This document shows, in pieces, positions 1 to 64,000 of a stretch of DNA of 64,000 nucleotides. The notes below the pieces were generated by a model. That model worked only from the letters and a program-made list of their open reading frames with translations. It did not search any database and was not told the origin of the DNA. The first letter of the stretch is position 1; every line of letters starts with the position of its first letter. Both the position numbers and the translations under genes were made by a program. Origin of the DNA: Wickerhamiella versatilis (taxonomy: Eukaryota); NCBI GenBank assembly GCA_030867685.1, contig JAQOWU010000007.1, positions 930,001 through 994,000 of the forward strand. Direction: 5' to 3'.

Positions 1-1556
1 AGATACTTCCAGTCAATCTGTGCAAAAAATGGATGTGACTTGATCTCTGATGCGCCATTGACACCAAGTCTCTTCTTTGGATCCCGTTCCAGCAAACCAG
101 TCAGGAGAGACCGTGCTTCAGGATCCATATCACTTGGAAATGTCAGAGTATCTTGCACAATCTTGTGGTACATAGTATTTGTATCTTGGTCGTAGAACGG
201 TGGGAGACCCGTCAGCATCTCATAAAACAAGACGCCCAACGTCCACCAGTCAACGACTTTCGTATAACCTTTTCCGAGGAGCAATTCCGGAGCGAGATAC
301 TCCGGGGTACCACAGAATGTGTTAGTTCTTTCCTCTGTCCCCATGTTAAGCTTGCATAGGCCAAAATCGCACAAAGCGATGTGTCCCGTATAATCTAATA
401 GAATGTTTTCTGGCTTGAGGTCACGATAGATCACATTGTACTCGTGCAGGCACTCCAGAGCGCACAATAGCTCTGCGGTGTAGAAACGAGATCTATTCAA
501 GTCGAATCTCCCTTCGCGCTGTAAGTGATGGAAAAGCTCCCCTCCGTTTACAAATGCTAAGACCAGATAGAGCTTCTCAGGACTTTGGAAGGAAAACTTC
601 AGGGGGACTATAAATGGGTTGTTAATCTTTGCAAGCACAGTGCGCTCCGCGAGAGTATGTCCCACCTCAGACCTGGACACTATATGTGCCTTTCGGATAG
701 TCTTCAGAGCATAGACCTGTCTAGTATCACTTTTACGAACTTGCATCACCTTTCCAAACGATCCTTTGCCCACAACCTTAAGCAAAGTAAAATCATCGAT
801 AGACAAGGGCTCATTCTTCGTGTTCTGGGGTTCAAGTTTGATTCTCAGTTTACCACCTGATGACAATGCCACGTTCTCCTTAATACCCCCGCCTGTGGGT
901 ATTTTTGCTGTGCCTAAAAGAACATCGTAAACCTTTGGCTGATCGGACTTGTCACTACCCAGGAAATTGTCTTTGAAACTTTGACTTCTACTTTTCGACT
1001 CCTTCACACGAACATAGACAGAAATACTCAGTGGGGGCTCAACAGCAGATACATCAAATGCACTGGTTTTATCCCAGACAGGCGTTTCCATGGTTCCTCC
1101 GATTGCATGAAGTAATATCTGGGTCTTATCGTACTCAAGCACCATGTACAATGGAGGAGGGCGAGTTGAACTTGACTTTGGTCCCTGTGTCCATTGGGGT
1201 AACAATTCCCTTATGTCTGAAGGGACATGGAGGCCTTCTATCTCATAAATTTTCACGCGAAGTAAAGAAGGATTCACTGCACGTGAGGTCTGGCGCTTAT
1301 GTGCCTTCGCGGCGGTTACTGTCGATGAAGTAGATCTCGTGGAGCTTTCGGCGCCAGCGCCGTTGCCATGACCATTGCTTTGATCCAAATTTGGTGGCTG
1401 CGAAGCCACAAGTGTATTCGCGCGCGAGCCTTCGCTGTCTTGTGACCCTGAATGTGAAGCTGGAGGATTTTGCGGGGACTGTGACAGTCCTCTTAAGAAA
1501 GAGGGTGACAAATGGGTTTCCCTTAGCTTCTTCGTGAGCTTCCAGGACGACGACAT
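1..1556 (-). CDS. YPK1: AGC-family Ser/Thr kinase Ypk1/Gad8 (3' end runs off the window)
   Basis: Minus-strand frame from ATG at 1556 reads MSSSWKLTKKLRETHLS (typical fungal Ypk1 N-terminus), later GKGSFGKV, LAFVNGGELFHHLQ, DLKPEN and FCGTPEYLAPE; absent from the ORF track because it is open at the window edge. Confidence 0.92.
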   Translation of the reverse strand, partial: MSSSWKLTKKLRETHLSPSFLRGLSQSPQNPPASHSGSQDSEGSRANTLVASQPPNLDQSNGHGNGAGAESSTRSTSSTVTAAKAHKRQTSRAVNPSLLRVKIYEIEGLHVPSDIRELLPQWTQGPKSSSTRPPPLYMVLEYDKTQILLHAIGGTMETPVWDKTSAFDVSAVEPPLSISVYVRVKESKSRSQSFKDNFLGSDKSDQPKVYDVLLGTAKIPTGGGIKENVALSSGGKLRIKLEPQNTKNEPLSIDDFTLLKVVGKGSFGKVMQVRKSDTRQVYALKTIRKAHIVSRSEVGHTLAERTVLAKINNPFIVPLKFSFQSPEKLYLVLAFVNGGELFHHLQREGRFDLNRSRFYTAELLCALECLHEYNVIYRDLKPENILLDYTGHIALCDFGLCKLNMGTEERTNTFCGTPEYLAPELLLGKGYTKVVDWWTLGVLFYEMLTGLPPFYDQDTNTMYHKIVQDTLTFPSDMDPEARSLLTGLLERDPKKRLGVNGASEIKSHPFFAQIDWKY

Positions 1557-1673
1557 CACTGTATCCGGTTAGGATTGGAGAGAGGGGCGGGTAATAGGTA
1601 ATATATTGTGTCAGCATCACGGGGTGGACATACCTAACCCCGGTTTAGGCTACATAAACTTCTAAATTTGATA

Positions 1674-2849
1674 TCAAGCTAGAAGGAATTGTAATAAAGC
1701 GTCTGGGACGTGTTCATTGTTTTTCTTCAGAAGATTGGCATATCTCGACATTGTTTCCCTAAAATGAGGAAATTTATACTCCATGCCAACATTTGTACGT
1801 TGTTCCATGGCGTCAACAACTATTTGAGCATCAGTGCTTGATGCCATTAAAAAGTTCCCGCCAAATACCACGGTATCCTCTGGTGTATATACTGCATGGA
1901 TCCATCCCGCAGGTATCAACAATGTGTCCCCCGGTCCTAAACTTACGATTGACAACCCCTGTGCCAAAGATGGAAACCATGTATAGGATTGTGCAGGGCT
2001 CCGACACCATTTTTCAAATGCACTAAGATTTTTTTTCGTAGGGGGAAGGAATGCAAATTGCTTTCTTCCCGAAATCACATGATAAAAAACCGATGTACCC
2101 CCAAAATCCACATGAAAGTCAGTGAAGCAACCTTTTACACCCATAAGACAATAGAATGCAACATTAGGTCGGTTCTCCTCCTTTTCATCCCAAACCATAT
2201 CTACAATGTCATGGTCCCTAACCCATTTGGGTCGCTCAAACTCTTTCCTAAGCGGGGTGGTGCCAAATTCCAATGATATCACATTCAAGGTCTGTTCACG
2301 TTTCTCAGGCTCAGTCTCAAAATATTCGGCCCATTTACCAATATTCCAGCCATCATGCGGATCCTGAGTGACGACGTCCATTACTGGTATAGGCAAGTCT
2401 GGGCCAAGCAGATCTGCCACATGTCTTGGGGTAAGGGAATGTGGGACTGACATGCCTAGCTCCTCAGGGGTACCACGCACCAAAGTTGGCTCAGTAATCT
2501 CATGAGGAATTGAAGACGCACTTTCCTGTTTGACCGGGTTATGTCCGTCATTTTGATGCTCAATTTCTTGAAAATAGCGAGTATGAGGATGCGTTCTGTC
2601 CATCTCAACTATGCCGTCGTTAAGTTTTGCATAGTTCAGCCTAGTTCTTCTTCTTTTGGGTCTCACAGTTAGATCATCCAGGCTAATACCGCGTGCCTTT
2701 CGGCACTTCGAACAATAGAATCGCTCCATTTTGCGAAGTTCATGGCGTGGAAGGGATATACATCCAAAATGAATCCAGAAATCACAATCATCACATTGAA
2801 TCCACTCGTCATCTTCTGCGGTTTCGCACTCGCAGCAAACATCGCTCAT
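1674..2849 (-). CDS. JHD1: PHD + JmjC histone H3K36 demethylase
   Basis: N-terminal PHD finger (WIQCDDCDFWIHFGC...FYCSKC) and JmjC motifs FTDFHVDFGGTSV, IPAGWIHAVYTP. Confidence 0.92.
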   Translation of the reverse strand: MSDVCCECETAEDDEWIQCDDCDFWIHFGCISLPRHELRKMERFYCSKCRKARGISLDDLTVRPKRRRTRLNYAKLNDGIVEMDRTHPHTRYFQEIEHQNDGHNPVKQESASSIPHEITEPTLVRGTPEELGMSVPHSLTPRHVADLLGPDLPIPVMDVVTQDPHDGWNIGKWAEYFETEPEKREQTLNVISLEFGTTPLRKEFERPKWVRDHDIVDMVWDEKEENRPNVAFYCLMGVKGCFTDFHVDFGGTSVFYHVISGRKQFAFLPPTKKNLSAFEKWCRSPAQSYTWFPSLAQGLSIVSLGPGDTLLIPAGWIHAVYTPEDTVVFGGNFLMASSTDAQIVVDAMEQRTNVGMEYKFPHFRETMSRYANLLKKNNEHVPDALLQFLLA

Positions 2850-2926
2850 TGTGTCTATTCAGTCCGCTGAAATGCACACCCGACGAGCTCCCGTGTAGTG
2901 TGACGTAAGCAACTTCTTCTTTTAGT

Positions 2927-3397
2927 ATGCTCCGAAGACTCGTGAGGTTCGCAAGTACTGATGCGGCTGCCGGTCCCAAGAAGCGTTGGAAACAAAATAA
3001 CCTCAGTAGCAAAAGTGATGATGCTATTAAGGAAGGTTTAAGCTGGGTCGCAGAGTCACGACAGCTACCACCCATTGCCCCGGAGCTAATCCCAAATCTG
3101 AACCACCAAGTTACATACGAACCATATGATTTTTCTCTCTCGAAGCAGCGATGGGCTCGTCGCCAACCCCGTCAGAAGCATGATCGATTCAGCAACTCAT
3201 CAGTCGATCCCCTGTCCCTCTGGCGTTATCCTGACGTTTTGTCTGAATATATCACAGCAAATGGTAAGATCATACCAAGCCATATGACTGGAATGTCGGG
3301 ACATAATCATAAAAGATTGGCTAAGGCCATCCGGCGGGCTAGAGCAGCAGGTCTCTTGTCCCATGTGCATCGCAGCGTTATGGGTAAGTTGCTATAA
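2927..3397 (+). CDS. RSM18: Mitochondrial ribosomal protein bS18m
   Basis: Presequence MLRRLVRFAST; S18 motif LSEYITANGKI...TG...HKRLAKAIRRARAAGLL. Confidence 0.88.
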   Translation: MLRRLVRFASTDAAAGPKKRWKQNNLSSKSDDAIKEGLSWVAESRQLPPIAPELIPNLNHQVTYEPYDFSLSKQRWARRQPRQKHDRFSNSSVDPLSLWRYPDVLSEYITANGKIIPSHMTGMSGHNHKRLAKAIRRARAAGLLSHVHRSVMGKLL

Positions 3398-3497
3398 GTA
3401 TTAGCACTTTGTTGATAATTCGAGTCTCACGATCTACTTGAATACATATTAAAGGCTTATTCTAGAATGATATAGTGCAGGAAATCATACTCTTGAC

Positions 3498-5060
3498 TCA
3501 CAAGTTCGCTTGAATTTTCTCAAACGATCTGACACTTTGTCTTATCATTAGATCTAATAATATCTCCTCTGATCCTCCAGGTATGGCCAGGGCGCGTACA
3601 TCACGATACAGGCGCTCAACCTTAGCACCGCGGCCGCCAACTTGATAAGATATACCACCCAAAATTTGGCTCGCCTCTCGAGCACAATATTCGAAAACCT
3701 GAGTAGCATATGCCTTGGCGCCCCCAACTGGTCCTCCTAGCAGTGCATCAGAACCACGCATAGTTTGGACCTGGTAGGTCAATGAATCCTGCCAGGCAGA
3801 TACAGCCTCAATACGTGATGCCATTTGTGCAAGCTTGTTGCGAATAACTGGGTGTCCTATGAGCGGTTGGCCAAATGTCTCACGTTGTTGAGAATATTTT
3901 AAAGCCTCTTCAAAGCATACTCGCGAGAAACGTTGTGCCTGGGTCACAAATCCAAGACGTTCGTGATTGAAATTTGACATGATGACCTTAAAGCCTTGAT
4001 TCTCCTTTCCAAGGAGATTCGAAACAGGGACTTTGACATCATCAAATTCAACAAATGCTGTACCACTTCCCCTGACACCCTGCACCTTTATTGCGGATGT
4101 GCTGAGGCCAGGCGTGTTGCGCTCTATCAATAGCATCGAAACTCCCTGTCCGCCTTTCCCACCTGTACGTACTGCAACACTAAAATAGTCAGCCCATAGG
4201 CCATTGGTGATAAATTTCTTGATACCATTGACTATATAGAAATCGCCCTGGCGTTCTGCAGTAGTTTCGAGATTGGCCACATCTGACCCACCCCGTGGTT
4301 CAGTTATCGCCAAACAAATGCGTTTCTTCCCACTGAGGACCGCAGGGACAATGCTTCGACGTAATTCCGGCGAGCCATGGTTAATTACCGGGGGCAACCC
4401 AATTGCCAGGCCCTCAATCAAAAACCATAGTAAACCGCAGGAAGCTGGACGACAAAGTTCCTCAACAATAATGTTCTGATGAAACTTATCAAAGCTGTTC
4501 GTAGGAACAATATCTGCATGTTTGTTATCAACATAACTTGATGGGAATTCATAAGCTGGACAGGCATATGCGAGATACCCAGCCTTACCGAAGTTCTGAT
4601 AAACCTCTTCTGGAATCTTGCCTGCTTGATCCCATTCATCCACATACGGCATGAGGTTAGCATTGACATACTCACGAAGTCTATTCCGGAAGAGAACATG
4701 CGACTTAGTGTAGAATGGGCTTGAATATCCCTGAGCCCACGCAGGATCACCAAATGGCACATCCTGCGGGGTTATGGCCATTGCTGCACTCTGATTCATA
4801 TTAACATCAGACTTGGCCAATGTCCCAATTTTGAACTTGTCCCCGTATTTTTTTAATACAACGCCAACATCATGATATTTGTGGAACTGCTTACTTGCAT
4901 CTTTACCTCCAACCTTCTGGAGCATCTTCTTGCCGCCAGGATGTTTCTTTTGCCATTCCGTCACATCGTATACTGCACCATCTATAATAATCCATAGTGA
5001 TTCAGGTGAGGAATGCTTAGAGACCTCCTCTGCTGTAAATTGCGTGCTTGAGCCAGTCAT
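3498..5060 (-). CDS. Cytochrome b5-domain acyl-CoA dehydrogenase
   Basis: b5 domain (WIIIDGAVYDVT...HPGG) fused to ACAD motifs (CLAITEPRGGSDV, VNGIKKFITNG, RETFGQPL, IPGGSEEI); likely start MTGSSTQ at 5060; ends in -ANL. Confidence 0.9.
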   Translation of the reverse strand: MTGSSTQFTAEEVSKHSSPESLWIIIDGAVYDVTEWQKKHPGGKKMLQKVGGKDASKQFHKYHDVGVVLKKYGDKFKIGTLAKSDVNMNQSAAMAITPQDVPFGDPAWAQGYSSPFYTKSHVLFRNRLREYVNANLMPYVDEWDQAGKIPEEVYQNFGKAGYLAYACPAYEFPSSYVDNKHADIVPTNSFDKFHQNIIVEELCRPASCGLLWFLIEGLAIGLPPVINHGSPELRRSIVPAVLSGKKRICLAITEPRGGSDVANLETTAERQGDFYIVNGIKKFITNGLWADYFSVAVRTGGKGGQGVSMLLIERNTPGLSTSAIKVQGVRGSGTAFVEFDDVKVPVSNLLGKENQGFKVIMSNFNHERLGFVTQAQRFSRVCFEEALKYSQQRETFGQPLIGHPVIRNKLAQMASRIEAVSAWQDSLTYQVQTMRGSDALLGGPVGGAKAYATQVFEYCAREASQILGGISYQVGGRGAKVERLYRDVRALAIPGGSEEILLDLMIRQSVRSFEKIQANL

Positions 5061-5417
5061 GTTGAAGATGATGGAAGCGAGCGGGGTCGATGAAATAATC
5101 TCCTTGCCCTGCATAAATTTATAAACGGAATTAAGCTCACTAAGACTCTTCACATTGGAAAATAGTTGATTGGACTACATAACGTTGGACTAAGGCTTCG
5201 GTAAAGATTTTGAATGGCTATATCGAGCCAAACTACGTATCCTCGCTGTACCTGTTAATCATGGCTTTTTATGAGCTAAGTGTTACCATGGGTGATGCTG
5301 CAGTGATGCCTCACTTATTGATGCTATACCCTTGAGTTTGACGCGATATCCATAACCTTACCATGTATCAATTGTTACAACCTCATTGACCCGAGGTGCC
5401 TTGATTATTAAGGACAC

Positions 5418-6359
5418 ATGGCTCAGGATCGAACCGATGAGTTTCGCGCCGCTGTGCGGGCTCGCAACCGTATAGTTGGTGGAAACTCTCGATCAAAGGA
5501 GCGTACTCAACCCCCATCGTCTCGATCTGAGTTCATGATCCGCGCCTCAGCCATCATGAAGGACATTTCGTCCACCACAGACCTGCTCCGAAAATTGGCA
5601 GCTTTAGCACGACGTCGTGCCGTGTTTGACGATAAGCCAGCCGAAATCACGGAGCTTAGCTCTATTATCAAACATCGCATGACTTCAATAAAACAGGCCA
5701 TCCAGGGACTAGAGGCGGTGCCACATGGAGGCGGTGGATGGACCGCAAAAAGTACACAGGCGCAGCTTGATCAGCATTCTAAGAACGTTATGGTGTCGCT
5801 TCAGGGACGTCTACAAGAAATTACTGGTTCATTTGCTGAAGTCTTGGAGGAACGCTCTAGAAACATGCAAGCATCACGGACCCGAGCCGACCAATACCTG
5901 GCGCCATCAGCAACACCAGAGCGGCCTGAGTCACGGGAGAACCCTTTGTATCAAATGAATACCCAACAACAAACACCTGATGAGGTTTATTCGGAGAATC
6001 CTTATGCCGCTGCGCCCGATAATGATGAGGTACTAATGCTTCCCCAGGAACAGAGCGTTGCACTTCTCCAGGACCAACAGGGCTCCTACCTGAATTCAAG
6101 ATCTACTGCGGTTGATGCAATAGAATCTACTATAAATGAGCTCGGTCAAATGTTTGGCCAGCTGTCGACTATGATTGCAGAACAAAGAGATGTAGTGCAA
6201 CGAATTGATGCCAACACAGATGACATTTCACTCAACGTTTCTGGTGCACATCGTGAGCTTTTGAAGTACTATGCCCGTGTTTCATCGAACCGTTGGTTGA
6301 TGCTAAAGGGTTTCGGTGTGATCCTGTTTTTGTTTTTTATTTGGGTACTAATATCTTGA
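5418..6359 (+). CDS. SED5: cis-Golgi syntaxin (t-SNARE)
   Basis: N-terminal DRTDEF Sly1-binding peptide, SNARE motif IESTINELGQMF...VQRIDAN, C-terminal TM helix. Confidence 0.95.
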   Translation: MAQDRTDEFRAAVRARNRIVGGNSRSKERTQPPSSRSEFMIRASAIMKDISSTTDLLRKLAALARRRAVFDDKPAEITELSSIIKHRMTSIKQAIQGLEAVPHGGGGWTAKSTQAQLDQHSKNVMVSLQGRLQEITGSFAEVLEERSRNMQASRTRADQYLAPSATPERPESRENPLYQMNTQQQTPDEVYSENPYAAAPDNDEVLMLPQEQSVALLQDQQGSYLNSRSTAVDAIESTINELGQMFGQLSTMIAEQRDVVQRIDANTDDISLNVSGAHRELLKYYARVSSNRWLMLKGFGVILFLFFIWVLIS

Positions 6360-6486
6360 GACATGTCAACTAGCTTTAATGATTCTTTTTTTCTTACCTT
6401 AATAGATATTGTCTCTAGCTCCACCAAATTACATTGTTGATTCTGGCTATGATAACTTCTCCGCATGACCGAAGGGACGTTAGATA

Positions 6487-7932
6487 ATGGGACAGGGAGC
6501 GAGTAGCCTCGATGACCAGTCCCGTGAGAATCTTGATAGAGTTGCACTTGAGAAATTCACACGTGTGGAGCGCTACTCTCTAGGCGTATATGATACCACA
6601 AGTGTGAGTGCTCTTTTGAAGTCGCTTCGGTTGCCCAGCCCAGAGGAAGTTCCCGGTGTGGATATCGTACTGCGCAGTGCAGAATACTTTGCATCGTTTC
6701 CTGATGGACTCAAGACTAGAAAAGACGTCACAAAACACTTACTCAAGGTCATTGCTCTCTACGATGGTAGGCTACGCAGCCATATAGGTCTTAGTGAAAG
6801 CGACTTCCGTCGACATCTATTTCTCTCTATCGCAGCAACTTCAGTTTCAGACCCTCCATTGACTGACGAGAATTCTTATTATATTGCATATGATGATATT
6901 TTGGCGCTGTTCCAGGTCCTCACAGCAGTTTTCGACACCATACCCCAACAATGTGATACTCAGTACCAACCAATGGAAGAAGTACCACAGAGTTTACTTG
7001 CATCCGTAGAGGCTCCCATCATTCGATGGAATGAATTCGAAAAATTGCTTAGCGAACTCCCTTTTGTCCAAGATTGGTTCGCTTTAATTTGGGATAGACT
7101 GTTATTTGATCCCAAGTCAACCAAGCCGCCTCCGTCGCGACCTGAAATAGTTAAGGAACTACCCAGGGATATCCTGTGCAAGTTGTGGGCTCGTCATGGA
7201 ACGCAAGTTGGATCTACTTTGCGTCTTTTTAAAGGTAGCGTTGATGGTTTTGCACTACGTGCTTTCGAAACACATGTTGCCAAATGGCGTAAGTCAACCA
7301 TCCTTCTGGTATCTGGAAGAACCACGAAGAAGAGTAGCCCAGAAATTGATCAAATATTGCCCCCCGCCTATGATGCACCACCCGTGAAAGCTAATCATGT
7401 ACAAATTGCGGTGATCGTTTCCAAGCCCTGGAAAATGAGTGCGAAGCACACGTTCAGCGATGGTGAAACGGAAATCTTACTACTATCCCCGCAGTATCAG
7501 ATATATCGGGCGCGTCGCAATAATTCAAATGCAAGTGGTGGCTTCCTTTCTTCCGGTGTAGGTCTAGGATTTGGGCTATCGCCGCAGCAACTCGCTATGC
7601 AGCACGCTAGAATACCTGCAGCCAGTGTGGCACTTGCAGTGGATGACAGGCTTGAGTATGGTGCTTTACGCGTGCTGAGTCGAGGCAATGGTAATTATGA
7701 TCGATTATTTGAAGGGCAGGCCGTAAACTCGCGGCCATATGAGCTCCGTTTCCTGGTGAGTGATGTGCAAGTATGGGGAATTGGTTCTGAGAATGACCTC
7801 AAGGACCAGCGGCAAGCTTGGGAGTGGGAAGAACGGGAGGCGGCAAGACGCCAGAACATTAACGTTCATGAGGACCGTGCTCTGCTTGAGATGGCAGGTC
7901 TGGTGGGTAATTATAATCCAGATCGTGGCTGA
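6487..7932 (+). CDS. RTC5: TLDc-domain protein Rtc5
   Basis: Myristoylation-like MGQGASS; TLDc motifs LFKGSVDGF..FETHVAKW and VQVWGIG; C-terminal WEWEEREA..R..I...DRALLEMAGLVG. Confidence 0.85.
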   Translation: MGQGASSLDDQSRENLDRVALEKFTRVERYSLGVYDTTSVSALLKSLRLPSPEEVPGVDIVLRSAEYFASFPDGLKTRKDVTKHLLKVIALYDGRLRSHIGLSESDFRRHLFLSIAATSVSDPPLTDENSYYIAYDDILALFQVLTAVFDTIPQQCDTQYQPMEEVPQSLLASVEAPIIRWNEFEKLLSELPFVQDWFALIWDRLLFDPKSTKPPPSRPEIVKELPRDILCKLWARHGTQVGSTLRLFKGSVDGFALRAFETHVAKWRKSTILLVSGRTTKKSSPEIDQILPPAYDAPPVKANHVQIAVIVSKPWKMSAKHTFSDGETEILLLSPQYQIYRARRNNSNASGGFLSSGVGLGFGLSPQQLAMQHARIPAASVALAVDDRLEYGALRVLSRGNGNYDRLFEGQAVNSRPYELRFLVSDVQVWGIGSENDLKDQRQAWEWEEREAARRQNINVHEDRALLEMAGLVGNYNPDRG

Positions 7933-7975
7933 TGCTTTAACTTATGTCTAGAATAAAAGATTCAATACGGTAATA

Positions 7976-8611
7976 TTATGCGGCCATTTCGGCCTCTAGT
8001 TGCTTCAACTCCTCATCCTCATCCTCTGCCTCTGCTTCGGGCTCCTTCTCCTTGGACCCACTTGCAGGCACCTCTGGCAGTGCTGATGCCGGGGCCCGCC
8101 CAGCACCAACCATTCGTTCGTCCAGGGCCTCTTGCTCTAGATCCTCGAGATCCTGTTCGAGGTCTACATCATCCTCCTCATGCAGAGGGCGCGATATGGC
8201 ATCAGAGATTTCTTCATGTAGCGCCACTTGATCTCGAATATCATCCATAGTGTTATCGAGCTTGTCAACGTCCATTCCCTTGTTAATCTGTTTCATAGCC
8301 GCCGCACCTTGCTTCATTACCTTCATTGTCTCCTTGTTAAGATTGGCGTTCTCCAAAGCTCCAAGTTGCTGCTCAAACATTAGTACTTGATTCTGTGTCT
8401 TTTCAAGCTCCTCCTCGTGCTTCTTCTTACGCCTCAAGGCATTACGGGCGGCAGACTTGTTTGTGGTCACGAGACTCTTTGCAAGCTTCGCTTGCTCATC
8501 AATCTTCTTCTCATAGAATGCTTCACGCTTTGCGAGCATCTCAATGTGAGTTCTAAGGCTCACAATCGCATCCTTCGTTGTGTCCTTTCGCCCGCCACCC
8601 CACCAGCTCAT
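7976..8611 (-). CDS. SNF7: ESCRT-III subunit Snf7/Vps32
   Basis: MSWWGG..KDAIVSLR, ARNALRRKK, ALENANLN.ET, acidic C-terminus; start may be 8620. Confidence 0.95.
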   Translation of the reverse strand: MSWWGGGRKDTTKDAIVSLRTHIEMLAKREAFYEKKIDEQAKLAKSLVTTNKSAARNALRRKKKHEEELEKTQNQVLMFEQQLGALENANLNKETMKVMKQGAAAMKQINKGMDVDKLDNTMDDIRDQVALHEEISDAISRPLHEEDDVDLEQDLEDLEQEALDERMVGAGRAPASALPEVPASGSKEKEPEAEAEDEDEELKQLEAEMAA

Positions 8612-8659
8612 GCTGAACATGTCAATCAAGAAAATGTGGGCTGAGTCAGAAAGTGACCA

Positions 8660-8920
8660 ATGCCTGACGAGCCAACTGATGATGAGTTAAAGGAAGCTAG
8701 AGGGTTAGTGGACGAAGAAATAAGAAAAATGCATCAAGAGGGTGCCAAATATTTGCCTGAAACAGTAGATCTTTCGCCACCCCAATTGCCAGAGTTGGAT
8801 GAGTTCAAGGATGTTGAAGCATGGCAAGATGCCGAGATAACCAGTCTTCAAGCTCTGAGAGCGAAGGGACCGGCACATTGGAAATATCTTAACGCGGCTG
8901 TCTTCAACTTAACAGAGTGA
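8660..8920 (+). CDS. Short Spf27/Cwf7/BCAS2-like Prp19-complex subunit
   Basis: EARGLVDEEIRK...YLP and LQALRAKGPAHWKYLN resemble the two conserved BCAS2/Spf27 blocks; only 86 aa. Confidence 0.55.
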   Translation: MPDEPTDDELKEARGLVDEEIRKMHQEGAKYLPETVDLSPPQLPELDEFKDVEAWQDAEITSLQALRAKGPAHWKYLNAAVFNLTE

Positions 8921-9335
8921 GTTATACTCCCTTCCCCCCCCTGGACACTTAAATTTCAAGACAGGGCTCAATTGGGCTTCCGCTGGAAACCTTAATGGTA
9001 GCCTTGCAAAATGTGCATTTAATGAATAGTGCGGTTGGCAGATCATACAATGAGTGAACCCCTGTCTTAGGAAACTCTGATATGGGTGTGCAATATAAAA
9101 TATTCCTTGTATTTTCATGGATTTTTCTTGCCCACGAGTTCTGTTGTCAATGTTTGCTTGCGCAGCTTATAATTTATTTCAATTCAGCGTTTAAGATAAA
9201 TATGTAGTCAAAATAATAGGCTATACCACAAGAAAATGCATCAAAAATTAAATAAATTAGAACGGGGTTACAGTGGACAGTGCAAGTGTTCAGCCTCGAT
9301 TGCTATTCCTGAAGACACCAAATAAGAAGGACTTT

Positions 9336-10526
9336 CTAGGGATCTTGTAAAATCTTTCGCATGTCTTCAACCGCTTGGTTCAGAGCCACTCTAAGGCGCT
9401 CTGAGGCAGCATCAAATGCAGGAATAGTGGTGGTGAAATACTCTCGCCGGCTATCTGCCTCAGATTCAAGTTCTACAAGTCGACTTTCCAACGATCTCAA
9501 CACTTGATTTTGATGCTCAGCAAAACTACGTGCTTCATCCTCTGCCTCGTTTAGTTCTTGCTCTGTTTGCTGTCTACGAGTCGCGTTCGCAGCCTGTGCA
9601 GCTTTGAGTTCCCGTTGGCGTTTTTCCAGCCTGCTCGCCTCTTCACGAACCTCAGCCAAATTCTTTTTCTCGTCCTCCACCTCCTGTGAGACCCTCGCCT
9701 TTTCCGCAGAAGTTCTAGCTGTTTCATCCTCCTGGCGCTGAAGGCGTTGTTGAGCAAGCGTCCATTGCTCTCGCAGGCCCTGAAGGGTCGGGAGTACTGT
9801 TTCCAGATCCTGAAATGCCTCACTGGTGATATGGGCACTCTCAGACTGGCGTAATAGGGCAGCACGGGTCTCTCGCTCCCTCACCACCTCTGATGCTAAA
9901 TGTCTAACCTCCTCTTCAAGATTCTCGGGCACTTCTGGTCTCAATCTCTTCAAAACTTGCTCCATCTCGGCAGATGCCTGGTCGAACTTTTCCTGATTCT
10001 TCTTAGTAGTGCGAAGACGGGTCTCGAGAGATGTCAGTCTCGCATCTAACTCTTCATTTCTAGATTTCTCGCTTTGCACAAACGTACGTAGCGATGTGAG
10101 ATCTGTCACCACATCCTTTGAACCCAATTGCGACTTGAGAACCTCGATATTATTCTCTGCCTTATTTATACGAGCATCGACTGATGCCCTGCGGGCCCGC
10201 GAATTCGCGACAAACTCGAAATACTGTGACATAACAGTCAATTGCTCAAAAAGCCGCTGCGGATCGGGTTTTGTCAAATCTGTGACCTCAAGTTTGTTAG
10301 GACACCCCATCTCTGCAAGTGGTTCCCGCAGGTCTGCCCAGAGGTCAATGGCAGCAGCACCCTCGAGCGGTGGCCGGGTGGGTCGTACAACGGGTAATTC
10401 TACCAGTACAAGGCTAAACAAATTCTGCACCTCTGCAGCAGTTGGTGCACTTAGTAGCCGCTGTAGTGGCTTGTCGTAGCCATCATAGAGGGCATCACAC
10501 AATGGCTGCAGCACGCGAAAACTCAT
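9336..10526 (-). CDS. NUF2: Kinetochore Ndc80-complex subunit Nuf2 (divergent)
   Basis: CH-domain motif TDLTKPDPQRL...SQYFEF resembles Nuf2 TDLYKPEAQRT...VNYARF, then long coiled coil; MCB site 15 bp upstream. Confidence 0.72.
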   Translation of the reverse strand: MSFRVLQPLCDALYDGYDKPLQRLLSAPTAAEVQNLFSLVLVELPVVRPTRPPLEGAAAIDLWADLREPLAEMGCPNKLEVTDLTKPDPQRLFEQLTVMSQYFEFVANSRARRASVDARINKAENNIEVLKSQLGSKDVVTDLTSLRTFVQSEKSRNEELDARLTSLETRLRTTKKNQEKFDQASAEMEQVLKRLRPEVPENLEEEVRHLASEVVRERETRAALLRQSESAHITSEAFQDLETVLPTLQGLREQWTLAQQRLQRQEDETARTSAEKARVSQEVEDEKKNLAEVREEASRLEKRQRELKAAQAANATRRQQTEQELNEAEDEARSFAEHQNQVLRSLESRLVELESEADSRREYFTTTIPAFDAASERLRVALNQAVEDMRKILQDP

Positions 10527-10734
10527 GCTTTGTCATGGGAACGCGTTCCGGCTAGGATCACCCTGTCGCTGCTGACCAGGTTATTCTGTATCTACCCATA
10601 TTGCATATCCAGGTATTCATACCCTATTGAGTAAGGACAACACAGAACATATTATGATTTTACCATGTGAAGATTTCTATTCTCCAAGAGCTTTTCTATA
10701 TGTATGTCCTATCTGGACGCAAGACATAGTCAAT

Positions 10735-10807
10735 GGTCTTGTAGTGTAGTTGGTTATCACTTTGGATTCTGATTCCAACAACCGCGGTTCGAATCCGCGC
10801 AAGACCT
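10735..10807 (+). tRNA. tRNA-Gln(CTG), intronless
   Basis: Acceptor GGTCTTG/CAAGACC, D-loop TAGTTGGTTA, anticodon arm TTGGA-TT-CTG-AT-TCCAA, T arm CGCGG-TTCGAAT-CCGCG, followed by poly-T. Confidence 0.97.
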
Positions 10808-11140
10808 TTTTTTCTTCTAAGACAAAAGTACTTTTGTCTTTTTAGAAGCCTTCTTTTTTTCTCTTTTACATAGTTAATATATTTGTTTTTTGTAATTTAT
10901 ATATTAAAGTATGTAGATGCACTTGGAGACACGTCGTCACGAATTCCCTCTGGGGGAGTACGGCGAGTACTATGATGGCATCATTCATTTATTCTATCCT
11001 CCATTATTCATCCCACAGGCCTCACTCACAAGCCCAATACGGGCCGCTAGGCAAGTTTGCCGCTCTCTGAGCCTGCGGCACCAGTGGTCTGAAGAAGGTT
11101 GTATAACAATAATTTGTCAGCGACGCCTCTGCGCGCCGTT

Positions 11141-12427
11141 ATGGAGGCGACGCTTGGCCCAGAAGAGGTCGAAAGATTAATGGGTGAGTTGTGCGGAGCA
11201 CGAAAGCGGGGGAGGAGAGCTATCTTGGAATTCATCCTGCACCAGCTGGGTTCTATGGATTTGAATGCGCTGCGTGCCCATACCGGTATGTTATTAGCCT
11301 TACTCGCTAGACATGATGGACCGCACCGGGAATTAGTTGATCTACTCGTGGCTATGACGGATTCTAGTGTCATATCGACACGTCGCCTGCGTTTTGTAGT
11401 AACTCTTGCGCGACGTAACCCAGCATGGCACCATCTCCAACGCCTGGCAAGAGCCTGGCGCCAGCGAGCATCTTGCCATGTCTACGTGCCTCCACTGGAA
11501 CAGAAACATATTTTAGATGCTCGGATCCCGCTTGGTTGCATCCAAGTGCTTTCTAGGGATAACCTAGCCGAAACGTCCAATATTCATACGCTCTTGTACA
11601 AACATTTAATAGCAGCATCAACAGTCTCCGATATTTCTACAGCAGATGCATTGGCTGGGATTGCCCCACTGATCTCTGCCGTGTCCGAAGTGCCACTAGG
11701 TGTCGAGCAATTTATATACGAATACCTTGGCACAAGGTGGAAAGGTAAAAGAACACAAACTCTTCTTGTCATTGTTCACTATTTTCGGTGGTGGCCATCT
11801 CATAGCAAATCTCGAAAGATATTGCTGGGACTTTTGGCGAATGCTGAGCCCCCTGCTGCTGCTGCAATAGTTGCCCATCTGTACCACTTTGGATCTGACG
11901 CTCGTAGCCTGGTCAAAAAGTATACACGGTCATTGATTTTCAGTGGATATAATATACCGGTGGCACATACGGGACTCTATCAATTTTGGGCTGTGTCCAA
12001 TTTAGAACCCCCTGGTGATTTTGTCGTTGCTCTTATCGTTTACTTCCCTGGGTATCTACTGCTGTGCAATAATTGGGCACATTTGGCTCCTGATATCTGC
12101 CTTGCTTTGCAAGGCATGTTTGCAAATGATATTTTGACTGCTCTCTGGGGTAAAAATGGGGCCGATGCGAGGTTCGCACTTGTTAATAGTCCATGGGTGG
12201 GGACATTTCCTCGCCTGACATTGGGGAAATTACTGGCAACCATTAGACCAATGGACCCCCCACCCGTACCTTATCCCCCACTCATTCTTCCTGAATGGTT
12301 GAGCGATCAGGGAGTGAGTATCGCTAAATTAAGCCGCAAGATCGTATCTGATTTGGAGAGCGCTGGTATGCCAATAACCAACTATCTGCTTCCAGTAGCC
12401 GACAGTGATGAAAGCGAGCAGGATTAA
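11141..12427 (+). CDS. Helical-repeat protein, possible divergent CENP-I/Mis6/Ctf3
   Basis: Long ORF; LVDLLVAMTDSSVISTRRL and VEQFIYEYLGTRWKG resemble recalled Mis6/CENP-I blocks; start uncertain. Confidence 0.45.
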   Translation: MEATLGPEEVERLMGELCGARKRGRRAILEFILHQLGSMDLNALRAHTGMLLALLARHDGPHRELVDLLVAMTDSSVISTRRLRFVVTLARRNPAWHHLQRLARAWRQRASCHVYVPPLEQKHILDARIPLGCIQVLSRDNLAETSNIHTLLYKHLIAASTVSDISTADALAGIAPLISAVSEVPLGVEQFIYEYLGTRWKGKRTQTLLVIVHYFRWWPSHSKSRKILLGLLANAEPPAAAAIVAHLYHFGSDARSLVKKYTRSLIFSGYNIPVAHTGLYQFWAVSNLEPPGDFVVALIVYFPGYLLLCNNWAHLAPDICLALQGMFANDILTALWGKNGADARFALVNSPWVGTFPRLTLGKLLATIRPMDPPPVPYPPLILPEWLSDQGVSIAKLSRKIVSDLESAGMPITNYLLPVADSDESEQD

Positions 12428-12498
12428 ATACACATCCTCTTTTCTATATGAGGCTTCTTGATATGCGTCATAATCTCTATTGATCCCATGGTGATGCA

Positions 12499-12566
12499 TA
12501 TATTATTGTGACTGTTATTATTACTATTATTATTACTATTATTATTATTGTCATCATCATCATTAC
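12499..12566. repeat. Compound (TTA)n/(TCA)n microsatellite
   Basis: ttattattactattattattactattattattattgtcatcatcatcatt. Confidence 0.85.
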
Positions 12567-12815
12567 CATGCTCATTGAAAACACTATTCGAGTGGGCGAA
12601 AATGTTCCAACCCTCAAATATTTGCGAAACGAAATGCAATGAAACAATATATGCGAAGAAAGACTTGTAACCATATGTTTAATTACAACCTATTTGGAAA
12701 AAAATGCTGGCCTGTGTCCAAGTATAGCATGTAACAGTTTCCACCGTGCTTTTTTTTTCATTTTCTCTTAATTTACGATAGTTCTTGCGTAATAATTAAC
12801 TATACAAAATTACCA

Positions 12816-15800
12816 CTAAATTTCCACACGACAGTACATATCTTGCAAGGCAACAACCTCGTATACACCGTCCTCTTTTGTGAATATCGAATGCTGATGG
12901 GATGTAACCTTGTTGATTGTCTTTCTCTCCCTCACTTTACCATATACACTTCGAGTATATGTGAAAGTGAAAGGAGGAGTTCCAGTGAAACGAAAACTCA
13001 ACTCTGCCGTGTCCCCGCTATGTATATTAAACACAGGTTCGTGAGTTATCTTAGATGATGGTAGGGAATGAATAAACACAGTCTCATCAACTGGGGTTGA
13101 ACAGCCACCTTCATCCTTCACAGTCAAAAATGTCATGTTTCCTGGTTGGGATGCAATTATATGAGCAGTGCGGGAACCAGATACACGTTGAACTTTATCG
13201 TTCACCCTTACATCCACACTGAAAGGCTGCTGGCCGTGCATACTAGCCTTTACCACATTTCCTACGCAATAATCACGTTTACTTGGAAGACTCAATGATG
13301 GCGCAGAGCGTCCAATCACAGTTTCTACAGCAGAGAGCTGTCTTTCGCACCCATGGGCGTCACGCACAGACTCTAGGCTAACTATATTTTTCCCTGGCTT
13401 GAATGGGGGTAAATATTGCGCCAAATCGAGCCGGGTGAGATTTGTCAAAACTGTCTGTTGTTTTTTTGAGGCGGTAAACACTAATTGAAACGGAGGCTCA
13501 CCCCGCAGCTCAACGCTCAGTGGTTGAGATTTCTGATCCGTGCGACCAGCACATACTTCCCTGTGATGATGACGTACGAAAACCGCTTCTGGGCGATCAT
13601 AAGTAGTACGTCTAACCTCAAAAGGGCCCACGGCTTCCTCAGCCTTTGGATATCTCTCATCAGCAACCCAGATTTTGTGGATGTATTGACCACCTATATT
13701 AGCGGGGGCATCAAGTTTAAACCGTCGGGGCAAACTAACGTGCTCAGACGCCTCAGAATATCCATTAGGATAGATTATCTCATGCCAAATCTTGAAAGGA
13801 GCCAGCCCAGTAGCCGTCACTTCCAGATGCTGTTCAGTCGAGATGCACACAGGTTCCACAGGTCTCAGTTCAATTGTAGGTCGAGGATGCACTCTTATGT
13901 CTACCACCCGATCATCAGCAATACCTGGACACTCTGAATCGCTGAATTCCAATAATTGATACAAGCCCGGTTCATTAGCTTGAATATACGAGTCCGACAG
14001 CCTAGCCGTATGTGTAACACCATTATGTGCATAGAGTATTTGGAATGGGGCAATACCATCTGTATCAAGGGGTATCCTTGTATCAACCGGGTCAAGTGTG
14101 AAAACCGACGACGGTCCCCCCAGTTTTGCCAATGGAGGCGAGGTTCTTACTTCGACAAGTGGCGATTTAATATCGAGTTGGGTTGAGCACCCACGCGAGT
14201 CAATAATTCGCCGTAATTCCACTTGATGATCTCCTCCATCGAGAACCCCTACATCGAGGTCAACATATGGTCCACGGAGGCCTTCTTCTCGTCTCAAACC
14301 ACCAACCCCAGGCACTTTCCACTCCAGCGTAAGGGGAGCCTTTCCCTTCAAATTCACCCTTAAAAATACCGCTTGCCCGCTGCAGTAGCGGTAATTACTC
14401 TGGCCAGAAAACGCCGCACTAGCAACCTCAGCAATTTGCTGTTCACGTCTGAACTGAGCCCCCACAAGCTTCTTGTGGCGATATTTGTCAAATATCTCGG
14501 TTATTTCATATGCATAGTATCCGGCACCAGGTGGTTTGAATTGGACACGCCCAGCGTAGCTGTCAAACGATGCCTGCATAACCTGATTCCCCACCTTGTA
14601 TATTAGGCGGAATGGCGGTGTGCCAGAGAATTGAAGGTCCGCCATAGTACCCGTAGGTCCTGCACATTCGTCCTGCACAGGCTCAAACTCAACACTTAAG
14701 TCTAGGGGAGGAGGTGTCCAAACTTCAAAGGAGCCCTCGGCATCATCGCTACAATGCTGGCCTTGTACACCCAATAGATTGTAGTGACCTGGCTCGCTTA
14801 TTTTCAAAAGCTGCCTTCCCTCGTTCAAGTTCGATATAGAAATCTTGGTATCATTATGCAAGATGTCCAATATATAAGGACCATCCTGCCCTTGGGCTTC
14901 GATTGGCACTTCCACAGGCGAGTCGTCAACTAGTGGGAATCTATCTGTCGAAAGAACTCTGAGTTTGGGATTGCGAATCACAGGAGCCGAAATTTTTAGA
15001 TCCAAATCTCTGACGTTTCCTAAACCATCACTTACGCTGCTGATTGCGAAGCCAACTTGTCCTGATGCGGGATATGGCACTAATGGTGCCCTGAGCAGTA
15101 CATCTTGTTCGGTAATGTTCCAACTACCATCAGATGGTAGATCTACTTCAGTACCATCTGAGAGTATAGCGTGAAGAGGTGGGAATCCACTGAGCACTAA
15201 AGAGGCATCATAGAAGTCATCACTTTCACATAGCGGTCCTTCAGATGCTTCAAACCTCGCATTTGGGCACGGTGGTACAATCAAAGGCATCCCCTGAGTC
15301 CCTACCGCGAAGCCAGTGGCAGCATCCTGTACTGTCCGGAGTTTATATACGCCTGGTCTTGAAAGAGGAACAAATAGCTCATCATTCTTCTTTTGCGGCA
15401 ATTTTGCGATCTCCTTCGACGTAAAATTTAGGGTTTCAATCAGGGTCCCGTCAAAATCACCTCTCCAAAGTTGCAGAGCCGAAGGCCAGGTTGCATTGAA
15501 AGTTATATGGGCAAAAGCAACGGTCCGGGCCGCTCCAATGCAAAGAGGCTCTAATGTATCCATCCTTGCAAATGTATCTGGAAGTATGTTGACGATGTAG
15601 CGGCCCAGCAAATGTTCATGTGGATCCTGATGCGGGATTTGCTCGCGGGTTGGAATTCCGGAAATAAAAGACAGTGTGGTCCAAACCCATCCTGAATCCA
15701 CGAATAATGTATAGTCTAAGAAAGATATAGCAGCCACTTGCAAACACACCACAATAGGATGAAAATCGAGCAACGGGATTGCAAAAGCAGGTAAGTACCA

Positions 15801-16073
15801 TACAAATGCAACATCTATAGCCGTATATCCGATCTTCGAGAAAAATCCGACACTCCCAGCCATCAAATTTGCCAATTTGATGGCCTGGATGGCAACAAAT
15901 ATTGTTGTCACGAGTAACCGCTGAGTAGGAACGCTAACCCGTGAAGTGGGGATAAGTGGGCTGAATTTTTCCCTTCTTTGCGTTTTTGAGGAAAATTTCG
16001 GTTGACTGGACTGTGGCGCACCCCGTGTGCGGCTCTTGAAGCTCGTATCACCGGGCTCGCGCCACGGCCGCAT
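12816..16073 (-). CDS. POM152: Transmembrane nucleoporin Pom152
   Basis: PLIP..VSVPTQRL..FVAIQAIK N-terminal motif, TM segments, repeated Ig-like units with C..G.PPF/GKAPL motifs. Confidence 0.9.
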   Translation of the reverse strand: MRPWREPGDTSFKSRTRGAPQSSQPKFSSKTQRREKFSPLIPTSRVSVPTQRLLVTTIFVAIQAIKLANLMAGSVGFFSKIGYTAIDVAFVWYLPAFAIPLLDFHPIVVCLQVAAISFLDYTLFVDSGWVWTTLSFISGIPTREQIPHQDPHEHLLGRYIVNILPDTFARMDTLEPLCIGAARTVAFAHITFNATWPSALQLWRGDFDGTLIETLNFTSKEIAKLPQKKNDELFVPLSRPGVYKLRTVQDAATGFAVGTQGMPLIVPPCPNARFEASEGPLCESDDFYDASLVLSGFPPLHAILSDGTEVDLPSDGSWNITEQDVLLRAPLVPYPASGQVGFAISSVSDGLGNVRDLDLKISAPVIRNPKLRVLSTDRFPLVDDSPVEVPIEAQGQDGPYILDILHNDTKISISNLNEGRQLLKISEPGHYNLLGVQGQHCSDDAEGSFEVWTPPPLDLSVEFEPVQDECAGPTGTMADLQFSGTPPFRLIYKVGNQVMQASFDSYAGRVQFKPPGAGYYAYEITEIFDKYRHKKLVGAQFRREQQIAEVASAAFSGQSNYRYCSGQAVFLRVNLKGKAPLTLEWKVPGVGGLRREEGLRGPYVDLDVGVLDGGDHQVELRRIIDSRGCSTQLDIKSPLVEVRTSPPLAKLGGPSSVFTLDPVDTRIPLDTDGIAPFQILYAHNGVTHTARLSDSYIQANEPGLYQLLEFSDSECPGIADDRVVDIRVHPRPTIELRPVEPVCISTEQHLEVTATGLAPFKIWHEIIYPNGYSEASEHVSLPRRFKLDAPANIGGQYIHKIWVADERYPKAEEAVGPFEVRRTTYDRPEAVFVRHHHREVCAGRTDQKSQPLSVELRGEPPFQLVFTASKKQQTVLTNLTRLDLAQYLPPFKPGKNIVSLESVRDAHGCERQLSAVETVIGRSAPSLSLPSKRDYCVGNVVKASMHGQQPFSVDVRVNDKVQRVSGSRTAHIIASQPGNMTFLTVKDEGGCSTPVDETVFIHSLPSSKITHEPVFNIHSGDTAELSFRFTGTPPFTFTYTRSVYGKVRERKTINKVTSHQHSIFTKEDGVYEVVALQDMYCRVEI

Positions 16074-16412
16074 GTGTGTAATAATAATAACACCTGCTGT
16101 TTACTTCGATGGTATCAAGGCAGTAAGAGCGCACAACAGAAAGTAAGGCATTTACAAAACGTTATTTTAGATAGAGAGATATGTCGCTTCATGATATTAT
16201 CTAGGTATTTTTTGCTGGACAAGATTTTTTTTTATTTTATTTTTTTTTGCTGCCGTAATGGCTCGAGGGACATTCATCCCCTATAATACAATTTAGATGC
16301 TGAAACATTTATTTTGAATTCTTTTCTTTTCGACCTTCAATAGCTTCGAACTATCTAGTGAGAACGTCCCACATCTGAACTACCCCCTGGTTGCGTTGTC
16401 AGCGTGTGAACG

Positions 16413-17735
16413 ATGGAGGGAGCACCGCTGCTGGCAGCGGATCCGCCTATTGATGATGACAGTTATAACGTTCAACCACAGAGTTTACCAAGTCTTGAGC
16501 AGAAGCATTTACTCTACGCATGGCATGTCTTGTCAACCGCCCTAAGTGGCTCTTCGCAATATGGTAATATACTATTAATTGCTCTACAGTATCGTAGAGA
16601 TTTCATTCCAATTACGGTTTTTGCAATTGTTCCTCTAATGATGTCGAATTTAATGGAAGATATTGCATCCAATCTTGTCGATAGGGCCAGGCTCCAGCGA
16701 CTCGTTATTACCACGGGAGCCACGGTGGGTGAAAGGCTATGTCAAGTACTATTTTGCACTCTTTTGCTACACAGTGTGACGTGGAAAACCCTGCTTTTGT
16801 GTATAATACTTTCTCTGACACAAAGAATCCTGAGATTTGTTGTCCGACAGAGTCTTGAGTTCGACTGGGCTCTTATTCTTGCCAACGATCAGCCTACTCT
16901 TCACAGAAGAGTAACGCGACACCTGAATGATATCTCCTATCGGCTCAGTGTTATTGTTCCGGTAGTGACAGCCTTTGCTGTACAGTACGTCGGAGTCGAA
17001 TATTCTCTCAGGTTGCTGCGAATCGCCAGTCTAATGATCGTGTTTGTAGAACTAGCGATGATTCAAGGGCTATATGGTACATGCTATGCCCTTCGCTTGC
17101 CAACTTCCTATACGCTGGCTGCTGCTGCGGTCCGGCCAGAAAGGACTGAGCGGGATCCTTGGACATTTGCGTGGTCGCGGTCCTCCATAATACGCATATT
17201 GAAGTACATAAGACGGGTTCCAAGACCTGTTTGCGCTACTTTTGGTGTAATTTGTATGCGATCGTCTCTTCTCACGATAGGACCCCATGTGACATGGTAC
17301 CTGCTGCATGAAGATGTCGCTCCCCTCATAATCGGTACACTTCGCACGATCATGGCGGTTGACATGCTGAGTGAATCGATACCTCCTGTCATAAGCGCAA
17401 GTATAGTAGCGCTGGGTAGCTGTATCTGCGCGCTGACAGTTGGCCGACATCCTATCTTTTTCGGCTGTGCCGCCCTCGTAAGTCGTCTAGGAGTAAGGAA
17501 GATGAATGATCTGGCACAGTCAATTGTCGAGGATTCTGGGATAGATGAAAGTGCCATCTGGTATTATAACCGCGTTGAGAGTTTCATGTTGATCGTTGCC
17601 GATATCATCATGTTTTCGCTTACTTTAATTTGGTCAGATGCCATAAAGTTTTTCTGGCCCGTATATATAAGTGCTACTGTGTCTCTAATTGGCCTTGGTC
17701 TACTCGCAGGTGCTCGTTTCTTCCCAAAACACTAA
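16413..17735 (+). CDS. Divergent ferroportin (SLC40/FPN1)-like membrane protein
   Basis: Multi-TM; LLYAWHVLST, LVDR and SLEFDWALILA match ferroportin LYxSHFLSTW / xxERDWVVVVA blocks. Confidence 0.6.
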   Translation: MEGAPLLAADPPIDDDSYNVQPQSLPSLEQKHLLYAWHVLSTALSGSSQYGNILLIALQYRRDFIPITVFAIVPLMMSNLMEDIASNLVDRARLQRLVITTGATVGERLCQVLFCTLLLHSVTWKTLLLCIILSLTQRILRFVVRQSLEFDWALILANDQPTLHRRVTRHLNDISYRLSVIVPVVTAFAVQYVGVEYSLRLLRIASLMIVFVELAMIQGLYGTCYALRLPTSYTLAAAAVRPERTERDPWTFAWSRSSIIRILKYIRRVPRPVCATFGVICMRSSLLTIGPHVTWYLLHEDVAPLIIGTLRTIMAVDMLSESIPPVISASIVALGSCICALTVGRHPIFFGCAALVSRLGVRKMNDLAQSIVEDSGIDESAIWYYNRVESFMLIVADIIMFSLTLIWSDAIKFFWPVYISATVSLIGLGLLAGARFFPKH

Positions 17736-17856
17736 CTCACCCCACTTCTGCGTTCGTCTCGGAAAATCGTTGTTACATAATGAGGTTATAAGAGGATTAT
17801 GCAGGTTGGAATCCCCGCAATTCAAAACCTATCATCTGATTTCCCATTGTTTCATC

Positions 17857-19476
17857 ATGGTATTCAAGTCGGTATGGCCTGGACCTGCTGGTATTCCCGA
17901 GGGTAATACAGTATCATTTTTGTATAACAGTCCATATCTCGCTGCCCCACACAGTCAGTCACAAGACCTCTTTGTAGACGCTCTCACTGGTGAATCGATA
18001 AATGTTGGCCAATTCCGTGGCCTAGTGCCCAGCGTGGCTTCGTTTTTTAAGGAATCTTTGGGTTTAACCAAGGGATCTGTGGCTATTGTATTTGGAGAAA
18101 ACAGCATGTGGACTGCACTGATGCATTGGGCTACTTTGTGGCTTGGCAGTATAGTGTCGCCATCTAACGTGATGTACAACGCCGAAGAATTTTCTCATCA
18201 AGTTAAAATGGTCCGTCCCAAGGTAATATTTGCTGGTGGTGCCCAGTTGCCTGTAGCTCAGGAGGCTCTGCGAGACTCCAATATTGATGATTGCAGAGTA
18301 ATTTCGTACGACCAATTGGGAAAGGAGTTCAGAAAGCTATTAGCAGTACCTAGCAAATTGCGTGTGGAACCTGTGACAACACAAGACCATGCATATTACT
18401 GCATGTCCAGTGGAACAGGTGGTTTACCAAAGGTGGTTATTCTCGCACATGGCAATATCTCGGCAAACATCTCTCAAATGCTAGCTACATCCGTTCCATT
18501 CCATGATCGTACGCTCAGTACATGTGCTGTTCTTCCGCTTTCACATATCTTGGGATTAAATGTTCATCTCTTGTTTGCCCCTTTTATCGCACGCAAGTCG
18601 TATGTCCTTCCGAAATACTCTGAGGAAGGGCTGATAAAAACAGTGGCAAAGTACCAGATTGGAGTTCTTTACTTGGTTCCTCCGATCATTTTGAATCTTA
18701 GCGCTTCAAAGATCCTCGACAAGTATCCTGGTTTTGGCAAGCATCTCAAATATATTCTAACTGCTGCAGCCCCGCTCTCGAAATCGCTGGTTGAGGCTTT
18801 CAGTCTTCGTGTGCCGAATGTGCATGTTTACCAGTTATATGGGTTGACGGAGACGGCCCCCTTCACACATTTTGGAGGCCGTGATGAGAGCTACAATTAC
18901 GAGAATATTGGTTGGTTGCTCCCAGGAACTGACGCACGTTTGGTTTCACTTGAAACATCTGAAGACATTGAGGAACTTGGAAAGCAGGGTGAACTATGGG
19001 TTAAAGGTCCTCAAATCATGCCGGGCTACCTCAAGAATCCGGATGCAACAAAGTCTACATTTGAAGGTGAATGGTTCAAAACTGGAGATGTGGTTGTTGT
19101 TGATGAAACCGGACAATTCAGAATCGTGGATCGTATCAAGGAACTTATCAAATCCAAGGGTCATCAAGTCGCACCCGCGGAGCTCGAATCAATTCTCCTA
19201 ACGAATGAGAACGTATTAGACGTCGCAGTAATCGGGGTTCCGGATTCTCATGGATCAACCGAACTTCCGAGGGCCTTTGTTGTCATTAAGGAAGGTGCAA
19301 ATCCGTACGATATTATTTCCTGGTTCAACAAACGCGTCGCCCGTCACAAACGTCTATGGGGTGGAATTGTTGTTTTGAGTTCCATTCCAAAGTCTTCTGC
19401 GGGGAAAATATTGCGGCGGATTCTTCGTAACCGCAAAGGGGACAAAGCGATACTTGAAAACAAGTCAAACTTGTGA
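17857..19476 (+). CDS. 4-coumarate-CoA ligase-like acyl-CoA synthetase, probably peroxisomal
   Basis: AMP-binding SSGTGGLPKVV, QLYGLTET, WFKTGD, DRIKELIKSKGHQVAPAELE, PKSSAGKILRR; C-terminal SNL; start MVFKS at 17857. Confidence 0.9.
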   Translation: MVFKSVWPGPAGIPEGNTVSFLYNSPYLAAPHSQSQDLFVDALTGESINVGQFRGLVPSVASFFKESLGLTKGSVAIVFGENSMWTALMHWATLWLGSIVSPSNVMYNAEEFSHQVKMVRPKVIFAGGAQLPVAQEALRDSNIDDCRVISYDQLGKEFRKLLAVPSKLRVEPVTTQDHAYYCMSSGTGGLPKVVILAHGNISANISQMLATSVPFHDRTLSTCAVLPLSHILGLNVHLLFAPFIARKSYVLPKYSEEGLIKTVAKYQIGVLYLVPPIILNLSASKILDKYPGFGKHLKYILTAAAPLSKSLVEAFSLRVPNVHVYQLYGLTETAPFTHFGGRDESYNYENIGWLLPGTDARLVSLETSEDIEELGKQGELWVKGPQIMPGYLKNPDATKSTFEGEWFKTGDVVVVDETGQFRIVDRIKELIKSKGHQVAPAELESILLTNENVLDVAVIGVPDSHGSTELPRAFVVIKEGANPYDIISWFNKRVARHKRLWGGIVVLSSIPKSSAGKILRRILRNRKGDKAILENKSNL

Positions 19477-19589
19477 TTTCGAGTCAGGGGAGGGGGTTTC
19501 GAGACAAATTACACGATTGTCGAGACTTGTCAATCAGGATTTTGTAGTATATTATGATATTAAGCCCTTACTTTTACTTTCACAATAGA

Positions 19590-21101
19590 CTAAAGTGGTT
19601 CGATATCAGATGTGTCTGAGGGTAAATACTGTCCAATGTGAACTTCCATTCGATCGAAATCATAGGTGACGTATGCATTCCGCAAAAACGAGTCACCAAG
19701 GATATTGTAGCCCATTGCAGCTGAACTAGGCAAAATTGTCATTACATAGTAGGGTCCCTCCTCCAAAGTGAACCAGGATAAAGGCCAGAATAGCTCGCGG
19801 CGTGGCATGTGTATAAGCTGTCCACCAAATCCAAAATTCAAGCCATCAAAAGGGACATTTCTCAAGTCCTCCTCATGCACGCGATACATTCCGAGCTCAT
19901 TGTCATATTTTGCCTCGAATTGGCTAGCAATTTTCTTCACTAACTGATCCGGGAGGTACGCCAGACTTGTGCCAGAATCCAATAGTACATTCAGAGGAGA
20001 TGTTGTCATTAGAACGTCCTTGACATCATCAGTAAGATCTTGTTTTCCATTAGATTTGGATTCTTTTGAGTAGTAGTCCATTGAAAAATCCGAAATCTTC
20101 GCTTTACCACGAACAACATCAATATATGGAATATCGCCCTCGCCCTCGTCCTCAAAGGCAGTATCGAGATAATTGAGGTCATCAACATCATCAATATCAT
20201 CAGACATAGGGTCCAGTTGTATATTGGAATGAATTGTAGCTCTTGAGGGATTAAATACGCTCCGCTCCGCGAGGGGACTTGCCGCGGGCCCAGTGAAACC
20301 TTCCTCCGCAAGGGGTGGAGCATTTACCAGGGCGATATTATCAAGTCGTATTAAATATTGACGATTAGACAAAATGGGCAATCGAGCCAATTGATGGAAC
20401 TTCGATTTATCTGTACCGCCAAAAAGGATTGTTCCAATCTGATCCGAAATCGATCCCATATACATAGAATAGACGTTGCGACTAATTAGTCCCTCACGGA
20501 CCATTGTCTGAGGCAAATTCGGATAGGGCTCATCAGAAGTTTCCGAACCAATTGGCCCAATACCTAGAATTCCCATCGTCGCGTCAGGTGCGTTATTGGC
20601 CACCGCAAACTTTTGGCCTTCTATTTGAACATCACTACCACCCAGCCCAACGGTATCTAGTGCCCAATATCCAGTTGCCGAGTCTTTAACGTACTGGATG
20701 CTAAAGCGCTCATCAAGTTGTTCAAATGTTCTAGAGGCCAGAGGGTCATACCCATTATACAAAAGACTGTTACTGGGTATCCAAAGGTCACTGGACCCTG
20801 TATCGACTTGAACTAAGAATTGTTGTGGAGGAGTTCCAATGGTGATATTCATCAAATAATAAGTCAACTTGTTATCGATACTCTCTCCGTATACCCCCCG
20901 AGGCGCTGCTGGCCCAGAGGCAGAATCATGCGACTCGCTATCAGGCTTTATAGCAGCATTTACACGGAGCCTAGGATCAATCACACGATTTACCTGGTAA
21001 ATACGTGCACCAATAACGCCAGGGGCTAATTGCGACAATCCATCTGCTATAGCTGTGCCAAAGACAACAATCGCGACCAGGGCACATAAGATCCCAGGCA
21101 T
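19590..21101 (-). CDS. Secreted A1 aspartic protease (yapsin/Sap/Bar1-like)
   Basis: Signal peptide, catalytic VDTGSSDLW and LLDSGTSL, ILGDSFLRNAYVTYD; no GPI tail. Confidence 0.9.
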   Translation of the reverse strand: MPGILCALVAIVVFGTAIADGLSQLAPGVIGARIYQVNRVIDPRLRVNAAIKPDSESHDSASGPAAPRGVYGESIDNKLTYYLMNITIGTPPQQFLVQVDTGSSDLWIPSNSLLYNGYDPLASRTFEQLDERFSIQYVKDSATGYWALDTVGLGGSDVQIEGQKFAVANNAPDATMGILGIGPIGSETSDEPYPNLPQTMVREGLISRNVYSMYMGSISDQIGTILFGGTDKSKFHQLARLPILSNRQYLIRLDNIALVNAPPLAEEGFTGPAASPLAERSVFNPSRATIHSNIQLDPMSDDIDDVDDLNYLDTAFEDEGEGDIPYIDVVRGKAKISDFSMDYYSKESKSNGKQDLTDDVKDVLMTTSPLNVLLDSGTSLAYLPDQLVKKIASQFEAKYDNELGMYRVHEEDLRNVPFDGLNFGFGGQLIHMPRRELFWPLSWFTLEEGPYYVMTILPSSAAMGYNILGDSFLRNAYVTYDFDRMEVHIGQYLPSDTSDIEPL

Positions 21102-21402
21102 CCTCACTTATAATCAAATAAGCCTCAGTTTATCTTATACCACTGGTACTTATACAACACGCTTAAACAGGGAGGTGGAATGCATCTTCCTCTGACTCTA
21201 CTAGGAAAGTGCACCTATCCGGTAAGCACAGTGCATGGACACGGATTTCTGACATAGTATCTGCCCCTCACTAACCACTAGACCCTCAAATATCAAAATC
21301 ATTCTTTACTTATTCTAGTAAGAGCATTGTCTGATGGTTAACACGACTTTTAACTGATATCGACAGAATGTAACTCTGAAGGCGCCTTAACTAATCCAAT
21401 AT

Positions 21403-23136
21403 ATGGCTGAGAAGCGACAGGGAGAGAATGGCTCTGAGCCTGTCGCTAAACGGCCCACGCTCTCAGAGTCAGGCCCATTGACACTTGAAGATGTTGATGA
21501 ATTCCAGAAGGAGGCAATATGGCGTCAAATGAACTATTATCGGCGGGAGCGAGATGTCGCGTCTGCAGCGCTGAAAAATCTTGAGATTACGGATGACAAG
21601 GCGTCTGCTCTACTTCAAGAGCTTGAAGATGTTACCAAGAAGTATATTGAGGCAAGCAAGCAAGTCGAGCGACTCAAGAGCCCAACCGTTCAAAGATGCG
21701 CTCCCGACCAGCATACGTCAAATGCTGAGGTTAAAGAAGAACAAAAAGACACTAATAGCAACGAGGCTCCATCAGAAGAACTTCAGCAGAAGTTAGCCTC
21801 GCAGGAGGAAGAGCTTAAAGGCTTGAAGGGAATCAGTGATATTCGTGACGAGCAGCTCGCTAAGGCGGATGAGCGGATAGCCGAATTAGAGGCACAGATT
21901 AGAGACTTCGAAGTGCGTCTCTCAAGCCTCCCAGAAGACGTGGTCCGCAAAAGTGATATATATGTTGGTGTTGAGCGTCAGCTACGCGTAATGTTTTCAG
22001 AAAACCAACGCCTAGAAAGCGAATTACAGTCTTTGCGTAGGGATTTAGGCAATGCCAAAGCTGAACAGGCAGCGTTTGAGCTTAATGTGAGAGACCGCTT
22101 CGATACCGAAAGACAACAGTTGGAAAAGCGCCTAGCACAAGCTGAGGCTGATGTTACCAGAATACGAGGGGCCCGCGATGAGTTACTGAGTGAATTAAGT
22201 ATAGCCAAAAGCGGAACTGCGGAAAGGGAGATCACTCTTCGAAGATACAAAGAATTGGTTGCTGAGTTGGAAGCACGTATTAAGGCTGTAGAACGAACCG
22301 AGCCCCCACCCGTTGATGATACCGAGCCAGCCCCAGATGCTTCAGTCGAAGATCTAAAAGAAACTATAAAGAAGCTGACCCGGCAGAATAAGGCGCTGGC
22401 CGCCGAGATTCCAGGCCTGGAGCAAGCGTTCGCAAAAGCCCACAAGAAGTCGTCGTTGAAAATGTCCGAAATCACGGGGCTCGAGACGAAACTATCTGAG
22501 GCTGCAACATCCAAGGTGAAAGCCGACGAACGGTATTTTGGAGCTATGCGTGCAAAAGATGCGTTGAACGCCGAGTTTATAAGGGCTAAGGCAGCCTTGA
22601 CCAAGTCCTCAGAAATTGTGGCTGATCTTCGCGAGTCTGAGGCGCGCATAACCTCTCAACTCTCAAAATCGCGCCGCGAACTGGCAGAATCGGAAGCTGC
22701 AAAGGCCAAACTCCAGTCACAGTGTGCATATATTGAGACCAAAAGAGTAGACGCAGAGGCAAGAGTGAGTGCTCGAGAACACACAATTGACTCATTACAG
22801 CAACAGCTTAATGACAAGGAAGCTGCTTTGCAAGCTGCAGGGAACCAGCGACGTCGCAATGAGCAACAGATTGAAAAGCTGCGACGACAGGCGGAAACCC
22901 ACCGACTCACGAGTGGAGCCGGAGGCTCTGCGGCCATACAAGAGCAATTAGAATCCTTACGATCGATAGCTTTATGCTCAGTATGCCAAAAAAATTGGAA
23001 GGACACTGCAATTAAAATATGTGGACACGTGTTCTGCGGTGACTGCGTCCATTCGCGCCTGGCTGCGCGTATGCGGAAGTGTCCGATGTGTAACTGCTCC
23101 TTTGGTCAAGGTGACATTCTCACAGTCCACTTGTAA
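21403..23136 (+). CDS. BRE1: H2B E3 ubiquitin ligase Bre1
   Basis: PLT.EDV..FQKEAIWRQM..YRRE, KADERYFGAMR, C-terminal RING CSVC..NWKDTAI..CGHVFC. Confidence 0.95.
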   Translation: MAEKRQGENGSEPVAKRPTLSESGPLTLEDVDEFQKEAIWRQMNYYRRERDVASAALKNLEITDDKASALLQELEDVTKKYIEASKQVERLKSPTVQRCAPDQHTSNAEVKEEQKDTNSNEAPSEELQQKLASQEEELKGLKGISDIRDEQLAKADERIAELEAQIRDFEVRLSSLPEDVVRKSDIYVGVERQLRVMFSENQRLESELQSLRRDLGNAKAEQAAFELNVRDRFDTERQQLEKRLAQAEADVTRIRGARDELLSELSIAKSGTAEREITLRRYKELVAELEARIKAVERTEPPPVDDTEPAPDASVEDLKETIKKLTRQNKALAAEIPGLEQAFAKAHKKSSLKMSEITGLETKLSEAATSKVKADERYFGAMRAKDALNAEFIRAKAALTKSSEIVADLRESEARITSQLSKSRRELAESEAAKAKLQSQCAYIETKRVDAEARVSAREHTIDSLQQQLNDKEAALQAAGNQRRRNEQQIEKLRRQAETHRLTSGAGGSAAIQEQLESLRSIALCSVCQKNWKDTAIKICGHVFCGDCVHSRLAARMRKCPMCNCSFGQGDILTVHL

Positions 23137-23277
23137 TCTTAGTTTTCCCTAGGTACCCTCCTATATTCTTTCCTAGGTTAGTATTCTGTCATTTAATGTA
23201 TGGGTTAGTCAGTATAGCGCGTCTTGTTACTCACGCGTCTCGAGAGTGAAAGCATCTCAAAAACGGATACACACCGC

Positions 23278-26200
23278 ATGGCAGACTTCATATCATGGAG
23301 ATCAAGTCCAAATGCCTCGAGAGAACCGATAAATTCACAAGTGCTTCGTGATGCTGAGTCTCAGTCAAGTAAAGCTGCCAATGAACCAACAGCGCGAGCT
23401 ACTGATATACCCATTACCGACCCCGTTAACGAACTTTTGAATAAATTTTCTGGCGACTTACCTAGTTCTCCGCTCCTTTCAACAAGGAAAAGCCCCAAGG
23501 CCCGAAAGCGTGGACGTTCATTCTCAGGTCGAAGCCCTGTGGCCCCAGCGCAGAGAACTCGCACAGAGGTTCCAGATACCAGTGATGATATTAGTTTTGG
23601 TGAGCTACTAGAAAACTTTGGAGTGGATACAAGCAATACCTCTATGCCAGATACAAGTGAGGCAGTCTCAAGACGCTCTGTTCCCAACACGCCACAAAAA
23701 AATTCAGTGCTAGCTGCACCACAGAGTTCACCAAACCTTCTTGACATTGAGGACCTCGGTCCATTAACTCCTGCTTTTAAATATGTCCCGATTGACTTTC
23801 GGAATCGCCGTTCCCATAGATATGTGGTTCAATCGAGCAGCGCCGCGGGTACGTTCGAGTGTACGACCAGTGACGATAGAACCATCACATTGATTTTACG
23901 CGATTCATGGATTGGTGCTGATGTTAGAGCAGGTAATCATGTACATGTTATTGGTTTGCTCAAGGATGATGATGGCATAGTTGAGGTTTCGCACTCTAAC
24001 AACCGGTTGCTAATTGTTGAACCAGATACACTGATAACCATCACAAATGTGGCTACAGCGCTGGAGTGCGAAAGACAGGTTGCTTTGACAAAATATGTTC
24101 GTCCCCCATCAGAAGTTACGAAGCCCTTGTTGTATGGTACTATCACGCACGAATTCATTCAGCAATGTTTTCTTGTAAAGGACTTTTCGATAGAATTTAT
24201 GAGGCAGGCCCTTAATGATACAGTCGAGCACTACGTGGATGAGCTCTCACTCCTCGATATGACTTCGGATGAAGCTGTATCTGAGCTATCAGGTAAGTTA
24301 TCGACAATTCAACAATGGAGTCAAAAGTACCTAAAGGAGGGAGGTCGCACAGTTCCCAACGTGCCTGTTGCAGCTCATAGGGGGAGACTCACAATAGCAA
24401 TGGCACTTGAGAGGGTGGTCGATGTCGAGGAGGAAATACGTTCACCATTTCTAGGCCTGAGAGGTCGTATTGATGCAACTGTTGAAGTTTCCACGGCCGA
24501 TGGTGAAATAATGCTTGCACCACTAGAGATTAAAACTGGTAAGCGTGAAACTAGTGCTGCGCATCGTGCTCAGGCTATGCTTTACACGCTATTAATGCGT
24601 GAGCAGCATCCAGGCAATGCACACCCATGGAGCCTACTATGGTATGCTGATATTGGGACCATGATCGCCGTGGACCCAAGCTCTTTGGAGTTGCGGCAGT
24701 TGGTGCAAAAGAGAAATTCCTTGGTACGTGCTGTCTCTGGAGCAAATGTAACTCCTCTACCCCCGCCCACCACACAAATCCAGACATGCCAATTTTGTGC
24801 ATTTCAATCGGCTTGCTCAACTTACACACAATCAGCCGGAGAAACGCATGAGGCCGTCACAGATACTTATCCAGTGGACGATTTGGCGCTGAAGTTTTTT
24901 GAAAAATGGGATAATCTTATTACTCTTGAGAGTCTTCAAGAACCATTTCATCAGACCTCTCCTTGGTGGACAAATCTCAATGTGCCAAGGTATACATTAG
25001 ATGCGGCGGAAGAATCTTCGGGCGAGTATGTTCTTCGTATAGTTGACGGCATTCAGCATGAGGATATATTTCCCGGAACGAGAGTGATTCTCAGCACACC
25101 CCATCATCTTGGAATTGCTCGAGGGTATTGTCTGCAGCCTGAAACACCTCTTTCGGGTTGCATCAAAATCAGATGTGATCGTCCCCTTCTTAGGTCCTCT
25201 AAGTATCGTGTTGACATTGAGTCATTTGATGCAGTAACGCCGATGGCCCGCTATAATCTGGTGCATCTAGTGGCAACCCCAGAACTGCCCCTTCGTGATC
25301 TAGTGGTGCACCTTCGTGCGCCCCGATTCATCGACAGCCATTCTGACATGCCTATTAAAGGACTGAATGAGGATCAAGCGCATGCCATAAGACTGGTTGA
25401 GCGTGCAGAAGACTACGCCCTCATACGAGGCATGCCTGGGACTGGCAAGACCACTACAACCGTCTCAATTATTCAGTTGATGTTGTCCCGCGGTCAATCT
25501 GTTCTAGTTACGGGTTATACGCATTCGGCTGTGGACAACATTGCTGCGAAGTTGATTTCACTAGGCACAAGCGTGCTTCGTTTGGGAAGTTCGGACAAAG
25601 TTCATCCTCTGGTTCGACCTTCTCTTAAATTTGATGGTGTGCCTCAGGTTGTCGCATGCACGGCACTCGGGATAACGGATCCTTATTTCAGCACAAGGGA
25701 GGCATTTGACTGGTGCATTGTTGATGAAGCTTCCCAGATATCACTTCCGGTATGCCTTGGCCCCCTTCGTCTAGCCCGACGCTTCGTGCTGGTGGGTGAC
25801 CATTACCAATTGCCACCACTTGTACGCTCTCTGGATGCCAAGTCTGGGGGTCTGGACCAGTCATTATTCAAGATTTTATGTGAGAAGTATCCCAATGCGG
25901 CTGCTAGTCTTACACGGCAGTACCGTATGTGTGAGGATGTTATGTTGCTATCGAGCCGCCTGGTTTATGGCAATGGCCTTATCTGTGGCTCGTCTGATGT
26001 GGCAGAGCAAAAGCTTGGTATCGAATTATCTGACACTGTTCAGGGGTGGCTACGTGATGCACTCAATCCCCGTAATAGGGTTGTATTTCTAAATACTGAC
26101 ACTGTGGATCGAGCGACTCAGGAGATCGCTCAGGCTGATGGGTCCAGTAATCCTGTGGAGGCTGACATAGTGCATAAAATCACTACAAATCTCCTCGAAG

Positions 26201-26535
26201 CTGGTGTTTCAGGTAAGGATATTGGTGTTATCAGTGTTTACCGTGCGCAAATTCAGCTGCTTCGTACTAGATTGCCACCAGATGTTGAGGTTCTGACTGC
26301 AGATCAGAGCCAGGGTCGTGATATGGATGTTGTAATCGTGAGCTTGGTCCGTTCAAACACAAGAAGCCGTACAGGGCTACTACTTCGCGACTGGCGACGA
26401 CTTAATGTCGCATTCACTCGCGCCAGGTGTAAATTGATCATTGTGGGATCGAGAGGTACACTTTTAGGTGGTACTGCATTGCATCCCTATATAGAGCTCA
26501 TTGAGCAGCGGGGCTGGCTGCGAAATGTATACTGA
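23278..26535 (+). CDS. DNA2: Dna2 nuclease/helicase
   Basis: Fe-S Cys motifs, GLRGRIDATV, PLEIKTGK, Walker A GMPGTGKTT, VDEASQI, LVGDHYQLPPLV, RRLNVAFTRA. Confidence 0.95.
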   Translation: MADFISWRSSPNASREPINSQVLRDAESQSSKAANEPTARATDIPITDPVNELLNKFSGDLPSSPLLSTRKSPKARKRGRSFSGRSPVAPAQRTRTEVPDTSDDISFGELLENFGVDTSNTSMPDTSEAVSRRSVPNTPQKNSVLAAPQSSPNLLDIEDLGPLTPAFKYVPIDFRNRRSHRYVVQSSSAAGTFECTTSDDRTITLILRDSWIGADVRAGNHVHVIGLLKDDDGIVEVSHSNNRLLIVEPDTLITITNVATALECERQVALTKYVRPPSEVTKPLLYGTITHEFIQQCFLVKDFSIEFMRQALNDTVEHYVDELSLLDMTSDEAVSELSGKLSTIQQWSQKYLKEGGRTVPNVPVAAHRGRLTIAMALERVVDVEEEIRSPFLGLRGRIDATVEVSTADGEIMLAPLEIKTGKRETSAAHRAQAMLYTLLMREQHPGNAHPWSLLWYADIGTMIAVDPSSLELRQLVQKRNSLVRAVSGANVTPLPPPTTQIQTCQFCAFQSACSTYTQSAGETHEAVTDTYPVDDLALKFFEKWDNLITLESLQEPFHQTSPWWTNLNVPRYTLDAAEESSGEYVLRIVDGIQHEDIFPGTRVILSTPHHLGIARGYCLQPETPLSGCIKIRCDRPLLRSSKYRVDIESFDAVTPMARYNLVHLVATPELPLRDLVVHLRAPRFIDSHSDMPIKGLNEDQAHAIRLVERAEDYALIRGMPGTGKTTTTVSIIQLMLSRGQSVLVTGYTHSAVDNIAAKLISLGTSVLRLGSSDKVHPLVRPSLKFDGVPQVVACTALGITDPYFSTREAFDWCIVDEASQISLPVCLGPLRLARRFVLVGDHYQLPPLVRSLDAKSGGLDQSLFKILCEKYPNAAASLTRQYRMCEDVMLLSSRLVYGNGLICGSSDVAEQKLGIELSDTVQGWLRDALNPRNRVVFLNTDTVDRATQEIAQADGSSNPVEADIVHKITTNLLEAGVSGKDIGVISVYRAQIQLLRTRLPPDVEVLTADQSQGRDMDVVIVSLVRSNTRSRTGLLLRDWRRLNVAFTRARCKLIIVGSRGTLLGGTALHPYIELIEQRGWLRNVY

Positions 26536-26848
26536 CTGAACCTTATTTATATGTGAATTCTTTTTTCAAAAGTAAATATATATATGCATAAGCATTACTG
26601 TAGCTATTTTATATTGTAGTAAGTATGTCCTTTGCTCGACTTATATGTTTTACTTTCTCAACCTTTCGTATATTATGCCGGTAGTTCCTATCCTATTCTT
26701 CGCTTCATTAGTACCTCTATAAAGAACTGAAATACAAGTTTGGCAACGTATGATGATGGTAGCTCATATCCTTCCCGTGACTAGTGACAGGATGATAAAT
26801 CACAAGCCTAATTGTGTAATCATCGTCATCTCATTATCATCCGGCATA

Positions 26849-27739
26849 ATGCACATCAGTCGTATGTTTCTTCACCCGGTAAAGGCGTTAAAGTCTATCG
26901 AGGTTTCAGAAGCAACTCTTGGGTCCTATGGGTTTGAATATGATCGGATCTATATGTTAGCGATGACACAGGAGGGTAGTGATAGTTACAAGTTCTATTC
27001 ACAACGACAGGATCCAAGGCTGGTCCTTGTTAAAACTGCCATAGATGATGGCTCTATTGTAATAAGCTATGAAAATCATGAGTTTCGACTACCGGCTAAC
27101 TCTGTGCATTCCTTTAGAGATGCACCGACGGTAAGTGTCTATATCTTCGACACACTTGTAGATTGCCTTGACGTAACGAGTCAGTTCGATATATACCCGT
27201 TGTTTAGCGCTGTTTTGGGGCCCTCTGATGCAAGGAAGCTTCGACTAGTCGCCCCCAGCCAACGGCGTACAGTCCCAACAAGCATCCCGGAAAATCTGCT
27301 CCCGGATGTGGACCACCCTTTACAGTTTGTATTTCAGGACAAATATCCAGTGCATTTAATAACCGATGCAAGCTTCAATTCCCTAAAAGACCACGTTGAT
27401 TCCCAGACTGATGGTAGTGAGGGCCTAGAAGTTCAGAGTTTCCGCCCCAACATGGTGGTGGAGACTGATGAACCTTGGGTGGAGGATGATTGGAGGGTCA
27501 TCCGGATTGGGGGCACTAAGTTTTTCGTCGCGGATACCCGCGAGCGGTGTCCTGTCCCCACTGTGGATGTCAACCAAGGCTATTTCCGTAAGTCCAAGGA
27601 ACCTTACAAGTCTCTAAGTAAATTCCGAATCCTCAAGCAGGGTGAAAGGCCGAGTTTTGGAGTGGATCTGGTGCATTTTGGCCGATCTCCCACGGTGCAC
27701 GTGGGAGATTCTGTGGAGGTCTTGGAGTCCGTTGCATAG
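26849..27739 (+). CDS. MOSC-domain (mARC-like) protein
   Basis: I..MFLHPVKAL, YDRIYML, FQDKYPVHL, FRPNMVV..PWVEDDW, RERCPVPTVD. Confidence 0.88.
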   Translation: MHISRMFLHPVKALKSIEVSEATLGSYGFEYDRIYMLAMTQEGSDSYKFYSQRQDPRLVLVKTAIDDGSIVISYENHEFRLPANSVHSFRDAPTVSVYIFDTLVDCLDVTSQFDIYPLFSAVLGPSDARKLRLVAPSQRRTVPTSIPENLLPDVDHPLQFVFQDKYPVHLITDASFNSLKDHVDSQTDGSEGLEVQSFRPNMVVETDEPWVEDDWRVIRIGGTKFFVADTRERCPVPTVDVNQGYFRKSKEPYKSLSKFRILKQGERPSFGVDLVHFGRSPTVHVGDSVEVLESVA

Positions 27740-27999
27740 ACAACTTGTTTTTACTCGTTGAATTATAATTTAACCCCTATATGTATTTATGACCAGCGCT
27801 TCACTCTTCCATCGGCCGCAGGATCAGATAATACTGTTCCTATCAACATCTGGCATGTGCGTAGAGGCCTTGTTATGTAATTCGTGGGTAAGGATAAGCT
27901 TGGATGTGTATACCCTTGCCCTTTTATGTGATGAACGTGTAGCACGTACAACTATAAAGACCCCAAGGTATCTCCGCTCTAAGTTTCACACTTAACACT

Positions 28000-28314
28000 A
28001 TGTCTGGACGTGGAAAAGGAGGCAAAGGACTCGGAAAGGGCGGTGCCAAGCGTCACCGCAAGGTCCTGCGCGACAACATCCAAGGTGTAACTAAGCCAGC
28101 TATTCGCCGTCTCGCTCGCCGTGGTGGTGTGAAGCGTATTTCAGCTCTTATTTACGAACATACCCGTATCGTCCTCCGTGGATTCCTGCACAAGGTCATC
28201 CGCGATGCGTATACCTATACGGAGTACGCGAAGCGTAAGACCGTGACCGTGCTTGATGTCGTTTACGCCCTCAAGCGCAATGGCCGAACTCTTTACGGTT
28301 TCGGTACTAAGTAA
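28000..28314 (+). CDS. Histone H4, divergent variant
   Basis: Canonical tail [20 protein letters not shown] with many histone-fold substitutions and a GTK C-terminus. Confidence 0.95.
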
Positions 28315-28796
28315 GTAATCTTTATATTTATTTAGCCTCATGTATGTGTATACACAAACTAGCTGAGTTAACCACCCCCACACGTTGTCGATTCTCGTGA
28401 TGACAGATCATTACCCATCATCAAAAAACGTCCGTCTAGAAACTCGCGATAGTTCGTGATTTTGAACGCATCCCTTTTTTTTGTTACGATTGAAATCGGC
28501 TTGACCATATTGTGACCGGTGGCTCTAGCTAAAATGTCCCATCCGTGGATTCGTTCGCGGTTGCAATGATCTGTCCGAGAGTTTTACTGAATTAAGTGAC
28601 TCTTGATCTTCTGGAAAAATCTGGGCCGCCCTGACTTCTAGTAATTAATTGATTTTTAATCTGTCTGTAGAACCAGTTCTAGTCTTTTTCAGTATTTTTT
28701 CTTGATTAAGTTGCAATATTATTCTGCGTTGTCCTGTATCCTACATCGTACCGCCCTGTTCGACCCACTCCTGCGGTCTCCATGATTAAGTGGCTA

Positions 28797-29042
28797 AAGT
28801 TCTAAGTACCTAGGTGGCTTTTGGTCTGTTTACCCTACTAAATTGGTTTGGTACTGAGCAAAGTTCTGGGTATTTAAGTGTCTTTTATTCTAGTCATCCT
28901 GCTAAATTGGTTTGGTGCTGAGCATTTAAGTGTCTTTTGGTCTGGTTATCCTACTAAGTTGGTTTGGTGCTAATTTCTAAGCATTTAAGTGCCTTTTGGT
29001 CTGGTTATCCTACTAAATTGGTTTGGTGCTGAGCAAACGTTC
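28797..29042. repeat. Degenerate minisatellite, 4 copies of about 50-65 bp
   Basis: Repeated core tttaagtgtcttttggtctggttatcctactaaattggtttggtgctgagca. Confidence 0.85.
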
Positions 29043-29414
29043 TATCTAGGTATGGTTCTTGTTCAATTGACTATCGAGCCAACCAATCTTGTGACCGGGT
29101 CCAATCCTATCTGTTTTCTTGGTTTTAGTATAATCTGGTTTAAACGTCACGATGTTAAGGCTTGGTCACATTTATCGAGCTATGTCTGGATAAATGATAA
29201 TAAGTTATACTGCTAATTTAGAATACATAACTCTAAACCTGGTTCAACCCGGACCACCTAGAGAAGAAAACAAGGAATAAAATAGAAGTACATACGTATA
29301 ATAACACGCGATAATTGCTAATATATAATGGCGTATATACCACCGAGCATATCAGTAGTGGTGGTACAATACACGGATTCGTCATCACACACTTGATCTG
29401 ACTGGGTTGGAGGA

Positions 29415-30077
29415 ATGCAGGACCCTAACGAGGATACTGAGTGGAACGAGCAACTACGAAAGTTTGGAATTCTCCCCGAGAGGCCAGAATCGCCCACAAA
29501 GCAAATAGAGGAGGCGTTCGAGCAGGCACTCGAGAAGCAGCATGCAAACAGACTAGAGGGCAAGTCTCTCGACGAGCTTGACGAACTCGACGAAGACGGC
29601 CTGGAGGACGAGGATTTCATTGAGCAATACCGCCACAAGCGCATGGCGGAAATTCAACAACAGGCTGCACGCGAGAGGTTCGGAGAGGTCGTACAAATCA
29701 CAAAATCCGAGTACAAGGACGAAATCACAGAAGCATCCAAAAACTGGCCCGTTTTTGTTCATATTTCGTCGAGCCAGTCTATCCAGTCCCGATTGTTGCA
29801 TGGGCTACTGCTGCGAGTTGCCCCGCGATATAAAGACATCAAATTCGTGGAAATCGACTGTTCGCAAATCAATGAACGCTTCCCGTTTTCACAATGCCCG
29901 ACTATCCTGATCTACAAAGAAGGGAATGTTGTATTCCAGCAAGTGACGCTTAGTGCATTTGGGGGCAATTCGGCGAACTTAAGGGACGTGGACGATATGC
30001 TGACGCGGGCAAAGGTCGTGGGTGAATCAGACCCGCGGTTGATAGTGAACAAGGACGAAGATTCAGAGGATGACTAG
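29415..30077 (+). CDS. PLP2: Phosducin-like protein
   Basis: MQDPNEDTEWN..LRKFGILP, YRHKRMAE, thioredoxin-like fold with PTILIY. Confidence 0.93.
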   Translation: MQDPNEDTEWNEQLRKFGILPERPESPTKQIEEAFEQALEKQHANRLEGKSLDELDELDEDGLEDEDFIEQYRHKRMAEIQQQAARERFGEVVQITKSEYKDEITEASKNWPVFVHISSSQSIQSRLLHGLLLRVAPRYKDIKFVEIDCSQINERFPFSQCPTILIYKEGNVVFQQVTLSAFGGNSANLRDVDDMLTRAKVVGESDPRLIVNKDEDSEDD

Positions 30078-30303
30078 GCTTGCAATCGTACTCTACGAAC
30101 TATGTAAATAATGCACCACGGTACGAATTTCGCACATGGCATGGAACTAAGCAAAGAGTCGGAACCTTCATATTACACAATAGAAGATGAGAAGGATCAA
30201 CTATTTCAAAAGGAAAAAAAATATTCATTAAGTAAATGTCTTCTTAACGTAATAAATAGGATCACCTAATTAAGCTGCCGGAGTCATAAAACTAATTCAA
30301 AGT

Positions 30304-30328
30304 ACGCGTGTTAGTCACGCCGACGCGT
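30304..30328. promoter_or_regulatory. Tandem MCB (ACGCGT) elements; single MCBs also at 10541 (NUF2) and 23233 (DNA2)
   Basis: ACGCGT at 30304-30309 and 30323-30328 before a G1/S replication gene. Confidence 0.7.
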
Positions 30329-30331
30329 CAA

Positions 30332-33127
30332 ATGGAAGCTGTGCTACCCGAGTTGAGGAGCCATGTTGAGGATTTGGTATACGAAGTGGGCTCAGTCGAC
30401 GAGGTAGAGGATATTGGGAAATACAAAGTGGGCGAAAATGCACACCATGCACTGCATCAACTTCGAATGTGGATTATGCTCCAAGACGCCCCTACGCAAG
30501 ACCCAGACGAGGAGGACGAGGAGATGGAGAAGAGGCGAGATATAGGAAGGTCAGTATGCCGTGTAATTGCAGATACAACGTTCGTTACAGCTGATCTGCC
30601 GGAAATTTTGAGCCAATGGGAACGCGGGGCTGGCGAGGGCATGGACGAGTCGATTGTACGTGCCGCGCTAGATCTTTTAATTCCACTCACGCGCCCCATA
30701 TATACAACGCCACCTTCGCGTACAGCTTATGCCGCCACAATGAATAGGGTACAGAGAAGATACAAGCGGGCAATTCTTACCCATCCACAGCATAATGTAC
30801 TTACAGCGACTTTTCGCCTAGCACTTGGCTCTATGCAGAAGCAGCCAAAGGAACGAACCCCAGACGATGAATGGACTATTGCATTGCCACTGCTTCTTAT
30901 CCGAAACTTGCTCTCGATCGACGACGATGGCGGGGAGGCTGAAGACTTAGGAAGGGCAGATACGGTTCTCGAGCTTGCTCGTCAAAATGCATTAGAATTT
31001 CTCACTGTCATAGCGGCGGGACTGGACAACAACTTCAGGCACCATGAGACCATGCTACTAGAGTGCCTGTACCATCTTCTCCAAAATGTTGATGCAGACC
31101 GCCTCTTTAGTCCCCTCTCGGAGACAGAGAAGTTGAATCACGACCTGGGAGAGATGCTGAAGGTCGAGAAGGCAATGAACAGTGCTCGATTCCAGCCAAC
31201 GAGGCATTCGCGGTTTGGCACCTTGATTTCACTTCGCACGTCAGAAAATACTAAAATGTCCGTCTCAGGCCAACGAGGCATCGCCGGTGATGCTGTTCAA
31301 ACCATGCAGTATGTCGATGAACAAAAGAAGTGGCACCGTCCGAGGCAACGACGCAGGCTCGAGCATCAGCCTTGGTCGGCAGTGGTATCCCTTGGTCCAG
31401 AGGCTGGTCCTGTCGTTCAGAAGTGGGCTACTCGCTTCCTTGATGCTGCGTTTAATCCATGCTTCAAGCGATTCAGGAAAATATTTGATGACGACATCCC
31501 TGGTAGCGAGCGTCATCCCAATTATACCGAACACCAGATGTATTATTCTTATTTAGTGGGATGGTTTTTGAGGGCTGAACTACGTCGTGGAAGGATAGAC
31601 TTCGCATTGATTGGTGAGGCAATCTTGCCCGAATCATTTGACACTATGTTTGGCCTTCTTTGCAAAGGTCGGGAAAAGGGGGCAGATCAAAACAATGACC
31701 TCGTGCAGGCCGCAATGATGGGCCTCCGTCAAATGCTTTTAGCTGTTTGGATGATGGGAAGAGCACCAAGCCAACAACTGAAAGACACCGCAACAGGTAT
31801 AAGAGCCCGCATATTTTACAGAGAGATCTGGCTAGACGTACTGGCACGAATACCGCGTGATGCCGCTAAACATACTCTAGCATATGCATGCGAGTGCATC
31901 AGCCTAACTCACATTCTGCTCAAAATGTTGGATGAATATTCGGGCCAGCATAACTATCTTTTCGTGAAGGCCCAACGTAAGAAGAGGGGAGAGCCCGAAA
32001 ATGACGACGACGTTAAAGATTATCAAGAAGCAGCCCGAGTCACTGAAGAGCGAAAGATTGAGTTAAACAAGTACATTCGCCGATTTATACATGAAGATGT
32101 TTTAGATGTTTATGAGAAAGTACTTGAGAATTTCCGGGACGCCTCGTCAGAGTCGTTGCGCCACGTTCTTTCCTTTTTCCATCGCACGTTCATTAAATTG
32201 GGGGAGCATGTCTTATTTTGGCGACTATCGCTTATGCGCACGCTACTACAGGTCTGCAGTGCGCGTACAGGGCTTGATGATACCGATCTAAGGCGCCAAT
32301 ACGACAAATTCCTTGCCTACTTCTATTCAAAATTCCGGAAAGCGCTGGCTCGCTCTCCTGTGCTGCTCATTGAGGTGCTATTTGAAAAGCAACCTTACGA
32401 AATGAGATATCTTGAAACAGGTGAGGCGCCTTCAGGCACCAAGGAACAGACAAACTATGCACAGCATGAATATGAGTTCAACCAGGATCTTCCGGTAGAT
32501 CGTCGTATGGCCATAGTCGTCGGAGCCCTACTTGCTCGGGACAAGGGCGAATGGTGCCAGTGGGCGCAGGATACCCTGGCTGCCCAGGCTGAATTGCCCG
32601 AAGAACAGATAACGAAAACGCGTGTGTTAACGCACGACCGCAAGTGGCTCCGTTTGATAGCCGGGGATGCTATGTTCAGGCTTCTGCTGAGTAGCGCGGG
32701 AATCGTTTTTGCCGACAAGCCATTGGTGCCCGGGTCCCTAGAGCCGGTTAATTTGATTGAAGCGGCAGAGGCTATGCATGAGGCACGGGCCTTTGGCAAG
32801 GCGGTCGATGGAGATACAGCTTTGGACTATATAAGAATAGCTGGTACCCACTATCCAGATTCCGAGGCTGAGGAAAGTGCAGGAGAAGAGGAGAACCAGG
32901 GATTTAACGATCCTCGACTTCAAGCAGTTCCAGGCGCGCAGAATCGGCAGCAAAAGAGTCGCAAAAGAACCAAGAAGGTCGCTCCGGAGCCCAGGCAGGA
33001 CACTGCAGAGAGCGATTCGTCCGAAAATTTGTTTGTTGATGATGATCCCGTAACCTCCCCGCCGCCCATGGCAAAACAGGACGAGCCAATAAAACGCAGG
33101 AAATTATTCGTGGACGATTCTGATTGA
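30332..33127 (+). CDS. TOF1: Replication fork protection protein Tof1/Timeless/Swi1
   Basis: YKVGE.A...L, DLPEIL, LIPLTRP, LIRNLLSI, TRHSRFGTLI; two MCB sites immediately upstream. Confidence 0.9.
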   Translation: MEAVLPELRSHVEDLVYEVGSVDEVEDIGKYKVGENAHHALHQLRMWIMLQDAPTQDPDEEDEEMEKRRDIGRSVCRVIADTTFVTADLPEILSQWERGAGEGMDESIVRAALDLLIPLTRPIYTTPPSRTAYAATMNRVQRRYKRAILTHPQHNVLTATFRLALGSMQKQPKERTPDDEWTIALPLLLIRNLLSIDDDGGEAEDLGRADTVLELARQNALEFLTVIAAGLDNNFRHHETMLLECLYHLLQNVDADRLFSPLSETEKLNHDLGEMLKVEKAMNSARFQPTRHSRFGTLISLRTSENTKMSVSGQRGIAGDAVQTMQYVDEQKKWHRPRQRRRLEHQPWSAVVSLGPEAGPVVQKWATRFLDAAFNPCFKRFRKIFDDDIPGSERHPNYTEHQMYYSYLVGWFLRAELRRGRIDFALIGEAILPESFDTMFGLLCKGREKGADQNNDLVQAAMMGLRQMLLAVWMMGRAPSQQLKDTATGIRARIFYREIWLDVLARIPRDAAKHTLAYACECISLTHILLKMLDEYSGQHNYLFVKAQRKKRGEPENDDDVKDYQEAARVTEERKIELNKYIRRFIHEDVLDVYEKVLENFRDASSESLRHVLSFFHRTFIKLGEHVLFWRLSLMRTLLQVCSARTGLDDTDLRRQYDKFLAYFYSKFRKALARSPVLLIEVLFEKQPYEMRYLETGEAPSGTKEQTNYAQHEYEFNQDLPVDRRMAIVVGALLARDKGEWCQWAQDTLAAQAELPEEQITKTRVLTHDRKWLRLIAGDAMFRLLLSSAGIVFADKPLVPGSLEPVNLIEAAEAMHEARAFGKAVDGDTALDYIRIAGTHYPDSEAEESAGEEENQGFNDPRLQAVPGAQNRQQKSRKRTKKVAPEPRQDTAESDSSENLFVDDDPVTSPPPMAKQDEPIKRRKLFVDDSD

Positions 33128-33209
33128 ACCTCTAAATTTATTTTTTCTTCTCTCTAGAATATAGCTTTGTACAAGCATAATGCAACTAATCTCCAATGTT
33201 CATTTTAAG

Positions 33210-33491
33210 TTAAAACCGATGCCTTGTGGTCTCCAAGGGCGGTGCAGATATTTTACTCCAGTCAATCTGCTCATTAAGCGCATTGTCGACCAAACCAATG
33301 CATGCTACAAGCTCCCCGCGAACAACCAGCAGGCCCCTTGGCTCATCGCCTCCCGGTAGCTTTCTTTCTAGGGATTCACGTAACACGAGATTAGTAGAAT
33401 GATCAAACCCATCAAGCACACCCACAAAATATTCGCCACTCGTTGTGATGAGAGCAACCCGCCTATTTAGAAAGGATGCTAAGCTTGACAT
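33210..33491 (-). CDS. LSM8: U6 snRNA-associated Sm-like protein
   Basis: MSSLASFLNRRV.LIT..G..FVG.LDGFD...NLVL, GLLVVRGELV..IGLVD...IDWSKI.APPL. Confidence 0.9.
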   Translation of the reverse strand: MSSLASFLNRRVALITTSGEYFVGVLDGFDHSTNLVLRESLERKLPGGDEPRGLLVVRGELVACIGLVDNALNEQIDWSKISAPPLETTRHRF

Positions 33492-33530
33492 GGCATTGCG
33501 AAGAGTGACAAGGTGATGGTGACGTAATCA

Positions 33531-34931
33531 CTAACCACAGTGGGAAGCCTCTGTACCCTTTATCAATGCCATGAGTGATTGTATTGTAGAAATAGTCATA
33601 ACCAGCACGCCAAATACAATAGAAACGTAACATGCCACCTTTTGTGCAGACCATGGACTGCGGACTGACAGCCGAAGGTAGCACATCGGCGGCAGAATGT
33701 AAGCCATACAACTTGCTGAAGACGCACCAACGAGCTCCAAAATAACGCCTAAGTTACAGGTGAACAATGAAACGCTCATTGCTAACACAATCAGGACGGT
33801 GGTCACGAAAGCATGAATGCGGGTCGACACGCGGCGATCTGGCCAAATATACTCCTGCAGCACCTCGCGACAAACAAAGATCTCGAGCGGGAGCGTCGTC
33901 ACCATATTAAACCCGAAACAAAAGCGGGCTATATTCGCCATCACATCCCCTGAGGGGAAGTTGTTGAGAATATTGCCCAGCGTCTTGTTCTTAAAACTAA
34001 GAAATCCCGCCAATCCCAGAACCATGCAGGCTACCATTGATACACCAGTACTCCAATGAGTGACCACAGCGAATCGATCGGTAGACGGCGTTTTCAAGGA
34101 GTCATAAATCAGCAGCGAGTTGTGGTGACAGACAAACGCGAAGGAGATCACACTTACTGCTTGGAAGAATCCTGTATTGATTGTCCACAATGGCAGAGAC
34201 ATATGCGCATCACTAGGACTCAAGGCAGGGCCCCTAATCGCCACAGTTAAGGTAATCACCACCATTGACACCAAGGCCAGTGCACTGGCTTTCGCCAATG
34301 CGGCAATATTGCGGTTCAAGGCCAACGGATAAGAGATCCCGAGGACAAACAGAACTATTACTGGCCGTCGAAGCGTAAGCCAGCCTAAGACAGGAATTCC
34401 TTGAAGCTTTGGGAATAGAGCACGTAAAACATGGGGAACCGTATCACCTATGATCACACAGAACGCCATGGATCCGCCAAATGCAAAGCAGCCCTGAGCG
34501 AGGCTTACAATGATAAGTCCAGGCTTGCCAAAGCAACTGTACACCGTCTGTTGATATGTTCGCGTCGAGCTTAGCTTTGAATTAGTGACCATCAGCCGAA
34601 TGGTCCAATCAATGACAACGGTGAGTACCAAAAGAAGTAGTATACCAGCAATAAGCCCAGCTTGACGGATGGCATAGCACTGTCCTATGATTCCGGCACC
34701 AATAATAGAGTTTGCCATGTTCATAAAAGCCATGTAGAGGTTAGACTTCCCATGCTGCTCCACGAGTCCAACCAGCTGGGACGCAGGCTGGCCAAGAAGA
34801 CCAATACCCTCATTTTGCCGCACACTGTCAAGACTCAGAGTTGAAAGACTGCCGAGAGAATAGTTGTCATCGTTGTTATCTTCTTCCTCACTTCCCCGCG
34901 AAGGAGGCCCGTCATCCATCACGTCGTTCAT
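33531..34931 (-). CDS. AVT2: Vacuolar amino acid transporter (SLC38A11-like)
   Basis: MAFMNMANSIIGAGIIGQ, ISFAFVCHHNS, PLEIFVCREV. Confidence 0.9.
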   Translation of the reverse strand: MNDVMDDGPPSRGSEEEDNNDDNYSLGSLSTLSLDSVRQNEGIGLLGQPASQLVGLVEQHGKSNLYMAFMNMANSIIGAGIIGQCYAIRQAGLIAGILLLLVLTVVIDWTIRLMVTNSKLSSTRTYQQTVYSCFGKPGLIIVSLAQGCFAFGGSMAFCVIIGDTVPHVLRALFPKLQGIPVLGWLTLRRPVIVLFVLGISYPLALNRNIAALAKASALALVSMVVITLTVAIRGPALSPSDAHMSLPLWTINTGFFQAVSVISFAFVCHHNSLLIYDSLKTPSTDRFAVVTHWSTGVSMVACMVLGLAGFLSFKNKTLGNILNNFPSGDVMANIARFCFGFNMVTTLPLEIFVCREVLQEYIWPDRRVSTRIHAFVTTVLIVLAMSVSLFTCNLGVILELVGASSASCMAYILPPMCYLRLSVRSPWSAQKVACYVSIVFGVLVMTISTIQSLMALIKGTEASHCG

Positions 34932-34945
34932 CACTACCCTAACCT

Positions 34946-35755
34946 CTAGTTATTTAAATCGCTACCGAATTTCACTACATTTCGGTCAAAATCCAACACT
35001 GCAACCTTGTCAAACACCAGATTATTGCTATACAAGTCATATACCGGCATATACTGGTCCACAAATTTGTTGACCTGGTCGTCACTCATTCCTTGGCCCT
35101 TCTGGGCAATCAGGTTATGCTCTTGTTGGCGACGCCAGGCATATACAAAGTCGAGGTCCTTTGGCTTTATGTAGAAAAGTGCATCCAGTGTATCCCATAT
35201 CTTGGAGAAATCTTCTAATCGTGTATCAACCTCGTAAAGGTCCTCCAGGCTATAAAGTTGGGTGTGGTCAGAAGCGGTCTCGCGGTGCTCACGCACTCTG
35301 GACGACCCGAGGGCTCGGAACCCGGTAAACCAGCCCTCGAAAAAAATAACTTCTAGACCGGGTGGTAATTGATGCATATCCACGCGATCACCAGCTCCAG
35401 AATGCTTTGCTTTATCATAAACAGGGACCTGGGGATTCCCGCCTTGTTTCAAATCCACCAGGGTTTCATACATTAGCGGGGTATCATGAGTCCCTGGAAG
35501 TCCTCTTTTCTGTAGGAGTCTGTTGCCTCTAGCAGCAATTGCATTCTGCTCTTGGTTTGTGACATAGAAGTCGTCCACTGAGAGAGCTATTGCCTTAATT
35601 CCCTCTCCACCCAGTATTTCGGCAGCAAGTTGTGTGCAATAGGTTTTACCCGAGCCTTGACACCCACTTACTCCCAATAATATAGGACGACCTTGATGGG
35701 CTGCTTTTGCTTTATGGGCAAGTTTCACTAGCTCTTCGACCACTCTGGGAGTCAT
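34946..35755 (-). CDS. TDA10: P-loop kinase Tda10 (glycerate kinase-like)
   Basis: GVSGCQGSGKT, LSVDDFY, RGLPGTHD, PVYDK...GAGDR, FEGWF.GF, VYAWRRQQE. Confidence 0.9.
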   Translation of the reverse strand: MTPRVVEELVKLAHKAKAAHQGRPILLGVSGCQGSGKTYCTQLAAEILGGEGIKAIALSVDDFYVTNQEQNAIAARGNRLLQKRGLPGTHDTPLMYETLVDLKQGGNPQVPVYDKAKHSGAGDRVDMHQLPPGLEVIFFEGWFTGFRALGSSRVREHRETASDHTQLYSLEDLYEVDTRLEDFSKIWDTLDALFYIKPKDLDFVYAWRRQQEHNLIAQKGQGMSDDQVNKFVDQYMPVYDLYSNNLVFDKVAVLDFDRNVVKFGSDLNN

Positions 35756-36071
35756 GATTAAAAGGAGGGAGTGTGGGGTTTGGGGAAGTCACTCGGTGAG
35801 ACCGGCAAGGATAAATCAGCCAATCTTAGAGTGGCCGGTACATAGATCAGCTGCCTTAAAACTAGCCATTTAATTGACCAACTAGCTGGCTAGCTAGCGG
35901 AGTGTATGGAAAACTAGAAACCTCGAGTTTATTTTTTTTTAACTAATTGGGCTGCAACGTCTCCCGTCAGGTTCAGTCTCAAATAGTTGATGTTGTGATG
36001 AGCAACGCGTAATTTCATAAATTTGACAGAGTTCGGCAGCTATATACAAAATAATGGCAAAGTGCTGCTGC

Positions 36072-36845
36072 CTACAAGGCCTTTTTATCCTTAAGAGCCT
36101 GAACGAACTCCTTAGTATCCTTGACAATTTTTCCAGGTGGACGCACAGGCGGCTCGTTGACCTCGAGGGTCTTTACTCGAGGTGCTATATCAACGCCGAG
36201 GGAGCCAATCTCCAGAACCTCAATGGGCTTCTTCTTGGCCTTCATGATGTTTGGCAGTTTAGGATAGCGAGGCTCATTGAGCCGGAGGTCGCTGGTGATA
36301 ATCATTGGAAGCTGAGCCTTGACCGTCTCACTACCTCCATCCACCTCCTTTGTTACCAGCACGGTGCCGTCCTCAGCCACTTCAACCTTAGATGCGGCAA
36401 TAGCCTGCGGCCACCCTAGAAGCCCAGCAAGAATTTGACCCGTTTGGTTCGAGTCATCATCAATGGCCTGCTTCCCCAGGAAGACAAGATTAGCATCTGA
36501 GTCCTTCGTGACCTTTTCCAGGATTTTGGCAACCGCGAGGGGCTCGGGTTCCGGGCCCTCAGAATACTCCACAAGGGTGGCTGAGTCTGCTCCCTTGGCC
36601 AGTGCCGTTCGCAAAATATCCTGAGCCTTCTTGGGGCCTATACTCACTGCATGGATCCGCTCCACCAGTTTAGCCTGGTGCTCGCGTAGTCTCACGGACT
36701 CCTCGAGGGCGATATCACAAAACGGATTCATAGAGTACTTGACACCAACTGTCTCAACACCTGTTTTAGCGGCATTCACTCGAGGGCGAATGGCACTATC
36801 GATCACCCGCTTAACCGGGACCAGGATCCGAAGCCGCGTGGACAT
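36072..36845 (-). CDS. CIR1: Electron transfer flavoprotein beta subunit
   Basis: [43 protein letters not shown]. Confidence 0.96.
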
Positions 36846-36966
36846 TGAATAGGCTGACTTATTGCTGACTCAAAATTATTCGGGGCACTGGGTGCAAGCG
36901 CGCAAAACCACACAAGAATAAATTGCAGTTATAACAAATACATTTACCTGTAAAATCGACATATTG

Positions 36967-37278
36967 ATGGATGCAGCTACATATGTACTTCTGGAGGAGT
37001 TAGAGAGGGTGAAGGGCGAAAACAAGCAAAAGAGGATCCGCCTAGCCCAGTTGAAGGATGAATACGAGAAGGAATTACACAGAGCTTGGCTATTAGAAAA
37101 AGAACATAATGACTGGATCGCAAACAAAATGCATCATCTAAATATGTTGAGGGGTCTGCCGGATGCGATTCAACACGCCCCTCTGGCTTCGGCCCAGGAA
37201 ACGCTACCTGCGTCGTGTGACGGGGAGCTCACCTCTTCGAGTATATATACGGATGCAGACCAGTCTGCATGTGCATAG
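36967..37278 (+). CDS. Small coiled-coil protein of unknown function
   Basis: 103-aa ORF head-to-head with CIR1, helical charged composition; no family recognised. Confidence 0.5.
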   Translation: MDAATYVLLEELERVKGENKQKRIRLAQLKDEYEKELHRAWLLEKEHNDWIANKMHHLNMLRGLPDAIQHAPLASAQETLPASCDGELTSSSIYTDADQSACA

Positions 37279-37584
37279 GCATATATCAGCAATCCATGTA
37301 TTTTTAAGCACATTGTGATCTAGCAGTCCTTTTCTGGACCCACCAGTCGCGATTTTAGGGGATACTGGGCTAAAATTCCGAGGTCAAACATTTCGAGGAA
37401 AAACATAAGAGGAGCATCGCTCCGCACCCGCTTTTCTTTGTTGTCGCCATGACGAGTAGTTTCTGCACTGGGTTTGAATAGGGCAAGGTTATTTCCTGAT
37501 CAAGCTATACATTATGCGAAACAACGTTTTTCATAGATAAGGGATACATACAAGAATGAGACAGTTTCCCAAGCACCCTTAGGT

Positions 37585-38769
37585 ATGATTGGTTTTCTGT
37601 TTGCTCTGCTTGGGGCAGTAAATGCTTCCAGTGCGATAAGGCACAAGCGAAGTATGGGTCTCGAACGGCGCTATACACCAGAGATGCCGGACGGCGACAT
37701 AACTGTTTTCAAGTGTGCAGAGACCTACAAGCCAAAGGTTCTCGTGGTGAGTCTATTTGAGCCTGAGTTGGAGGTATGGCACGAAAATTTAGACTTTGTT
37801 CATAATATTACCGTGCCTGGGCTGTCTCCGTTGTTCCCTCATGTTTACTGCACCGAGGACTACGAGATATGCAACGTTGCCACAGGGGAGGGCGAAGTTA
37901 ATGCTGCCACCACTATGATGTCGGTGGCTACCTACCCCAAATTTGATTTATCTCAGACTTACATTCTAACCGCAGGTATTGCTGGCTGTAGCCCCTATGA
38001 AGGGTCGCTAGGATCGGCAAGTTTCTCAAGGTTTACTGTTCAGGTTGCATTGGAGTACGAAATTGACTCTCGCGAGATGCCTGAAAACTGGACCACCGGT
38101 TACTTCGCATACGGAACTGATGGCCCAGGCATGTACCCAGGAAATTGGTACGGCACTGAGGTATTCGAGTTCAATGAGGCTCTACGGGATAGAGCCGCAG
38201 AACTAGCATCTTCTGCGACACTAAATGATACCGATTCTATGAAGGAATTCCGAGTGCAATATAATAGCTCTGAAGCTAAAAAGGCACCCGGTATCCTCAA
38301 GTGTGATGTGGCCACATCTGACGTTTATTATACCGGCCCAATCCTTTCCTCAGCCTTTTCAAATGTGACCAGTATGCTCACCAATGGCACAGGTGTCTAC
38401 TGTATGTCTGCCCAAGAAGATTCTGGTATTGCAGAGGCTGTGCTCCGGGCTGCCAGGTTTGGTCTTGTGGACTACTCGCGACTTGTGGTAATGAGAACCT
38501 GTTCAGATTATGACCAGGGTCCTCCCGGTATGGGCGCAGCAGAGTATTTCACACAGAGTGATCAAGGTTCTGCATTCCCAGCAGCAATCAGTAATATTTG
38601 GAATGCGGGTTCGCCATTCGTGTTGGATGTTGTTAAAAACTGGGATAACCTCTATGCAAACAACACATTCAAGCCCGAGAATTACGTGGGCGACGTTTTT
38701 GGGTACTTAGGTGGGGAGCCTGACTTTGGAATTGGATCCTATTATCACGTTGAATATGTGGCAGCTTAG
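37585..38769 (+). CDS. Purine nucleoside permease (NUP family), secreted/surface
   Basis: Signal peptide; PKVLVVSLFEPE..W, NITVPGLSPLFP, TGEGEVNAA, YEIDSREMP, AQED, RTCSDYD. Confidence 0.88.
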   Translation: MIGFLFALLGAVNASSAIRHKRSMGLERRYTPEMPDGDITVFKCAETYKPKVLVVSLFEPELEVWHENLDFVHNITVPGLSPLFPHVYCTEDYEICNVATGEGEVNAATTMMSVATYPKFDLSQTYILTAGIAGCSPYEGSLGSASFSRFTVQVALEYEIDSREMPENWTTGYFAYGTDGPGMYPGNWYGTEVFEFNEALRDRAAELASSATLNDTDSMKEFRVQYNSSEAKKAPGILKCDVATSDVYYTGPILSSAFSNVTSMLTNGTGVYCMSAQEDSGIAEAVLRAARFGLVDYSRLVVMRTCSDYDQGPPGMGAAEYFTQSDQGSAFPAAISNIWNAGSPFVLDVVKNWDNLYANNTFKPENYVGDVFGYLGGEPDFGIGSYYHVEYVAA

Positions 38770-38927
38770 CTTAACTTATCCCAGCCCAGCGTAACCCAGC
38801 GCGGTCTAGTTTAGCTTAATTCGTATACCACAATAATGTCAATTTTCAACAGAAATATTTCAATAAATTTGTAATGCTCCACGTGTGACAATATAACTTC
38901 TCCATAGATAACATTCGGTATGCCGAA

Positions 38928-39012
38928 TTTCCTAAATGGGAACGCCTAATGGCAGTCCTAACTCTAATGTGAATATCAGGGGGTGGATTAATAACACAAT
39001 TTCCTGTTTAGG
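38928..39012. promoter_or_regulatory. Two Mcm1/MADS-like CC(N6)GG sites with an adjacent HMG-type ACAAT, upstream of the CAAX ORF
   Basis: TTTCCTAAATGGGAA (38928-38942); ACAAT-TTCCTGTTTAGG (38996-39012). Confidence 0.5.
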
Positions 39013-39304
39013 TGCCTCTATTGACGGCTGAAATAGGCAGCGGTAGAATTAATTTGGGTCTTTAAATGCATAATTCGAGTTTTAATTTGCAAAAAAACAT
39101 ATTTGATTATTGTATAAGTCTTGCTATCGATCTAAATAATGAAATTATGCACATTGTGACGACCGACTCTGCCTGGATCTCGTGAGCAAAACCACCATAT
39201 AGCACACCCTTGCCCGAAATATAGCTATTTAAACACACAATAATTCCCACAGAAACCATCATCAACACCTTTTAACACTCACCAACACTCACCTCTATTT
39301 GCCA

Positions 39305-39454
39305 ATGCGTTCTGCTCCTACTCACAACGTTATCTCCGAATCTAACCCCTCTGGATATAAGCCGGAAGCTGCCCCTGCTGTTGAGAATGCCCCTGGTCCC
39401 GAGGTGGAACAGCCTAAGGATGAGTATTACAACAACTACTGCACCATCTGTTAG
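39305..39454 (+). CDS. Putative a-factor-type lipopeptide pheromone precursor (49 aa)
   Basis: MRSAPTHNVISESNPSGYKPEAAPAVENAPGPEVEQPKDEYYNNYCTIC*; terminal CAAX, KDE|Y like KDN|Y of Mfa1, TATTTAAA and A/C-rich leader upstream. Confidence 0.8.
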   Translation: MRSAPTHNVISESNPSGYKPEAAPAVENAPGPEVEQPKDEYYNNYCTIC

Positions 39455-39593
39455 GTCGCTGCTTCCATAGAAGCCTACATTAGTTAGATTTAGATTTAGA
39501 ATTATAACCCTTATTTTGTATCACTCACAAATGCTTGGATATATTTCTTATATTCTATTATACTGTGAATATTGAACTCATGGAAAAAATAAT

Positions 39594-41885
39594 TTAGTTG
39601 ACTCGTGCTCGCTCGCGCTCTGTTCTAAGCTTAAGCACCCGCTGTTTTAGCTCATTAGTCTGTGCTATAACACGCTGCCAGTCATCAGATGTATGATTAC
39701 TGGAGGTATCGGGCTCTTCATGCCTCGTAATAGGGACAATTTGCTGTCGCGGCCCCGTGAATTTACGCTGCAGTGACATCTTGGTAAGTTTCTGTGACAT
39801 CTGCTCAGCGTCAGCAATCGGTCTCTGCCGCAACGCTGTCAATTCATCACGGGAAATCATAAGTTGTAGTTTCAGGTCACTGATTTCTCGTTGTTGTTCA
39901 CTAACCTTGGCCTCTGCTGTCTTCAATCTTTCCAGGATATCTTGGGGTATAACTGGTGCAGAGGACGGCGGTGGCATTGTGTCACTACGCAAGCGATCAT
40001 GAGGCCGTGCTGGCGACACAAGACGCCTTCTTCCGGTGGGCGGCGGCTGGCGGGCAGGCGTGAATTCGGCGCTCTGTAAGGTGCGCTTGTTTGGGCCCAT
40101 CTTAGGTGTGGAGCTATAGCGTGGAGCTGGGGAGCCGATTGCTCGCGGGCTTGATAACTCACTCTTCATTGTACCTGGACGTAGAGGGCTCTGTACCAGC
40201 CTGTCGTGGTCGGAGCTAGGAGGTTGGGGGGCAGACATTCTTGGCGGAGGTTTTGTAGGTTCCTTGAACACCGGGGGCTTTGTCCGCGTACTATTTGCAG
40301 GGGGCTGAGGCGGACGAATAGAGGGCGGCTTGGCTGCCTTTGGAGCTGGTCCTTTGTTAGGCACCTGCTTCGCAGTTTGATTATTATCCGTCACCTTCAC
40401 AACTGCCTGCGCTGCAGACTCATCAACCCGAGCTCTACGGCCATCATCCAGTTTTGCTAAGATATCTTTGATTGCTAGAGGTCCACACTTCTTAAGCAGT
40501 CCCCCCAAAACCGCAGCACCAGCCTTCCTTATGGGTTCCTGGGGATCTCCAAGGAGTTTCGCCCCAACGTTGCCAATATTCACCACAATTCCACGTGGAA
40601 AAGTATCCGTCGTTATGCATATGAGATGGGCAAGATAGAGAGCTGACTCCAACTTTATAGCGGGTATTCGATGCGAAGTACCTGCCAGGACAGGGTCCAC
40701 TATAAGGTCAAGCGAACTCCAGCGTAGTAACGTATCCAAACAATTCTTGATGCTTTCAACAAAAGTTGGCTTCTTCTCCTTGAAGCGCTCAACAAGCGGC
40801 TGGACTAAATGTGGGACATACTTGCGAAAGTCTTGCCGAAGACCACTTGCAAGTGACTGAACGCCCTGTACAGCCAAACCTGCACACATTTGATTAGTAT
40901 CCTTGGATAGAACTCTTTCAAAGACAGAAACAAGCATTGAATAGTCGCCTGCCGCCAACCTTGGCTTGTTTAATAACGGGACAACGGTATCCAGAGCTTC
41001 CTTACGCTCCTTCCACTTCACAGAGGAGACATCTGCATCGAAAGAGGGAGGGATTCTACTAAGAACTTCAGTTTCTGGGGTTAAATCCCAATCATCATCG
41101 TCTGCACCATCCTCCTTTTCTGCCCCTTCCTCGTCTGGCGTCACATTCGCATCGTCCAAGTCTTCTTCTACCTTATTTGCCTGAGCCGACTGTTCCCGTG
41201 TCGCCCTTGTAGGATTTGGAGGCCCTGCGGACTGCCATTGGCGTTCAAGGTCCTTTAGCATGGCAGGCTTCAGTTCACCTAGAGCTGCAGCCAGGGCAGC
41301 TGGCTTGACCCATCTACTCAGTGCTACTGTTAAAGAAGCAGCAGCGGTCCTCACATTTTTGTCAGTATGGGAAAACACTGCAGGCAGTGACTGTATTACC
41401 GGCTTTGGGTTTACGACGGGGGATCCGAACTCGGTGAACACCTGAGTTAGAGAATTAAGCAATTGTACCATCATTTTTGGAGGCAATTTCTTCTTCATCA
41501 GCTCAACCAAATCATTGACAGTTGCTTCAGCATCAGCATTAGCAACGAATGCCATTACTGCCTCGGCTGCCGCTGTTTTCACGCTAGGCTTCACAGCACC
41601 AAGGCCTTTCTCAGAAAGTGGTTGGCATACCGTGGAACGTATACGCTCTGCATCTTGTGCATCGCACTTACTTAGATGCACAGTTACCAGGCGAATTCCT
41701 GTATCTAGTGCCACCACATTCGCATCAGTAGCCGCATCACGTAAATTACTAGGCATAGCAGGAAACCCGTCTAAGATTCCTTTCTCTGCCTGCTCAAGCG
41801 CATCCTTGTAAGCACTCTGGCGTATTTGCCATTTGGCGTGTGACCACCTGGACTCCAGCGGAAGACGAAAGTCCTCGTCGTCCAT
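39594..41885 (-). CDS. STU2: XMAP215/Dis1 microtubule polymerase
   Basis: Two TOG domains (LPLESR..H.KW..R..AY, DANVVAL, FSHTDKNVR, KWKERKEAL), basic linker, coiled coil. Confidence 0.93.
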   Translation of the reverse strand: MDDEDFRLPLESRWSHAKWQIRQSAYKDALEQAEKGILDGFPAMPSNLRDAATDANVVALDTGIRLVTVHLSKCDAQDAERIRSTVCQPLSEKGLGAVKPSVKTAAAEAVMAFVANADAEATVNDLVELMKKKLPPKMMVQLLNSLTQVFTEFGSPVVNPKPVIQSLPAVFSHTDKNVRTAAASLTVALSRWVKPAALAAALGELKPAMLKDLERQWQSAGPPNPTRATREQSAQANKVEEDLDDANVTPDEEGAEKEDGADDDDWDLTPETEVLSRIPPSFDADVSSVKWKERKEALDTVVPLLNKPRLAAGDYSMLVSVFERVLSKDTNQMCAGLAVQGVQSLASGLRQDFRKYVPHLVQPLVERFKEKKPTFVESIKNCLDTLLRWSSLDLIVDPVLAGTSHRIPAIKLESALYLAHLICITTDTFPRGIVVNIGNVGAKLLGDPQEPIRKAGAAVLGGLLKKCGPLAIKDILAKLDDGRRARVDESAAQAVVKVTDNNQTAKQVPNKGPAPKAAKPPSIRPPQPPANSTRTKPPVFKEPTKPPPRMSAPQPPSSDHDRLVQSPLRPGTMKSELSSPRAIGSPAPRYSSTPKMGPNKRTLQSAEFTPARQPPPTGRRRLVSPARPHDRLRSDTMPPPSSAPVIPQDILERLKTAEAKVSEQQREISDLKLQLMISRDELTALRQRPIADAEQMSQKLTKMSLQRKFTGPRQQIVPITRHEEPDTSSNHTSDDWQRVIAQTNELKQRVLKLRTERERARVN

Positions 41886-42259
41886 GTCTATGTTTACGCT
41901 GACAAACCAGGTAAGACTATAGTGACGCGACGAACCTGAGTTTTTTTTATCGTTCCGAGCAGTGGAAATAAATTTTTTTTGGAAAGAGATTTATTTTTTG
42001 GTTTCAATTGTGCTTGCAAATCTTTCCCTATGCGCTTCTTTGCCTCCATATCTTAGACAAAATGAGCTATTATTTTTTGGTGTTAGAGTTGATAGATAGC
42101 ATTAGGACACAGCTCTAAACACACAATAATGGCAAGTTATTTTCCATTTTTCAAACGCGAAGACCCAATATATCACATATTGGGCCCTGGAATCAAACCC
42201 ATTAAGCACTTCGACACTATTTTATAAGACTTTTACTCAAGCAACTATAACTATCTCAC

Positions 42260-42811
42260 TTATGCTTTCTTCAAATCAAAACCCCACGACTCCTCGCCTG
42301 GACGTGTCTCGTAGTACTTGTCTAGAGGCACACCATGGTGCTCGTGGCGCACCAAGTTGAACCAAGGCAAAATGGCCAAGTTAAGCTGAGAATAAGTCGA
42401 GTTTCGCGCAGCGACGCCTCTCAGCCATGGTGGCAGAGAGTTTTCATCTACTTCGTATGGGTCCAGCCCTTTAGCGAGCCGGCTCTTGATCTCAAATCGA
42501 TCCTTGGAGACTTCACGTGCGTTCTCATTAATTCCTTGGAAACGAAGGGTTGAAACTGCGTAGCTATCAAGAAATCCCGCTGTAAGTCCCAAAATAGTTG
42601 CTAGACGGCCCATACGAGGACTCACATGCACACGTTTGCCGCCTGAACTGAAATAGGAAGTGGCTGCGAGGAAAGCTGGGCCACTAATACCAAACAACCC
42701 AATCTTCACATAATCGGACGACCTAAAGTACCCCACCACTCGCTTGAAGTGTGGGTCCTGGTCGATTATCTCGTAGGGGGCGTTGTGCAGGACAACGTTC
42801 GGCGAGCTCAT
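42260..42811 (-). CDS. Fungal complex I accessory subunit NUXM (21 kDa)
   Basis: YEIIDQDPHFKRVVGYFRSSDY, S.LRF.G..ENAREV, AARNS.YSQL...LPWFNLV.H.HHGV...KYY. Confidence 0.9.
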   Translation of the reverse strand: MSSPNVVLHNAPYEIIDQDPHFKRVVGYFRSSDYVKIGLFGISGPAFLAATSYFSSGGKRVHVSPRMGRLATILGLTAGFLDSYAVSTLRFQGINENAREVSKDRFEIKSRLAKGLDPYEVDENSLPPWLRGVAARNSTYSQLNLAILPWFNLVRHEHHGVPLDKYYETRPGEESWGFDLKKA

Positions 42812-43226
42812 TGAGTGGCCGGATCCTATGTGACTAAGCAGATGAACCTGGCACCGAAACCATTGTGGGCGAGCGAAACTATTACAATATGTAGGGGATT
42901 TAGCCGGCCAGTGTAAAGTATTTAGACAAACCTACAGATGTATTTATTACTACTTACATAGTCCAACCCCATTAAATTACCTGGTACTAATATCTTCGTA
43001 ACCATAGTGTACTTTTTGGTTATAACGCTACACTTACAAACTTGTTGCAAATTACGATTGAAAGTCAGAGAAAGGAGAACAGAGCTAGTACCACCGATCT
43101 CCTACTATACTTTCCAGGATCGAGATAACTATGAGAGCACTTAGTAAATACGTGAGGCATTCAAGCGCCAGGCGCTAATTTATGACAACGAGAATTATAT
43201 AATTTTAACAACATCGTTGACGAAGT

Positions 43227-43607
43227 TTAGTTAGAGACCTGCTTAGAGCCCTTGGCCTTCTTGGATTCCTTTGCTTTGGCGACAGCCGCGTCACGCTCAG
43301 CCTTGCGGACTTCGGGACGGACGGCACGCTTCTCTTTGAGCTGGTCAAGAGACAGACCAACGATACCACGCTGGCCCTTAACAACCCGACGGTTACGACG
43401 ACGGCTGTTCTCCTCAAGGTGTCCCTTCTTGTGCATACGTCGGTAAAGCACAGTCCAGGCGATACGTCTCGGGTTCTTCCGCTGGTCGAAGAGCGAGTTG
43501 CTCTTTGACGAGAAGAAGCGGAAGATCTTCGAGTCACCACGCACGAACAAACGGCCACGACCCGGGTATATACGGGTGCCGGAGAAGCTGTCCAACTCAA
43601 GCTTCAT
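43227..43607 (-). CDS. RPL24: 60S ribosomal protein eL24
   Basis: MKLELDSFSG..IYPGRG.LFVRGDSKIFRF, KNPRRIAWTVLYRR.HKKG. Confidence 0.96.
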   Translation of the reverse strand: MKLELDSFSGTRIYPGRGRLFVRGDSKIFRFFSSKSNSLFDQRKNPRRIAWTVLYRRMHKKGHLEENSRRRNRRVVKGQRGIVGLSLDQLKEKRAVRPEVRKAERDAAVAKAKESKKAKGSKQVSN

Positions 43608-43639
43608 TGCTTCAACAACTACCTAATCCACGACAGGCT

Positions 43640-43895
43640 ACGTAGGGAGGGTAGAGTCGGGAGAGAGCACGGCCCTAAGCCCTACTTAGTCACAAAATTA
43701 CATACTAATGTGCCACTCTCCTCTTTCCGATTAAGGAAGATATAATTATGAGTTCCACTATTTTTTTCACGTGGTGAAGTAAAGAATATTTGGAGGCTAA
43801 CGAGAGATAATTGTAATAGTAGCCTCGATTCCCCTAGAACTTTTTAGCTCATTCTAAAGTCAGACACCGAATTACTAAGATAGGGTATAGGGCTT
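43640..43895. promoter_or_regulatory. Bidirectional ribosomal-protein promoter with Tbf1-like, Homol-D-like and Cbf1 motifs
   Basis: GCCCTAAGCCCTA (about 43672), TAGTCACA (43687), CACGTG (43768), TAGGGTATAGGG (43881). Confidence 0.5.
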
Positions 43896-43949
43896 CGTGG
43901 CTGGCACGCTCACTTCTGTTAGTACCTCGTCAAGTCGAACAGTCGTTAC

Positions 43950-43976
43950 GCCGGAGCAGAACCCTGTCGAGATGGC
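43950..43976 (+). promoter_or_regulatory. L30-binding kink-turn autoregulatory RNA element spanning the RPL30 AUG
   Basis: GCCG-GA-GCAG(AACC)CUGU-CGAGA-UGGC mirrors S. cerevisiae GACCG-GA-GUG...CGC-AGAGA-UGGUC. Confidence 0.8.
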
Positions 43977-44295
43977 CCCTAAGTCGAAGAAGTCTGGAGA
44001 TACTATCAACTCAAAGCTTGGTCTCGTTGTTAGGTCAGGTAAATACACCTTGGGCTACAAGAGCACCCTTAAGGCCTTGCGTCGTGGTCAGGCCAAGCTG
44101 ATCATTGTCGCTTCCAACACTCCACCTCTCCGCAAGTCTGAGATCGAGTACTACTCGATGCTTTCCAAGACTCATGTTCACCACTTCAATGCTGGCAACA
44201 ACGAGCTTGGTACTGCCTGTGGTAAGCTGTTCCGTGTCGGTGTCGTCACTATTCTGGACGCTGGTGACTCGGACATCTTGTCTACCGTGGAGTAA
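43972..44295 (+). CDS. RPL30: 60S ribosomal protein eL30, intronless
   Basis: [51 protein letters not shown]. Confidence 0.97.
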
Positions 44296-45181
44296 ATCTT
44301 GTAGCATTAATGTTGATTGGCAAGAACTCGGATTATGTCCGTATCCAATGGTTTTAATGTTTTGCAAGTGATTTAAAAAAGCAGGCATGACTTAAGACTG
44401 TCTTGCATTTTCAAACCAGTGTAATTTTTTAGGTTTTTCTATAGTTATCCTAAAAGTCCAAGATTTATCAGGCAATTTGTCCTTATGTAATGCTCTCTGT
44501 GTGTTTGTAGACGAGAATTAAGAACGACATTTGGTATTTCATGATGCTTAGTGTAACTCATAATTCACGCCTACGTATATTCTGATAAATGTCGCAGTTC
44601 CAGTTAGCCTTCTGGGAGACGAAGATATTGAGATTTTCTCTCGGAGTTTTTACCTCCTGGCTGTCGATTGTGTTTGGATCACTCAATTGGCATTGATAGA
44701 AGTGCTAGGGCTACTGGGTTTCTTAGACCAATATGTTATGACTTTGTCTTATGCAATGAAAGAGGCAAGTGTTTTGGCTCAGTTCAGTTATGCTATGGGA
44801 TATATCATTGGGTAAGGTTGTATAAACCTTTGACAAGTCCCCTTGTTTTGATTTGCAATACAAAAACAGAAGTCTTGAGTGACAAAGAGGAGATATTTGA
44901 GTATTCAAAACTCTAACCAGGTACGTGGTGTATGTATGACGTTTACCTTACATTCGTATATCTGTGCACTGCTTGGCTAGTAGAGCAACTAGCAGTTCAT
45001 GTATTAATTGCCATGGAATGTCACTTTTAGAAGCAGATTCTCCATTGTAAGTGGGTAAGCATGCTTTCCAACCTTAGGCTATAACTATCCTGAAATCCAA
45101 AAATTATCTATGTGTTAGCAATATTAATTATTGAATTAATTATTAGAAAGATTATTATGAGCCTGGAAGTTATCAGGCAAT

Positions 45182-45457
45182 TCACATAAGTCCACCAGAT
45201 CGAACAGGAGCAATTCCGGTGTTATTGCCGGCACCGAGAGAAGCACCAACACCAGTTGCCTGGTTATTGGGGGTCACTGTCTTACCAGTCTGGTATGGGG
45301 AACGAGCAGGCTCCATATTAGCACTCGCAATGGCTTTCTTGACGTCGTCTTTGAGCGATTTCACTGACGACTTAGACTTGGATGGTTCCAAATCTTCGGC
45401 AGGCTTGTCTTTCTTGTCCTTGCCTTTGAACGGGTTAAGTTTGCTCAGATCGACCAT
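45182..45457 (-). CDS. Small basic low-complexity protein of unknown function
   Basis: 91-aa ORF with good start context (CAACATGG) and biased codon usage. Confidence 0.6.
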   Translation of the reverse strand: MVDLSKLNPFKGKDKKDKPAEDLEPSKSKSSVKSLKDDVKKAIASANMEPARSPYQTGKTVTPNNQATGVGASLGAGNNTGIAPVRSGGLM

Positions 45458-45779
45458 GTTGCTGTATATGGGGGAAAACTTTTACTCAGCTCAGTCTTTT
45501 AGAGATAACAAAACCCAATACCTTATGACTAACAAACCTTTTTTGTAGATAGTGATAGGAAAAATCCTTTGAAAGTATATTACAATTATCCTTATGTGTA
45601 TATATGACATATATCGGAATTTAGCCGGTAAAATAGCTCATTCAATTTCCCGTTTAATGACGCTTGTAAATTACTGATATTCAGGTCTAAGGTATATTTG
45701 ACTTTTACCAAAATTTCATGGGATCCAAAGCCTTCTAAGGAAAATAAGGTCTTTGCCCCAACCAGAATATTTTCTAAAA

Positions 45780-47531
45780 CTACAATAGAAAGACAATACC
45801 AGGAAGTAGAACGAAAAACAGCTTGCCGTACGACTTAGGCATGCTGGCCAAATTTGCAACATTCAACGACGGCTGTTGTGACGCAACGGGCAGGGAGCTT
45901 GGCGTCTTCGTCGATGAAGGCTGTTGCTCGATTGAAGGAATTGTGCGTGAGCTTGTTACAACCGTGGGGGTTGACTCTATACTAGTTGAGCAGGGAACTA
46001 TACTTGTATAAGTATATGTCCTACCCTCGGTCGTTATAGCTCCCGTTAAGGTTGTAAATGAACTTCTCACAGGGACTGTGGCATTGTGAGGATTCGGCCC
46101 GCATAGTTCGGAATTGACAATTGTTGATGTCAGTATTCCATCAGAATTACTAGTGGTTAATGTAGTTGTTTGCGCACAACCAAATTCATCCGTAGTTGGC
46201 GACGAGTGAATAGTTGGCTTAGTGTAGGCTATGATCTTGGTATCACTGCGCGATGAGGTGATCGCAGGAGTGGCAACAGATGACCGCTTCAAAGCCACTG
46301 GTGATGTCGTTGAGCTAGGGTGATCCTCTGTTTTGGTGGTTGAGGAAAAAGAGCTTGAATGACCATACGGAGATGAGACGATGCTGAAATACTTGGATGA
46401 AGAGAATGAGAGACTAGTACCAGAGGATGATAAGGTACTTAACTTTGGAGAAGAAAGAGATGAGCTTGACTGAGCCGTAACGATAGGGTATGTTGAAGTT
46501 GAGATTTTACTCGAAGAAAGAGAGAAAGAAGAGGAAGCCGATGAATATATCTGGGATGTTGACAACAGGAGAATAGAGCTTGTAGGTGTGCTCGCCGAGC
46601 TGTCGGTTATTGTTCTCCTGCTAAAGTATGAGCTCTCAGAAACCATGAAGCTGCTTGTCGTCGGTAATAGCGAGGAAGTTGTGGAGAATTCTGAACTTGT
46701 TGTAGAAGTATGAGGGCATGAGGCCACAAGTACAGATACCTCTGTGCTACCACCAGCACCTGTAGTAGTGACTGTCATCGTGCCTCCACAGGATATTGAT
46801 GAAGATGTGGGTGAAGATGAAGATGAAGTGAATAGCTGAGATGAAGTAGTTGTGGATGTTGAAGGTATTTCGGAGATTGTGTACGAGGAAGAACTCAGTG
46901 AGGAAGTCTTCGAGGTATGAGGACATGATGCAACAAGTATAGATACCTCTGTACTACCACCGACACCTGTAGTAGTTATTGTCAACGTATTTCCACAAAT
47001 TAGTGAAGGTGTTGAGCTTGTTGTAGATACACTAGTAGGTACACTGGAGCTCGCTGGGGGCAATGTGGTAGATGATTCCCCAGGGTTTGGCGAGGGTGCC
47101 AAGGTTGAAGATTCACTAGAGCTCGTTGTAGATACCAACGATGATGATTGGCTGGAAGAAATGAATGTTGGAGTGGAACTAATTATTGTTGATGAGGCTG
47201 TTGGTCTCGGTGTCGTAGTTGTAGAGCCTTCCACCCACCAGCCCCCTGTAACACTATAACCAGTAGTCACGCTGAAAACGGTAGAGGTTACTGTATATTC
47301 GCTATAAGTTCCTGGATGAGTAGTACCTTGGCGATCCCAACTAAGAGTCGTCGGGCCTGTGATTGTATAAATTGTATCGTGAAAAGTTACTGTCATTGGC
47401 TTATAGTCATACCTTTTGAACAGAGCCTCATCGTATATTTCACCGCCAAGTTCATTGTTGGCAGCTTGGGAAGAGTCGTGGGCTGTAACATAGCTTGTGA
47501 AACCGTAGAGAGCGAAAATAATGGCCCGCAT
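45780..47531 (-). CDS. Ser/Thr-rich GPI cell-wall protein (adhesin/agglutinin-like)
   Basis: Signal peptide MRAIIFALYG, KR site, long S/T tracts, two Cys-bounded repeats CG.T.T.TTTG.GGSTEVS.LVASCPHTS, hydrophobic C-terminus. Confidence 0.85.
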   Translation of the reverse strand: MRAIIFALYGFTSYVTAHDSSQAANNELGGEIYDEALFKRYDYKPMTVTFHDTIYTITGPTTLSWDRQGTTHPGTYSEYTVTSTVFSVTTGYSVTGGWWVEGSTTTTPRPTASSTIISSTPTFISSSQSSSLVSTTSSSESSTLAPSPNPGESSTTLPPASSSVPTSVSTTSSTPSLICGNTLTITTTGVGGSTEVSILVASCPHTSKTSSLSSSSYTISEIPSTSTTTSSQLFTSSSSSPTSSSISCGGTMTVTTTGAGGSTEVSVLVASCPHTSTTSSEFSTTSSLLPTTSSFMVSESSYFSRRTITDSSASTPTSSILLLSTSQIYSSASSSFSLSSSKISTSTYPIVTAQSSSSLSSPKLSTLSSSGTSLSFSSSKYFSIVSSPYGHSSSFSSTTKTEDHPSSTTSPVALKRSSVATPAITSSRSDTKIIAYTKPTIHSSPTTDEFGCAQTTTLTTSNSDGILTSTIVNSELCGPNPHNATVPVRSSFTTLTGAITTEGRTYTYTSIVPCSTSIESTPTVVTSSRTIPSIEQQPSSTKTPSSLPVASQQPSLNVANLASMPKSYGKLFFVLLPGIVFLL

Positions 47532-48356
47532 CTTTCTATCGAAATCTGGTTGTATCTTTTCATAATTTATATCCAGAACGGCTGATTTTCCATGCCCTAA
47601 GATGTGGTACCACTCCAAAAGAAGGTCCACAGATTCATGCATACTGGAATTTACCGAATAAAGACCTTAAAAAATCTGTCATTCCCTAATCGCTACGAGT
47701 ATGGGTCCAATAGTAATAATAAAAAAGTTAAGAACTTAATTAGCCCCAAAATGTCCTATTATTGACGCTTTTATTGCACTATAATGTACATCTTTCTCTA
47801 ACACACAAGAAAGACTACCGCCATTGTACATCCCTGATAGGGGCATTGCTGAATAAAGGATGCTCTAAACATGCAATTTCAATATTCGCACGTGACGACG
47901 CTTATCTCGAGTAACACTTGTGTCAGTGGCCCTCATTCCAATGCCTCAATTTGTTAGGACCTTTGCATTAACATTGCAGATGGTAGTCATCTGGGCACCG
48001 TTGGGAAATAGAGTTTCGAATGGCATGACGCATGGACATTAAGCGAGAGTTCGAAGTGAAAGGAGGTGGAAATGAATGTTGACGTCGGGTATTTTAAGCT
48101 GCGAAGTCGAAAAGCTGCCTGCAATGAAAATTATCTTGAGGGATTGGATACTCTATAATTATGTTGTTTCCAGAGTCACCACTTGAGTATTTCCGGAGAA
48201 AAAATATTTGAGCGAAAGTTGCAAGTAATAATTAAACTTAAAGTTCAGAATTCTGGTGTTTTTTATGGGTTTCAAACTTCAAGGTTTGCCCCTTAACAAA
48301 GCCCGGCAGAATTTATGACTCAGCAGCTGCACTTGTAGCAGACAGCTCTTCCATAT

Positions 48357-49526
48357 ATGACGACAATGACCGTTCGCCGCAGCTTGCGTTACCATAGTAG
48401 TGCTCAGGACTCTCGAACAGTAGAGTTCGAGATTAGCCCCGATTATGAACTTGGTGATGTGATAGGGGAGGGAGCATATGGTGTCGTAGCCAGTGGTATT
48501 CATGTTCCTTCAGGCACTCGTGTTGCTGTTAAAAGAATACATCCTTTTGAGCGAGCTATGTTTTGCCTGAGAACTCTCCGAGAAATCAAGCTTCTACGCC
48601 ATTTTCGTAACGAGAATATCATCTCAATATTGGACATTCAGCGTCCAGGTTCTGTTGATCAAATGAATGACGTATACCTTATCCAAGAACTGATGGATAC
48701 TGATCTATCTAGAGTCATTCGCTCACAGTCTTTGACCGATGACCACTGTCAATATTTCACATACCAGCTCTTACGAGCACTGAAGGCACTGCATTCGGCA
48801 GATGTTCTTCATCGTGACTTGAAGCCTGGAAACCTCTTGATAAATACGAATTGTGATCTCAAACTGTGTGATTTTGGTCTTGCAAGGTCTGCATTTCCCC
48901 AGGCTTCGAGTCAAGACGCCAATGTTGGATTTATGACAGAATATGTCGCTACGAGATGGTACAGAGCACCTGAAATTATGCTTACGTTCCAGCATTACAC
49001 AAAAGCTATCGATATGTGGTCTGTCGGCTGTATTTTGGCAGAAATGTTAGGGGGTGTTCCACTGTTTCCTGGTAAGGACTACCGTGAGCAGCTCAATCTC
49101 ATCCTTGAGGTTGTAGGTACGCCTACTAACGCAGACTACTATAGCATCAAGTCAAAAAGGGCTCGACAGTACTTAATGAGCTTACCGCCTCGCAAACCCC
49201 AAAGTTTCAAAGCATTATATCCCAAAGCGAATCCACTTGCGCTTGACCTTCTTTCCAAACTCCTCACATTCAATCCTGCCCAGAGGCTTACTGTGGAGCA
49301 GGCATTGCAGCATCCTTATATGGCAGCCTATCATGACCCAGCTGATGAACCAGAAGCTGCTCCTCTTCCGCAGAATTTCTTTGACTTCGAAAGCGAAGGG
49401 GAACTGCCATTATCCGAAATGCGCAGACTTGTGTATGAGGAGATTAATAGAGAACCTACGGAACCGCAAAGCTCACCCCAGCCTTCGGTACCACCTCATA
49501 TACAGGTCCCATTAACGCAAGCTTAA
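48357..49526 (+). CDS. Fus3/Kss1-type MAP kinase
   Basis: GEGAYGVV, FCLRTLREIKLL, HRDLKP, activation loop MTEYVATRWYRAPE, TFQHYTKAID. Confidence 0.93.
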   Translation: MTTMTVRRSLRYHSSAQDSRTVEFEISPDYELGDVIGEGAYGVVASGIHVPSGTRVAVKRIHPFERAMFCLRTLREIKLLRHFRNENIISILDIQRPGSVDQMNDVYLIQELMDTDLSRVIRSQSLTDDHCQYFTYQLLRALKALHSADVLHRDLKPGNLLINTNCDLKLCDFGLARSAFPQASSQDANVGFMTEYVATRWYRAPEIMLTFQHYTKAIDMWSVGCILAEMLGGVPLFPGKDYREQLNLILEVVGTPTNADYYSIKSKRARQYLMSLPPRKPQSFKALYPKANPLALDLLSKLLTFNPAQRLTVEQALQHPYMAAYHDPADEPEAAPLPQNFFDFESEGELPLSEMRRLVYEEINREPTEPQSSPQPSVPPHIQVPLTQA

Positions 49527-49695
49527 TTGCATTCCTACATCCAGCATGTCGATTAACTGCACGTAAATTCTTTCAATAAAATAATTTAAGAAACCCTGCA
49601 GCTAAAATAGTACTTATAAAGCATATGAAATTGTGTCATGGAATTATTGGTTTGCGCACCCGTCGTTTCATAGCAGCTCATCAAATTTAAAGAAG

Positions 49696-50472
49696 CTATT
49701 GCTTCCTATCCGCGATAATTTTATCTGCGAGTTTCAGGAATGCATCTTCTATGACAGGATCTCCATTATCCATGCCTCTTGCAATCTCAGGACGCAGAGG
49801 CAACGATTCTAATTTCGAGATACCCAATTTGTCGCTACAATCGTCATCGCCAAAAATTCGACTTCGTGTGTGACAACATGGACAGTCAAAATACGCCATG
49901 TTCTCAACCACACCCAGAACAGGGACATCTACACTACGGAACAAGTCAGCTCCCCGTGCTACATCGATGAGTGCTATATCTTGAGGCGTCGTTACCATTA
50001 CTGCACCACTGATGTGAAGTTGTTGACAAAGTGTCAGCTGCACATCACCAGTGCCAGGTGGCATATCAACTATAAGGTAGTCAAGCATACCCCAGTCCAC
50101 TTCAAATAGCAATTGCTGCAGCGCCTTTTGTATCAACAGCCCGCGCCAAGATAAGGATTTCCCTTTAGGAATCAGGAAACCCATGGACATAGCCTTAACC
50201 CCAAGGTTCTGCAATGGAACCAAGCGACCATCGGAGGTTAGTTTAGGCTCGGCAGCGTTTTCGAGTCCAAGCATCTTTGGAATAGAAGGGCCAAAGAGAT
50301 CAGCATCGAGTATGCCTGTGGCATACCCCTTTTTATACATGGCTAATGCTAACCCCCCTGCTACTGTTGACTTTCCGACACCACCTTTAGCAGAAGAAAC
50401 CAAAATGATCTTGTTCACATTGGGGATATATCTTTTCTGTGGAACCCCAGCACCAGCTCTTCTTCTGAGCCC
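49696..50472 (-). CDS. IND1: Ind1/NUBPL mitochondrial Fe-S carrier for complex I (exon 2)
   Basis: VSSAKGGVGKST, GILDADLFGPSIP, MSMGFL, WRGL, DMPPGTGDVQLT, ENMAYFDCPCC; no ATG before the P-loop, so an upstream exon is required. Confidence 0.9.
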   Translation of the reverse strand, partial: GLRRRAGAGVPQKRYIPNVNKIILVSSAKGGVGKSTVAGGLALAMYKKGYATGILDADLFGPSIPKMLGLENAAEPKLTSDGRLVPLQNLGVKAMSMGFLIPKGKSLSWRGLLIQKALQQLLFEVDWGMLDYLIVDMPPGTGDVQLTLCQQLHISGAVMVTTPQDIALIDVARGADLFRSVDVPVLGVVENMAYFDCPCCHTRSRIFGDDDCSDKLGISKLESLPLRPEIARGMDNGDPVIEDAFLKLADKIIADRKQ

Positions 50473-50521
50473 CTACGTTAGCAAGCCTTCTCTATAGACA
50501 AAATTTTGTTTATTTACCTAC
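50473..50521 (-). other. 49-nt spliceosomal intron joining the AIM41 frame to IND1
   Basis: TTG|GTAGGT...GCTAAC-G-TAG|GGG; phase 0; splicing restores the Ind1-type HSNPL|GL motif. Confidence 0.8.
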
Positions 50522-51040
50522 CAATGGATTGGAATGTGTAGAATAGGATCTGGTCTGCTGCATATTTTTGATGACAGCAACCACACTTTTTTTGGGGGCA
50601 AACCACTCCTTCTCAACATCTGGAAGGTTTGCCATAAGCTGCTTGAATGGAACATTCTTCCCCTGCGAAGCAAGATATTCATCGACCTTGGACTTTATCT
50701 GTTCAGCACTTGCCACGGGTATTTGTGATTGCAGCTTTTCTAAAACACTGATTTCAGCCTCTTCACCTTCAGCCAGATCAACACGACTACCTTTCCTGTA
50801 TTCTTCAGCAGATTCCTTGCGCTTTTTTCTAAGCCCGTCTACAACGGAATAGAGGTTAAGGTCCGTCGTGCAAGAATTCGGCTTGGAAATGTTGGCATTG
50901 GTGACAGCAGCCATAACACTTCGAAGAGTGTTTTTAGTGGTAGAGTCCTTTGCCCTCATCGCTGTTTTTAGGCCTTCACGAATACTTGCCATCGATGGCG
51001 GCTCTACAGCTGCCGCTAGGCGAAGGAGCGTCGGTCTCAT
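50510..51040 (-). CDS. AIM41: Mitochondrial GatB/YqeY-domain protein Aim41 (stop codon lies inside the intron)
   Basis: Presequence MRPTLLRL; LKTAMRAKD...NTLRSV, KKRKESAEEY....R.DLA..E..EI..L. Confidence 0.85.
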   Translation of the reverse strand: MRPTLLRLAAAVEPPSMASIREGLKTAMRAKDSTTKNTLRSVMAAVTNANISKPNSCTTDLNLYSVVDGLRKKRKESAEEYRKGSRVDLAEGEEAEISVLEKLQSQIPVASAEQIKSKVDEYLASQGKNVPFKQLMANLPDVEKEWFAPKKSVVAVIKNMQQTRSYSTHSNPLVGK

Positions 51041-51244
51041 GACTAACCTATGTTACTGGTTCGGCGGAGGGTTCTTTTCGTTGTTAAAAAAAAAGAATAT
51101 AGTAAGATTTAAAAAGTATTAAAAAAATTGACTATGATCGTGAGCTCTATATAGCGGTAATATTCTACATCACGTGTAGAGTGGTGTTGAATCAATGCAT
51201 GCTTTTTCTCTACGTTTACGAGGTCCTACGGATTTGCTTTTCTA

Positions 51245-51457
51245 TCATGTATTCAAATTACAAAGCCCTGAAAGCTTTGAAAACTCGTCATCTAGCCGTA
51301 AAAGGTCATCAAAGAACACATCAATTTCGTCCTCTCTCTTTTTATTGTTGATAACTTTGATGTCCTCATTTTGTTGTAACAAAGGACTGTTTTGAGTAAT
51401 GAGGCGGCTAAAAAGGGTCGAAGCTCTTAAAGGATTGGTAAAGATTCGGTCTGCCAT
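51245..51457 (-). CDS. Possible small protein
   Basis: 70-aa ATG ORF in an otherwise empty gap; amphipathic EIDVFFDDLL; no family recognised. Confidence 0.3.
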   Translation of the reverse strand: MADRIFTNPLRASTLFSRLITQNSPLLQQNEDIKVINNKKREDEIDVFFDDLLRLDDEFSKLSGLCNLNT

Positions 51458-51829
51458 CTATGCCTGTCTTTCCGCGCGAATCGGGAAAAGTGGTCCAACC
51501 CTATTCCATACGTCGCTATTAATTAAGGCATTCGTACTGGAGACGCATGTACTCTAAGGCTCAAGACGTATTATTTTATTGCAACACCAATTATATTAGC
51601 CATTGCAATTCCAGATTTCTCACATCTATTTCCTCAGATGATAGTATGAATCTTTGCATGATAATCCCTAGAAAGACAAGATATGGAAAATCCAAACCCA
51701 CTCTATCTGGTATTTAACAAACAGAGAGTGGAAATAATAGTTTAGCGCTGGATAACGATGTAGTATAACTACCAGGATGGATGATATGATACTCACTGTC
51801 GCTTTAGTCAGTGGCCATGCTAAAAGTCG

Positions 51830-53164
51830 ATGCCAACTATTTACGCAACAGCAACTCCTGCGGGACGTTCGGCTGTGGCAATGGTACGGATTAGTGGCCC
51901 AAGCACGCGTAGTATTCTAGAAAGCATGCTAGGCAAAGTGAAAGTACCGACTTCACATAGAGCCCGGCTTGCCACACTCTATTCGCCTCTCACAAGACAA
52001 GTTTTGGACCAAGCACTAGTGTTGTATTTTCAAGCTCCTAAGTCCTACACCGGTGAGGATACAGCGGAGTTACATTTACATGGCTCTCCTGCAGTGTCAA
52101 GAGCTGTGATGAAAGCAATTGCCAGTACACGGCATGCAAGATACGCCGAGCCAGGTGAGTTTACACGACGTGCATACAGGAATGGCAAGCTCGATCTCGC
52201 GCAAGTTGAAGGAATTAGGGATCTAATTGCTGCAGATACTGAAATTCAGAGGCAAACTGCGGCTAGTGCAGCCTCAGGAAAACTTTCCCAATTATATGAG
52301 GGATGGCGCCATCAAATAGTGAGGTGCGCTGGGCTTCTTACTGCATGGATAGACTTTGGAGAAGACAATGAACTCGGGTCAGAAGTACTTGTCAAAGTTC
52401 AGAGAGAAATAACCCAAATCTATTCAGAGGTTCGTAGGCATACGGATAATATATGTTCCGAGCTAGTACGGACTGGAGTACGATTAGCTTTTCTTGGTGA
52501 GCCCAATGCTGGCAAATCTAGTCTCACTAACTTGCTAGTGAAACGAACTGCATCGATTGTCAGCGATATCCCTGGTACCACACGTGATGCTATTGAGGTA
52601 GACCTGGACATTAATGGCTACAAAGTAAAGCTAGGTGACACTGCTGGAGTTCGTAGCACGGAGGACAAAATTGAACGTCTAGGGATTGAGCGAACTTGTC
52701 AAGTTCTTGACGAGGCTCATTTGGTTTTAGCGATATCACCTGCAGGGTCACCTCGAAGTCGTGATGTGATGGACACAGCTAAACGGCTCGAAGATATAGG
52801 AAAACGCATAATATGGATTGAATCCAAAGCAGATTTGGCTCAACCTGAAGGATGGGGATTGCCAGTATCCACAGAGTCTGGTATTGGCGTTCCAGACCTT
52901 CTCCAGTTAATTTCCCATGAATGCGACTCATTAACTCATCTTTCTCATGATACAGTTGGGGCTTCAGAGCGAGCTCGTAATTTGTTAGAGGAACAGGTCT
53001 TACCAGGGCTGAAGACAGGTCTTGATCTCATAGACTTTGATGTGGTTCTTGCCAGCGCCGAACTTCAAGCGGCTGTTAATGGCATTGGTCGAATCACTGG
53101 ACGTGAAATTGGCATAAATGAAGTGTTAGATGTCGTTTTTGGCGACTTCTGTGTTGGAAAGTAG
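51830..53164 (+). CDS. MSS1: tRNA-modification GTPase MnmE/GTPBP3
   Basis: TIYA.ATP.GRSAVA.VRISG, PKSYTGED..ELH.HG, GEPNAGKSSL, PGTTRD, DTAGVR, C-terminal FCVGK. Confidence 0.95.
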   Translation: MPTIYATATPAGRSAVAMVRISGPSTRSILESMLGKVKVPTSHRARLATLYSPLTRQVLDQALVLYFQAPKSYTGEDTAELHLHGSPAVSRAVMKAIASTRHARYAEPGEFTRRAYRNGKLDLAQVEGIRDLIAADTEIQRQTAASAASGKLSQLYEGWRHQIVRCAGLLTAWIDFGEDNELGSEVLVKVQREITQIYSEVRRHTDNICSELVRTGVRLAFLGEPNAGKSSLTNLLVKRTASIVSDIPGTTRDAIEVDLDINGYKVKLGDTAGVRSTEDKIERLGIERTCQVLDEAHLVLAISPAGSPRSRDVMDTAKRLEDIGKRIIWIESKADLAQPEGWGLPVSTESGIGVPDLLQLISHECDSLTHLSHDTVGASERARNLLEEQVLPGLKTGLDLIDFDVVLASAELQAAVNGIGRITGREIGINEVLDVVFGDFCVGK

Positions 53165-53309
53165 CAATTGTTCATTCTTGGCTCAAGTGCTCTGGAAGGA
53201 ATAAAAAAAAGCTGTTTAGAAAAATTAGTACCAATTCGGCGCTGATGTTAGATACCTACGAAATCTAGGCAGCAGCAGCATCTATGTACAAGTTAAAGAA
53301 CATAGATAT

Positions 53310-54632
53310 TTAAGATTTTTTGGATTCGCGTTCTAAGAATTCTGCAAATTTGCCAAATACGCCCCCTATTCCACTCTCATAGGACCCAGCTGCGCGCCCT
53401 AATCGTGCTAGACCCACTTGGGCACGCCTTTCTTCATCCCAGCCCAGAAAGTTTGCAATGAGCTGGAGAATCTCGAATTTCTTTGTATCTTGGCGGGGAA
53501 CTGTCGCGTACTGAATGAACAAGTTTGATATCAGTTCCTTATCTACAGTCTGCCCTTCTGCATCTTTCTTAACAAGTCGCAATGCATTTGTGAGATGATC
53601 GTTCAGAATGACAGCCTCATGGCGCAGTTTTCCAATGAGCAGATTCTTCTCCTTGACGCTAGATTCGAGTTCAACAATACGAGCTTGAAAATGTGCAGAT
53701 TTACCCGCCTCAGCCTCTGCTTGTTCAGCCCTCTGCTGGCTTCCATGCAACTGTGACTGTACATCTTTCAGTAGCCTGTGCTGGGTGCCAAGCTCCTGTT
53801 CAAGTTCAGCCACAGCAGTAGCTTTTTGGTTAGTTGTTTGAGCAAGCCTGCGCTCTAGTAACTCACATAGATCTTTGTAACGAGTAGACTCAGTGATCTC
53901 AGAGGCTAGGTCTGATTGGGCCTTCGCCAGTTCCACTTCCGTAGCTTCGCGGAGAGAGCGCTGTTCAGCTAATTGTTGCTGATGGTGAACATCTAGTGCA
54001 TCCAGGGTCTCCTGGCGGTCACTACGTGCAAGCTCCAGTTCTTTTTGTAGGAGAGTGTTTTGATCCGTGAGCTTTGCCACTGCTTCCGCATCTTTCTTTA
54101 AACGGTCGCTTAAATTACTTTTGACATGGGTGAGCTTCTCTACGAGATTGTCATAGGCGTCCTGCGCCTCGTCACGCTCAGATTCCGCCTCTGCCAATTT
54201 CTGACGGAGAGACTCAAGCTCCTCACTGGGCTTGTCTACTTTTTCCGGGCTCAAATTTTGCCCAGGGACAGCGATTTTCTGTTGATTCGTCGTATCGGAG
54301 TCTGGCTTGTCACTGTTTACAGTGGGCGACTCGGTCGTACTCTCATTTCCTGTGTTGGGAACGCTGTCAGTGGCATCAGCCTCATCTAGATTTGTTTCAG
54401 CACTACCATTTGTTTGAGACTTACTATCAGACGACAAATCGTTGCCTGGTACTGACTTCTCATCCTGAATAGACGAGGCCGGATTATCGATTTCTTCGCT
54501 TTTCGATAAATCACCGTTTTCCGAAGCTTCAACTTTGTGTCCTTCACCCTCCACTTCCAGTGAAGGGTTTTGAGTCTCGCTACCAGGAGTGCTTGCCTTG
54601 CTCGCCTTCTTCTTGCTCTTCTTCGAGCCCAT
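53310..54632 (-). CDS. RUD3: GRAB-domain golgin Rud3
   Basis: Coiled coil then KEKNLLIGKLRHEAVILNDHLT.AL, VDKELISNLF, KKFEILQLIANFLGWD. Confidence 0.92.
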   Translation of the reverse strand: MGSKKSKKKASKASTPGSETQNPSLEVEGEGHKVEASENGDLSKSEEIDNPASSIQDEKSVPGNDLSSDSKSQTNGSAETNLDEADATDSVPNTGNESTTESPTVNSDKPDSDTTNQQKIAVPGQNLSPEKVDKPSEELESLRQKLAEAESERDEAQDAYDNLVEKLTHVKSNLSDRLKKDAEAVAKLTDQNTLLQKELELARSDRQETLDALDVHHQQQLAEQRSLREATEVELAKAQSDLASEITESTRYKDLCELLERRLAQTTNQKATAVAELEQELGTQHRLLKDVQSQLHGSQQRAEQAEAEAGKSAHFQARIVELESSVKEKNLLIGKLRHEAVILNDHLTNALRLVKKDAEGQTVDKELISNLFIQYATVPRQDTKKFEILQLIANFLGWDEERRAQVGLARLGRAAGSYESGIGGVFGKFAEFLERESKKS

Positions 54633-54829
54633 TGACGCCAACTTTCGTGGTGTGTCAGCTTACTCGTCTGAAGGTTACATATCTCTAGGCTGTATTTAAT
54701 TAAGGAATGCCAATAGATTTCACTAATTTTCCAATAATGAACATATTGAAGCTGTAATAATAGGATAGAAACCCAGTTGTAGGATGGGTTTCTAAACACA
54801 AGCTTGGGTAAGCAAAGCTCCACACGGGC

Positions 54830-57235
54830 ATGGCTGGGGGAATTAAGCGATACTTCCAGCCTGCTAGCGCAAAATCTGATCCACAATCTAGTGAGCAAGG
54901 CGAACCTTCGCCAAAGCGTGCAAAAGAAGAACCTAAGGACGAGATTGATCTGACCAAGGAAGAACCTGAAGATGTGGTAGATTTGACTGGGAGCACAACC
55001 TCTACTTCTGTTTCTTCGAGACAAAAGTCTAGCAATAGTGATAAACCGAAAGGAACGAGCAAGAACACAACGCATGAGGTAAAAAAGGAATCTGGTACGC
55101 GTCCTAAGTCAGCTGCGGATATTCTCGCAGGAATTCCAAATGTGGAACTCCCGGACATTGACCCCCATCAGAAAGTTAATTTACATCAAGTTCTTCAGAA
55201 CCAAAAGACATCTGATGGAGAATTTGGCCCTGAGCCTGATGCTGCCCCTGATTGTCTTACTGGGTTGACCTTCGTAGTAACGGGGACCTTACCAACTCTT
55301 GGACGTGACCAAATCACTTCGCTCATAAAACGCCTTGGAGGCCATGTAACTTCCAGTTTAAGCGGACGTACATCGTGTGTAGTTCTTGGTGAGGATGCAG
55401 GCCCTTCGAAAATAGCCAAAGCCCGCCAACTTGGCCTCAAGGTGATTGATGAAGCAGGATTTAGGAAGCTTCTCGATGAAATGCCTGCAGGTGGGGGGTC
55501 TGGTGAAGCTGCCAAGAAGGCCCACGAAAAGCAAGCCCAGGAGCAGCAGAGAGCTCTTAAAAAGGCGAAAGAGTTGACTTCCCACCAGGCTGATACGAGC
55601 AATCAATTGTGGACCGATAAATACGCACCTCGTTCTTTGTCGGATATAGTCGGCAATCAGACCGTGGTCAACCGCCTGAAGAACTGGCTCTCAAATTGGC
55701 ATCGGTATCGCAAAGCAGGGTTTAAAGCAGGCTTGGGCGAAGGGTCCGAATACAGGGCAGCAATTTTACACGGAGCTCCGGGCATAGGCAAGACAACTGC
55801 CGCACATATAGTCGGAAAATTATGTGGCTATGATGTGCTTGAGTATAATGCTAGTGATACGCGCTCGAAAAGTTTGCTGCAGCAACATGTCTCGCAAACA
55901 TTATCCAACACGACTTTGGGGAAAAAATCCGAACAGCAGTGTATAATTATGGACGAAGTCGATGGTATGAGTGCAGGTGATAGAGGTGGAGTTGGTGCGA
56001 TGGCTCAGCTGGCGCGCACCACCAATATCCCGTTGATACTTATTTGCAATGAACGAACTATTCCTAAAATGCGTCCTTTTGATCGAGTCACGTTTGATTT
56101 ACCCTTCCGTAGACCAGATGCAGGAGCGATAAAGCATAGAGTCATGGCAATTGCTGCAGCGGAGGGATTGAAATTGGAGCCTTCGGCTATCGAGCAGCTA
56201 TCTCAGTCTACTCGATCTGATATGCGTCAGATCCTCAATCTTCTTTCCACATACGCGACTACAGCAAAGCAGATGTCCTTTGATAATTCACGCTCATTTT
56301 CTAAGAGCTGGAACAAAGAAATCGTACTTAAGCCTTTCGATATCGTGTCTCGCTACCTTAGCGGTGGCTACTGGCGACAGGGGTCTTTGAACGAACGCAT
56401 TGAGCTATATTTCAATGACTACGATTTTTCACCGTTAATGGTTCAGGAAAACTATCTAAATACGGCCCCTGCTGCGGGAAGGCATCTTCAGCAAGTCTGC
56501 GAAGCAGCAGATTCCATCTCTTTCGCAGATGTAATAGATAGAAAAATTCATGGACCACAACAGATGTGGTCTCTTATGCCTCTCCATGCTATCTATTCAT
56601 GTCTTTATCCCTCAAGCCTTGTGGCAGGCCAAGCTCGTGGCCGTTTTGGCTTCACATCCTTCTTAGGTCAGAATTCGAAGGCAGGAAAGTACCGCAGGCT
56701 TCTAGCGGAAGTGAGGTCTCACATGCGTCTAAAATTAGCAGCTACCACCCAAGACTTACGTTTGGAGTATCAACCAGAACTTGTGGAGAGACTTCTAGCA
56801 CCTCTCTTGAACAGAGGTCAAGATGGCATACCCGAAATCATAGACTTTATGGACAACTATTATCTCACACGCGAGGATTTTGATGTTCTTATGGAGCTAG
56901 GTGTTGGTCCAAATTCATCTGAGATGCGGGCGAAAAAGGTCCCCACAGCGGTGAAAACGGCTTTCACGCGTAAGTATAATGCCAGTTCGCATCCTCTGCC
57001 CTTCATGAGGAATATGGAGTCGAAAACAGCGGCAAAGCGAGCACCTCCTCCGGACCTGGAAGAGGTTGTTGATGATGATATGGAAGCAGAACCTGAACAA
57101 CCGAACGAGCCATCTTTGGAAGAAAAAATTGCATCCGACAAATATATTCAGCGGCCAAAGGCTAAGGCGAAGCCCAAGACTGCAGCAAATTCTACTAAGA
57201 GGAAGCAGCCAGCAAAGAAACAAGCGAAAAAGTAA
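54830..57235 (+). CDS. RFC1: Replication factor C large subunit
   Basis: BRCT CLTGLTFVVTG, LWTDKYAP, GAPGIGKTT, NASDTRSK, MDEVDGMSAGDRGG. Confidence 0.97.
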   Translation: MAGGIKRYFQPASAKSDPQSSEQGEPSPKRAKEEPKDEIDLTKEEPEDVVDLTGSTTSTSVSSRQKSSNSDKPKGTSKNTTHEVKKESGTRPKSAADILAGIPNVELPDIDPHQKVNLHQVLQNQKTSDGEFGPEPDAAPDCLTGLTFVVTGTLPTLGRDQITSLIKRLGGHVTSSLSGRTSCVVLGEDAGPSKIAKARQLGLKVIDEAGFRKLLDEMPAGGGSGEAAKKAHEKQAQEQQRALKKAKELTSHQADTSNQLWTDKYAPRSLSDIVGNQTVVNRLKNWLSNWHRYRKAGFKAGLGEGSEYRAAILHGAPGIGKTTAAHIVGKLCGYDVLEYNASDTRSKSLLQQHVSQTLSNTTLGKKSEQQCIIMDEVDGMSAGDRGGVGAMAQLARTTNIPLILICNERTIPKMRPFDRVTFDLPFRRPDAGAIKHRVMAIAAAEGLKLEPSAIEQLSQSTRSDMRQILNLLSTYATTAKQMSFDNSRSFSKSWNKEIVLKPFDIVSRYLSGGYWRQGSLNERIELYFNDYDFSPLMVQENYLNTAPAAGRHLQQVCEAADSISFADVIDRKIHGPQQMWSLMPLHAIYSCLYPSSLVAGQARGRFGFTSFLGQNSKAGKYRRLLAEVRSHMRLKLAATTQDLRLEYQPELVERLLAPLLNRGQDGIPEIIDFMDNYYLTREDFDVLMELGVGPNSSEMRAKKVPTAVKTAFTRKYNASSHPLPFMRNMESKTAAKRAPPPDLEEVVDDDMEAEPEQPNEPSLEEKIASDKYIQRPKAKAKPKTAANSTKRKQPAKKQAKK

Positions 57236-57568
57236 ATTTATCGGAATAAGTTTACGTAGATGTTTCGATTTATATATCATAAAGTGTTGCTATTGTTAAC
57301 GGCCTGTATATCATTGAGTATCAAGACACATGGTACCTTACCGCACTAATTGCGCCTGATAAGGCAGGAATATAGCCCAGGTAACCCAAGTGGAGATATT
57401 TCCCCCAAAGAAATGGGAGGAAAATCTAGTTCATCTAGATCTCTTAGTGATAGGTATATTCATGTTCACTCTCCCCAGGGCAAGGGCTGCTGCTGCGAGC
57501 AGTCCATCTCCTCCCTCCAGGATTACTGGAGCTAATCAATCATCACCCTAACCGCCACTAAGTCCTCG

Positions 57569-58717
57569 ATGCTTTGGACACTTTTACCCGTAATTACTGT
57601 CGCAACAAGTTTTTGTGACTTTTCTGCGCTGGAATCTAGTGGCGAACATGAATCCTGCCCGGTGGATGTTCCCCTAAGTTGCTCTTCTGGCTCTAGTGAT
57701 AGCTGCTGTTACGAAGGGACTAATGGTCTCTTTTTGCAAACACAATTCTGGGATTACAATCCAGCAACTGGCCCTAATGATACGTGGACACTTCATGGCT
57801 TGTGGTCCGATAAGTGTGCAGGAGGATATGATCAATTCTGCAATTCAGGTTGGGCAATTCACAGTGCGACAACAACGTTAAAACAACTAGGACTCCACGA
57901 ATTGATTGAGAAAATGAGCAAGATATGGAAAAACCAAGGACCATCTGATGATAGTCTCTGGACCCACGAATTTAACAAGCATGGTACTTGTATGTCAACC
58001 GTAAATCCGTCTTGTTACACCGGAGCAAGTTCTGCTAACGATAATGTGGGAGATTTTTTCAAAGCCGCTGTAGGTCTCTATGAGGAACTCCCGACTTACG
58101 ACTTCCTTGCTGGTGCGGGCATAACTCCTTCGAGCAGCAAAACCTGGACGCTCTCTGAGTTCAACGACGCTATCACAAATCACACCGGCGGAAGTTCTGT
58201 ATTTCTAGGATGCGATAGACACAACGCTGTCAATGAAGTTTGGTATTTCTTTAAACTTCGGGGCTCAGTTGCTGATGGTACTTTTTACAATACTGACGCT
58301 ATTTCTATGTCCACATGTTCAGACGGGTTCAAATACCTTCCTAAAATGAAAAGAGGTGGCGGCGGAAACCCTGGCGATGGCAATACTCATAGAGCTCACT
58401 TGGAAATCGATGGATACAAGGGTTGCTTGATCTCTGATGGGTCATGGTACGCAAGTGGTACTTGTGCTACCTTCAGACTGGCTTCTTCTGTAGGTGGCTA
58501 TTCTGTAAGATCCTCGAAGGGTCCCTGTGGGGTTGAAAATGGCCAGCTTAAGTGTGGTAACGGCGTTAGCCCGTCCGACTTTGAGGTTAAGGATGGGTAT
58601 TTGAGTTATGGTGGGTCCACTGAGTGGAGCGCCAATAGGAAGCCACAGGGACAAGGTCGTGAGACTGTTTCAAATGGTGACGGTAACGTATCGTTCAAAA
58701 TAAAAATCAGCACATAA
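57569..58717 (+). CDS. RNY1: Ribonuclease T2
   Basis: Signal peptide; CAS I WTLHGLW and CAS II LWTHEFNKHGTC; fungal C-terminal GCLISDG.WY..GTCATF. Confidence 0.93.
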   Translation: MLWTLLPVITVATSFCDFSALESSGEHESCPVDVPLSCSSGSSDSCCYEGTNGLFLQTQFWDYNPATGPNDTWTLHGLWSDKCAGGYDQFCNSGWAIHSATTTLKQLGLHELIEKMSKIWKNQGPSDDSLWTHEFNKHGTCMSTVNPSCYTGASSANDNVGDFFKAAVGLYEELPTYDFLAGAGITPSSSKTWTLSEFNDAITNHTGGSSVFLGCDRHNAVNEVWYFFKLRGSVADGTFYNTDAISMSTCSDGFKYLPKMKRGGGGNPGDGNTHRAHLEIDGYKGCLISDGSWYASGTCATFRLASSVGGYSVRSSKGPCGVENGQLKCGNGVSPSDFEVKDGYLSYGGSTEWSANRKPQGQGRETVSNGDGNVSFKIKIST

Positions 58718-59068
58718 GACCTAGTACCAATGGGGTTGTTCACTCAATTGTATAAAAGATTCGGTTGCATTCAATAGCTTAGTTTACAAGCTTCGCAATA
58801 TAGCCCCTACTATATATTGGGTTGATATCTGATAGGTGAGAAAGGCACACCGCGTTTTTATAATAAGGACACCTAACCCATAGCAATTTACTACTACTAC
58901 GCCACGCTGATATGATACGCGCTATATACCTCCAAAAAGACAGAAGCCAAATTATTTCCGTATTGTTGATTTTACCCCAATAATTCCGCCATTAGGCAAG
59001 TGGGAACTATAATTAGTAGTCATGTGAGCCATGTATTTACTGAAACCATTAGTCATTCACACTGTGTA

Positions 59069-60523
59069 ATGAGTGAGCCGGTCCTGTCCGTCACTCCGAT
59101 ACAGGATAGTACCAGAAGAAGGACTGCAGACGGCCTCATGGCTGGAATTAAGGGTATAGAGCCGCTTGAGTTTGCGAATTTGGATAGGGCGTCGACGCTG
59201 GTCATTGATGTCCGTCCCATAACATCATACGCTGGCGGCCACATCGATGGTGCCATCAGTATCTGCATACCTAGTACACTTCTGAAGCGACAGACATTTG
59301 GATATAGTCGCATTATAGAGCTTGTGGCACCTCAAGAAAGTGCAAAGCTCAGAAGGATACCTGAGTACAAGGCAGTTGTTTTTTATGACTCGTCTTCTAT
59401 AAAACTACGGAGTGACACGCCTCTTGCACGAACGCTCCAAAAATTTATGAATGTTGTCGATGAAAAACATCTTTTTTTTCTGGCAGGGGGTATAAGTGCC
59501 TTGTCGTCAATTGCACCTGGACGTGTAGTGACATCGGTGGAACACCATCCGAAGTCACCATTCAATCTATTACCAGTAACAACTGAGGTACGAGGAATAT
59601 TGGGATCGACTCCGTTGAGCTCCAGATCACCTTTTTTTTCTTCGGATGAGTCGACAACCATTAATGCTCCGGAGCACGTTGATATAGATCGTTTGCCACC
59701 CTGGCTAAAGTATGCTCTTTCAGAGTCGCGTGAGGGTCATGATTTTGTTGCTGAAGAATTCTCTCAACTGCAGGCCAGTGAAATGAGCCGTATACAAAAT
59801 TCACTTTTCACTGGTGATCCTGGAAAGAACCGCTACTCCAATGTCCACCCCTACAGCCACAACCGGGTGTTAGCTGGTGATAAATATGTGAATGCGAGCT
59901 ATATTCAGTCCCATTTAGTTCCACGTCATCGTTATATCGCTACACAGGCTCCCGTGCCAGCAAGTTTCAATGATTTCTGGAGACTAATCCTGGAACATCG
60001 TGTTCCTCTTATCTTAATGCTTACAACGCTATTCACGGAAAGTGGTGCAGTGAAGGGGCATAAATACTGGAACTCGGGAAATTATGGTGATATTTACCTG
60101 GAAACCCTCGAGACATACCGGGAGGATGATTTCGTCACGAGGAAAATTAGGGTTTCAAACAATGAGGGAAACGTTCACGAATTATTGCATATTCATTATG
60201 AGCAGTGGCCAGACCTTGGAACTCCAAATAATATACAAGAGCTACTTCGGCTCGTAGAGCTCAAGCAGCGGTTGGTAAGGGATGATTCACAGGTAGTCGT
60301 CCATTGTTCTGCCGGCTGTGGTCGAACAGGTACCTTTTGCACCATTGATACCGTAGTCGCTTTTCTTCGGGAGCAGGCTCCTGATCAACAGCGACAAGAC
60401 CATGTGGATCATGTCTTTGAGACAGTTCGTGAATTTCGAAACCAACGTGTATTTATGGTTCAAAATCAAAGGCAGTTGCAATTATGCTATGACGCTATCA
60501 TAGCATGGCTGGGAAATAGATAG
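59069..60523 (+). CDS. Rhodanese + tyrosine phosphatase (Ptp2/Ptp3/Pyp1-like)
   Basis: IDVRP...Y..GHI.GA...CIPSTLLKR; KNRY, YIATQAP, WPDLG, VHCSAGCGRTG. Confidence 0.92.
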   Translation: MSEPVLSVTPIQDSTRRRTADGLMAGIKGIEPLEFANLDRASTLVIDVRPITSYAGGHIDGAISICIPSTLLKRQTFGYSRIIELVAPQESAKLRRIPEYKAVVFYDSSSIKLRSDTPLARTLQKFMNVVDEKHLFFLAGGISALSSIAPGRVVTSVEHHPKSPFNLLPVTTEVRGILGSTPLSSRSPFFSSDESTTINAPEHVDIDRLPPWLKYALSESREGHDFVAEEFSQLQASEMSRIQNSLFTGDPGKNRYSNVHPYSHNRVLAGDKYVNASYIQSHLVPRHRYIATQAPVPASFNDFWRLILEHRVPLILMLTTLFTESGAVKGHKYWNSGNYGDIYLETLETYREDDFVTRKIRVSNNEGNVHELLHIHYEQWPDLGTPNNIQELLRLVELKQRLVRDDSQVVVHCSAGCGRTGTFCTIDTVVAFLREQAPDQQRQDHVDHVFETVREFRNQRVFMVQNQRQLQLCYDAIIAWLGNR

Positions 60524-60602
60524 CGTGAGGCTATATACAATATGAATGACGAAATACAAACGGTGACGCTATTTTTAAGCTTGCTATTTTAAAAAATATT
60601 AT

Positions 60603-63155
60603 CTATACGACATAATTTTCTAATAGGTTCGCACACTCTGGGCTTGCTGACCGAAGTCGTGAAACTGCGTTGTCAACAAACGGACGAACAGGTATATTAG
60701 CAGGATCCGCAAGCCTCCGTGCTTGAATCCGAACTTGCTCTTGAGTAAATTCCTCGACAGAATCTGCCTGAATAGGTACATCCTCGTCACCCACTAGTGT
60801 CCACATTTCCATGAAATTCGCGGCCTGCGCGACAAAAAGGGTCGGCTCAGCCAGAGCCTCGCACGTTGCTCCAAAAAGTATGATTTTTCGATCAAGAGGA
60901 TCACTCACTGCCTTAACACGACCAAGCCAAGCTGCGATCACTTCATTGGATGTCCCAATAGGTGCTGCAATAGACATTTTTGACAAAACCACTGCCATTC
61001 TACCAGCTATTATGCGTTCTTCCATTGAGTCTGCCTTCAGAAGATAATCGGAGAAGAAAGGAACCAATGTGCGAGCCCATGGCTCGGGTTGAAGAATGGC
61101 TAAGTTCAGGCATGCGACGCACAGCTCCAAAGGTGAGTTCCTCTCAAAGAGTTCCATTAACACCTGGGCAAAATCGACCGGCAATACTAATTGTGGGTCC
61201 AGCAAAATATATCCCTCCAATACACCTATAGAATAAGATGTCAAATCACGTTGTACTGTCATCTGCGCTAGAGGAAATAGCTGCATAACCTCCGGTGTCG
61301 CAACAGGTGCATTTACTGTTATTGCCCTCCAGAAGCTTAGTGCATCGTCCATGAGCTCTTCCACCTGCAACGACTCAACTAACAAGGGAAGTGCACAATA
61401 AGCAGCAGGAGATTTCTCTCGGGCGGATGTCACTACCTGTGCTAGTGTCTGCAACAATGCACCACGGACTAGGAGAGAAGAATCTGCCCAAAGTGGTAGC
61501 AAAGCATTTAATATCTGCTCTAATCGCATAGTATCCAATGTCAAAGCTTCAACTATAGTTCCCATAATCTCAAGAACAGTTTTCGAAACTTCGTCTCCCG
61601 TTCGCAACAGAGAAAATATGCCCTCAAACACTGCATCACCGATGGCCTCGAAATTTTGCGGTTCGAAGTCGAGATCATCGCAGCATGTTCGAATACAATG
61701 GAGTGCGGCCAGGCGCACAGGTAGATCAGAAGAACTATATAAGGCTTGTCCAGCGAAAAGCAAGGCGTCTCTTTGAAATTCAGGATTGCTTTGAGGCACC
61801 CAAGCAGCTATGAGCAAGCACGCACGCCGCAAGACTGGAGGATTATTCTCCGGTAGCGACTGTAATACTTGGGATAAATTTACCCATTGGAATGAAGAAG
61901 CGCCAGTTTCCAGGCAACGTAATGCTTCCTCTGAGGGTAACTTTCGTTGGATGAATTCCCAAGCCTGCACTTCCGATCCTTCATTATTCCGAAGCAATTG
62001 AGCAATAACTTTCTCAGCAGCTGTATGCACACCATCAGGGCGAAGATCATCCACGACAAACTCTGCAGGATCCTCCTCCCAGAGCTCGAGCTCTGAAATT
62101 CTCAAAGCCAAACAGTCGATAAGAGGAGGGAATAGATCCATAGTAATAATGCTACTAACCTGTTTGCAAGCATTCTGGAAGTCCTCACGGTCTGCGTCAT
62201 CCCGAGGTCTCATTGACAACGGAAGAACCCGCTGCGGACGAACCCTAAGTGCACCTGCCAAGAAGGAGAACACGCGCACCGCTAATCTATCAAGATCGGA
62301 GTCACTATTATTTCTCAATTGATAGGCATTTTGATGGATCCAGTGAACATATCCCTCAAGGAGACCCTGAGAATTTGGCATCCCTAGAATCACGAGGGGT
62401 CGAGATTCGATCAAACGCATATGCATCTTTGCTAGTTTCAGTAGGTGCTTACCAGCAGTCCCACCAGCATCAAATACCTTTTGGAAGGCGTTTTCCCATA
62501 CAGATCTCACAGAAGGAACTCTATGTGCGCGATCTATGGCCTCGACAAGAAGACATAAAATTTTCAGTACGAGATATGCCACATCGTCTTTGTCCGCCTG
62601 CAAAAGCTGAATATAAAGATCACCAAAATAAGTTACAGATTTTACAGAGAACTCTTGGAGAGCTCTTTTCGCGGGACCTATGCGTACGTTGGATAATGCC
62701 TTCAAACACTGCTGTAGTGACAGAAGAGTACTTCGCAATACATCTACATCTGCAGCTGTTACTGCTATGCCATATAAATTATCAAGTAGACTTGGCCATT
62801 GCTTTGGAAAGTCAGAGCGGCATATTTTAGCAGTAACAAGAGCACATTGTCGGTGTAAGCGTGCATCATCCGGTCTTGCCGCTAGAGCAATCAACTGTTG
62901 TCTAATAGACTCTCTTTCTGTTGGGCTTATAGCAGTAGGTCGCCGCCAACCCTTGTCGACAGCATTTTTCAGACAAATTATTGCAACCCAGCGTTTCACA
63001 AATGGAGCGTCAATTTCCGCATAAATTTTAAGCAACCCACTCAGATATCCATTTTGGGTACTTAACTGCTCTAACTCCTCCTCCCCACGCTTTCTTACCG
63101 AAGAATCATACTGTTCCGAGGCTTCTGTTAGAGCGTTGGACAGGCTGACGTCCAT
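60603..63155 (-). CDS. KAP120: Importin-11/Kap120 karyopherin
   Basis: IBN_N domain RWVAIICLKNAVDKGWR, AKICRSDFPKQWP, LELWEEDPAEF; start may be 63170. Confidence 0.85.
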   Translation of the reverse strand: MDVSLSNALTEASEQYDSSVRKRGEEELEQLSTQNGYLSGLLKIYAEIDAPFVKRWVAIICLKNAVDKGWRRPTAISPTERESIRQQLIALAARPDDARLHRQCALVTAKICRSDFPKQWPSLLDNLYGIAVTAADVDVLRSTLLSLQQCLKALSNVRIGPAKRALQEFSVKSVTYFGDLYIQLLQADKDDVAYLVLKILCLLVEAIDRAHRVPSVRSVWENAFQKVFDAGGTAGKHLLKLAKMHMRLIESRPLVILGMPNSQGLLEGYVHWIHQNAYQLRNNSDSDLDRLAVRVFSFLAGALRVRPQRVLPLSMRPRDDADREDFQNACKQVSSIITMDLFPPLIDCLALRISELELWEEDPAEFVVDDLRPDGVHTAAEKVIAQLLRNNEGSEVQAWEFIQRKLPSEEALRCLETGASSFQWVNLSQVLQSLPENNPPVLRRACLLIAAWVPQSNPEFQRDALLFAGQALYSSSDLPVRLAALHCIRTCCDDLDFEPQNFEAIGDAVFEGIFSLLRTGDEVSKTVLEIMGTIVEALTLDTMRLEQILNALLPLWADSSLLVRGALLQTLAQVVTSAREKSPAAYCALPLLVESLQVEELMDDALSFWRAITVNAPVATPEVMQLFPLAQMTVQRDLTSYSIGVLEGYILLDPQLVLPVDFAQVLMELFERNSPLELCVACLNLAILQPEPWARTLVPFFSDYLLKADSMEERIIAGRMAVVLSKMSIAAPIGTSNEVIAAWLGRVKAVSDPLDRKIILFGATCEALAEPTLFVAQAANFMEMWTLVGDEDVPIQADSVEEFTQEQVRIQARRLADPANIPVRPFVDNAVSRLRSASPECANLLENYVV

Positions 63156-63270
63156 GTGTAAGCCTACCATGAACAATCGAGCTTTGTACTTGTAAACTTA
63201 GTTGGCTTAGGATAGTCCACCAAAATTAAATTAAATATTACCAGTGTATTCATTAGACTAATTAATTCGC

Positions 63271-64000
63271 TCACCAACGGTTGCTTTCGTCCACAATGTT
63301 TCCTGACTCGACGTAACCCAACTTTCTTTTCACCCTAGCTACTTCCTCCTCATCACCAGTGTTTTTGCCCAAGTTATCGCTGAGCTTTATAGCTGGGTGC
63401 TCATTCACAGATGAAATTTTCATTACAATGTTCATCGGTTTTGATTTCTCCGATGGGTTACTAGCCCGACGGAAATCATTGGAAAAAAAGGTGCCGACAC
63501 CAAACCTTGGAATAAGCCCTTCTTTTTCGGCCTCCTTCTTATAACTTAGGCAACGTTCAAGGTTAAGACTATCACTGTACATGATAACCTTCGAATTACT
63601 GGCATATCCCAGGTCCCGATAGAATTGACCTATTTGGTGAGTATATGTCACTGGATCCCCAGAATCCTGTCGAACACCAGCATAGATATCAGTATATGGT
63701 TTGACAAAAGTCTTCAAAAACTGTTGAGTACCAAATGTATCTGTGAGAGCTACGCCTGCCGCGCCGTTACCTACTGTATCGAGCCAAACATCCATGGCAA
63801 TCTTATTTGCTCGAGCATAGTCTTGTTTATATGCTGCTATTCCCATCATCAACTCATGAGCAACCGTACCAACAGGAGTCAAGCCAAACATGCGCGCGAA
63901 GTGTACGTTAGATGTACCAATAAGTTTTCCGGGTAAATCTGGATTTTCCTTAGCCGCCTCTACGATACCTTTCATCACCAAAGTCTGTGCATCTAGGGAA
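63271..64000 (-). CDS. NPT1: Nicotinate phosphoribosyltransferase (5' part outside window)
   Basis: GTSNVHFA, PVGTVAHE, ALTDTFGT, GVRQDSGDP, FGVGTFFSNDF, IKLSDNLGKNTGD. Confidence 0.96.
   Translation of the reverse strand, partial: SLDAQTLVMKGIVEAAKENPDLPGKLIGTSNVHFARMFGLTPVGTVAHELMMGIAAYKQDYARANKIAMDVWLDTVGNGAAGVALTDTFGTQQFLKTFVKPYTDIYAGVRQDSGDPVTYTHQIGQFYRDLGYASNSKVIMYSDSLNLERCLSYKKEAEKEGLIPRFGVGTFFSNDFRRASNPSEKSKPMNIVMKISSVNEHPAIKLSDNLGKNTGDEEEVARVKRKLGYVESGNIVDESNRW

Follow-up and report, generated by a model that had tools for sequence, protein, structure and literature searches.

The histone H4 gene analysed here probably belongs to a set of three dispersed genes that encode the ordinary H4 of its lineage, judging from the parts of the other two copies that could be read, and would not encode a special-purpose variant. 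The gene lies in a 64,000-nucleotide stretch of DNA from Wickerhamiella versatilis (referred to below as the window), and about a dozen substitutions in its protein would have been fixed in a short burst before this species and its sister species split, and would have remained almost unchanged since then. An earlier sequence-only reading of the window had offered two interpretations: a specialised variant with a developmental, spore or centromeric role, or an accelerated H4 shared by the whole lineage. The latter is the reading that we favour, as 7 of the 15 derived features were found in the other H4 copies of the species and the protein of the sister species is identical at 103 of 104 positions. 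The specialised variant is not supported, given the derived residues in paralogue reads and contigs and the lack of a canonical H4 contig in run X12, an isolate-type assembly of the same species.

The H4 gene and its protein

The features of the gene, all on the plus strand, are as follows.

27953..27958 (+): TATAAA box, some 30 bases ahead of the main mapped 5' end, its role being judged from that distance
27988..27999 (+): 5' UTR with the main transcript start, a 12-base leader defined by the read starts of RNA run X24
28000..28314 (+): histone H4 coding sequence (CDS), 104 codons plus stop, intronless, read directly
28315..28373 (+): 3' UTR and poly(A)-site region, with molecules ending at about 28348, at 28355 and at 28372-28373

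The H4 open reading frame was found to be intact, encoding 104 amino acids without an intron, as had been stated from the sequence alone. Solved histone H4 chains matched residues 1-102 of the window H4 at E values of about 1e-52 (best 9e-53). When the window H4 was compared with human-type H4 (P0089), 14 of 102 residues differed, and the first difference was at residue 29. Residues 1-28 were identical; R3, K5, K8, K12, K16, H18 and K20 of the tail were all kept. The differences from human-type H4 are I29V, G48A, E53H, G56I, K59R, V60G, E63H, N64K, V70Y, H75Y, A83V, M84L, Q93N and G102T, with an extra K103 at the C-terminus. Inspection by eye found the modification or DNA-contact residues K31, S47, K77, K79 and K91 intact, the exception being K59, which is replaced by Arg. 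The net charge (K+R-D-E) of the window H4 was +22 versus +18 for human-type H4, which agrees with the earlier description of a more basic protein.

Compared by eye with the S. cerevisiae chain 4kud_B, the window H4 had 16 substitutions and an extra C-terminal Lys. The list of substitutions drawn up in the sequence-only reading was correct for 13 of these and for K103, but had missed I21V, V54T and S69A, the three positions at which S. cerevisiae departs and the window H4 has the general consensus residue. Of the substitutions relative to human-type H4, G48A and M84L occur in other fungal H4s too, for example in chain 4xyi_B. We also compared 71 distinct H4 cores drawn from 258 proteins, after removal of duplicates, of four sequences of the own lineage and of matches aligned over fewer than 96 residues. 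Among these cores H53, I56, H63 and Y70 had no occurrence, and Y75, V83 and N93 occurred once each.

The codon bias noted from the sequence alone was borne out, with CGT or CGC used for 14 of the 15 Arg codons of H4 and AGR for none, compared with an AGR share of 32% in nine neighbouring genes, and with a GC3 of 0.54 in H4 versus 0.44 in the same nine genes. Pfam returned weak histone-fold matches for the window H4, with CENP-T_C below the cut-off and TAF at the cut-off, because no dedicated H4 model scored. We regard the window H4 as belonging to the canonical H4 family, in a diverged form, and not as a new kind of histone variant. A literature search found no description of this H4, and none of the papers listed in it dealt with histone H4 in Starmerella or Wickerhamiella.

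Neighbourhood, gene copies and transcripts

Upstream of H4 on the same strand are a Dna2 helicase-nuclease gene and then a MOSC-domain gene, whose stop at 27739 is 260 bases before the H4 ATG. On the downstream side, a non-coding spacer of about 1.1 kb, which contains a tandem repeat, separates H4 from a gene for a phosducin-like protein and one for Timeless/Tof1. A divergent H3 gene would not fit beside H4. When 30 ORFs of at least 150 amino acids in the 64-kb window, 50 of 51 ATG-ORFs between 70 and 149 amino acids long (all except H4 itself) and four neighbours were scanned, no histone-fold family was matched, and tblastn of H4 against the 64-kb window returned H4 itself only. By these ORF family scans, neither the 28 kb upstream of H4 nor the 36 kb downstream of it contains an H3 partner, and the earlier statement that a divergent H3 partner is missing holds for the 64-kb window.

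The tandem repeat in the spacer behind H4 (28814-29035) has units of 59 and 111 bases in 2-3 copies. In run X12, 111 bases of this repeat were absent (joint 28863 to 28975), and reads of RNA run X21 skipped similarly; the copy number of the repeat therefore varies between strains. The RNA depth over the 1.1-kb spacer was about zero. Genes for replication and chromatin functions lie around H4 at 21403-33127 and 54830-57235, namely a Bre1-like E3 ligase, Dna2, Tof1/Timeless and, farther away, RFC1, and this clustering may be due to chance.

The DNA of the window is that of a compact, intron-poor eukaryote with a G+C content of about 46%, and most of the public sequencing runs in which the stretch occurs are food-fermentation metagenomes. 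The RFC1 protein of the window has its best named relatives in Sugiyamaella (60% identity), Blastobotrys (57%), Trichomonascus (56%), and Geotrichum and Yarrowia (55% each), which therefore places the host among the Dipodascales-type budding yeasts. A gene for the 21-kDa subunit of complex I is found at 42260-42811, so respiratory complex I is retained in this yeast. Complex I retention sets this yeast apart from the Saccharomycetaceae and agrees with the position among Dipodascales-type yeasts that RFC1 indicates.

The number of H4 genes was assessed from public runs aligned to positions 27000-30100 at 80% likeness. For the isolate-type assembly X12 the whole run was read (4,647 records, 10.2 million letters), and three records covered the full H4 CDS. 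Record 1 is the window locus. Record 2, a contig of 91,416 bases, matches 27999-28304 without a gap and differs at 37 letters (88% nucleotide identity), and its letters behind 28304 complete Gly-Thr-Lys-stop. Record 3, a contig of 31,243 bases, fits 28000-28316, that is, through the stop codon, with 47 other letters and no gaps (85% nucleotide identity). The flanks of records 2 and 3 are unlike the window, and the likeness among the three copies ends exactly at the ends of the CDS, which argues for selection on the protein. In X12, 46 of the 88 changed places were C>T or T>C, as expected if most of the differences between copies are synonymous. Metagenome run X6 contained the same two extra records with the same difference counts. 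Thus, the H4 gene of the window is solitary by position only and not solitary in the genome; the earlier label 'solitary' stands for the neighbourhood and fails for the genome, given the three CDS-length matches in X12.

Some residues of the other copies could be read from RNA reads whose loose ends derive from paralogues, these ends being unassigned as between record 2 and record 3. Translated by eye, the loose ends at 28153-28164 gave Tyr-Glu-His-Thr (1,084 reads in X24, 25 in X21). Those at 28168-28179 gave Ile-Val-Leu-Arg (16 reads in X21), and those at 28240-28257 gave Thr-Val-Thr-Val-Leu-Asp (234 reads in X24, 30 in X21); all three differ synonymously from the window copy. Every place of the paralogues that could be read had the derived residue. 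The features read outside the window locus are H53, I56, R59, V83, L84, T102 and K103, or 7 of 15, while V29, A48, G60, H63, K64, Y70, Y75 and N93 lie outside the paralogue reading. The idea raised in the sequence-only reading that all H4 copies may share one sequence fits these 7 of the 15 derived features, which are the ones that the reading covers. No contig with a canonical-type H4 was found in X12 at 80% likeness among the records that passed the filter of the alignment. From these contigs and reads we infer that the three genes would encode fully identical H4 proteins and that this species would be without any canonical H4.

Run X6 also held the H4 gene of another organism (record 7, fitting 28024-28305, on a contig of 32,033 bases at depth 16.2). 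Its loose ends show a tail start with Lys at 3 and Ser at 5 and an end of Gly-Val-stop, and its middle 85 bases are of the same length and diverged, so that it represents a second unusual H4 in the same habitat. As record 7 is absent from X12, it belongs to another organism. Its recovery also indicates that alignment at 80% likeness can pick up foreign, differently coded H4 genes.

The transcripts were analysed in RNA runs X24 and X21, which come from a strain that carries the same species label and differs from the window. In run X24, 484 reads start at 27988 and are preceded by letters like those of a template-switch oligo. Starts further upstream were present too, with 28 molecules beginning at 27951 and a depth of 178 at 27965. 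The 3' UTR of this H4 copy is 34-59 bases long in the poly(A) library X24. With the three copies summed, the depth over the H4 CDS in X24 was about 10,400 versus about 100 for the MOSC gene and 70-100 for the phosducin-like gene, or about 100 times, and in X21 it was about 1,350 versus 110-230 for the neighbours, or about 10 times. Among the tagged 5' ends listed for X24, 484 belonged to this copy, 396 to the record-2 type and 8,019 to the record-3 type, giving this copy 484 of 8,899 listed ends, or about 5%, in this one run. An Rfam scan of 27000-30000 had no family match, hence no histone 3' stem-loop. A search of the window for the consensus of the Spt10-type histone upstream activating sequence (UAS), with at most one mismatch, gave 26 matches versus 26.4 expected, and none in 27740-27999. 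The H4 gene is working and expressed, and is neither silent nor decaying.

Two side observations were made on the RNA strain. At 27007-27472, in the MOSC gene, runs X24 and X21 have 22 fixed differences from the window, with none listed at 27473-27747, and DNA runs X12 and X6 match the window at 27007-27472; the RNA strain has a locally much more diverged haplotype there. At 27965, one base is absent in most RNA reads (152 of 178 in X24, 21 of 25 in X21). Two database proteins, P0035 and P0122, come from this locus as well, but gene callers had read through upstream and lengthened the H4 ORF by 33 and 48 residues. The one-base loss at 27965 explains this read-through, and P0035 and P0122 are artefacts of annotation rather than longer proteins.

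The sister species and the rival explanations

The H4 protein of the window is found as P0121 on 23 contigs of public assemblies. When 8,000 proteins from a 5.8-billion-cluster protein collection were scored, only P0121 itself and P0036, from the sister species, were more than 88% identical to the window H4. P0036 is identical at 103 of 104 positions, the sole difference being Ala69 to Ser. All other H4 proteins among the 8,000 scored reached 86-88% identity at best, and there was no H4 of 89-98% identity among the matches listed. Likewise, nothing closer than 88% was found among single-copy matches in the best 150 representatives of 1.84 billion, which are near-canonical H4s with extensions; in that representative search P0011 had 90% identity over residues 4-102, but this is a longer protein of two stretches. 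A degenerate pattern for the 13-residue derived motif matched the H4 gene only in the window and had 0 matches in the JGI metagenomes. As no intermediate H4 was listed, the substitutions would fall on the short branch leading to both species and would have been followed by strong purifying selection.

The neighbouring genes give a measure of the distance between the two species. Tof1 of the sister species (P0124, on one contig only) is 76% identical to the Tof1 of the window, and the RFC1 region (P0126) is 90% identical, with the next relative at 67%. In the Tof1 protein search only 2 of 7,999 candidates matched at E 1e-20 or better, a low number that is probably due to low-complexity words taking up the list of candidates. 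It is most likely that the sister species carries its near-identical H4, P0036, at the same place, beside Tof1 P0124, a placement based on the equal length (80,604 bases) of the longest contig listed for the two proteins.

These data were weighed against three other explanations. It is hardly credible that the gene is a silent or decaying extra copy, as its solitary position and its minor contribution to H4 mRNA could suggest. The reading frame is intact, 484 tagged reads mark a defined start of the message, whose 3' ends are defined too, the codon bias is retained, the identical protein recurs on the 23 contigs, and the probably syntenic copy of the sister species is identical at 103 of 104 positions versus 76% for Tof1. 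Silence and neutral decay, which the sequence-only reading had kept in view, are contradicted by this expression and conservation. A true H4 variant, distinct from a bulk canonical H4 and marking centromere, spore or silent chromatin, is very improbable. X12 had three CDS-length matches and no canonical-type piece, and a foreign H4 was caught in X6. Both other copies keep the Thr-Lys end, paralogue reads carry His53, Ile56, Arg59 and Val83, and H4 mRNA of this type at 10-100 times the depth of its neighbours fits a bulk histone. On the other side are the 14 changes from human-type H4 in a near-invariant protein, its more basic character and its solitary gene, and also the consideration that a canonical H4 less than 80% alike in DNA could escape an alignment at 80% likeness.

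Another explanation concerns the use of the gene. The solitary copy could be a replication-independent 'replacement' supply of H4, active outside S phase or in stress, starvation or sporulation, with the copies that are presumed to lie beside H3 serving replication. Animals have solitary polyadenylated H4 genes encoding the same protein as their cluster copies. In keeping with such a role, the copy stands alone, since the scans of the 64-kb window matched no other histone-fold ORF, is preceded by a TATA box and a leader of 12 bases of its own, lacks an Spt10-type UAS match (at most one mismatch) in 27740-27999, and contributes a minor share, about 5% of the listed tagged 5' ends, in an RNA run of growing-culture type. 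However, all yeast histone mRNAs are polyadenylated, so poly(A) is non-discriminating, and a weak promoter could explain the low share. We consider this role possible but rather unlikely.

We therefore return to the ordinary core H4 encoded by three dispersed genes. As such, the protein would pair with H3, be deposited on replicated DNA and form nucleosomes, like any H4. With the tail and alpha1 essentially untouched, it should bear the usual marks on its tail and make the usual contacts with chaperones. The solitary copy has a TATA box and a 12-base leader of its own and a polyadenylated message, and it provided about 5% of the H4 transcripts in the one run in which the copies could be distinguished.

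Placement of the changes and comparison with known H4s

The structural reading was based on helix periodicity, S. cerevisiae papers and the usual helix limits of H4. A monomer AlphaFold model was weak (pLDDT 71, pTM 0.32) and was used only for positions 42-79, which form one helix. On a helical wheel, 8 of 8 alpha2 changes fell within an arc of 160 degrees (p about 0.014), and in the longer helix of the model 9 changes fell within 180 degrees (p about 0.025). The unchanged hydrophobic residues L58, F61, L62, V65, I66 and A69 occupy the opposite side of alpha2, which we take, from nucleosome structures, to be the face that packs against H3. The changes would thus lie on one face of alpha2, away from the H3-packing face, and at the C-terminal end. 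Two acidic side chains are lost with E53H and E63H and basic ones gained with N64K and K103, and Tyr stands at positions 70 and 75, where H4 meets H2B.

Reports on S. cerevisiae and on reconstituted nucleosomes bear on some of these positions. H4 H75Y is described in S. cerevisiae as a viable recessive suppressor of a silencing defect, with more spreading and stability of silent chromatin, and the same report predicts a stronger H2B/H4 contact and a weaker Asf1 contact (PMC2587916). The H75 side chain is described as buried, with hydrogen bonds to E96 and T99 of H2B (PMC6698655). Nucleosomes have been reported with dye-labelled H4 E63C, so that a dye-bearing Cys is tolerated at position 63 (PMC3082900). 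By analogy, we infer that nucleosomes with the window H4 would be less acidic on one face and that their H4-H2B joint would be tightened or re-fitted, and matching changes are probably present in H2B or a chaperone.

The closest comparison among known systems is with HHF1/HHF2 of S. cerevisiae. The tail and alpha1 of the H4 protein (4kud_B) are identical apart from I21V and I29V, and in both yeasts intronless genes are present in several copies, apparently for a single protein, and give a very abundant, polyadenylated mRNA. In contrast to HHF1/HHF2, the window copy has no divergent H3 partner, and its protein has the 16 substitutions and the extra Lys. The laboratory allele H4 H75Y of S. cerevisiae has the same change at the buried H4-H2B contact, whereas the change here is natural, fixed and accompanied by 11-13 others, including V70Y nearby. 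Among animals, Drosophila His4r is an example of a solitary replication-independent H4 gene encoding the canonical protein. Animal solitary genes of this kind resemble the window gene as lone polyadenylated genes for apparently the same protein as the other copies, but polyadenylation is common to all yeast histone mRNAs and is not special to the lone copy. A survey of yeast histones gives, for this part of the tree, one cluster of each histone pair in Starmerella and Yarrowia and two in Nadsonia (PMC10917516); by those counts, three H4 genes including a lone one would be a small departure.

The window H4 was also considered as a candidate H4E, the ascomycete variant of Flipphi et al. 2024. 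In that study, H4E is described as diverging mainly in N- and C-terminal extensions in which the Lys/Arg pattern is altered, and as having its own intron pattern and weak expression; it coexists with canonical H4 in Pezizomycotina, basal Taphrinomycotina and Glomeromycota, and is given there as not found in Saccharomycotina (PMC10878826). Both are fungal H4-family genes that depart from the canonical sequence. Unlike H4E, the window H4 keeps the canonical tail, is intronless and highly expressed, and is seemingly the only kind of H4 present. We rejected the assignment to H4E on the canonical tail to residue 28, a C-terminus changed only by G102T and the added Lys, the lack of an intron, the budding-yeast host and the fact that no canonical H4 was seen in X12 at 80% likeness.

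A further proposal, which we put forward only tentatively and regard as rather doubtful, is that the H4 of the whole lineage was rebuilt adaptively, in a single step. The drop in acidity on the alpha2 face and the two tyrosines gained at the H4-H2B joint, including a natural H75Y, would have co-evolved with H2B, Asf1 or a reader of the nucleosome face to give more stable or differently read nucleosomes, perhaps suiting hot, acidic or high-sugar fermentations. Three copies would have followed, one of them a separately regulated, solitary supply.

Regardless of that proposal, H4 is among the slowest-evolving proteins, and here about a dozen changes in the fold would have been acquired on a short branch and then frozen. 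The 103 of 104 identity of H4 between the two species, set against 76% for Tof1, would make them a natural experiment for learning which positions of H4 are able to change together. The natural H75Y would lend itself to a test for compensation by partner histones or chaperones.

Follow-up and report, generated by a model that had tools for sequence, protein, structure and literature searches.

Introduction

Genes for lipopeptide pheromones are routinely left unannotated and homology finds only their close relatives, so that the mating biology of most non-model yeasts is undescribed. The a-factor precursors Mfa1 and Mfa2 of Saccharomyces cerevisiae have 36 and 38 residues, respectively (PMC5993090), and a-factor-type precursors at large are characterized as shorter than 100 residues, usually 23–50 (10.1101/2021.09.28.462209, among other sources). 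In Komagataella phaffii, MFA1 and MFA2 (40 aa) were, according to PMC5993090, found only via RNA data and their CaaX ending and are barely expressed outside mating. The same account gives these two paralogues predicted EDN and ADN cuts that yield 17-mers, with deletion and synthetic peptides providing the proof.

Yarrowia lipolytica MFA1–4 constitute a validated example from an early-branching yeast lineage. The corresponding report gives 3–14 MFA copies per Yarrowia species, conserved across six species, with a variable pro-region and an invariant mature part. It also counts 100–700 N...CAAX candidates per yeast genome, among which true genes were separated by conservation and paralogues (10.1101/2021.09.28.462209). 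For Blastobotrys (Arxula) adeninivorans, whose genus is said to have Yarrowia as its closest sequenced relative, an MFa (a-pheromone) candidate has been reported (PMC4022394).

Here we describe a candidate of this type in a 64-kb stretch of yeast DNA (64,000 nucleotides; hereafter the window). It resembles S. cerevisiae Mfa1/Mfa2 in being a short, cytosolic precursor that lacks a signal peptide, has a hydrophilic N-extension, ends in a CaaX box, and carries Lys-Asp-x immediately ahead of an aromatic residue that precedes the Cys. Maturation is predicted to follow the S. cerevisiae route (Ram1/2, Rce1/Ste24, Ste14, Ste24 plus Axl1, and Ste6). In contrast to Mfa1/Mfa2, the candidate is longer (49 aa), has no detectable sequence similarity to them, carries Glu where the Axl1 site has Asn, and ends in CTIC instead of CVIA. 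Its putative cut-to-Cys segment comprises 6 polar residues, versus 12 mostly hydrophobic ones in S. cerevisiae. Like the K. phaffii genes as described in PMC5993090, it is an unannotated short ORF without homology to the a-factors of other yeasts; unlike them, it is single copy within the 64-kb window, lacks an Asn site, and is known from sequence and RNA reads. As in Yarrowia MFA, the N-terminal region varies and the C-terminus is invariant, here among three strains.

On the combined analysis, we assign a probability of roughly 0.55 to the reading that this unannotated, independently transcribed gene encodes an a-factor-type (farnesylated, carboxymethylated) mating pheromone precursor. If that reading holds, the candidate is a new example of a known gene type, with an unusual Tyr/Asn-rich C-terminus.

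The locus

The candidate ORF sits between two genes that converge on it:

37585..38769, + strand: purine nucleoside permease gene, upstream neighbor (Pfam NUP, E 3.8e-126)
39305..39454, + strand: candidate lipopeptide pheromone precursor, ORF plus stop (sequence; codon score; intact in two other strains)
39594..41885, − strand: TOG-domain Stu2/XMAP215-like gene, downstream convergent neighbor (E 2.8e-51)

As read from the sequence, the ORF runs from an ATG at 39305 to a TAG stop at 39452–39454 on the + strand and spans 49 codons. The encoded peptide is MRSAPTHNVISESNPSGYKPEAAPAVENAPGPEVEQPKDEYYNNYCTIC, with the C-terminus YYNNYCTIC-stop. A first-pass annotation of this DNA had reported a 49-codon ORF ending in KDEYYNNY-CTIC within an 820-bp gap; the ORF matches exactly, and the flanking stop codons that enclose it are 824 bp apart (38770–39593).

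No other of the window's nine convergent gaps is as long, the remaining eight measuring 43–388 bp. Over-long for a convergent gap, it has space, otherwise unexplained, in which a promoter and a gene would fit. Searches of the 824 bp returned no Rfam family and no tRNA.

A low-level transcript

Transcription was assessed over 38500–40300 using public poly(A) RNA runs (X6, X9, and X10) that carry the same species label and derive from a different strain. This strain is the third in our comparison, with fixed differences from the window of ~2% in flanking coding sequence. The libraries behave as unstranded, end effects excepted. The first-pass annotation had named the lack of a transcript as a refutation; a discrete poly(A) RNA was found over ~39232–39536 at a low level in all three runs. 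Within 39232–39536, summed depth per bin (both orientations) was 2.6–7.6 in X9, 2.0–4.4 in X10, and 0.2–1 in X6. Compared with the neighboring genes, at a depth of ~20–90, the candidate unit reaches ~5–10% in X9 and X10 and less in X6. In the three runs, the ~300 bp upstream of the transcript are free of reads, every one of the five bins between 38866 and 39170 having zero depth. The features assigned to the transcription unit are as follows:

39226..39233, + strand: TATA-like element TATTTAAA, 72–79 bp before the ATG and 32 bp before the mapped 5′ end
39258..39304, + strand: 5′ untranslated leader, 47 nt, with no upstream AUG (5′ end from three X9 reads; composition count)
39455..39540, + strand: 3′ untranslated region, end approximate (summed depth 3–6 up to bin 39476–39536)

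The 5′ end was located from three reads of a single run (X9) in which a non-genomic tail of 22 letters, ending ...GTACATGGGG, immediately precedes 39258. We read this tail as the end of a template-switching oligo, added to an RNA at its 5′ end; its + orientation accordingly indicates a + strand RNA that begins at 39258. Strand invasion is unlikely, since the genomic bases just before 39258 are not G-rich. The mapped end falls 32 bp past TATTTAAA and 47 nt ahead of the ATG, and the few reads that cover 39247 indicate that some starts lie further upstream. For a transcript starting at 39258, the ATG at 39305 is the first AUG. The leader (39258–39304) contains 18 C, 15 A, 13 T, and 1 G, in keeping with the A/C-rich leader claimed from the sequence, and TATTTAAA occurs where it had been placed, at about 75 bp upstream.

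No splice joint was seen in the RNA reads over the candidate region. The 3′ untranslated region borders on the convergent Stu2-like mRNA, whose 3′ end lies at ~39555, where many minus-strand molecules end. A discrete mRNA of ~280 nt thus exists, and the CaaX ORF is the sole sizeable ORF on it. The 40-residue MFA precursors of Komagataella are described as expressed only under mating conditions (PMC5993090), and the low depth of the candidate in ordinary RNA runs is compatible with such silence outside mating.

Two further observations come from the same reads. The NUP mRNA has its 3′ end near 38810, and the RNA-run strain carries an extra A after 39583 (125 of 132 reads, three runs).

Codon usage and chance expectation

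The main competitor of a pheromone precursor is an ORF that arose by chance and lies on a minor or cryptic transcript made by Pol II. In that case the RNA would be real but non-coding, or the ORF functionless, and the CaaX ending coincidental. We judge this unlikely. It draws on the low RNA depth and on the frequency of C-x-x-x endings: such an ending occurs in 7 of the 355 window ORFs of 25–100 codons, and a strict CaaX rule retains two, the candidate included. The other strict-CaaX ORF (49586..49681, − strand; 31 codons, ending CRVS) lies inside a 169-bp convergent gap and is almost certainly a chance ORF in 3′ untranslated regions, an internal example of a false positive.

The length of the ORF is likewise unexceptional. 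We generated 5000 first-order Markov shuffles of the 824-bp gap and scored each for an ATG-initiated ORF of at least 40 codons with a strict CaaX end. ORFs of at least 40 codons with any ending were present in 85% of the randomized gaps. The natural gap itself holds a minus-strand ORF of 51 codons (39107..39262) that overlaps the promoter and TATA region of the candidate. RNA depth is zero over most of its length, so it is probably a chance ORF and illustrates that ORFs this long arise by chance. Against the chance explanation, an ORF of at least 40 codons with a strict CaaX end arose in only 0.36% of the 5000 randomized gaps (P = 0.0036). A CaaX ORF by chance is unlikely at this locus, yet several are expected per genome.

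Codon usage also speaks against a chance ORF. The candidate has a codon log-odds score of 0.21 per codon, compared with a mean of 0.20 (range 0.07–0.35) for 27 long genes of the window, and the other five reading frames at the locus score far lower, from −0.99 to 0.04. The "strong codon bias" attributed to the ORF earlier was an overstatement, as a score of 0.21 against a gene mean of 0.20 is gene-like and not extreme. Among the 81 wholly intergenic short ORFs of the window, the candidate ranks fourth by this score. The architecture of the transcript argues in the same direction: the CaaX ORF begins at the first AUG, the RNA is just big enough to contain it, and the TATA element stands 32 bp before the 5′ end.

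Taken by itself, the CaaX ending is no more than chance would supply; the other features raise the candidate above this background. We consider it probable that 39305..39454 is an independent, real small gene. Were the ORF a chance one after all, nothing would follow from it.

The ranking of intergenic ORFs brought out further sequences of note. At least three other top codon scorers among the 81, an LSM protein included, have the look of genuine small genes or exons. Two intergenic ORFs of 86 and 91 aa (8660..8920, + strand, and 45182..45457, − strand) have the highest codon scores of the 81, at 0.30 and 0.27 per codon, respectively. Neither gave a Pfam match, and both are likely unannotated small genes or exons.

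Homology searches

A chance ORF would also fit the outcome of the homology searches, none of which returned a homologue. A word-indexed search with the peptide recovered the peptide itself as the sole match (1 of 1 candidates), the Pfam pheromone families gave no family even at E up to 10, and a search of the ESM Atlas with the peptide gave no usable match. A degenerate pattern for the last nine codons had no matches in metagenome contigs. Genes of the a-factor type often occur as several near-identical copies in one genome. In a search for such paralogues, the 64-kb window yielded one match at up to three mismatches, the ORF itself, and the protein collections yielded none.

Using phmmer over 1.84 billion representatives, we obtained 14 matches at E up to 0.001, one of which is the query. 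Six of the 13 non-self matches were examined and rejected, as all are TPR_10/TPR_12 repeat proteins (five by Pfam, one, P0015, by Pfam and BLASTP). We regard these matches as artefacts: the score of P0015 is inflated by a 23-residue stretch with 30% identity that recurs many times.

Blank searches are to be expected for an a-factor-type gene, because such ORFs are rarely called and their homology is lost fast, detectable similarity among a-factor-type peptides being described as disappearing within ~100 million years. The blanks are therefore no evidence against a pheromone precursor. The exact 49-aa peptide does occur in a protein collection, on a single ENA contig of 598 bp; the neighboring proteins are found on 6–11 contigs of up to 873,793 bp.

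Loci corresponding to the candidate were sought through the neighboring NUP gene. A metagenome scan returned three loci at 35–50% identity (L001, L002, and L003). The first was rejected as an orthologous locus, as it is not syntenic and has no Stu2-like gene downstream, and the short L002 (2.4 kb) and L003 (1.7 kb) were left out. In a sister species, the NUP protein is 83% identical and is encoded on an 80.6-kb contig; further relatives lie at 52–57%. We take the window organism to belong to the same broad lineage as Blastobotrys and Yarrowia, the other basis for this placement being the 55% NUP match to Sugiyamaella lignohabitans, the nearest named relative on this gene.

Comparison of strains

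Long DNA contigs (X2) include one record of 105,982 letters that spans 38500–40300 with 14 differences and must therefore represent another strain. In this strain, the ORF carries one synonymous change. The strain of the RNA runs has H7N, Y18F, and N28Q together with one synonymous change. The ORF is intact in all three strains, which counts against a chance ORF, if weakly at a divergence of ~3%. All three amino-acid changes fall within residues 7–28, and the last 21 residues are identical throughout.

This pattern is compatible with selection on the peptide and is no demonstration of it. From 39389 to 39593, a stretch that includes the 3′ untranslated region, neither strain has a listed difference, at a total depth of only ~5–9 reads. 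Since the invariant stretch extends over the 3′ untranslated region, selection on the peptide cannot be invoked to explain why the C-terminus is unchanged.

Peptide and predicted processing

The peptide has the build of a pheromone precursor: a short single ORF (49 codons) and a hydrophilic N-extension without a signal peptide. Pro, Ala, Glu, and Ser abound in its N-terminal part, and its C-terminal end reads K-D-E-Y-Y-N-N-Y-C-T-I-C. It contains no hydrophobic stretch, the highest mean Kyte-Doolittle hydropathy over nine residues being only 0.13, so that a signal peptide is absent; with a net charge of −4 it is acidic. The terminal motif lies directly before the stop:

39440..39451, + strand: CaaX box, Cys46-Thr-Ile-Cys49 (read from sequence)

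The box is canonical, with Ile at a2 and Cys at X, and its prenylation is predicted. Cys is accepted at the X position of CaaX boxes. Boxes that pair a Thr at a1 with an aliphatic a2, namely CTVA and CTLM, are reported to be prenylated and cleaved in S. cerevisiae reporters (PMC9231725). A literature search found no occurrence of CTIC as a CaaX box in the 15 papers listed out of 1,218.

By analogy with the a-factor pathway, Cys46 would be farnesylated by Ram1/Ram2, Thr-Ile-Cys removed by Rce1 or Ste24, and the new C-terminal Cys methylated by Ste14. The N-terminal extension of ~40 residues would be cut off by Ste24 and Axl1/Ste23-type proteases, leaving a short Tyr/Asn-rich lipopeptide for export through a Ste6-type ABC transporter and recognition by Ste3 on cells of the opposite type. 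Transcription would probably stay at a low level during vegetative growth and rise in one mating type or on starvation, much as in Komagataella.

Where the N-terminal extension would be cut is less readily predicted. The run K-D-E, then aromatic residues, then CaaX resembles the K-D-N|Y site of S. cerevisiae, and Axl1 does cut after KDN in that yeast (PMC5993090), as the first-pass annotation had stated. Srikant et al. filter for an Asn-X site 5–20 residues before the prenylated Cys (10.1101/2021.09.28.462209). The candidate has Asn at positions 8, 14, 28, 43, and 44, with the Cys at 46, and falls outside this rule: N43 and N44 leave 3 or 2 residues, and N28, which would give an 18-mer, is Gln in the RNA-run strain. 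The rule serves as a heuristic and does not strictly define the class.

The first-pass annotation had placed the cut at KDE|Y to give YYNNYC. Described sites end in Asn, and the only Asn at a usable distance (N28) is not conserved; the cut and its product are therefore conjecture. We regard as improbable a mature pheromone that consists of only six residues, Tyr-Tyr-Asn-Asn-Tyr-Cys(farnesyl)-OMe, or of even fewer, and is released by a cut after Glu. If true, it would be the shortest and most polar a-factor-type pheromone known. The Axl1/Ste23 step would then have no need for Asn, and N...CAAX sieves would miss whole clades.

A second alternative accepts the gene and assigns it another role, as a real small protein that is farnesylated but does not serve as a pheromone; a micro-protein anchored in a membrane and acting inside the cell would be one example. 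It rests on the same gene-level evidence as a pheromone precursor, and it would sit well with the polar, Tyr/Asn-rich C-terminal segment, with the lack of the expected Asn-X site, and with low-level expression in ordinary cultures. The 40 N-terminal residues are, however, of low complexity and variable among strains, which fits a discarded pro-region rather than a functional domain. Apart from a-factor precursors, budding yeasts are not known to have a class of CaaX proteins of ~50 residues, and we consider this alternative improbable. A genuine CaaX protein of 49 residues, if made by a budding yeast, is most probably a precursor of the a-factor type.

Least credible of all, and very improbable in our estimation, is that the reads stem from a long 3′ isoform of the convergent Stu2-like gene or from antisense RNA, with the ORF off the sense strand: the libraries are unstranded apart from end effects and the Stu2-like mRNA ends ~20–100 nt from the 3′ end of the candidate, but the ...GTACATGGGG tail before 39258 is in + orientation, whereas a minus-strand RNA with its 3′ end at this point would give a run of T, and depth drops sharply between the main Stu2-like end at 39555 and the candidate.

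The earlier designation of the ORF as "the lipopeptide pheromone gene" therefore stands in part. An independent small gene with an a-factor-type build agrees with it, and the departure from the Asn-X rule does not. The added claim that the gene implies mating competence went too far, as the presence of a gene alone does not show mating. A validated a-type pheromone from this little-studied lineage would provide a handle on whether the species is sexual, as well as a new pheromone/Ste3 pair for receptor-ligand and biosensor work. As a precursor without the usual Asn-X site, it would also test the generality of the N-terminal processing rule.

Upstream region

Mcm1 with a cofactor controls mating-type-specific genes, and membership of the a-specific regulon is conserved; Mcm1 also acts on cell-cycle and other genes. 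Two Mcm1-like boxes were noted upstream of the candidate:

38928..38943, no strand assigned: MADS/Mcm1-like box 1 (TTTCCTAAATGGGAAC), ~375 bp before the ATG (minus strand fits TTNCCNNNTNNGGAAA with 1 mismatch)
39000..39012, + strand: second CC-N6-GG box (TTTCCTGTTTAGG), with the same AATTTCCT flank as box 1, 72 bp apart

The published Mcm1 pattern TTNCCNNNTNNGGAAA was taken from PMC1779545. At up to two mismatches it occurs 68 times in the window, compared with 65 expected; a pattern at chance frequency makes box 1 only a lead. The pattern TTTCCTNNNNNGG occurs seven times in the window versus 2.46 expected, with two of these in the candidate promoter, and its count carries low weight because the pattern was defined after the sites were seen. 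For TTTCCTAA there are 4 occurrences in the window against 2.6 expected. The pheromone-response element TGAAACA is absent from the gap and occurs 14 times in the window (12.9 expected). As regulatory sites, the Mcm1-like boxes are at most suggestive, judged from sequence matches.

Other genes in the window

Two stretches of the window, 27740..29414 (1675 bp) and 42812..45779 (2968 bp), have no ORF of at least 150 aa and may hold intron-containing or small genes.

A 389-aa protein kinase is encoded at 48357..49526 (+ strand), ~9 kb from the candidate. Among solved structures it matches S. cerevisiae Fus3 best (E 4.8e-128), with mammalian ERK2 ranking behind, and it belongs to the Fus3/Kss1-type MAP kinases, whose pathway is that of pheromone response and filamentation. 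Fus3-type MAP kinase pathways serve further functions besides mating. A rhodanese plus tyrosine-phosphatase protein is encoded at 59069..60523 (+ strand) and a phosducin-like protein at 29415..30077 (+ strand); in S. cerevisiae, both families include modulators of the pheromone MAPK and G-beta-gamma pathway.

What the first reader, a model, noticed from the sequence alone, without database searches (positions are those of the whole stretch)
49696..51040. Splice-dependent AIM41-IND1 tandem mitochondrial precursor with an internal MPP-like site
Seen: the IND1 frame has no ATG before its P-loop and is closed upstream by a TAG that is itself a 3' splice site (GCTAAC-G-TAG, 50482-50473). A GTAGGT donor at 50521 sits in the last codons of AIM41, and the AIM41 stop (50512-50510) lies inside the 49-nt intron. 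Splicing gives an in-frame 431-aa protein: Aim41...IKNMQQTRSYSTHSNPL|GLRRRAGAGVPQKRYIPNVNKIILVSSAKGGVGKS (Ind1). Known: fungal Ind1 mature N-termini carry an H-x-N-P-L-G-L-like motif; R-x-Y/S is a typical MPP(+Icp55) site; tandem precursors cut by MPP exist (Arg5,6; S. pombe Rsm22-Cox11). Inference: intron retention yields Aim41 alone, while splicing yields a polyprotein cut into Aim41 and the complex I Fe-S factor Ind1. Alternative: a shorter IND1 transcript starts at the internal ATG 50563 (MQQTRSY), making the genes in-frame overlapping. I know of no report of this pairing.
Basis: partly seen in the sequence, partly recalled or inferred. Interest (0 to 1): 0.9.

Follow-up and report, generated by a model that had tools for sequence, protein, structure and literature searches.

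The report
Spliced AIM41-IND1 mitochondrial fusion gene
In this yeast the complex I iron-sulfur assembly factor Ind1 has no start codon of its own and becomes readable only when a 49-base intron is spliced out, which joins it in frame to the upstream mitochondrial protein Aim41; several related yeasts appear to keep the same arrangement.

Summary
On the minus strand, a YqeY/Aim41 ORF (51040-50510) and a NUBPL/Ind1 ORF (50472-49696) are separated by a 49-nt GTAGGT...CTAAC.TAG intron that contains the Aim41 stop. RNA-seq from three runs of two studies shows this exact junction: 39, 21 and 11 reads, and it is the only joint listed. Most RNA stays unspliced. Cap-type 5' ends cluster at 51040-51054, and no comparable internal start was listed. 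Splicing rebuilds HSNPL|GLRRR, this locus's form of the fungal Ind1 N-terminal motif found in 83 of 119 Ind1 relatives. Nine Aim41 proteins from eight 50%-identity clusters (36-84% identical) end with R-x-[YF]-S-T...H-x-N-P-L-V and an early stop, which is the same fusion tail. The internal Met is not conserved. New here: the closest solved relative of this Aim41 is the Pichia pastoris complex I chain named Aim41 (bridging subunit NUQM), so the fusion pairs a complex I subunit homologue with a complex I assembly factor. Cleavage by MPP is inferred, not shown. No paper with this pairing was found. It is a new variant of composite mitochondrial precursors.

The parts
51040..51054 (-). Cluster of transcript 5' ends, 0-14 nt upstream of the Aim41 ATG; all six positions are A on the minus strand
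   Evidence: table 7: reads ending at 51040, 51044, 51049, 51051, 53 and 54 carry a loose adapter-like end. X14 has 40+48+12+7+6+11 = 124 such reads and X15 has 22+27+8 = 57. Depth falls to about 0 above 51086. Bases read.
50993..51040 (-). Aim41 residues 1-16: short, unstructured, basic N-terminal presequence candidate
   Evidence: no secondary structure at 1-16 and pLDDT <50 at 1-9; relatives have basic N-terminal extensions of varying length before the conserved EPPxM.
50555..50992 (-). Aim41/YqeY folded domain (residues 17-162)
   Evidence: Pfam PF09424 1e-19. AF2 helices span 17-162, mean pLDDT 83.4. Foldseek top hit 9ihq_1, then YqeY structures. The A1 profile hits the PDB chain named Aim41 at 5.1e-41.
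50522..50554 (-). Linker/tail (residues 163-173) holding R164-S-Y-S-T168 (50551-50537) and H169-S-N-P-L173. It is the remnant of the Ind1 presequence and the candidate internal MPP/Icp55 site
   Evidence: R164, S167, T168, N171 and V174 are invariant in 9 of 9 tail-bearing Aim41 proteins. The region is coil with low pLDDT. The stand-alone Tortispora-named Ind1 has RRFST...HENPLGI in its own presequence.
50473..50521 (-). 49-nt intron: donor GTAGGT 50521-50516, Aim41 stop TAA 50512-50510, AATAAA 50514-50509, branch CTAAC 50481-50477, acceptor TAG 50475-50473
   Evidence: for sequence. for the joint 'skips 49', ends CT..AC on +, in X11, X14 and X15. Three of the listed strain differences fall in these 49 nt.
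49696..50472 (-). Ind1/NUBPL exon 2 (258 codons plus stop): starts GLRRR, Walker A KGGVGKS at 50388-50368, CPCC at 49884-49873
   Evidence: Pfam PF10609 5.1e-85. Invariant columns K29-S35, C197 and C200 in 32 aligned Ind1 proteins. Motifs confirmed. Of the listed strain differences, 17 are synonymous and 3 non-synonymous.
49556..49695 (-). 3' UTR of the long transcript; 3' end at about 49556-49620
   Evidence: read-direction asymmetry at 49622-49682, read-begin pile-ups at 49601-49613, and the X1 contig ends at 49556.

Best explanation
One promoter drives a single transcription unit, starting at 51040-51054 on the minus strand. It has two outcomes. (a) If the 49-nt intron stays, or the RNA ends near the AATAAA inside it, translation stops at the in-intron TAA and gives Aim41 alone (176 aa). 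(b) If the intron is removed, the Aim41 frame runs on into IND1 and gives a 431-aa composite precursor. This happens in roughly 10-20% of all transcripts, or 13-44% of those reaching exon 2. Ind1 has no start codon or presequence of its own here. Its ancestral first exon is now the C-terminal tail of the Aim41 ORF, from the end of the presequence (with its R-x-[YF]-S-T processing site) to the HxNPL motif. Inferred steps: the precursor enters mitochondria through Aim41's N-terminal signal and the basic, acid-free linker. MPP, with Icp55 trimming, then cuts at R164-S-Y|S-T and releases Aim41 and a mature Ind1 that begins just before HSNPLGL. The Aim41 homologue of Pichia pastoris is the complex I bridging subunit NUQM and Ind1 is a complex I Fe-S assembly factor. 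The fusion therefore couples the synthesis and import of two complex I proteins, and splicing efficiency sets their ratio. Shown: sequence anatomy, splicing, 5' ends, conservation of the tail. Inferred: translation of the fusion, import, cleavage, functional coupling.
For: Anatomy and frame. Splicing: one joint of 49 nt with GT..AG on the minus strand, 39/21/11 reads in X11/X14/X15 from two studies. Single unit: adapter-tagged 5' ends are listed only at 51040-51054 (124 reads in X14, 57 in X15), apart from one weak row of 3 reads at 50687. The X1 contig runs 51041-49556 without a break. The motif is rebuilt by splicing: HSNPL|GLRRR against H-x-N-P-[LFIM]-G-[LI] in 83 of 119 Ind1 relatives, with R at -10 in 54 of 81. 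Conservation: 9 of 17 aligned Aim41 relatives, from 8 clusters at 50% identity, carry an in-frame R-x-[YF]-S-T...H-x-N-P-[LF]-V tail followed by a stop within 1-5 codons. The residue after V is always G, S, C or R, which is compatible with G at donor position +5. The 84%-identical relative keeps the last 17 residues unchanged. Ind1 relatives P0002 and P0003 read through CTAAC..CAG just before GLRRR, so the acceptor sits at the same place. P0122/P0002 share a longest-contig length of 80604, and P0127/P0110 share 11967. The internal Met160 column holds Met in only 3 of 9 tail-bearing proteins, and 4 of 9 have no Met between the last helix and HxNPL. Nine ATGs precede ATG 50563. The linker is presequence-like: the longest acid-free stretch of the fusion (146-228) spans the junction, and the most basic 25-aa windows (+6) start at 163-175. 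The tail lies outside the fold. Both ORFs are under purifying selection between strains: 17:3 and 7:1 synonymous to non-synonymous among listed differences. Functional link: and PMC12487887 (sections 7-9 read). Known composite precursors cut by MPP at iMTS-like junctions: PMC8734313 (passages).
Against: There is no protein-level evidence of any kind. Most RNA over the intron is unspliced (intron-bin depth 94/111/78 against 39/21/11 junction reads). Short reads cannot link a junction to a particular 5' end, and 4 loose-end rows and 8 begin/end rows were not shown. The Aim41 presequence is only about 16 residues. About 70% of tagged 5' ends (88 of 124 in X14, 49 of 57 in X15) leave a leader of 0 or 4 nt, so AUG1 may often be skipped for the in-frame Met17, which would give a product without the N-terminal signal. 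PMC8734313 (passage) states that internal MPP cleavage needs a strong N-terminal presequence. I never saw DNA of any relative, so adjacency of IND1 to the tail-bearing AIM41 genes rests on matching contig lengths in two cases. P0126 has a Met inside its longer linker, and P0003 starts with M before the acceptor-like stretch, so some lineages might use a separate start. TargetP and MitoFates were not available; the presequence-likeness is a crude composition count.
Confidence: 0.7

Rival explanations
1. The spliced mRNA is translated into Aim41-Ind1, but the product is not cut. It works as a stable two-domain protein, for instance an Ind1 tethered to a complex I-binding Aim41/NUQM module.
For: The same RNA and conservation evidence applies as for the main reading. 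Nothing here shows cleavage. A tether to a complex I-binding module would make functional sense.
Against: The invariant R-x-[YF]-S-T at the domain boundary matches the presequence-end motif of stand-alone Ind1 (RRFST in P0048). It also matches Aim41's own N-terminal signal in P0129 (RRYST). That fits a retained processing site better than a passive linker. The HENPLGL motif sits right after the predicted processing point in stand-alone Ind1, with R at -10 in 54 of 81. Linker length varies from 5 to about 35 residues while the motif stays.
Confidence: 0.15
2. Overlapping genes: Ind1 is translated from its own start inside the Aim41 frame, either Met160 at 50563 or the conserved Met136. This would happen on a shorter transcript that begins inside AIM41, and the shared frame would be incidental.
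For: Met160-Q-Q-T-R-S-Y-S-T plus GLRRR... is basic and acid-free. Met136 is invariant. IND1-region depth is lower than AIM41 depth, which a second promoter could also produce. A weak 3-read loose end at 50687 and a read-begin pile-up at 50544 in X15 are unexplained.
Against: No adapter-tagged 5' ends are listed inside AIM41 in X14, against 124 at 51040-51054. If all exon-2 RNA had its own start, I would expect about 40 by my scaling from depth. Met160 is not conserved: 3 of 9 at that column, and 4 of 9 have no Met in the tail. Met136 is equally invariant in Aim41 proteins without a tail, so it is a fold residue. In all 9 tail-bearing proteins the tail stays in frame with Aim41 with no stop, over as many as about 40 codons. 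An independent exon would not need this. Nine upstream ATGs make leaky scanning unlikely.
Confidence: 0.1
3. The splice is unproductive noise and IND1 is a decaying or silent gene in this lineage.
For: The spliced form is the minority. There is no own ATG.
Against: Exon 2 is an intact 258-codon ORF with every invariant Ind1 residue, including Walker A and CxxC. It scores 5.1e-85 to PF10609. Listed strain differences are 17 synonymous to 3 non-synonymous. It is 80% identical to a relative's protein. The junction is seen in two strain backgrounds. The tail is kept across 8 clusters.
Confidence: 0.03

Closest known systems
Composite mitochondrial precursors cut internally by MPP: S. cerevisiae Arg5,6; Atp25; S. 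pombe Rsm22-Cox11 and Etp1 (PMC8734313, passages read)
   Same: Two unrelated mature mitochondrial proteins are encoded in one ORF. The junction has a presequence-like stretch and an R-containing MPP motif. The downstream partner has no targeting signal of its own.
   Different: The pairing (Aim41/NUQM with Ind1) appears in none of the papers searched. The fusion exists only in the spliced mRNA, because the upstream protein's stop codon lies inside the joining intron. The same gene therefore also makes the first protein alone. Cleavage is not shown here.
Grass sdh2-rps14 (PMC1543663, abstract and passages; Kubo 1999 and Figueroa 1999 seen only as references there)
   Same: One nuclear transcript is alternatively spliced, so a second mitochondrial protein borrows the N-terminal part and targeting signal of the first.
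   Different: In grasses rps14 sits inside an sdh2 intron and only the SDH2 N-terminus is shared. Here the complete folded Aim41 is carried along, the choice is retention or removal of one 49-nt intron, and the organism is a yeast.
NUQM, the interdomain bridging subunit of Pichia pastoris complex I (PDB 9IHQ/9IHR chain named 'Altered inheritance of mitochondria protein 41'; PMC12487887)
   Same: It is the best structural match (E 4.2e-6, TM 0.65/0.68) and the best sequence-profile match (5.1e-41) of the window's Aim41. It has the same YqeY helical architecture.
   Different: Identity is only 27%. The P. pastoris protein (190 aa) matches through residue 184 and has no HxNPL tail in the alignment shown, so it is not fused to IND1. 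Whether the window's Aim41 binds complex I is untested.
Stand-alone fungal Ind1/NUBPL (e.g. proteins named from Meyerozyma, Babjeviella, Ascoidea and Tortispora)
   Same: 50-56% identity. They share the Walker A, the CxxC and the HENPLGL motif right after the presequence.
   Different: Those proteins start with their own Met and a 20-50-residue presequence. Here that part is replaced by the whole Aim41 ORF, and only the last 5-10 residues of the presequence remain.

Membership tests
Ind1/NUBPL (mitochondrial Mrp/NBP35-type P-loop ATPase) | NUBPL-type ParA domain | tested here: met
   PF10609 5.1e-85, residues 18-244 of exon 2.
Ind1/NUBPL (mitochondrial Mrp/NBP35-type P-loop ATPase) | Deviant Walker A KGGVGKS and C-terminal CxxC cluster ligands | tested here: met
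   KGGVGKS at 50388-50368 and CPCC at 49884-49873. These columns are invariant in 32 aligned Ind1 proteins.
Ind1/NUBPL (mitochondrial Mrp/NBP35-type P-loop ATPase) | Mitochondrial presequence followed by the fungal H-E-N-P-L-G-L motif | tested here: met
   Met only in the spliced frame: HSNPL (exon 1) | GLRRR (exon 2). The motif is present in 83 of 119 relatives. The presequence is supplied by the Aim41 ORF.
Ind1/NUBPL (mitochondrial Mrp/NBP35-type P-loop ATPase) | Organism has respiratory complex I; loss of the protein lowers complex I | not testable with these tools
   No genome is held for the window.
Aim41 / YqeY (GatB-YqeY superfamily; NUQM in P. pastoris) | YqeY domain and fold | tested here: met
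   PF09424 1e-19. AF2 model pLDDT 83.4. Foldseek hits to YqeY 8xjg, 8xje and 1ng6 at E 1e-4 to 7e-4.
Aim41 / YqeY (GatB-YqeY superfamily; NUQM in P. pastoris) | Homology to the chain deposited as Aim41 in P. pastoris complex I | tested here: met
   Profile A1 against PDB: 9ihq_1/9ihr, E 5.1e-41, covering 11-184 of 190.
Aim41 / YqeY (GatB-YqeY superfamily; NUQM in P. pastoris) | Binds complex I as an interdomain bridge | not testable with these tools
   Known only for P. pastoris (PMC12487887, sections 7-9).
Composite mitochondrial precursor processed by MPP | One ORF spanning two distinct mature proteins | tested here: met
   431-codon ORF in the spliced RNA.
Composite mitochondrial precursor processed by MPP | Presequence-like stretch with an MPP motif at the junction | tested here: met
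   R-x-[YF]-S-T is invariant in 9 of 9. The junction region is acid-free with net charge +6. This is a crude measure: TargetP, iMLP and MitoFates were not run.
Composite mitochondrial precursor processed by MPP | Strong N-terminal presequence | tested here: inconclusive
   Only about 16 unstructured residues with 2 Arg. Many transcripts have a 0-4-nt leader.
Composite mitochondrial precursor processed by MPP | Proteolytic separation inside mitochondria | not testable with these tools
   Needs import assays or N-terminomics.

The most novel reading that the evidence does not exclude
In a whole clade of complex I-containing yeasts, Ind1 is made only as the C-terminal passenger of Aim41/NUQM. A weak, conserved intron, whose retention or internal polyadenylation ends the message after Aim41, acts as a rheostat. 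It sets how much complex I Fe-S assembly factor is produced per complex I bridging subunit. The two are imported as one chain and separated at a conserved MPP/Icp55 site. The fusion would then be independent genetic evidence that Aim41, of unknown function in S. cerevisiae, is a complex I protein well beyond Pichia pastoris, and that it acts at the same assembly step as Ind1.
Probability: 0.4. Interest if true: 0.85.

Novelty: new variant of a known kind. Interest (0 to 1): 0.78.

Why it matters
(1) It explains why IND1 looks start-less, and is therefore truncated or missed by gene callers, in these yeasts. Every public model of the closest relatives is a 232-265-aa fragment, and no model carrying both domains was found.

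(2) It adds a composite mitochondrial precursor with two new features. The fusion is conditional on splicing, and its partners are both tied to complex I. The known examples are few (PMC8734313).

(3) It is a gene-fusion argument that links Aim41 to complex I biogenesis. This is independent of the 2025 structure that found the Aim41 homologue NUQM on P. pastoris complex I (PMC12487887). That paper's text mentions neither Aim41 nor Ind1.

(4) It offers a tractable system for asking how MPP finds internal sites and how intron retention tunes the ratio of two mitochondrial proteins.

Tried and rejected
- Whole genome of the window: none held.
- The look-up of sequencing runs listed no holder on record as RNA. 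I therefore laid raw-read RNA runs carrying the same species label.
- 'Longer' protein search with Aim41 (309-2000 aa): none scored among 2085 candidates. This is weak evidence that no fused model is deposited.
- Long YqeY hits P0229, P0143, P0227, P0142, P0189, P0205 and P0251: none has a ParA domain.
- Metagenome scan. The 3-sequence alignment A3 gave 4 distant YqeY loci (30-42% identity) with no IND1 on them. Uninformative.
- The listing of cluster members: all relatives are unnamed, so the clade could not be named.
- Complex prediction with Aim41 17-163 against Ind1 12-258: no verdict (score 0.01). Not used either way.
- Bacterial promoter/terminator scan: irrelevant for a eukaryote.
- Motif scan for other introns in the window: 14 candidates, none verified, so no splice-site consensus is claimed.
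- Supplements of PMC12487887 (NUQM identification, mature termini) and PMC8734313 (lists of fusions) were not opened. They might bear on NUQM processing and on whether such a fusion was tabulated.
Full report
**1. What is in the sequence**

All features lie on the minus strand.
- An ORF of 176 codons runs 51040..50510.
- Directly after the Leu173 codon comes GTAGGT (50521-50516).
- The ORF's stop TAA (50512-50510) lies 9 nt into that element and overlaps an AATAAA (50514-50509).
- CTAAC (50481-50477) is followed after one base by TAG (50475-50473).
- From 50472 a second ORF of 258 codons runs to the stop at 49698-49696.
- In the unspliced sequence this second frame is closed by the TAG. It holds no ATG until 50340, which lies beyond the P-loop.
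- Removing 50521..50473 (49 nt) joins the two frames into 1296 nt, or 431 codons.

Pfam assigns the first ORF to YqeY (PF09424, 1e-19) and the second to the NUBPL-type ParA family (PF10609, 5.1e-85). One correction to the finding: ATG 50563 is Met160.

**2. RNA evidence**

No genome is held for the window, and no RNA run is indexed as holding the stretch. I therefore laid three raw-read RNA runs carrying the same species label, X11 from one study and X14 and X15 from another, together with one contig set, X1. They were laid on 49500-51300 at a 3% reporting threshold. 1218, 1977 and 1503 reads were laid, all at least 95% alike.

*The junction.* The only joint listed skips exactly 49 bases (50472|50522), with GT..AG on the minus strand.

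| Run | Junction reads | Distinct starts | Intron-bin depth (50476-50536) | First exon-2 bin depth | Mean depth AIM41 (50537-51024) | Mean depth IND1 (49744-50475) |
|---|---|---|---|---|---|---|
| X11 | 39 | 28 | ~94 | 88 | 198 | 88 |
| X14 | 21 | 14 | ~111 | 80 | 220 | 75 |
| X15 | 11 | 7 | ~78 | 83 | 111 | 88 |

X15 also has 6 short-overhang loose ends that read the other exon. By my arithmetic from these depths, about 44%, 26% and 13% of the RNA entering exon 2 is spliced. That is about 10-20% of all transcripts of the unit.

*Two kinds of unspliced RNA.* In X14, read direction is strongly skewed just upstream of the intron: 200 against 59 at 50537-50597. The same skew appears at the true 3' end, 68 against 11 at 49622-49682. 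I read this, as inference, as a class of RNAs that end in or near the intron, downstream of the AATAAA. The rest read through with the intron retained. No poly(A)-tailed loose end was listed, so this end is not proven.

*5' ends.* In X14 and X15, reads ending at 51040, 51044, 51049, 51051, 51053 and 51054 carry a common loose end, 124 reads in X14 and 57 in X15. I recognise it, from recall and untested, as the reverse complement of a template-switching adapter. On that reading these are cap-proximal ends. All six positions are A on the minus strand, and depth is about 0 above 51086.

Inside AIM41 the only other loose ends listed are the junction overhangs and one 3-read row at 50687 with 0.5 agreement. 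Four rows were not shown, and those kept are the best supported. If all exon-2 RNA had a start of its own, scaling by depth predicts about 40 tagged reads in X14. None is listed.

The X1 contig (1490 nt) spans 51041-49556 unspliced. Its ends coincide with the transcript ends. The tool only guesses that this run is RNA.

Overall, the data fit one transcription unit with alternative outcomes. Short reads cannot physically link a junction to a 5' end.

**3. The junction rebuilds a conserved Ind1 motif**

I searched with exon 2 (8000 candidates scored, best 120 listed). Of the 119 relatives other than the window's own protein, 83 carry H-x-N-P-[LFIM]-G-[LI] before the P-loop, almost always as HENPLGLP(K/R) directly after a presequence. 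In 54 of the 81 with enough upstream sequence, an Arg sits at -10 from that His. This matches the R-10 pattern of two-step processing. The motif definition is recalled. In the window, HSNPL is the last five codons before the donor and GLRRR the first five after the acceptor. Only the spliced frame therefore has the family's N-terminus.

The closest relatives are all 232-265-aa fragments. P0002 (80% identical) begins MLTQ|GLRRR. P0003 (61%) begins MLLQLLTINQ|GLRRR. These are read-throughs of CTAAC.CAG and CTACTAAC...CAG, which places an acceptor at the same codon boundary.

One public model named from Aureobasidium (P0112) reads 16 extra codons between HENPL and GLP. This hints that the intron position is older than the fusion. 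It is a protein-level inference only.

**4. The fusion tail is conserved on Aim41**

A word-indexed search found one close Aim41 relative, P0122. It is 84% identical overall, and its last 17 residues (MQQTRSYSTHSNPLVGK) are unchanged.

An exhaustive HMMER search found 2693 hits at E<=0.001, of which 32 were at <=1e-10. I aligned 15 of the top 18, dropping P0134, which is N-terminally short, together with P0121 and P0122.
- Nine of 17 continue past the YqeY domain: P0121-P0123 and P0126-P0131. They represent eight 50% clusters and are 36-84% identical to the window protein.
- In these nine, R-x-[YF]-S-T comes first, then 0-30 residues, then H-[ESA]-N-P-[LF]-V and a stop 1-5 codons later. P0127 has the variant SKNTLV.
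- R164, S167, T168, N171 and V174 are invariant in the nine.
- V is a GT codon. The next residue is always G, S, C or R, which is compatible with G at donor position +5.
- Eight of 17 end right after the domain.
- A motif scan of all stored Aim41-search proteins found H-x-N-P-[LFIM] only in these lineages.

Two species show matching contig lengths for their Aim41 and Ind1 calls. P0122 and P0002 both have a longest contig of 80604. P0127 and P0110 each sit on a single contig of 11967. This suggests the two genes share a contig. It does not show adjacency.

The tail resembles the end of stand-alone Ind1 presequences. The Tortispora-named protein has ...RRFSTRIVLRSHENPLGI, against ...RKFSTYSRVLSHENPLV in P0130. 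P0129 has RRYST in its own N-terminal signal as well as REYST in the tail.

The Met160 column holds Met in 3 of the 9 tail-bearing proteins, and also in one tail-less protein. Four of 9 have no Met anywhere between the last helix and HxNPL. Nine ATGs, four of them out of frame, precede ATG 50563 on the full-length RNA.

**5. Protein features**

The AF2 model of Aim41, built on alignment A1 with mean pLDDT 83.4, is helical from residue 17 to 162. Residues 1-16 and 163-176 are coil with low confidence.

In the joined protein, computed inside a script, the longest acid-free stretch (146-228, 83 residues) spans the junction at 173/174. The most basic 25-residue windows (+6, no D or E) start at 163-175.

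Ind1 keeps KGGVGKS and CPCC.

I classified the 31 of the 40 listed strain differences that fall in 49699-51040. A further 30 differences were not shown by the tool.
- 17 synonymous and 3 non-synonymous in exon 2.
- 7 synonymous and 1 non-synonymous in Aim41.
- 3 within the 49-nt intron, none in the splice signals.

**6. An unexpected functional link**

Foldseek of the Aim41 model against the PDB puts 9ihq chain 1 first (E 4.2e-6, TM 0.65/0.68, 27% identity), ahead of the bacterial YqeY structures. The A1 profile hits the same chain, which is also in 9ihr, at 5.1e-41. The chain is deposited as 'Altered inheritance of mitochondria protein 41, mitochondrial'.

The entries are Pichia pastoris complex I. 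The paper (PMC12487887; sections 7-9 and passages read) describes a previously unknown GatB/YqeY-superfamily subunit named NUQM. [quoted passage not shown] That chain 1 is NUQM is my inference from these two descriptions. The paper's text contains neither 'Aim41' nor 'Ind1'.

[quoted passage not shown] The fusion thus joins a homologue of a complex I subunit to a complex I assembly factor. The P. pastoris protein shows no HxNPL tail in the alignment, so it is not fused there.

**7. Mechanism and rivals**

*Best reading (confidence 0.7).* A single unit produces Aim41 alone when the intron is retained or used for 3'-end formation. When the intron is spliced, it produces an Aim41-Ind1 precursor. 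MPP with Icp55 then cuts the precursor at the conserved R-x-[YF]|S-T. The isoforms, the 5' ends and the conservation are shown. Translation, import and cleavage are inferred by analogy with Arg5,6, Atp25 and Rsm22-Cox11 (PMC8734313, passages).

*Weak points.*
- The presequence is short.
- About 70% of tagged 5' ends (88 of 124 in X14, 49 of 57 in X15) leave a leader of 0 or 4 nt.
- AUG1 may therefore be bypassed for the conserved, in-frame Met17, which is the next ATG in any frame.
- PMC8734313 says internal cleavage needs a strong N-terminal signal.

*Rivals.*
- An uncleaved two-domain protein (0.15).
- Independent initiation inside AIM41 (0.10).
- Unproductive splicing of a dying gene (0.03).

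**8. Novelty**

- No paper holds Aim41 with Ind1 or YqeY with Ind1.
- YqeY with NUBPL gave one unrelated proteome paper.
- No deposited protein with both domains appeared.
- The closest analogue in logic is grass sdh2-rps14, where alternative splicing lends one protein's targeting part to another (PMC1543663).

I class this as a new variant of a known kind. [quoted passage not shown]

Noticed in passing
window 50990-51054 (-): Most tagged 5' ends leave a leader of only 0 nt (51040, the A of the ATG) or 4 nt (51044). The next ATG in any frame is the in-frame Met17 (50992), which is invariant in the nine tail-bearing Aim41 proteins. Skipping AUG1 would give Aim41, or the fusion, without the N-terminal signal, so dual localisation is possible.
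   Followed up: partly
window 50509-50514 (-): An AATAAA overlaps the Aim41 stop inside the intron. RNA depth halves just there, with a 3'-end-like read-direction skew. The strain in run X11 has A>C at 50513, which breaks the hexamer. No poly(A) loose ends were listed, so intronic polyadenylation is only suspected.
   Followed up: partly
window 50544 and 50687 (-): Run X15 shows a pile-up of 13 read beginnings at 50544 and a 3-read loose end of poor agreement at 50687. Neither appears in the other runs. They could be fragmentation artefacts or minor internal 5' ends.
   Followed up: no
P0112 (public Ind1 model named from Aureobasidium), residues around HENPL: The model reads 16 extra codons (VSNGST...KSQ) between HENPL and GLPRSG. 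This looks like an unremoved 48-nt intron at the same codon boundary, so the intron position may predate the fusion and that public model may be mis-spliced.
   Followed up: no
P0126 and P0128 (Aim41 relatives), C-terminal 40 residues: These two lineages have a longer linker with two R-x-[YF]-S-[TK] motifs, one right after the Aim41 domain and one 11 residues before HENP. This would allow two cuts that release a spacer peptide. P0126 also has a Met inside the linker.
   Followed up: no
window 48357-49526 (+) and 51830-53164 (+): The neighbours are a protein kinase (Pkinase 3.6e-62), whose 3' end converges on the IND1 3' end with continuous RNA depth across 49500-49620, and an MnmE/TrmE-type GTPase (TrmE_N 1.3e-39), which is transcribed divergently from AIM41.
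   Followed up: partly
window, e.g. 53866-53822 (-), 39528-39475 (-), 42124-42067 (-), 1633-1559 (-): A motif scan finds other very short (45-75 nt) GTxxGT...CTAAC...AG elements with the branch site a few bases from the acceptor. These are candidate introns in the same style, not checked against RNA or reading frames.
   Followed up: no
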